DNA of 18,053 bases, from positions 1 through 18,053 of the forward strand of contig JACRKZ010000162.1 in the NCBI GenBank assembly GCA_016235455.1, in the 5' to 3' direction. The translations under genes and the position numbers were made by a program. The notes under the pieces were generated by a model, which searched no databases, was not told the DNA's origin, and saw nothing but the letters and a program-made list of their open reading frames with translations. Positions 1 to 18,053 of the stretch are shown piece by piece. The first letter of the stretch is position 1; each line of letters starts with the position of its first letter. This stretch comes from Armatimonadota bacterium (GTDB lineage Bacteria > Armatimonadota > UBA10988).

Positions 1-1935
1 CTCCGGCGCCTGGTAGCGCACGGTGATGCTGACCGGCTCGGTCTGGGCGCCGGCGTCGTTGGTGGCGGTGACGCTGATGACGTTCTCGCCGGGGTTCAAC
101 TCCACCGGTCCGGCGTACTCTTCCGGCCCGCGGATGGGCACAAACACGAACCGGCCTTGCCACGGCGCGCGACCATTGACCATGACCTGCGCCGAGGCGA
201 TCTTGCGGCCGTTGGGATCGCGGAGCTTGGCGCGCACGATGATCTTGTTGTCTGCGAACACCGCGCCGCCCGCGGGCGCCGTGACCTCGATGGTCGGCGG
301 CGCGAACGACGCCATTTGGCTGGCCACCAACGTTGGGTCTGTCTTCTGGTTGCGCTCGGCGTCGGCCTCCGCCACCGCCTTGGCGACGCTGCCGCACTTG
401 AGCACGCGACGGATGACGTCGGGGCGGTAGAACCTGTCGCGGAACTGTGCGGCGCGGTAGAAGAGCGGCTCACCGTCGCCCTGGTTGATCTGCCAGCCGA
501 CCCACTGCTCCGCACCTGGCGTGCAGGCGTAGTAGCCCTCCTCGGTCCAGGCCACCCACTCACCCTCTGGGGACACGTAGAGGCTGAGCAGAGGCGGCAC
601 CTCGGGGCGGGTGTCAGCCAGCGACCAGATGCGCATCACACACTCGCTGTCTCTCGCAGCCAGGTAGCGCTCGTCATTCATGACGGCGATTACTATCGTC
701 TGGTCCGCCGACGTCAACAGCCTGCGCTCCCTGTGGCCGTCGGACCCAAGCAGCTCAACGCCGCCCCACGGATAGCTGGCTGCCACTCGACGGCCACTCA
801 ACAGGGAGGTGGTCCAAAGGCTGCCGTCAGGGCTGAACTCCATGGATAGTGGATCACCTGGCGGCGGTGGATCCGATGCGGCCCACGCTAGTGCATCGCC
901 GTCGCGCGCGATGGCCAGGTAGGGTAACCAGAGGGAGTTCCGGCCGCTCATCCATAGCCGAGCGCCCAAGGTGTGACTCACGCCCAACATGCCTGCACTG
1001 CTCACTACGGCAACTTCGTTCCCGCTGGGCGACAGCGCCAGCGTGTACGGGCCCGCCACCGTTTCGATCGGGCGAGGAGGTTCCTCAACACCATCCGAAC
1101 CGAAGCTCCGCAGCACAGACCCCGACAACGCACAGAAGCCGCCATCGCGGCGCCGACTGAAGAGGTTGGTGTCGAGCCCGGTGACGGGCTTCACGGCGCC
1201 CGTCGCCACGTCTACAAGCACCGGTCCATGCCCCAGCCCGTTGACCGTGCAGATCAGAGAGCGGCCAGCACCATCCCACACCAAGTGGTTGACGCCGTTG
1301 GCGGGCTCGCCCAGCGGGGCCAACTCGTGCGCGGTTAGTGCTGGCCCATCGAGGATGGTCACTCGGGCTGGGTACCCGCCGCAGGCGATTTGCTTGCCAT
1401 CGGGCGAGAAGCTCACGCCGCAGACGTCGTACCCCAGAGCAGGTCGACCTAACTCAAGCCACGTCGCGGTATCCCACACGATCATTGCGGCGCCAGCCGC
1501 TGCCGCCAGGCGATCGCCAGCGGGCGAGAAGGTCACGTTGAAGGTCTCCGTTTGGCCTGCTGGCAACACCCGCAAGAGTCGTCGTGTCGCCATGTCGTAG
1601 ATGCGCACCGCATTGGCCGGTGGATAGCCTGCCACAGCAAGCCAGCGACCGTCCGGTGAGATAGCCACCGTGGAGATCCAGCCGGCCTGGCCTGCCCCAA
1701 TCGGCGCGCGGAGCGTGGCCCGCAGCGAACCGTCCTCCGCATCCCAGATACGGACGGCCTTGTCCCTTGCGCCAGTCACCAACTCTCGGCCATCCGGCGT
1801 CCAAGCCAAGGCGTAGGTGGGACCGCGATGCTGGCCGAGGTCGAGCACCGGAGTCGGCACCGACGCATCGTCGGCGGCCGACGCCTTGATCGCGCCCAGG
1901 GCAGCCACTGTCGCCAGCCAACCACCGATACGCAT
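1..1935 (-). CDS. Secreted WD40-repeat protein, probably with a C-terminal caspase-like (peptidase C14) domain beyond the window; 3' end truncated by the window edge
   Basis: Not in the ORF track because it has no stop in the window. Read by hand, the frame is open from ATG 1935 (or GTG 1938) to base 1, preceded by an SD GGGAGG at 1943-1948. It reads MRIGGWLATVAALGAIKASAADD (signal-like), then WD40 repeats (HRGPTYALAWTPDGRELVTGARDKAVRIWD; VAISPDGRWLAV; VSFSPDGKQIA), then EWVAWTEEGYYACTPGAEQWVGWQIN...QFRDRFYRPDVI and an Ig-like VELNPGENVISVTATN segment. That block is typical of WD40-C14 proteins. The caspase domain itself is not in the window. Confidence 0.88.
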   Translation of the reverse strand, partial: MRIGGWLATVAALGAIKASAADDASVPTPVLDLGQHRGPTYALAWTPDGRELVTGARDKAVRIWDAEDGSLRATLRAPIGAGQAGWISTVAISPDGRWLAVAGYPPANAVRIYDMATRRLLRVLPAGQTETFNVTFSPAGDRLAAAAGAAMIVWDTATWLELGRPALGYDVCGVSFSPDGKQIACGGYPARVTILDGPALTAHELAPLGEPANGVNHLVWDGAGRSLICTVNGLGHGPVLVDVATGAVKPVTGLDTNLFSRRRDGGFCALSGSVLRSFGSDGVEEPPRPIETVAGPYTLALSPSGNEVAVVSSAGMLGVSHTLGARLWMSGRNSLWLPYLAIARDGDALAWAASDPPPPGDPLSMEFSPDGSLWTTSLLSGRRVAASYPWGGVELLGSDGHRERRLLTSADQTIVIAVMNDERYLAARDSECVMRIWSLADTRPEVPPLLSLYVSPEGEWVAWTEEGYYACTPGAEQWVGWQINQGDGEPLFYRAAQFRDRFYRPDVIRRVLKCGSVAKAVAEADAERNQKTDPTLVASQMASFAPPTIEVTAPAGGAVFADNKIIVRAKLRDPNGRKIASAQVMVNGRAPWQGRFVFVPIRGPEEYAGPVELNPGENVISVTATNDAGAQTEPVSITVRYQAPE

Positions 1936-1941
1936 CACAAG

Positions 1942-1978
1942 CCCTCCCGCCGCGCCTACAGGATCGTACCATTTCCGG
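1942..1978 (-). promoter_or_regulatory. Putative extended -10 promoter (TGgTACGAT) and SD for the WD40 gene
   Basis: The minus strand reads ccggaaaTGGTACGAT...GGGAGGgcttgtgATG. The 14-mer cgtaccatttccgg (1965-1978) is identical at 4313-4326, while the flanking spacer has diverged. Confidence 0.55.
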
Positions 1979-2028
1979 GGAGCGAGTGAGCCGGGGGCGG
2001 TGTGAACATCAAGCGACGCCCGCGAGCG

Positions 2029-2315
2029 TCAGTGCGAACTCAGCAATCCCACCGGATCATCCACGCGTAGCGTGGCCGCGACGACACACGCCTCGCCCTG
2101 CGCACAGCCGATCTGCTGACCCCAATAGCCAGCTCTGCTGGCGGCGGCGGCGTGGTAGTCGCTGGTGCCAATGAACCGGTAGCCCTCGGGCATGGGCCGG
2201 TCGAACTGCGAGCTGTAGGCGGCGACGGCCTGGCGCTTGAGGTCCCAGACGCTGCTGATACCGACCACGAAGCTGGGTTAGGCGGCCTCGTGCGTCACGT
2301 AACACAGCGCCGCGC
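2029..2315 (-). pseudogene. bshB1: Duplicated, 5'-truncated 3' end of bshB1
   Basis: Hand alignment of 2051-2300 with 4400-4649 gives 14 mismatches in 250 nt and no gaps. The stop is at the equivalent position (DDPVGLLSSH* vs DDPVALLTQG*). There is a CAA->TAA nonsense change at 2278-2280, and the HPDD catalytic N-terminus is missing. Confidence 0.9.
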
Positions 2316-2513
2316 ATGGCGCGCATCGCACCGTCGGCCGCGGTCCAGGTGCGCGCGTCCCTGTCTGCGGCGCATGGACCAGCTCCCGGTGGTCGGGCGC
2401 CCAGGCGACGACGGACACCATGGCGTTGTGCCGCTCCGGGGTCCAGCATCTCCAATGGCCGGGCCACCGCCGCCGCAGACACGGCCACGTCCGTGCGCAA
2501 CCAGTACCGCCAG

Positions 2514-2850
2514 CTACCTCGACGCCGCCACCGGCAGGCTGCTGCGGATCGTCGTCGGCCGCTGCGGGGTCGGATGCTGCCGGCCCTCGGTCAGTTCCTT
2601 CACACGCTCGGCCACGAAGGCATCCAGTTCAGCGACGCTGATCACCCCGTCACCGCTCAGGTCGGCCTTGCCACCCAGGCCTTCCACCAGCGCCTTGGTG
2701 AAGGCGCCGTTGACCCATTCAGGCCGCTCGTAGCTGACCTCGCTGGGCATGCACGAGGCCAGCGTGATCACGCCGACCTCGTCGGTGGCGGCGTCGCGCA
2801 GGGCGTTGGCGTAGCACAGGCGACCAACCGGCCGCGTGCCTGACCCAGCG
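2514..2850 (-). pseudogene. Orphan C-terminal fragment of a caspase-like (peptidase C14) domain protein
   Basis: Reads YANALRDAATDEVGVITLASCMPSEVSYERPEWVNGAFTKALVEGLGGKADLSGDGVISVAELDAFVAERVKELTEGRQHP. The GAFTxAL...G.AD...DG.I...EL..FV..RV..LT.G.Q.P pattern is the usual C14 C-terminus. No His-Gly or D-x-C catalytic motifs and no convincing start. The 5' boundary is approximate. Confidence 0.8.
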
Positions 2851-2870
2851 CCGCGGTCGTTGCGTCCGCG

Positions 2871-4112
2871 TCACGGCCGCCAGTACGCGTCCACCGCCTC
2901 CTTCGCCAGCCGCACATAGCGCCGTCCGCGCTCGGCGTCACCGAAGATCGTCCCCACCTCGCGCTGCGCGATCTCGAACAGACAGCCGCTCGCCGCCTCG
3001 CAGACGCCCCGGAAGTAGGCCGTGATGGCCTCGTCGTCGAGCGGGCCGTGTCCGGTGACGAACTCGGCGCGGGGCTTGCTGTAGTAGACCACCCGGCTGC
3101 CGCGCAGATACTCACCGACCTGGCGCTCGTTGTTGAACGGCGAGACCGACAGCTTGCGCAACTTGGGCCACCGCGCCAGCCAATCGGGCCAGATGGCGTC
3201 GACGCGTTCGCAGCAACCATAGGAGAGCAGCCCATAGCGCGCGACCAGCCGATCCTGGTAGGGGAAGACGAACTCGCCGAAGGTGTCCGCCGCCACGGCC
3301 GTCGTCTCTTGGGACTCGAGGTAGCCCCAGCACTCGGTTGTGCGCGTCACCGCCCCGGTCGGCAGCTCGTCGGTGAAGGCGTAGGACTCCTGCGCCAGCG
3401 GGCTGAGGCCGGTCGTGGGCAGCAGCAGGCCCTCGGCTTCGAGGAAGTCGTAGTAGCGTTCGTACACCTGGGTGCCCATTTCCATGGCGGCATGCACGGC
3501 CTCTGGGCTGTCGTACATCGCCAGGTAGTAGGCTTCCATGCCCATCAGGTGAACGAGCGGGTTGGTCAAGCTGCCCCCCAAGCTGTCCATCACCATGCGC
3601 ACCGGCAGGATGTCGCCGATCAGGTCCTCGACCAGTTCGCGGTGACGCGCGGTGCCTTCGCGGTCGACGCCGAACGAGCCGCCGCGCAGCTTGTCCAGTT
3701 CGGCGGCCAGGTCGGTGATCACCGGGTCGATGTGGAACCCCTGCGCGTGCGGACCCTTGGCGCGCGTGATCTTGGCCTGCAGGCCAAAGGGACGGACATG
3801 GGTGTGCCAGCCCATGTCGAAGGTCGGCGGGATGGGCGTGTCGTCGTCGAACAGTTCGCGCCCGACCAGCCGGGCCAGGAGCGTCGCCTCCAGCCGGCGC
3901 GCGGCCTCTCCCTCGCATCGCAGGCGCGGGGTGATGACCTCGTGACCGAAGTTGGAGAAGAGCAGTCGGACGGGCGGGGACTCACGGCGCCCCTCCGCCT
4001 GCGCCTGCCACTGGCGGAGAATCGCCTCGTTGCGCGGCGACGTGGCGTACTCGAGCTGGAGCTGCGCTCGCTGTCTCAGGACCTCCCGGTCGCGGGCGGA
4101 TACTGCCTCCAT
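2871..4112 (-). CDS. Uncharacterised UROD/MetE-like (uroporphyrinogen decarboxylase-fold) protein, 413 aa
   Basis: Clean high-GC3 ORF with SD AAGGAG. Motifs LVHLMGMEAYYLAMYDSPEAVH, ESQET...FGEFVFPYQ, YGCCE and LRKLSVSP are recalled from this family; function is unknown. Confidence 0.75.
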   Translation of the reverse strand: MEAVSARDREVLRQRAQLQLEYATSPRNEAILRQWQAQAEGRRESPPVRLLFSNFGHEVITPRLRCEGEAARRLEATLLARLVGRELFDDDTPIPPTFDMGWHTHVRPFGLQAKITRAKGPHAQGFHIDPVITDLAAELDKLRGGSFGVDREGTARHRELVEDLIGDILPVRMVMDSLGGSLTNPLVHLMGMEAYYLAMYDSPEAVHAAMEMGTQVYERYYDFLEAEGLLLPTTGLSPLAQESYAFTDELPTGAVTRTTECWGYLESQETTAVAADTFGEFVFPYQDRLVARYGLLSYGCCERVDAIWPDWLARWPKLRKLSVSPFNNERQVGEYLRGSRVVYYSKPRAEFVTGHGPLDDEAITAYFRGVCEAASGCLFEIAQREVGTIFGDAERGRRYVRLAKEAVDAYWRP

Positions 4113-4117
4113 GGGTT

Positions 4118-4178
4118 GGCTCCTTGCTCCGTGCGGCCGACGGCATCGGTGCCGCGTGCAGGGGCGCCCATTCTAGCA
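4118..4178 (-). promoter_or_regulatory. Putative extended -10 (TGcTAGAAT, 4170-4178) and SD for the UROD-like gene
   Basis: Near-consensus TGnTAnAAT in a GC-rich background, ~58 nt upstream of the ATG, with AAGGAG just before the start. Confidence 0.6.
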
Positions 4179-4283
4179 CTGTCCGGAGCACTCCGCGCGG
4201 CCGCATCGCGGCCGGCCGCAGGACACAATGGCACCGCGCATCCCCCATTGGGCGCTCCCCGCCAGCACGACCAGTCCAGGCAT
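4173..4283 (-). pseudogene. Start remnant of the proximal WD40/C14 gene copy (36 codons)
   Basis: GGGAGG-gcat-GTG-ATG sits at the same relative position as the 1935 start. MPGLVVLA aligns to MRIGGWLA, and the frame then ends at a TAG within the next gene's -10 box. Confidence 0.45.
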
Positions 4284-4664
4284 CACATGCCCTCCCGTCG
4301 CACTTCGGGTAGCGTACCATTTCCGGCGTACCCATGCCGCGTTGCGGCTGGAGGATGCGCGCTGCCGGACGGCTGGCTCAGCCCTGGGTCAGCAGCGCCA
4401 CCGGATCATCCACCCGCAGCGTGCCCGCGACCACATACGCCTCGCCCTGCGCACAGCCGATCTGCTGGCCCCAATAGCCAGCTCTGCTGGCGGCTGCGGC
4501 GTGGTAGTCGCTGGTGCCGATGAAGCGGTAGCCCTCGGGCATGGGTCGGTCGAACTGCGAGCTGTAGGCGGCGACGGCCTGTCGCTTGAGGTCCCAGACG
4601 CTGCTGATATCGACCACGAAGCTGGGTTGGGCGGCCTCGTGCATCACGTAGTACAGCACGGCGC
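4260..4664. repeat. Direct repeat copy 2 (includes the functional bshB1 3' end and the duplicated promoter/SD)
   Basis: Collinear with copy 1 at 1912-2315. The -10-like element here is TGgTACGCT (4311-4319) and the SD is at 4290-4296. Confidence 0.85.
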
Positions 4665-5103
4665 GGGGCGAGTGCGGCGCGTGCGCGGTCTCGATGCGGG
4701 CCATGCGCGCCCAGAAGGCACCGGCCGTGACGAAGGCGCTGGCCGCGGCGTGGTCCGGGTGGCGATCGGTGGGCATGGGCGCGAGCACCAGCGTGGGCCG
4801 GTAGCGGCGGATGGTGTCGGCCACGAGCAGTCGGTAGTCGAGATTGTCGGTGAGGTGCAGGTCGGGCAGGCCCAGGTTCTCGCGCGCGGCCAGACCCAGG
4901 ATCTGCGCCGCGCGGCCCGCCTCGATCTCGCGTTCTGCCACGCTCCCTCGACTGGCGCCCTCGCCACGGGTCAGGTCGATGGCCGCGGCGCCTTGACCGC
5001 GTTGGGCGGCCAGGGCCAGCAGGCCGCCGCCGCCCAGTTCAATGTCGTCAGGATGGGCACCAAAGGCCAGCACCGCGACCTGGGGCGTGTCAGTCGTCGT
5101 CAT
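4378..5103 (-). CDS. bshB1: Bacillithiol biosynthesis deacetylase BshB1 (PIG-L/LmbE family), 241 aa
   Basis: Motifs GAHPDDIELGGGG, DLTRGE, DRHPDH, VDISSVWDLKRQAVAAYSSQF and GQQIGCAQGEAY. The start is placed at ATG 5103 (MTTTDTPQ), overlapping the plsY end, rather than at 5166. Confidence 0.88.
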   Translation of the reverse strand: MTTTDTPQVAVLAFGAHPDDIELGGGGLLALAAQRGQGAAAIDLTRGEGASRGSVAEREIEAGRAAQILGLAARENLGLPDLHLTDNLDYRLLVADTIRRYRPTLVLAPMPTDRHPDHAAASAFVTAGAFWARMARIETAHAPHSPRAVLYYVMHEAAQPSFVVDISSVWDLKRQAVAAYSSQFDRPMPEGYRFIGTSDYHAAAASRAGYWGQQIGCAQGEAYVVAGTLRVDDPVALLTQG

Positions 5104-5722
5104 CGCGTTCCGGGTCCTCGATGCCCTGGGGCGCGGCTTTGCGGCCGAAGCGCAGCTCCTCGCCACGCATCAGTCGGCGGAGGTTGGAGCGGTGGCGCAC
5201 CCAGATGACCAGCGTGCCGGCCCAGAAGGCGACCTTGTAGGAGGTGGGCAGGTGCAGGGCCGTGGCCACCAGCGCGGCCACGGTGATGCCGGCCAGCGAG
5301 CCCACCGACACGTAGCCGGTCAGCTTGAAGACAACGGCCCACAGCGCCAGCCCGATGACCGCTGGCCAGGCGCCCAGCGCGGCGAGGAAGCCCAGACTGG
5401 TGCTGACGCCCTTGCCGCCGCCGCCGCCGAGGAAGATGGAGCACGAATGGCCGAGCAGCGAGGCCATGCCGGCGGCGACGTGCAGCACCGGCCACTGCGG
5501 CGAGATGGCACGGGCCACGAGCACGGGCAACAGGCCCTTGAGCACGTCGAGCAGGAAGGCGGGCAGGCCGGCCTTGGCACCGCACGTGCGCCACACGTTG
5601 GTCGCGCCGATGTTGCCGCTGCCGGCCTTGCGCACATCGACGCCGCAGGCGCGACCAATGAGCAGGCCGAACGGCACGGCGCCGAACAGGTAGGCGACCG
5701 GAATGAGAAGCCAAGCCATCAT
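5090..5722 (-). CDS. plsY: Glycerol-3-phosphate acyltransferase PlsY
   Basis: Motifs AYLFGAVPFG, GSGNIGATNVWR, DVLKG, GH...FLGGGGGKGVST, GYVSVGS and RHRSNLRRLMRGEE; multi-TM; close to der. Confidence 0.96.
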   Translation of the reverse strand: MMAWLLIPVAYLFGAVPFGLLIGRACGVDVRKAGSGNIGATNVWRTCGAKAGLPAFLLDVLKGLLPVLVARAISPQWPVLHVAAGMASLLGHSCSIFLGGGGGKGVSTSLGFLAALGAWPAVIGLALWAVVFKLTGYVSVGSLAGITVAALVATALHLPTSYKVAFWAGTLVIWVRHRSNLRRLMRGEELRFGRKAAPQGIEDPERDDDD

Positions 5723-7251
5723 GGACCCTTGACCTCCAGTACTTCGACAGTCAGGTTGCCCAGCGCGGGCAGCATCTCGAACAGCGCCGTGTAGTCGTCG
5801 CCTTGCGCCAGCTTGAGCCGCGCGGCATCGGCCACCTGCTGACTCAGTGTAGCGTCAACCGGCTGCCAGCGGTCACCTACCCAGGTTTCGGCCCAGGCGT
5901 GGCCCAGGAACGAGTCGTTGAGGTAGATGAGCCCGCCGCAGACCCGCGTCGGCAGGCCGGCGGCCCGTGCCAGCGCGGTGTACAGCGCGGCGGCATCGCG
6001 ACAGACGCCGTTGGGGTCGCGGAAGACCTCCAGCGCCGAGCGGAACATGCCCACATTGGACTGCCACTTGACCCGGCCGCGCACGTACAGCTGGATGGCG
6101 TGGGCCCGGTCGGCGGGGTTCTGCGCCGTGCCGACGGCCTCCTTGGCGGCGGCCACCAGATCCGGGTGTTCCGCCTGGATGTAGCTGGTCGCGCGCAGGA
6201 AGGTCTTCTTCTCGACCTCCGTGGGCGGCGTGGCCTGGGCCGGCGGCGGCGCGGTGACGGTCACCTCGCGCCAACCATCGCCCAGGTCCTTGATCTGCTG
6301 GCTGCCGTCGTTGGGCACGGCGGACAACAGGGCCAGCCCCTTGACGCGGAGCCGCAGATGCCGCACCTCGCGCGGGTTGGGAATGGGCTTGTCGGGGTGA
6401 ATGGCCGTGGCCGTGGCCAGGTCGACCCGCTGACCGCCCTTGTCCAGGCTCAGCGCCTGTTCCTTGGGCTCGTCGCGGTAGCTGAGCTTGGCCTGCATCA
6501 TGGCCACTTCGGTCTGGCGCGGCCGGCCCGTGGCGTCCACCCAGGAAGTCATGGTGCCGAACTTGGTCTTGACCGTGACCACCGTTGCGTCGATGTTCTC
6601 GCCGACCAGCGCCAGCGGCTCCGTGCGGTCACAGGACAGCTCGTTCTCGTCGATGGACAGCGTCACCGGGTTGAAGGTGTGGAAGGTCAGCTTGTCGCCG
6701 GGCTTGAGCTTGCGGTGGGCCAGCACCAGGCGCGCATCGGCCACGAGCTTGGTGCCCGCCGGAATGGGCACGGTACCGCTGTTGGCGTCGCCGCCCTTGC
6801 CTTCGGCATCGCCGCCGACCCGCTGGTAGGTCACCTTGTCGGCGCCGAACTGCGCCTTGACGGTGGTCGACCGACCGCTGCTGGTCAGCGCGAAATGCAT
6901 CTCGATGGGGGCGTAGGCGGCGTCGCAGATGACCTTGGTGAGCGTCGACTGGCGCAACGGCTGGCCCATGAGGTTGAGGTCGACCAGATCGGAGTTGGCA
7001 TACTCGAACTGGCCGGGATGCGCGGGGTCGGGTCGCAGGGTCTCCTGCAGGTAGCCGATCTTCTGGCTCTGCAAATAGACGCCGTACCAGAACTCCTCCG
7101 AGCCGGCGCTAGCGGCAGCGGCCGTCTTGGCGGGCGTGGCGCCCGCCTGGGCCTCGGCTAGGGTCGCGCCGCGTCGGCAGGCGCCCATCATGCCTAGCAC
7201 CAGAACCCCCACCGCCCACAAGGCGGCCACGCGACCTCGCTTAGTTGCCAC
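5719..7251 (-). CDS. Transglutaminase-like domain lipoprotein
   Basis: Cys-His-Asp triad motifs GVCRDAAALYTALARAAGLP, HAWAE and WQPVDAT. The preferred start is GTG 7251 (SD GAGAGG), giving MATKRGRVAALWAVGVLVLGMMGA-C, a lipobox. The ORF track start at 7335 overlaps der. The stop overlaps the plsY start (ATGA). Confidence 0.85.
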   Translation of the reverse strand: MATKRGRVAALWAVGVLVLGMMGACRRGATLAEAQAGATPAKTAAAASAGSEEFWYGVYLQSQKIGYLQETLRPDPAHPGQFEYANSDLVDLNLMGQPLRQSTLTKVICDAAYAPIEMHFALTSSGRSTTVKAQFGADKVTYQRVGGDAEGKGGDANSGTVPIPAGTKLVADARLVLAHRKLKPGDKLTFHTFNPVTLSIDENELSCDRTEPLALVGENIDATVVTVKTKFGTMTSWVDATGRPRQTEVAMMQAKLSYRDEPKEQALSLDKGGQRVDLATATAIHPDKPIPNPREVRHLRLRVKGLALLSAVPNDGSQQIKDLGDGWREVTVTAPPPAQATPPTEVEKKTFLRATSYIQAEHPDLVAAAKEAVGTAQNPADRAHAIQLYVRGRVKWQSNVGMFRSALEVFRDPNGVCRDAAALYTALARAAGLPTRVCGGLIYLNDSFLGHAWAETWVGDRWQPVDATLSQQVADAARLKLAQGDDYTALFEMLPALGNLTVEVLEVKGP

Positions 7252-7297
7252 GGCTGGCCTCTCATCAGCGCTGTTGACCGGGCGTTGGCGCGCATGG

Positions 7298-8728
7298 CTA
7301 GCGTTTGCGGCCGCGCGGTCGCCGGTCGTCTTCATCCTCGCGTCGCGCTCGGAACTTGCAGCGCAACGGTGTGCCCTCGAAGTTGTACACCTCCCGCAGC
7401 CGGTTCTCGATGAACCGCTCGGTGGAGAAGTGGACCAGTTCCGGGTCGTTGACGAAGAACACGAACGTCGGCGGCTTCACCCGCGGCTGGGTGGCATACA
7501 TGACCTTGAGCCGCTTGCCGTGGTGTTGCTGGGGATGCGCGTCCAGCACTTCGCGGAGCAGTTGGTTCAGCTCGGGCGTGCCGACGCGGAAGGCGTGATG
7601 TTCGGCCACCAGCGCCGTCTCCTCGAGCACCTTGTCCACGCCGCCGGCGAGCTTGGCGTTGGTGTAGATGACCGGTGCATACTGGCAGAACGGCAGCTCG
7701 ATGCGCATGGCCTTGGCGTACTCGCGCGGGGCGGAACGCTTGTCCGCGCGGAACAGCCGACGGTCCATCTCGTCGTCCAGCTTGCGCTCGTAGTTGCGGC
7801 GGTCGTCCAGGTAGGCCAGCAACTGGTCCCACTTGTTGACCACCAGCACCAAGCCCTTGCCGGCCTTCTCGGCCATGCCGGCGATGCGCTTGTCCTGGTC
7901 GGTGATGCCTTCGATGGCGTCGATGACCAGCACGGTCACGTCGCAGCGCTCAATTGCGTCGATGGCGCGCAGCACACTGTAGTATTCCAGCGCCTGATGC
8001 ACCTTGGCCTTGCGGCGGATGCCGGCGGTGTCGATGAGCATGTACTCCTGGCCGCCGCGCTCGAACCGCGTGTCGATGGCGTCGCGCGTGGTGCCGGAGA
8101 TATCGGAGACGATGACGCGCTCTTCGCCCAGGATGGCGTTGACCAGGCTGGACTTGCCGACGTTCGGGCGGCCGACCACGGCGATCTTGATCGTCGAGTC
8201 GTCGTCCTCCTCCTCGCCTTCCTCTTCCTGCGCGGGCATCAGGTCGAACAGGCGCTCAAGCAGGTCACCCACCTGGGTGCCGTGCAGCGCCGAGATGGGC
8301 AATGGCTCACCCAGCAGCAGCTCCCAGGCGGCGTCGATGTCGGCCTTCTTGAAGCTCTCGAGCTTGTTGGCGACCAGGACGATGGGCTTGCCGCTGAGGC
8401 GCAGGCGCTCGGCGATCTCGTGGTCGACCAGGCTGATGCCCTCCTGGCCGTCGAGCAGGAAAATGATGATGTCGGCTTCGTCGATGGCCAGTTCGCTCTG
8501 TGCCGCCGCGGCCGCGCTCAGGTCATCCTTGAAGGCATCGTCGAGCCCGCCCGTGTCGATCAGGCGGAAGGTCTTGCCGAAGGCTTCGCCCTCGCCGTAC
8601 AGGCGGTCACGCGTGACGCCGGGCATGTCGTCGACAAGCGCGTGCTTGGAGTGCGTCATTCGGTTGAAGAGCACGCTCTTGCCCACGTTGGGCCGGCCGA
8701 CAATAGCTACGATGGGGAGGGACTGCAT
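7298..8728 (-). CDS. der: Ribosome biogenesis GTPase Der (EngA)
   Basis: Two G domains (GRPNVGKS twice, GVTRD/GTTRD, DTGG/DTAG, NKLE/NKWD), an acidic linker and a KH-like C-terminus (KVMYATQ...PPTF...FEGTP). Confidence 0.98.
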   Translation of the reverse strand: MQSLPIVAIVGRPNVGKSVLFNRMTHSKHALVDDMPGVTRDRLYGEGEAFGKTFRLIDTGGLDDAFKDDLSAAAAAQSELAIDEADIIIFLLDGQEGISLVDHEIAERLRLSGKPIVLVANKLESFKKADIDAAWELLLGEPLPISALHGTQVGDLLERLFDLMPAQEEEGEEEDDDSTIKIAVVGRPNVGKSSLVNAILGEERVIVSDISGTTRDAIDTRFERGGQEYMLIDTAGIRRKAKVHQALEYYSVLRAIDAIERCDVTVLVIDAIEGITDQDKRIAGMAEKAGKGLVLVVNKWDQLLAYLDDRRNYERKLDDEMDRRLFRADKRSAPREYAKAMRIELPFCQYAPVIYTNAKLAGGVDKVLEETALVAEHHAFRVGTPELNQLLREVLDAHPQQHHGKRLKVMYATQPRVKPPTFVFFVNDPELVHFSTERFIENRLREVYNFEGTPLRCKFRARREDEDDRRPRGRKR

Positions 8729-8737
8729 ATCCAGGCG

Positions 8738-8766
8738 ATCCTAACCCCGTATGGGTAGGCCGTCAA
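8738..8766 (-). promoter_or_regulatory. Sigma70-type promoter of the der operon: TTGACG-N17-TAGGAT
   Basis: -35 at 8761-8766 and -10 at 8738-8743 with an exact 17-nt spacer; 9 nt to the ATG. Confidence 0.7.
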
Positions 8767-8789
8767 CCTCGGCTGGTGACGCGCTTGGG

Positions 8790-9641
8790 TCATTGAACGC
8801 TGTTCAAGGCCTTCCACCTGGCCATCGAGCGCGCCAGATGGTCCTCGGGTGGGTCCATGATGCCGTAGGTGTGGAGCACCATCGGACCGCGGTAGCCGTG
8901 CGCAGCCAGCGCCTTCAGGAAGGGCCGCACGTCGAACGTGCCACGGTCGAGCGGCATGATGGCCGTCTCCCAGCCGCCGGTGTGCATGAGTTCCGCGCTG
9001 GCGCCGCTGACCGAGGCCAGTGTCAGCAGCGGCGCCACCTTGGCCACCACCTCGTCCAGCCGGTTCTCGTTGCCGGCCTTTAGCTCGTGGCACAAGTGGA
9101 TCGACAGCCTGACCTCCGGCCGCTCCATGGCCTGCCAGACCTCCAGCGCCGATTCGGCATCATCGAAGGTGCAGCCCTGGTGGGGGTAGAGGACCAAGGG
9201 CACGCCGGCGGGCTTGGCGCGGTCGGCGACCGCGCGCAGAAAGGTCACCGCTGCCGGTCGCTCGGCCGCGGTGCCGTCGACCACCACCCACAGGCTCGCG
9301 CCCAGCCGGTGGAGCCCGGCCAGCACGTCGTCGAGCCAGGCGGCATCGACCTGGCGCTGCTCGGGGCCTACCCACCACAGCGCGGCCCACACGCGGAACT
9401 CGCCGCTGGCCACCTGGGGCACCTCGGCAAACGAGCGCAGCAGGTCGGCGCTGAGGCCGCTGCACGCCATGCCCTGGTAGCCGAGCCGGCTCAGCAGGGC
9501 CACCTGCTCGGCGGCGGGCCGCTGGTCGAAGGTGAAGTTGAAGGAGCCGAACGGGCTGGTCGGCGGGGCGGGTGGGTCAGCGGCCATGGCAGCGCTCAGC
9601 GCGGTCAGGATCGACACGGCCCAGAAGGTACGGCAGGTCAT
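8790..9641 (-). CDS. Secreted sugar phosphate isomerase/epimerase-like (xylose isomerase-like TIM barrel) protein
   Basis: Signal peptide MTCRTFWAVSILTALSAAMA-A. Motifs LVLYPH, IHLCHELK, IMPLDRGTFD and GYRGPMVL match the AP_endonuc_2-type barrel layout. Confidence 0.8.
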   Translation of the reverse strand: MTCRTFWAVSILTALSAAMAADPPAPPTSPFGSFNFTFDQRPAAEQVALLSRLGYQGMACSGLSADLLRSFAEVPQVASGEFRVWAALWWVGPEQRQVDAAWLDDVLAGLHRLGASLWVVVDGTAAERPAAVTFLRAVADRAKPAGVPLVLYPHQGCTFDDAESALEVWQAMERPEVRLSIHLCHELKAGNENRLDEVVAKVAPLLTLASVSGASAELMHTGGWETAIMPLDRGTFDVRPFLKALAAHGYRGPMVLHTYGIMDPPEDHLARSMARWKALNSVQ

Positions 9642-9676
9642 GGGTCTACGTCCAGTGTCAGGTCACGTTGGTGCGT

Positions 9677-9726
9677 AGTATGGAGGCTTGGCCCGCTTGA
9701 CACAAGCACCCGATTGAGACTACGGT
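9677..9726. promoter_or_regulatory. Putative overlapping divergent promoters
   Basis: Plus strand: TTGACA (9697-9702)-N18-TACGGT (9721-9726) towards the ATPase. Minus strand: TTGTGT (9700-9705)-N17-CATACT (9677-9682) towards the isomerase-like gene. Confidence 0.45.
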
Positions 9727-9740
9727 TGGCGGCGACCAGG

Positions 9741-11501
9741 ATGCCCCCATTGTCCGAACGAACGCCCGTCAATAAGGAACACCGGCTCGGCACCATTCTC
9801 GTCGGTCGCGGGGCTATCGACGCCGCGCAACTCGAGGAGGCGCTGCATGGGCTGCCCGGCGACGGGAGTCGCCGTCTCGGTGAACGGCTGACGGCACTGG
9901 GCTACTGCTCGACGGCCGATGTGGCCGCCGCCCTGGCCGAGCAGTACAACCTGCCACTGCAGCCGCTGCGCGACGTGCCGCTGACCCACGATGTGCTGCG
10001 ACGCGTGCCCGCCGAGTTCGCCGTGCGCAACAACGTGCTGCCCCTGGCGCTGCGCGACAACGTGCTCATCCTGGCCGTGGCCGATCCCGGCAACCTCATG
10101 GCGCTCGACGATTTGCGGTTGGTCACCAAGCTGGCCCTGCGCATCGTCGTGGCCGACAGCGAGGAGTTGCGTCGCCTGGTCGAGGACAGCTACCTGCGGG
10201 AGATCCTCGCCGCCGAGGCCGAGGCCGGTGAGACCGGCGTCGAAGTGCTCGAGCAGCGCGAAGAAGACATCGGCGACATCGAGAACCTGGCCGGTCAGGC
10301 GCTGGTGGTGCAGTTGGTCAACATGATGTTGCGCCAGGCCGTGGCCGAGCGCGCCAGCGACATCCACATCGAACCGTTCGAGAACGACCTGCGCATCCGG
10401 TTCCGCATCGACGGCGTGCTGCGCAGCGTGGCGCCGCCGTCCAAGCGCCTGCAGGCGGCCATCTGCTCGCGCATCAAGATCATGGCCGACATGAACATCG
10501 CCGAGCGCCGCCTGCCCCAGGATGGCCGCATCAAGATCCGGGTGGCGGGTCGGCAGATCGACCTGCGCATCTCCACGCTACCCACGCTGTACGGTGAGAG
10601 CGTGGTCATTCGCCTCCTCGACCGCGACTCGCAGAGCGTCGACCTGGGCGCCATGGGTTTCCCCGTCGACGCTCTGGCTCGCTTCCGGCGCATGCTGACC
10701 GTGTCCTATGGCATCATCCTGGCCACCGGCCCCACCGGCTCGGGCAAGACGACGACGCTGTATGCCGCGCTCCAGGAGGTGTCGTCGCCGGCGCGCAAGG
10801 TCATCACCATCGAAGACCCGGTCGAGTACCAACTGCCCGGCATCAATCAGATGCATGTGCACGCCAAGATCGGCCTGACCTTCGCCGAAGGGCTACGCAC
10901 CATCCTGCGCCAGGACCCGGACGTCATCATGGTTGGCGAGATCCGCGACGAGGAGACGGCGGACATTGCCATCCATGCCGCCCTGACCGGCCACCTGGTC
11001 TTCTCCACGCTGCACACCAACGACAGCGCGGGCGCCGTGGCGCGGCTGTGCGACATGGGCATCGAGCCATTCCTGGTGGCCAGCAGCCTGGAAGGCGTGG
11101 TGGCCCAGCGGTTGGTGCGGCGGCTCTGCCCCAAGTGCCGCGAGGCCTACAAGCCGTCGTCCGCCGAACTGCGTGAGCTGGGTTCCGCGGCGTCGTCCTA
11201 CAAGGGCGCCCCGTTCTACCGCGCCACCGGATGCAACGAGTGCCGCGGCACCGGCTACCGCGGTCGGGTCGGTCTGTTCGAACTGCTGGTGGTGGACGAA
11301 CTGATCCAGGACAAGCTCGTGTCGCGCGCCTCGTCGGCCGACATCAAGGAGGCCGCCGTGAGCCGCGGTATGGTGACGCTGCGCGAGGAGGGCTGGCGCA
11401 AGGTGGCCGAAGGCGTCACCACCGCCGACGAAGTGGCCCGCGTCACGCACGAGGACGAGGCCGCGCTGGGCGTGGGCGAGGACGACTCGAAGGCGGGCTG
11501 A
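9741..11501 (+). CDS. GspE/PulE/PilB family secretion/pilus assembly ATPase with N-terminal MshEN-like domain
   Basis: Motifs ASDIHIEP, IAERRLPQDGR, Walker A GPTGSGKTTT, TIEDPVEY, LRQDPDVIMVGEIRD, TGHLVFSTLHTND and Zn motif CPKC...CNEC. The start is estimated at ATG 9741; the 9087 start is an antisense shadow of the neighbouring gene. Confidence 0.95.
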   Translation: MPPLSERTPVNKEHRLGTILVGRGAIDAAQLEEALHGLPGDGSRRLGERLTALGYCSTADVAAALAEQYNLPLQPLRDVPLTHDVLRRVPAEFAVRNNVLPLALRDNVLILAVADPGNLMALDDLRLVTKLALRIVVADSEELRRLVEDSYLREILAAEAEAGETGVEVLEQREEDIGDIENLAGQALVVQLVNMMLRQAVAERASDIHIEPFENDLRIRFRIDGVLRSVAPPSKRLQAAICSRIKIMADMNIAERRLPQDGRIKIRVAGRQIDLRISTLPTLYGESVVIRLLDRDSQSVDLGAMGFPVDALARFRRMLTVSYGIILATGPTGSGKTTTLYAALQEVSSPARKVITIEDPVEYQLPGINQMHVHAKIGLTFAEGLRTILRQDPDVIMVGEIRDEETADIAIHAALTGHLVFSTLHTNDSAGAVARLCDMGIEPFLVASSLEGVVAQRLVRRLCPKCREAYKPSSAELRELGSAASSYKGAPFYRATGCNECRGTGYRGRVGLFELLVVDELIQDKLVSRASSADIKEAAVSRGMVTLREEGWRKVAEGVTTADEVARVTHEDEAALGVGEDDSKAG

Positions 11502-11515
11502 GCGGTGTGGCGGTC

Positions 11516-11532
11516 CGGCACTGGCGGTGCCG
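11516..11532. terminator. Short hairpin between convergent genes
   Basis: cggcac-tggcg-gtgccg in the 39-nt gap; no U-tract. Confidence 0.25.
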
Positions 11533-11540
11533 ATCCCGAT

Positions 11541-12884
11541 TCACACCTCGGGGTGCACCCAGGGCGCACGATAGCTCCGCCGCAGCAGTCGGTTGGCTTC
11601 GTCGTCACCGACCACGCGCCGGGTCGCGGCATCCCAGGTCAGCGTGCGGCCAAGCTGCGCGGACACGTTGGCCAGGATGCACGAGGCGCTGGAGACCGCA
11701 CCCTCCTCGATGTCGCTAACCGGTCGGCCGCGCGTACCCATGCAGTCGAGCAGGTTGCGCATGTGCCCGCGCAGGGCCGGCGCCACATGGCGTTCCAGGT
11801 CCCTCTCCGTGCGGTCCTCGGGGTACTTGTCGAGCTCGTACGCCACGTCGCGATGGACTGCCTCGCCGTCGCGGGTCGGCGCGAAATCGTAGCTCTGCAC
11901 ACTGGCGCGGAGCGTGCCGCGGTCGCCATAGAGCGTGGCGCCCCAGGCGTACTTGGGGTCGGGCGGAGCGCCCCAGGTGCGGTGCTGCCAGAGGATCTGC
12001 AGGTTGCCGTAGTCGAACGTCACGGTCTGCGTGTCGCTGATGTTGGCCAGGCCATCGCTCTGGTAGGTGCCGGCGGTGGAACTGATGCGGCGCGGCCAGC
12101 CCAGGTCGAGCATCCAGCGCACCATGTCGAACATGTGCACTGCCATATCGCCCACGATGCCGTTGCCGTACTCCATGAACGCGCGCCAGCCGCGCGGATG
12201 CACCATGCTCGTATACGGCCGCATCGGTGCCGGACCGGTCCACATCTCCCAGTCCAGATAGTCTGGCGGCGTCTGCGCCGGGGGGTTGCCGCGGGCGCGC
12301 ATGTGGTAGTAGCTGTAGATTTCCACCAGGCTCACGGTGCCCAGCCGACCCGCCTTGACGACGTCATTGCGCGCCTCGATCAGGTGCGGCGTGCTGCGCC
12401 GCTGCAGGCCCACCTGCACCACGCGCTTGGCCGCGCGCGCGGCGGCCAGCATGGCCTCGCACTCCACCACATCGACGCCGATGGGCTTCTGCACGTAGAC
12501 GTCGGCGCCTGACTTGACCGCCTCGATCATCTGCAGCGCGTGCCAATGGTCGGGCGTGCCGATGAGCACCAGGTCCAGGTCTTTCTCGGCCAGCAGCTTG
12601 CGGTAGTCGCCGTAGGTGCGCGGTCGCTTCTTGGAGGCTTGGCGCGCGGCCACCTGGTCGGCGGCGTCGGCCAGCATGCGCTGGTCCACATCGCACAGCG
12701 AGACCACCTCGGCGGGCGTTACCTGGAGCAGGCGGAACAGGTCGACTTTGCCGTACCAGCCGCAGCCGATGAGGGCGACGCGCGGGGGCTTGGCCGGCGG
12801 GTCCTGGGCCAGGCCGGCCACTTGCGACAAGGCCAGGCCGGCGAGTGCGGTTCCCGAAGTCTGCAGCGCTTCACGGCGGGTCAT
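11541..12884 (-). CDS. Gfo/Idh/MocA family oxidoreductase with Tat signal
   Basis: TRREALQ twin-arginine signal, Rossmann IGCGWYG, GTPDHWH, VYVQKP, QVGLQRRS, LDWEMWTGPAP and GDMAVHMFD. AGGAG precedes ATG 12884, favouring it over 12914, where TATGCT may instead be a -10 box. Confidence 0.92.
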   Translation of the reverse strand: MTRREALQTSGTALAGLALSQVAGLAQDPPAKPPRVALIGCGWYGKVDLFRLLQVTPAEVVSLCDVDQRMLADAADQVAARQASKKRPRTYGDYRKLLAEKDLDLVLIGTPDHWHALQMIEAVKSGADVYVQKPIGVDVVECEAMLAAARAAKRVVQVGLQRRSTPHLIEARNDVVKAGRLGTVSLVEIYSYYHMRARGNPPAQTPPDYLDWEMWTGPAPMRPYTSMVHPRGWRAFMEYGNGIVGDMAVHMFDMVRWMLDLGWPRRISSTAGTYQSDGLANISDTQTVTFDYGNLQILWQHRTWGAPPDPKYAWGATLYGDRGTLRASVQSYDFAPTRDGEAVHRDVAYELDKYPEDRTERDLERHVAPALRGHMRNLLDCMGTRGRPVSDIEEGAVSSASCILANVSAQLGRTLTWDAATRRVVGDDEANRLLRRSYRAPWVHPEV

Positions 12885-12930
12885 GGGTACGGCGCTCCTG
12901 GTCGCGCCTAGCATACACCATCACCCAAAC

Positions 12931-12974
12931 CACCAGGAGTCTCGCGGAGCCGAAGCTCCGCGAGACTCCCGGTG
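12931..12974 (-). terminator. Strong stem-loop, probable terminator of the prepilin-like gene
   Basis: A perfect 15-bp stem (12936-12950/12955-12969) with a c(UUCG)g loop on the - strand extends to 20 bp via a G-U pair. It lies ~20 nt after the stop and is followed by GTTTG. Confidence 0.75.
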
Positions 12975-12993
12975 TTGTGTGCCGCGGTCACCT

Positions 12994-13659
12994 TCAGGTC
13001 TGCGGGAAGGGCCAGGTCACGTAGAAGCAGGCCTGCCCGTTCCACAGGCTGTAGCCGGGCAACTGCGCATATGGGCCGCCCTGCTTGCCCGGCATCGACT
13101 TCACATGGCCATCCGCGAAGGCGATGTTGGTCATGTCGTTGTGCCGATAGCGGCAGTAGCAGTCATTCGTGGCCGCCCAGATCTCGTGGCCGTAATACCA
13201 GCTGCCGTCGCCGCCCATGCCCGAGTAGCGCTCGAGGACCAGGGCCGCGCTGGCCGGGGCCGGAATGGCCGCCAGGTTGGTGCTCATCACGTTGTGCGCC
13301 ATGCCGTAAGAGCGGCGCGTCGGCCCACCGTAGAAGGTGATGTTCGGCCGCCCGGTCTCACTGTCGCTCGGGCAGGCCAGGATCTGGCTGCTCTTGATGT
13401 ACGGCGACAGCTGCGTGTCCCAGGTCACGGTCGTGGTGCCGACCAGCGCACCCGTGTACGACTGCGGGAAGGTCTCGTCGTAGTCCTGCACGTAGGCCAT
13501 GAAGCCCAAGCCCATCTGCTTCATATTGGAGGTGCAGCTCGACTGCCGCGCCTTCTCGCGCGCCTTGGCGAAGACCGGGAACAGGATCGCCGCCAGGATC
13601 GCGATGATCGCGATCACCACCAGCAACTCGATCAGCGTGAATCCTCGTCGTCGGGCCAT
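12994..13659 (-). CDS. Prepilin-type N-terminal cleavage/methylation domain protein, DUF1559 / H-X9-DG family
   Basis: RRG^[42 protein letters not shown]...YVQDYDE, ILACPSD and [16 protein letters not shown]. Confidence 0.95.
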
Positions 13660-13932
13660 TACGTCTACTCCGGGAGTACGGCGCGCCGGCCCAACCGTCT
13701 TCGAGCCTCAGCCGCCGCATCTCACTTGGCAAGCAGGCTAACAGTGCGATGTGATACGCTCGTCACGCTTATGTTTCGTGATCGGAAATGATGGAGCAGA
13801 CGTGTGCTATCGGCCCGATGGGGGCTTCAGGCCAGGGCCAGGGCCGGAGGGGTGGCCAAGTGGCAAGGCTGACGAAATGTTGATGAAACACCTGGCGCCC
13901 CTCGACGGGGCGGCGTGGGCTGGCCATGCTTC

Positions 13933-15378
13933 TCACCAGCGCGCCGACCGATGGGCGCGCCACGGCGCCGGCTGCGCATCCAGCGTCCACACGCGGTTGG
14001 TGTGAGGCAGGACCTCGATGAAGCGCGTGCCCGGCGGCACGCCGGCGGCCTGCGCCTGGTCGGGCGATTCGCTGGGGTCGAGTTGCACCACGAACCCGCT
14101 AGCCATGTCGGCGCGGTGCACGCGGTAGAGCACGAGCTGCTGCGCGAGCACGCGGGACAGGCGCAGGGCCAGCCACGAGAACAGCAGGCTGGCCAGCAGG
14201 TAGCTGGGCTGGCCGGTGACGCCCAGCCACATGGTGCGGATCGACTGGACGGCCATGAGCGCCGTGACCACGCCGCCGCCGTACCACCGTAGAGGACGCG
14301 CCATGCCGCGCAGTTCGATCAGCTCCTCGGGGGTCAGGGCCCGCCGGTTGAGGCGCATGGTCCGCCCGTTGTCCAGCGTGGTCGGCTCCATGAACTGCGC
14401 GGCCATCTCGGCGCTGGCCGGCGTCGGCGCCACGGCGGCCACGCCGACCAGTTCGCGGTCACGTGCCAGGTAGCCGTCTACGGCCCAGATCAGCCCGCCG
14501 TCGAGGACCTGGAGGCTCAGGTGCGGCCCTTCGGGGTTGCGCTGGGCGAAGGCGCTGAGCGTGCCGCCCGACCACGCCGGTCGCAGCGCCGCGGCCCAGC
14601 GGCGGTGCTCCAGCGCCGCCACCCAGCCGACCACCCACGCCACCACGCCGGCCAGCGCGGCGCCCACCGCCCAGGGCTCGCCCTGCCGCATGGCCAGTGC
14701 CAGCGCCACGGTGGTGTAGGCGGGCGGGAGGAGCAGGTAGGTCCAGAAGCGCGCGCGATGGCCGGCCAGCCGCTGTGCCAGATGGTCGCGCTCGGCGGCG
14801 CTGAGTGGGCGCGTGGCCACGCGCGGCATGCCCAGGCACCACAGCCCGCTGCCGTCGGCCGCGCTGTCCTCGGGCCACCATGGCGGCTCGCGGCGCACCT
14901 GCGGGCCGAAGCGCAGAGTCAGGTGCCGGCTCAGTTGGGCGTCGGGCGCCAGACTGCGCGACGGCTCGCCATCCACCAGGATCACCCGGCCGTCGAGAAG
15001 CGCCTCGGCCCGGTGGCGCCCCCTACACTCGCCGTCGCCTGTGGGCACGAGTCCTTCGAAGCAGTACACCCACGCGCCCCGCAGCCGCCTGGCGCTGCGC
15101 CACATCGGCGACAGCAAGCCCACCGCCACGGCCAGCATCAGCGCGGAGGACACCAGCGGGTTGGGGTCGTCGGGCGGCGACTGGATGGCGTGGACCACGG
15201 CGCCGATGGCCAGGAACGCGGCCCAGCCCAGCCAGCCGCGACCGGCCGCCCACACCAGGCGGCTGGCTTCGTGGTCGGCGAGCGGCCGTCTGCCGACCAA
15301 CGGCAGGCTGGCCACCGACAGGCGCGGGTCGGCGACGGAGCGGTCGAGTGGGTCTGTCGGGTCGGGCGGTGCGCTCAA
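13933..15378 (-). CDS. Hypothetical multi-pass membrane protein with three internal repeats
   Basis: The TTG start overlaps the upstream stop (TTGA) and has SD GGAGAG. Three pairs of hydrophobic segments, each preceded by R.L...E...L. Confidence 0.75.
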   Translation of the reverse strand: MSAPPDPTDPLDRSVADPRLSVASLPLVGRRPLADHEASRLVWAAGRGWLGWAAFLAIGAVVHAIQSPPDDPNPLVSSALMLAVAVGLLSPMWRSARRLRGAWVYCFEGLVPTGDGECRGRHRAEALLDGRVILVDGEPSRSLAPDAQLSRHLTLRFGPQVRREPPWWPEDSAADGSGLWCLGMPRVATRPLSAAERDHLAQRLAGHRARFWTYLLLPPAYTTVALALAMRQGEPWAVGAALAGVVAWVVGWVAALEHRRWAAALRPAWSGGTLSAFAQRNPEGPHLSLQVLDGGLIWAVDGYLARDRELVGVAAVAPTPASAEMAAQFMEPTTLDNGRTMRLNRRALTPEELIELRGMARPLRWYGGGVVTALMAVQSIRTMWLGVTGQPSYLLASLLFSWLALRLSRVLAQQLVLYRVHRADMASGFVVQLDPSESPDQAQAAGVPPGTRFIEVLPHTNRVWTLDAQPAPWRAHRSARW

Positions 15379-17642
15379 GGCATGGGCTCTCCGCCGGAGG
15401 CATTGGCCGAGGGCCGGCCGCTACCTTCCGCGGCGATGACCAGCCACTGCTCGTCCCCGACCGCCGACACGCTGGGCAGTAGGATGGCCTGGGCCTGGGG
15501 CGGCAGCGCATGATAGCGGCCCGGCGCCTCGGCGCGCAGGCGGTAGCGTAGCGTACTCGTGCCTTGCGGCAGATGGTCGACGGCTAGGTCCACGCCGCGT
15601 TCGCGGACCTGTCGGTAGCACCACAGCCCGCCGTCGAAGTAGCCGCTGTCGGCATCCACCGCGCGACAGCCAGCCGGTGTGGGCACGGTCACCGTCACCC
15701 AGTCCAGCGGCACTTCGGCGCGCAGCTTCAGCTCGACCTCGAGCAGTGCGCCCGTCGGCACGGTCTGGCCCGCGGCCAGGGCCACGGTGCGCTTGTCGTC
15801 GACCAGGCTGTAGCTCCGCTCGACAGCCAGCCGGTGGCCCGTGGCGCGGATGGGCTCGTCGGCGCTGAGCCAGGTCAGGTCGGCGCCCAGATAAGCCGAG
15901 CCCTGGCCCTCGCGCGCCAGCGTCACCCGATGCGCGCCGGGCGCCAGGTCGGTCAGTGTCACCTCGTCGGCGAAGCGCAGCACCTGCTCTTTGGCCACAT
16001 CCCAAGCCTTGACGGAACGGCCATCGACGGTCAGCGTGAGCTTGGCTGGCTCGGCCGTCTCGCGGCGCGTCTCGGACCAGTCGGCCAGGGCTGCCACGGC
16101 CCGCGCGGTGGCGACCGCGTTGTGCCAGCGGCTGCCGCTGCGGTTGAGGAACAGCCAGTTGGCGGCCTTGTCGGCCAGGTCGGACCGAGGCTCTAGCACG
16201 AGGGCGGCCTGCAAGCCGAGCGCGGTGGCGCTGACCGGGTCGCGGTCGTAGCCCCAACTGGCCGTGTCAGGCCCGGTGACCAGCCGCGCCACGAGGTTGC
16301 GCCAGGCCGTCGCGGCGCGACTGTCGCCACGGCGCCTGAGGATCATGGCCAGCCGGGCCAGGCCTTCGTCGCCGAGCTGGGCGCGCCCGGCCCACAGCCG
16401 GTCGGCGGCCGCGCGGACGATGGCGTCCTCGGCCGGGTCGGGCCGGTAGAGGTGGCGAGAGAGCACCTGGTCGACCACCCAGGCAGCCTGGGCCGTGGTC
16501 TCGGAGGCGTCGCCAGCACGGCGCAGGTAGCGTTCGAGGTAGGCGGTGAGATGGCCCCGGCTGGGCGCCAGACCAGCATCGTAGGGCGGCGGGGCGGCGG
16601 CCGGGCCGCCTGTCGGGCCGCCGCCAAAGCGCACGTTGGCGAGGGGCTCCAGGCTCCAGATCGTGTCCTCGCCATCGACCGGGCGACGGTCGAGGAGCGC
16701 GGTGAGCGCCTCGCCCGCGAAGGCGCTCACCTCCGGGTCGGAGGGCCACTCCGGGCGCCAGCCATAGCCGCCATCCTCGCGTGGCGCAGTGTCGAGGCCC
16801 ACCTCGCTCAGGGCTTTGCCCTTGATGCCGCCGCCGCGTCGATGGCGCAGGGCTTGGGGTGGCTCGGGCGACTCTGCCGGCGGCCCGGCCCAGCGTGCCA
16901 CGCGAAGCGCGATGTTGCCCATCAGCGCGCGGCTGGCTGCCTGCCAGGTGTCGGCCGGCTCGTCGTCGTCGCCCTGGCGCGCGACCCAGGCGGCCGCGTC
17001 GAGCAGCGTGCCGGCGCGGCTGGCGGTGACGGTCAGGCGCAGTCGCTGCGTGCCGGTCTGGCAGGGCGGCAGGGCCAGGTCGGCCTGCGCCTGGCGACCC
17101 GCCGTGGCCACCGCGGCGCGGCGGTCGTACTGCTCGACGCCATGCGCCGCAATCGGCACCCGCAGCCGCATGGCGTCGGCCTGGGTTTCGGTGGCGGCGG
17201 TGGCGGTCAGGCTGACCTGACCCGGCTGGTCGACACGCAGCGTCGACCGCAGCCGGGTGTCGCCGCCGCGTGCGAGTGCGCCGCGGCTTTCGTGCACATC
17301 CAGCCAGCGGCCGCCGTCGGCGGCCAGGCTGACTTGCGCGTCGACCGGCCGCTCGCCAGACCAGGCTGGCAGCGCGGTGATCGCCGCCTCGTCGCCCTGG
17401 GTCAGCGCGGCGGGCGCGATGAGCCGCACCAGCAGGTCCTTGGTGGTGGTGAACGTGGTGCTTCCCACACCGAGGTCGAACAGCCCGCTGATCGCCAGTG
17501 CCGAGGCCTGCCAGGTGGTCAGGTTGTCGGCCAGGCGCATGGGCAGCTCGGCCTCGCCGTTGGCGTCGGTGGTGATGTCGGGCGCCCACAGCAGCGTGTC
17601 AGGGAAGTCCTCGCGCACGGTCGCCGGCCAGACGACATGCAC
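15375..17642 (-). CDS. Alpha-2-macroglobulin family protein, C-terminal part (A2M, TED-like and MG10-like regions)
   Basis: Motifs VREDFPDTLLWAPDITTDANGEA...DNLTTW, KDLLVRL..P..L.QGD, EDGGYGW, W...ATARAVAAL and LRYRLRAEAPGRYHALP. GTG 17642 is preceded by AGGAGG; the frame is open up to 17717. Confidence 0.85.
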   Translation of the reverse strand: MHVVWPATVREDFPDTLLWAPDITTDANGEAELPMRLADNLTTWQASALAISGLFDLGVGSTTFTTTKDLLVRLIAPAALTQGDEAAITALPAWSGERPVDAQVSLAADGGRWLDVHESRGALARGGDTRLRSTLRVDQPGQVSLTATAATETQADAMRLRVPIAAHGVEQYDRRAAVATAGRQAQADLALPPCQTGTQRLRLTVTASRAGTLLDAAAWVARQGDDDEPADTWQAASRALMGNIALRVARWAGPPAESPEPPQALRHRRGGGIKGKALSEVGLDTAPREDGGYGWRPEWPSDPEVSAFAGEALTALLDRRPVDGEDTIWSLEPLANVRFGGGPTGGPAAAPPPYDAGLAPSRGHLTAYLERYLRRAGDASETTAQAAWVVDQVLSRHLYRPDPAEDAIVRAAADRLWAGRAQLGDEGLARLAMILRRRGDSRAATAWRNLVARLVTGPDTASWGYDRDPVSATALGLQAALVLEPRSDLADKAANWLFLNRSGSRWHNAVATARAVAALADWSETRRETAEPAKLTLTVDGRSVKAWDVAKEQVLRFADEVTLTDLAPGAHRVTLAREGQGSAYLGADLTWLSADEPIRATGHRLAVERSYSLVDDKRTVALAAGQTVPTGALLEVELKLRAEVPLDWVTVTVPTPAGCRAVDADSGYFDGGLWCYRQVRERGVDLAVDHLPQGTSTLRYRLRAEAPGRYHALPPQAQAILLPSVSAVGDEQWLVIAAEGSGRPSANASGGEPMP

Positions 17643-18053
17643 TGCTCGCCCTCCTGACCGGGCCGCACCAGGCGATGGGCGATCACCGTGCGCTCGATAC
17701 CGATCAGGCCGGGCCGATCATCCTCACTCTCGGACGACGCGCTGTCATGCCGTGGCGGCCCCGCGAAGTCGCTGCGGTCGGCGAACCAGTCGGGTACCAG
17801 TGCCTGGCCGCGCCGGCTACCCTCCTGGGTCTGTTGGTTTGTGACCGCGACGAGGACGCGCGTCGAGACGGGCTGGCCGTCACTCGTGGTGCGCACCTTC
17901 AGCCGGCCTTCTCCGCGCACCGGGTAGGTCGCGGCGTCGCTGGCCACCGAGACGCGCACCTTGGGCTCTGCCGCTTGCAGGCGCAGCGGCACGGTGGTCT
18001 GGAGCAAGCCATCCGGCCCGATGGCGCGGACGGTGATGACCTCGTCGACGCCC
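17519..18053 (-). CDS. Alpha-2-macroglobulin family protein, upstream part (5' end outside window), in a different frame from the C-terminal part
   Basis: The frame is open to the window edge (GVDEVITVRAIGPDGLLQ...). KVRVSVASDAATYPVRGEGRLKVRTTSDGQPVSTRVLVAVTN resembles the A2M bait-region-domain pattern (D...Y.PG.......G.PV...V.LAVVD). Confidence 0.7.
   Translation of the reverse strand, partial: GVDEVITVRAIGPDGLLQTTVPLRLQAAEPKVRVSVASDAATYPVRGEGRLKVRTTSDGQPVSTRVLVAVTNQQTQEGSRRGQALVPDWFADRSDFAGPPRHDSASSESEDDRPGLIGIERTVIAHRLVRPGQEGEQCMSSGRRPCARTSLTRCCGRPTSPPTPTARPSCPCAWPTT

What the first reader, a model, noticed from the sequence alone, without database searches (positions are those of the whole stretch)
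1912..4664. Tandem cassette anchored on the bshB1 3' end: [bshB1 tail + promoter + WD40/caspase-like gene] occurs twice
Seen: two collinear copies 2348-2349 bp apart each contain the bshB1 tail with its stop at the same position, an identical 14-mer carrying a -10-like box, the SD, GTG-ATG and aligned first codons. The proximal unit ends in a C14-type C-terminus (2514-2850) just before the repeat restarts. Inference: WD40-C14 genes accumulate here additively, with the 3' end of a housekeeping gene serving as the recombination anchor, as in additive islands at tRNA genes but with no integrase in view. This could be an expanding, exchangeable array of secreted sensor-protease variants. A single old tandem duplication is the simpler alternative.
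Basis: partly seen in the sequence, partly recalled or inferred. Interest (0 to 1): 0.8.

Follow-up and report, generated by a model that had tools for sequence, protein, structure and literature searches.

The report
Recombination scar duplicating the bshB1 tail
A 2.35-kb piece of DNA was recombined in behind the housekeeping gene bshB1 of an uncultured groundwater bacterium, copying the gene's last 94 codons and leaving wrecked WD40-caspase gene pieces, so this is an ordinary if untidy insertion scar and not a working gene-collecting array.

Summary
The repeat is real: 282 nt at 92% identity (2040-2321 vs 4389-4670), plus a 50-nt block 2348 nt apart holding an identical 14-mer, the SD and GTG-ATG. 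Per-sample public contigs from three samples bridge every junction.

The two units are not two WD40/caspase genes.
- The proximal unit holds only the first ~25 and last ~115 codons of a destroyed WD40-caspase gene. Its middle is replaced by an intact, horizontally acquired 413-aa gene with a URO-D-like fold.
- Next comes a second decayed WD40 gene head (codons ~4-78), then the bshB1 tail pseudogene, which has an in-frame TAA.
- Only the distal WD40 gene is open, and the contig end cuts it just before the expected caspase domain.

None of four family relatives has any of these genes behind bshB1. The MAG holds no third tail and the window no integrase.

Two other loci in this genome show the same partial-gene duplication around a ~2-kb insert (C110, with another caspase fragment, and C17).

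Best reading: one-ended or single-crossover recombination with DNA from a related strain carrying another version of a variable locus. This is a known kind of event (HFIR or Campbell-type partial duplication). The additive-array reading is only partly supported.

The parts
4378..5103 (-). bshB1, the intact bacillithiol deacetylase gene. Its last ~94 codons are the proximal repeat copy.
   Evidence: TIGR04001 234.3 bits against a cutoff of 182.5; PF02585; orthologs at 66-81% aa in 4 relatives in the same TGase-plsY-bshB1 order.
4389..4670 (-). R: proximal copy of the repeat, part of the working bshB1.
4277..4326 (-). Proximal P block: 14-mer (4313-4326), GGGAGGG (4290-4296), GTG (4284-4286), ATG (4281-4283).
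   Evidence: A promoter function is inferred only; the consensus scan found none.
4210..4286 (-). A-head: the first ~25 codons of a destroyed WD40-caspase gene.
   Evidence: Local alignment to the distal gene's 5' end scores 64 against shuffles of 35.2 +/- 4.7.
2866..4218 (-). Inserted block: 106 nt of upstream DNA plus the intact 413-aa gene (2871-4112), which has a URO-D/MtaA-like fold.
   Evidence: 87.8% nt identity over 1356 nt to G002:C6, where the flanks are unrelated. 1495 homologs, of which the top 120 are 77-92% identical and 107 of them exactly 413 aa. No Pfam or NCBIfam match. Foldseek PDB: UROD and an M. mazei methyltransferase, E 7e-6 to 1e-3.
2514..2865 (-). A-tail: the last ~115 codons and the stop of a peptidase C14 (caspase-like) domain. 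The catalytic His and Cys regions are absent.
   Evidence: PF00656; 65% aa to C87 residues 847-953; 62-70% to all 7 other family C-termini compared.
2307..2533 (-). C-head: a decayed, frameshifted copy of WD40 gene codons ~4-78.
   Evidence: DNA local alignment to 1706-1927 scores 105 against shuffles of 59.5 +/- 7.3, maximum 83. A stricter alignment scores 37 against 24.1 +/- 3.2. Two collinear protein matches lie in different frames.
2029..2321 (-). R': distal bshB1 tail pseudogene (codons ~147-240), with an in-frame TAA at 2278-2280.
   Evidence: Y>C, D>G and Y>C fall at residues invariant in 5 orthologs; M>T falls at a residue that is M or I in them.
2014..2031 (-). Terminator-like hairpin just after the distal tail's stop.
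   Evidence: 1 site found, 0.6 expected, so weak evidence.
1929..1978 (-). Distal P' block: 14-mer (1965-1978), GGGAGGG (1942-1948), GTG (1936-1938), ATG (1933-1935).
1..1938 (-). B: an open WD40 / beta-propeller / Ig-like gene with a signal-peptide-like start. 646 codons are present; the contig end cuts it just before the expected C14 domain.
   Evidence: WD40 PF00400 70 bits. It aligns to residues 5-701 of the 960-aa C87 paralog. All 8 non-self database homologs at E<=1e-30 carry PF00656, and the nearest is 50% identical.

Best explanation
This is a layered recombination scar at a variable locus downstream of bshB1.

Mechanism. About 2.35 kb of DNA from a related strain, carrying another version of the same locus, recombined into the chromosome using the bshB1 3' region as homology. 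The route was either single-crossover (Campbell-type) integration of a circularised fragment or homology-facilitated illegitimate recombination.

Result.
- bshB1 is completed by the proximal tail copy.
- The other tail copy (2029-2321) is stranded and decaying.
- The older unit (P' plus WD40 gene B) is pushed downstream but keeps its own start signals.

The inserted DNA carried an already or later wrecked WD40-caspase gene: head codons 1-25 and tail codons ~845-960. Its middle is replaced by a horizontally acquired 413-aa URO-D-like gene. It also carried a second WD40 head fragment.

Shown: the repeat, the junctions, the identity of each fragment, the foreign origin of the 413-aa block, and the absence of these genes behind bshB1 in relatives.

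Inferred: the donor, the order of events and the exact recombination route.
For: 1. The structure is real. Per-sample contigs from 3 samples bridge all junctions at similar depth. The longest exact stretch shared by the two copies is 35 nt.
2. One intact and one truncated copy of the anchor gene flank heterologous DNA. That is the product reported for single-crossover integration of a circle carrying part of the target: 56 of 60 clones, with duplications of 109-950 bp in the 14 clones sequenced (PMC3240628, passages read).
3. Divergence is uneven. The tails have dS 0.24 and dN 0.055. In the 57-codon core there are 6 synonymous and 0 non-synonymous changes. The adjacent 50-nt intergenic stretch is at background identity, and the WD40 heads are only ~66% identical in DNA. 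The two units were therefore not born as identical neighbours of one age.
4. The parallel locus on C110 has a 344-nt tail of an Amidohydro_2 gene duplicated at 86.6% identity. It shows 13 synonymous against 6 conservative non-synonymous changes, with no stop (dS 0.25, dN 0.033). The binomial P is 0.028 against the fraction expected if one copy had drifted neutrally. The same-genus relative G001 has that gene followed directly by the gene that lies beyond the insert in G000.
5. A third locus, C17, has a uvrA head copy flanking a 534-aa gene.
6. The 413-aa block sits at an unrelated locus in G002 with sharp homology borders.
7. None of the 4 relatives has WD40, C14 or the 413-aa gene behind bshB1.
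Against: - For the bshB1 tails alone the split is 10 synonymous to 10 non-synonymous changes. That also fits one copy drifting as a pseudogene since an in-place duplication (P 0.37).
- The disabling changes in the tail pseudogene all lie outside the 57-codon core, which neither model predicts.
- A donor at dS ~0.24 should have ~80% identical intergenic DNA. An extra assumption is therefore needed: deeply diverged haplotypes starting at the end of bshB1.
- No donor or single-unit strain was seen.
- Phasing across the two shared 31-35-nt runs rests on the MAG assembly, because the public contigs break there.
- Junction microhomologies (15-20 nt overlaps) come from permissive alignments of GC-rich DNA.
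Confidence: 0.55

Rival explanations
1. An old in-place tandem duplication of [bshB1 tail - intergenic - promoter - WD40 gene head]. Gene conversion from the working bshB1 then kept the tail copy similar. Deletions and the insertion of the 413-aa gene came later.
For: - Spacing between the tail and the P block is kept to within 1 nt (offsets 2349 and 2348).
- Identity is highest in the middle of the repeat and falls at both edges: about 3% mismatches in 2088-2279 against 17-19% at the ends. Conversion tracts look like this.
- The 10:10 split of synonymous to non-synonymous changes fits one drifting copy.
- The pseudogene carries a stop and changes at invariant residues.
Against: - The core has 6 synonymous and 0 non-synonymous differences (dS 0.18, dN 0). 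A recent conversion would erase both kinds, and later drift of a pseudogene should mostly add non-synonymous changes.
- The C110 pair has dN/dS 0.13 and no disabling change.
- This model needs separate events to explain two extra WD40 heads and a C14 tail in scrambled order.
Confidence: 0.25
2. A small integrative element that uses the 3' end of bshB1 as its attachment site and brings a replacement tail, as prophages in icd do (recalled, not checked here). It would be mobilised by a recombinase encoded elsewhere, and such elements could stack up.
For: - A direct repeat of a gene's 3' end flanks foreign DNA while the target gene stays intact.
- The low dN/dS of the repeats fits a tail that must work on arrival.
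- The three inserts are of similar size: 2349, 2192 and 2207 bp.
Against: - None of the 16 window ORFs scanned against Pfam matched a recombinase family. On C110, the three genes in and beside that insert were scanned and also matched none.
- The three targets are unrelated, and one of them is a 5' head.
- The repeat edges are the most diverged part, so there is no identical core at a boundary.
- Only the C14 fragment is shared between the C108 and C110 inserts.
- None of the 4 relatives has anything of this kind at bshB1.
Confidence: 0.07
3. An assembly artefact: two co-occurring strains' versions of the bshB1 locus were laid in tandem by the metagenome assembler.
For: - The genome is a MAG of 185 contigs, and the window is a whole contig ending inside a gene.
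- Many contig ends overlap other contigs at 95-98% identity, a sign of strain mixture.
- The public contigs carry 141 extra letters at 832/833.
- The public contigs cannot phase the copies across the shared 31-35-mers.
Against: - The novel junction between the truncated tail and the WD40 head / C14 flank lies inside single contigs of 327-607 nt in 3 samples: 2203-2597, 2203-2809 and 2203-2529.
- So do the C14/413 junction and the link from the distal tail to gene B.
- Depths are alike along the whole stretch.
- A truncated, stop-bearing tail fused to a WD40 fragment cannot be made by mis-joining two intact alleles.
Confidence: 0.05

Closest known systems
Partial target-gene duplication by single-crossover integration of a circular molecule, and homology-facilitated illegitimate recombination (HFIR). 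Source: E. coli conjugation study PMC3240628 (passages read). The original HFIR papers were only seen cited in PMC5361080.
   Same: One homologous anchor. Heterologous DNA is inserted. One copy of the anchor gene is left whole and one truncated. Duplication sizes of 109-950 bp bracket the 282-344 nt seen here.
   Different: Those are laboratory events with known substrates. Here the donor is unknown, the event is natural and old enough for 8-14% divergence, and the inserted DNA is itself a mosaic of gene wrecks.
Sequential displacement arrays: T6SS effector-immunity arrays in Vibrio cholerae (PMC5361080, passages read) and Rhs C-terminal displacement (only as cited there).
   Same: A conserved upstream anchor. 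The incoming module lands next to the anchor, and the older module is shifted downstream. Orphaned gene fragments pile up and no integrase is needed.
   Different: No toxin-immunity logic is visible. Only one anchor duplication is present. The newest module is dead and the displaced one is the live gene. The anchor is a housekeeping gene outside the variable family.
[quoted passage not shown]
   Same: The repeated unit here has that same composition: the 3' end of one gene, a spacer, and the 5' end of the next.
   Different: In lpl, both ORFs are tandem paralogs that recombine at a conserved central region. Here the upstream ORF is an unrelated housekeeping gene.
Prokaryotic caspase homologs (orthocaspases) fused to WD40 repeats (PMC3501461, search listing only).
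   Same: Gene B's family has WD40 repeats plus a C-terminal peptidase C14 domain. The C87 paralog has both, and all 8 database homologs carry PF00656.
   Different: Gene B itself is cut before the C14 domain. A signal-peptide-like start suggests export. No function is known.

Membership tests
Integrase-type genomic island at a gene 3' end (additive or tandem islands) | A site-specific recombinase gene in or beside the element | tested here: not met
   Pfam scans of 16 window ORFs found no integrase, recombinase or transposase. DNA to the left of the contig end is unseen.
Integrase-type genomic island at a gene 3' end (additive or tandem islands) | Flanking direct repeats with an identical core at the crossover boundary | tested here: not met
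   The repeats exist, but the longest exact run is 35 nt in the middle, and both edges are the most diverged parts.
Integrase-type genomic island at a gene 3' end (additive or tandem islands) | The same target site is used repeatedly, in further units or in relatives | tested here: not met
   Only 2 bshB1-type tails are in the MAG. None of 4 relatives has an insert of this kind behind bshB1.
HFIR / Campbell-type partial duplication | One intact and one truncated copy of the anchor gene flanking heterologous DNA | tested here: met
   bshB1 is intact, the distal tail is truncated at codon ~147 and carries a TAA, and 2.07 kb of other DNA lies between.
HFIR / Campbell-type partial duplication | Copies diverged as functional alleles before being joined (synonymous bias) | tested here: inconclusive
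   At C110, 13 synonymous against 6 non-synonymous changes (P 0.028). At C108, 10 against 10 overall (P 0.37), but 6 against 0 in the core.
HFIR / Campbell-type partial duplication | An illegitimate joint at short microhomology | tested here: inconclusive
   Both partners align across 15-20 nt at the three joints. However, the alignments are permissive and the DNA is 70% GC.
Displacement array (Rhs / T6SS effector-immunity type) | A string of orphan fragments, each keeping a piece of the conserved anchor | tested here: not met
   Of the displaced pieces, only the distal unit begins with a copy of the bshB1 anchor (R'). The C-head and the A-tail carry no anchor piece.
Displacement array (Rhs / T6SS effector-immunity type) | Toxin-immunity gene pairs | tested here: not met
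   The genes present are a URO-D-like enzyme gene and WD40/C14 fragments. No immunity-like partner was seen. This absence rests on Pfam only.
WD40-orthocaspase (peptidase C14) - gene B | A C14 domain with the catalytic His and Cys | not testable with these tools
   The contig ends at codon 646, just before the domain starts in the C87 paralog. No other contig of the MAG holds the rest.
WD40-orthocaspase (peptidase C14) - fragment 2514-2865 | A complete p20 domain with the catalytic dyad | tested here: not met
   The fragment matches only profile positions 154-227 of 233. It starts after the Cys motif that the C87 and C110 sequences show.
BshB1 (TIGR04001) | Score above NCBIfam's equivalog cut-off | tested here: met
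   234.3 bits against 182.5.
URO-D superfamily - 413-aa gene | Sequence match to PF01208 | tested here: not met
   No Pfam family at E<=0.01. One Atlas look-alike cluster has URO-D on 58% of its members.
URO-D superfamily - 413-aa gene | A URO-D / MtaA-type barrel fold | tested here: met
   Model pLDDT 79, pTM 0.81. 20 PDB matches at E<=1e-3, all listed ones being UROD or an M. mazei methyltransferase, with TM 0.42-0.60.

The most novel reading that the evidence does not exclude
In this Fimbriimonadaceae lineage, WD40-caspase genes may form a polymorphic, often-replaced locus type. Incoming alleles and cargo genes would be stacked beside a conserved anchor, either a housekeeping gene end or the conserved C14 3' end, and older copies pushed downstream and truncated. 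That would be an integrase-free displacement process, like Rhs/T6SS arrays but acting on exported sensor-proteases.

Hints:
- Three WD40 heads lie at one locus.
- Both orphan C14 tails of the genome lie inside such partial-duplication scars (C108, C110).
- Both scars have the same dS, about 0.25.
- In a related genome the four paralogs are 23-50% identical in the WD40 part but 96-100% in the C14 end.
Probability: 0.15. Interest if true: 0.55.

Novelty: new member of a known kind. Interest (0 to 1): 0.3.

Why it matters
The finding shows how a housekeeping gene's end can serve as the homologous foothold for bringing foreign DNA into an uncultured Armatimonadota genome without any mobile-element machinery. 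The same footprint recurs at three loci of one genome.

For annotators it is a warning. The 'second cassette' is debris, the distal bshB1 piece is a pseudogene, and the live genes are bshB1, the 413-aa URO-D-like gene and the truncated WD40 gene B.

If the bolder reading held, caspase-like sensor proteins would join toxins and effectors as gene families diversified by displacement.

Tried and rejected
- A metagenome-contig scan with gene B's protein returned 154 pattern hits, none confirmed.
- A protein search with lengths 'longer' gave only generic WD40 proteins of 1132 aa or more and was useless for finding the full-length gene. The 'near' search found no relative closer than 50%, so B's C-terminus could not be recovered.
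- Run X5 (another study) has contigs 98-99% identical over about 3127-5110, and little or nothing on 1-2088. Missing cover in contigs is no evidence of absence, so I draw nothing from it.
- The joints in table 5 have sides of only 20-24 nt, so I treated them as noise. No joint corresponding to loop-out of the repeat can be seen with contigs.
- The sigma-70 consensus scan found 0 sites, so 'promoter' stays an inference.
- The 14-mer is not upstream of the C87 paralog or of the G002 paralogs, so it is not a family-wide signal.
- No tandem repeat in 1-2000 explains the 141-nt difference.
- GC content shows no foreign island, at 65-72% throughout.
- The region 2322-2400 has no residual homology to bshB1 upstream of codon 147: 27-29% identity, which is background.
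- Earlier notes of this scan on the same genome concern other loci.
- Outgroup polarisation of the tail differences was considered but not run, because both main models predict the same result.
Full report
SETTING

The window is an entire 18,053-bp contig (C108) of a 6.5-Mb, 185-contig MAG that is 93% complete. Public runs holding it are groundwater metagenomes. A family-level relative's record is titled 'uncultured Fimbriimonadaceae bacterium', and an earlier scan note also places the genome in Armatimonadota.

All genes of interest lie on the minus strand. They follow the order der-like GTPase, transglutaminase-like protein, plsY, bshB1.

THE OBSERVATION

The direct repeat is real.
- 2040-2321 and 4389-4670 are 282 nt at 92% identity (E 3e-112).
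- A second island, 1929-1978 vs 4277-4326, is 78% identical at an offset shorter by one base.
- This island holds a 14-mer found nowhere else in the genome at up to one mismatch: 2 of 2 hits are these sites. It also holds a GGGAGGG box and GTG-ATG.
- Between the two islands, 50 nt are at background identity: 32-34% against 29 +/- 6%.
- The codons after the start are barely alike.
- The consensus promoter scan finds nothing, so calling the 14-mer a promoter is an inference.

IS IT AN ASSEMBLY ARTEFACT?

Independent per-sample contigs (Logan, k=31) from three samples of one study match the window.
- They cover 921-2117, 2089-2227, 2203-2597 (or 2203-2809) and 2780-4466, with 0-2 differences in the best holder (X1) and 0-9 in X2.
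- In X2 their depths are 31.3, 33, 37.6, 33.6 and 25.1.
- They break only where the two copies share exact runs of 31 and 35 nt.

Every novel junction therefore exists in reads. What the contigs cannot show is phasing across those two short runs. That rests on the MAG assembly, for which any k above 35 would suffice.

I put an artefact at about 5%.

ANATOMY (minus strand, reading from high to low coordinates)

1. bshB1, 4378-5103. TIGR04001 scores 234 bits against a cutoff of 182.5.
2. P block, followed by the first ~25 codons of a WD40-type gene, which I call the 'A-head' (4286-~4210). Its alignment to the distal gene's start scores 64 against shuffles of 35 +/- 4.7.
3. A block, 4218-2866.
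   - It is 87.8% identical in DNA to a locus in relative G002 whose flanks are unrelated.
   - It holds an intact 413-aa gene (2871-4112) with its own AAGGAG box.
4. Directly after that gene's stop comes the last ~115 codons and the stop of a peptidase C14 domain, the 'A-tail' (2865-2514). It scores on PF00656 and is 65% identical to residues 847-953 of the 960-aa paralog on C87.
5. A decayed second WD40 head, the 'C-head' (2533-2307).
   - It is frameshifted and about 66% identical in DNA to codons ~4-78 of the distal gene.
   - Its alignment scores 105 against shuffles of 59.5 +/- 7.3.
6. The bshB1 tail copy, R' (2321-2029). It carries an in-frame TAA. Y>C, D>G and Y>C fall at residues invariant in five orthologs, and M>T falls at a residue that is M or I in them.
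7. P' and gene B (1938-1).
   - 646 open codons with a signal-peptide-like start, WD40 repeats and an Ig-like domain.
   - The contig end cuts it exactly where the C87 paralog's C14 domain begins.
   - All 8 non-self database homologs carry PF00656, but none is closer than 50%.
   - No other contig of the MAG holds the missing end.

The proximal 'cassette' is therefore not a WD40/caspase gene. It is the head and tail of one such gene, gutted by an unrelated gene, plus a further head.

COMPARATIVE CONTEXT

- Four relatives (one of the same genus, three of the same family) keep transglutaminase-plsY-bshB1. None has a match to gene B, the C14 fragment or the 413-aa gene in the 1.5-13.5 kb fetched downstream. 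Each has different neighbours there.
- Gene B's family occurs in 25 of 401 genomes sampled from the phylum. It is multi-copy in two family members.
- The MAG contains only two bshB1-type tails and three loci of the WD40-C14 family.
- No recombinase was found among the window's ORFs.

HOW DID IT ARISE?

Age signals. A plain tandem duplication predicts parts of equal age, but the parts differ.
- The tails have dS 0.24 and dN 0.055. The 57-codon core has 6 synonymous and 0 non-synonymous changes.
- The neighbouring non-coding 50 nt are saturated.
- The WD40 heads are only ~66% identical.

Gene conversion. It could keep the tail young, and the identity profile, high in the centre and low at both edges, looks like conversion. 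But conversion would erase synonymous differences too. Later drift of a pseudogene should add mostly non-synonymous ones.

A second locus, on contig C110, settles more.
- The last 344 nt of an Amidohydro_2 gene are duplicated at 86.6% identity, 2192 bp apart.
- Between the copies lie a GH5 gene and an inverted C14 C-terminal fragment.
- The copies differ by 13 synonymous and 6 conservative non-synonymous changes with no stop: dS 0.25, dN 0.033. The binomial P is 0.028 against the fraction expected if one copy had drifted.
- In the same-genus relative, the amidohydrolase gene is followed directly by the gene that lies beyond the insert in this genome.
- That pair therefore diverged as working alleles in separate lineages before being joined, and its dS equals that of the bshB1 pair.

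A third locus, on contig C17, has a decayed uvrA 5' head 2207 bp upstream of the real uvrA, with a 534-aa secreted-protein gene between them.

Conclusion on mechanism. The process is generic: recombination with DNA from a related lineage, using part of a conserved gene as homology. It leaves one whole and one truncated copy. Laboratory work reports this product:
- Single crossover of a circular molecule carrying part of the target gave duplications in 56 of 60 clones, of 109-950 bp in the 14 clones sequenced (PMC3240628).
- HFIR has been proposed for integrase-free 'sequential displacement' arrays (PMC5361080).

The unit repeated here (3' end of one ORF, spacer, 5' end of the next) has also been described as a unit of evolution in another system (PMC2568036, abstract).

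- The anchor role of the bshB1 end is supported.
- The presence of three WD40 heads shows repeated turnover of WD40-caspase genes at this site.
- An expanding, exchangeable array is not supported. There are only two tails, one live gene and no recombinase, and relatives have nothing comparable.
- Whether gene B ends in a C14 domain like 2514-2850 cannot be told.

UNEXPLAINED

- In both C108 and C110, the ~45 nt of the stranded copy next to the junction are far more diverged than the rest.
- In C108, all disabling changes lie outside the core.
- The three inserts are of similar size (2349, 2192, 2207 bp). This may simply reflect one gene plus its flanks.

THE CARGO GENE

- The 413-aa protein has 1495 database relatives at E<=1e-10. 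The top 120 are 77-92% identical, and 107 of them are exactly 413 aa.
- Where a source names the organism, it is Lentisphaeria/Lentisphaerae, Victivallales, Kiritimatiellae, Verrucomicrobia, Spirochaetota or Marinimicrobia. Genome records add Spirochaetaceae, Planctomycetota/Phycisphaerae, Clostridia and Oscillospiraceae.
- Among 40 relatives of this genome, only one has a copy above 90% identity.
- It matches no Pfam or NCBIfam model.
- Its model (pLDDT 79) matches uroporphyrinogen decarboxylases and an M. mazei methyltransferase. One Atlas look-alike cluster carries URO-D on 58% of its members.
- Invariant His, Cys and Cys-Cys-Glu positions suggest a metal site. This last point is inference.

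VERDICT

It is a natural insertion scar with partial duplication of the anchor gene, lying in a locus where WD40-caspase genes turn over.

Noticed in passing
G000 contig C110, 5347-7882 (locus L062): A second scar of the same build. The 344-nt tail of an Amidohydro_2 gene is duplicated at 86.6% identity, 2192 bp apart, around a GH5 gene and an inverted C14 C-terminal fragment. It shows 13 synonymous against 6 non-synonymous differences and no stop.
   Followed up: yes
G000 contig C17, 18461-18710 and 20668-20918: A decayed copy of the uvrA 5' head (84% identity; it carries a stop and a deletion) lies 2207 bp upstream of the real uvrA. A 534-aa signal-peptide protein gene lies between them.
   Followed up: partly
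window 2871-4112 (-): The 413-aa protein belongs to a very strongly conserved family without a Pfam model. The top 120 homologs are 77-92% identical and 107 of them are exactly 413 aa. They span several phyla (PVC group, Spirochaetota, Clostridia). The predicted fold is URO-D/MtaA-like, and His and Cys positions are invariant. The genome also has five ~30% paralogs.
   Followed up: partly
loci L058-L061 (four WD40-C14 paralogs of relative G002): Within one genome, the paralogs are 23-50% identical in the N-terminal WD40 part but 96-100% identical in the C14 C-terminus. This suggests concerted evolution or module shuffling onto a conserved protease end.
   Followed up: partly
window 832/833: Public contigs of runs X1 and X2 carry 141 extra letters (47 codons, in frame) inside gene B relative to the MAG contig, and X3's contigs break there. 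This may be a strain-level gain or loss of about one propeller blade. No tandem repeat is present in the window.
   Followed up: partly
whole genome G000 (contig ends): Many contig ends overlap other contigs over 250-790 nt at 94-99% identity, for example C11/C147, C16/C44, C26/C87 and C39/C50. This is a sign of strain mixture in the source assembly.
   Followed up: no
window 2280-2321 and C110 5645-5689: In both scars, the ~45 nt of the stranded gene-tail copy next to the junction are much more diverged than the rest of the repeat. In the window these changes are mostly transitions at conserved codons.
   Followed up: no
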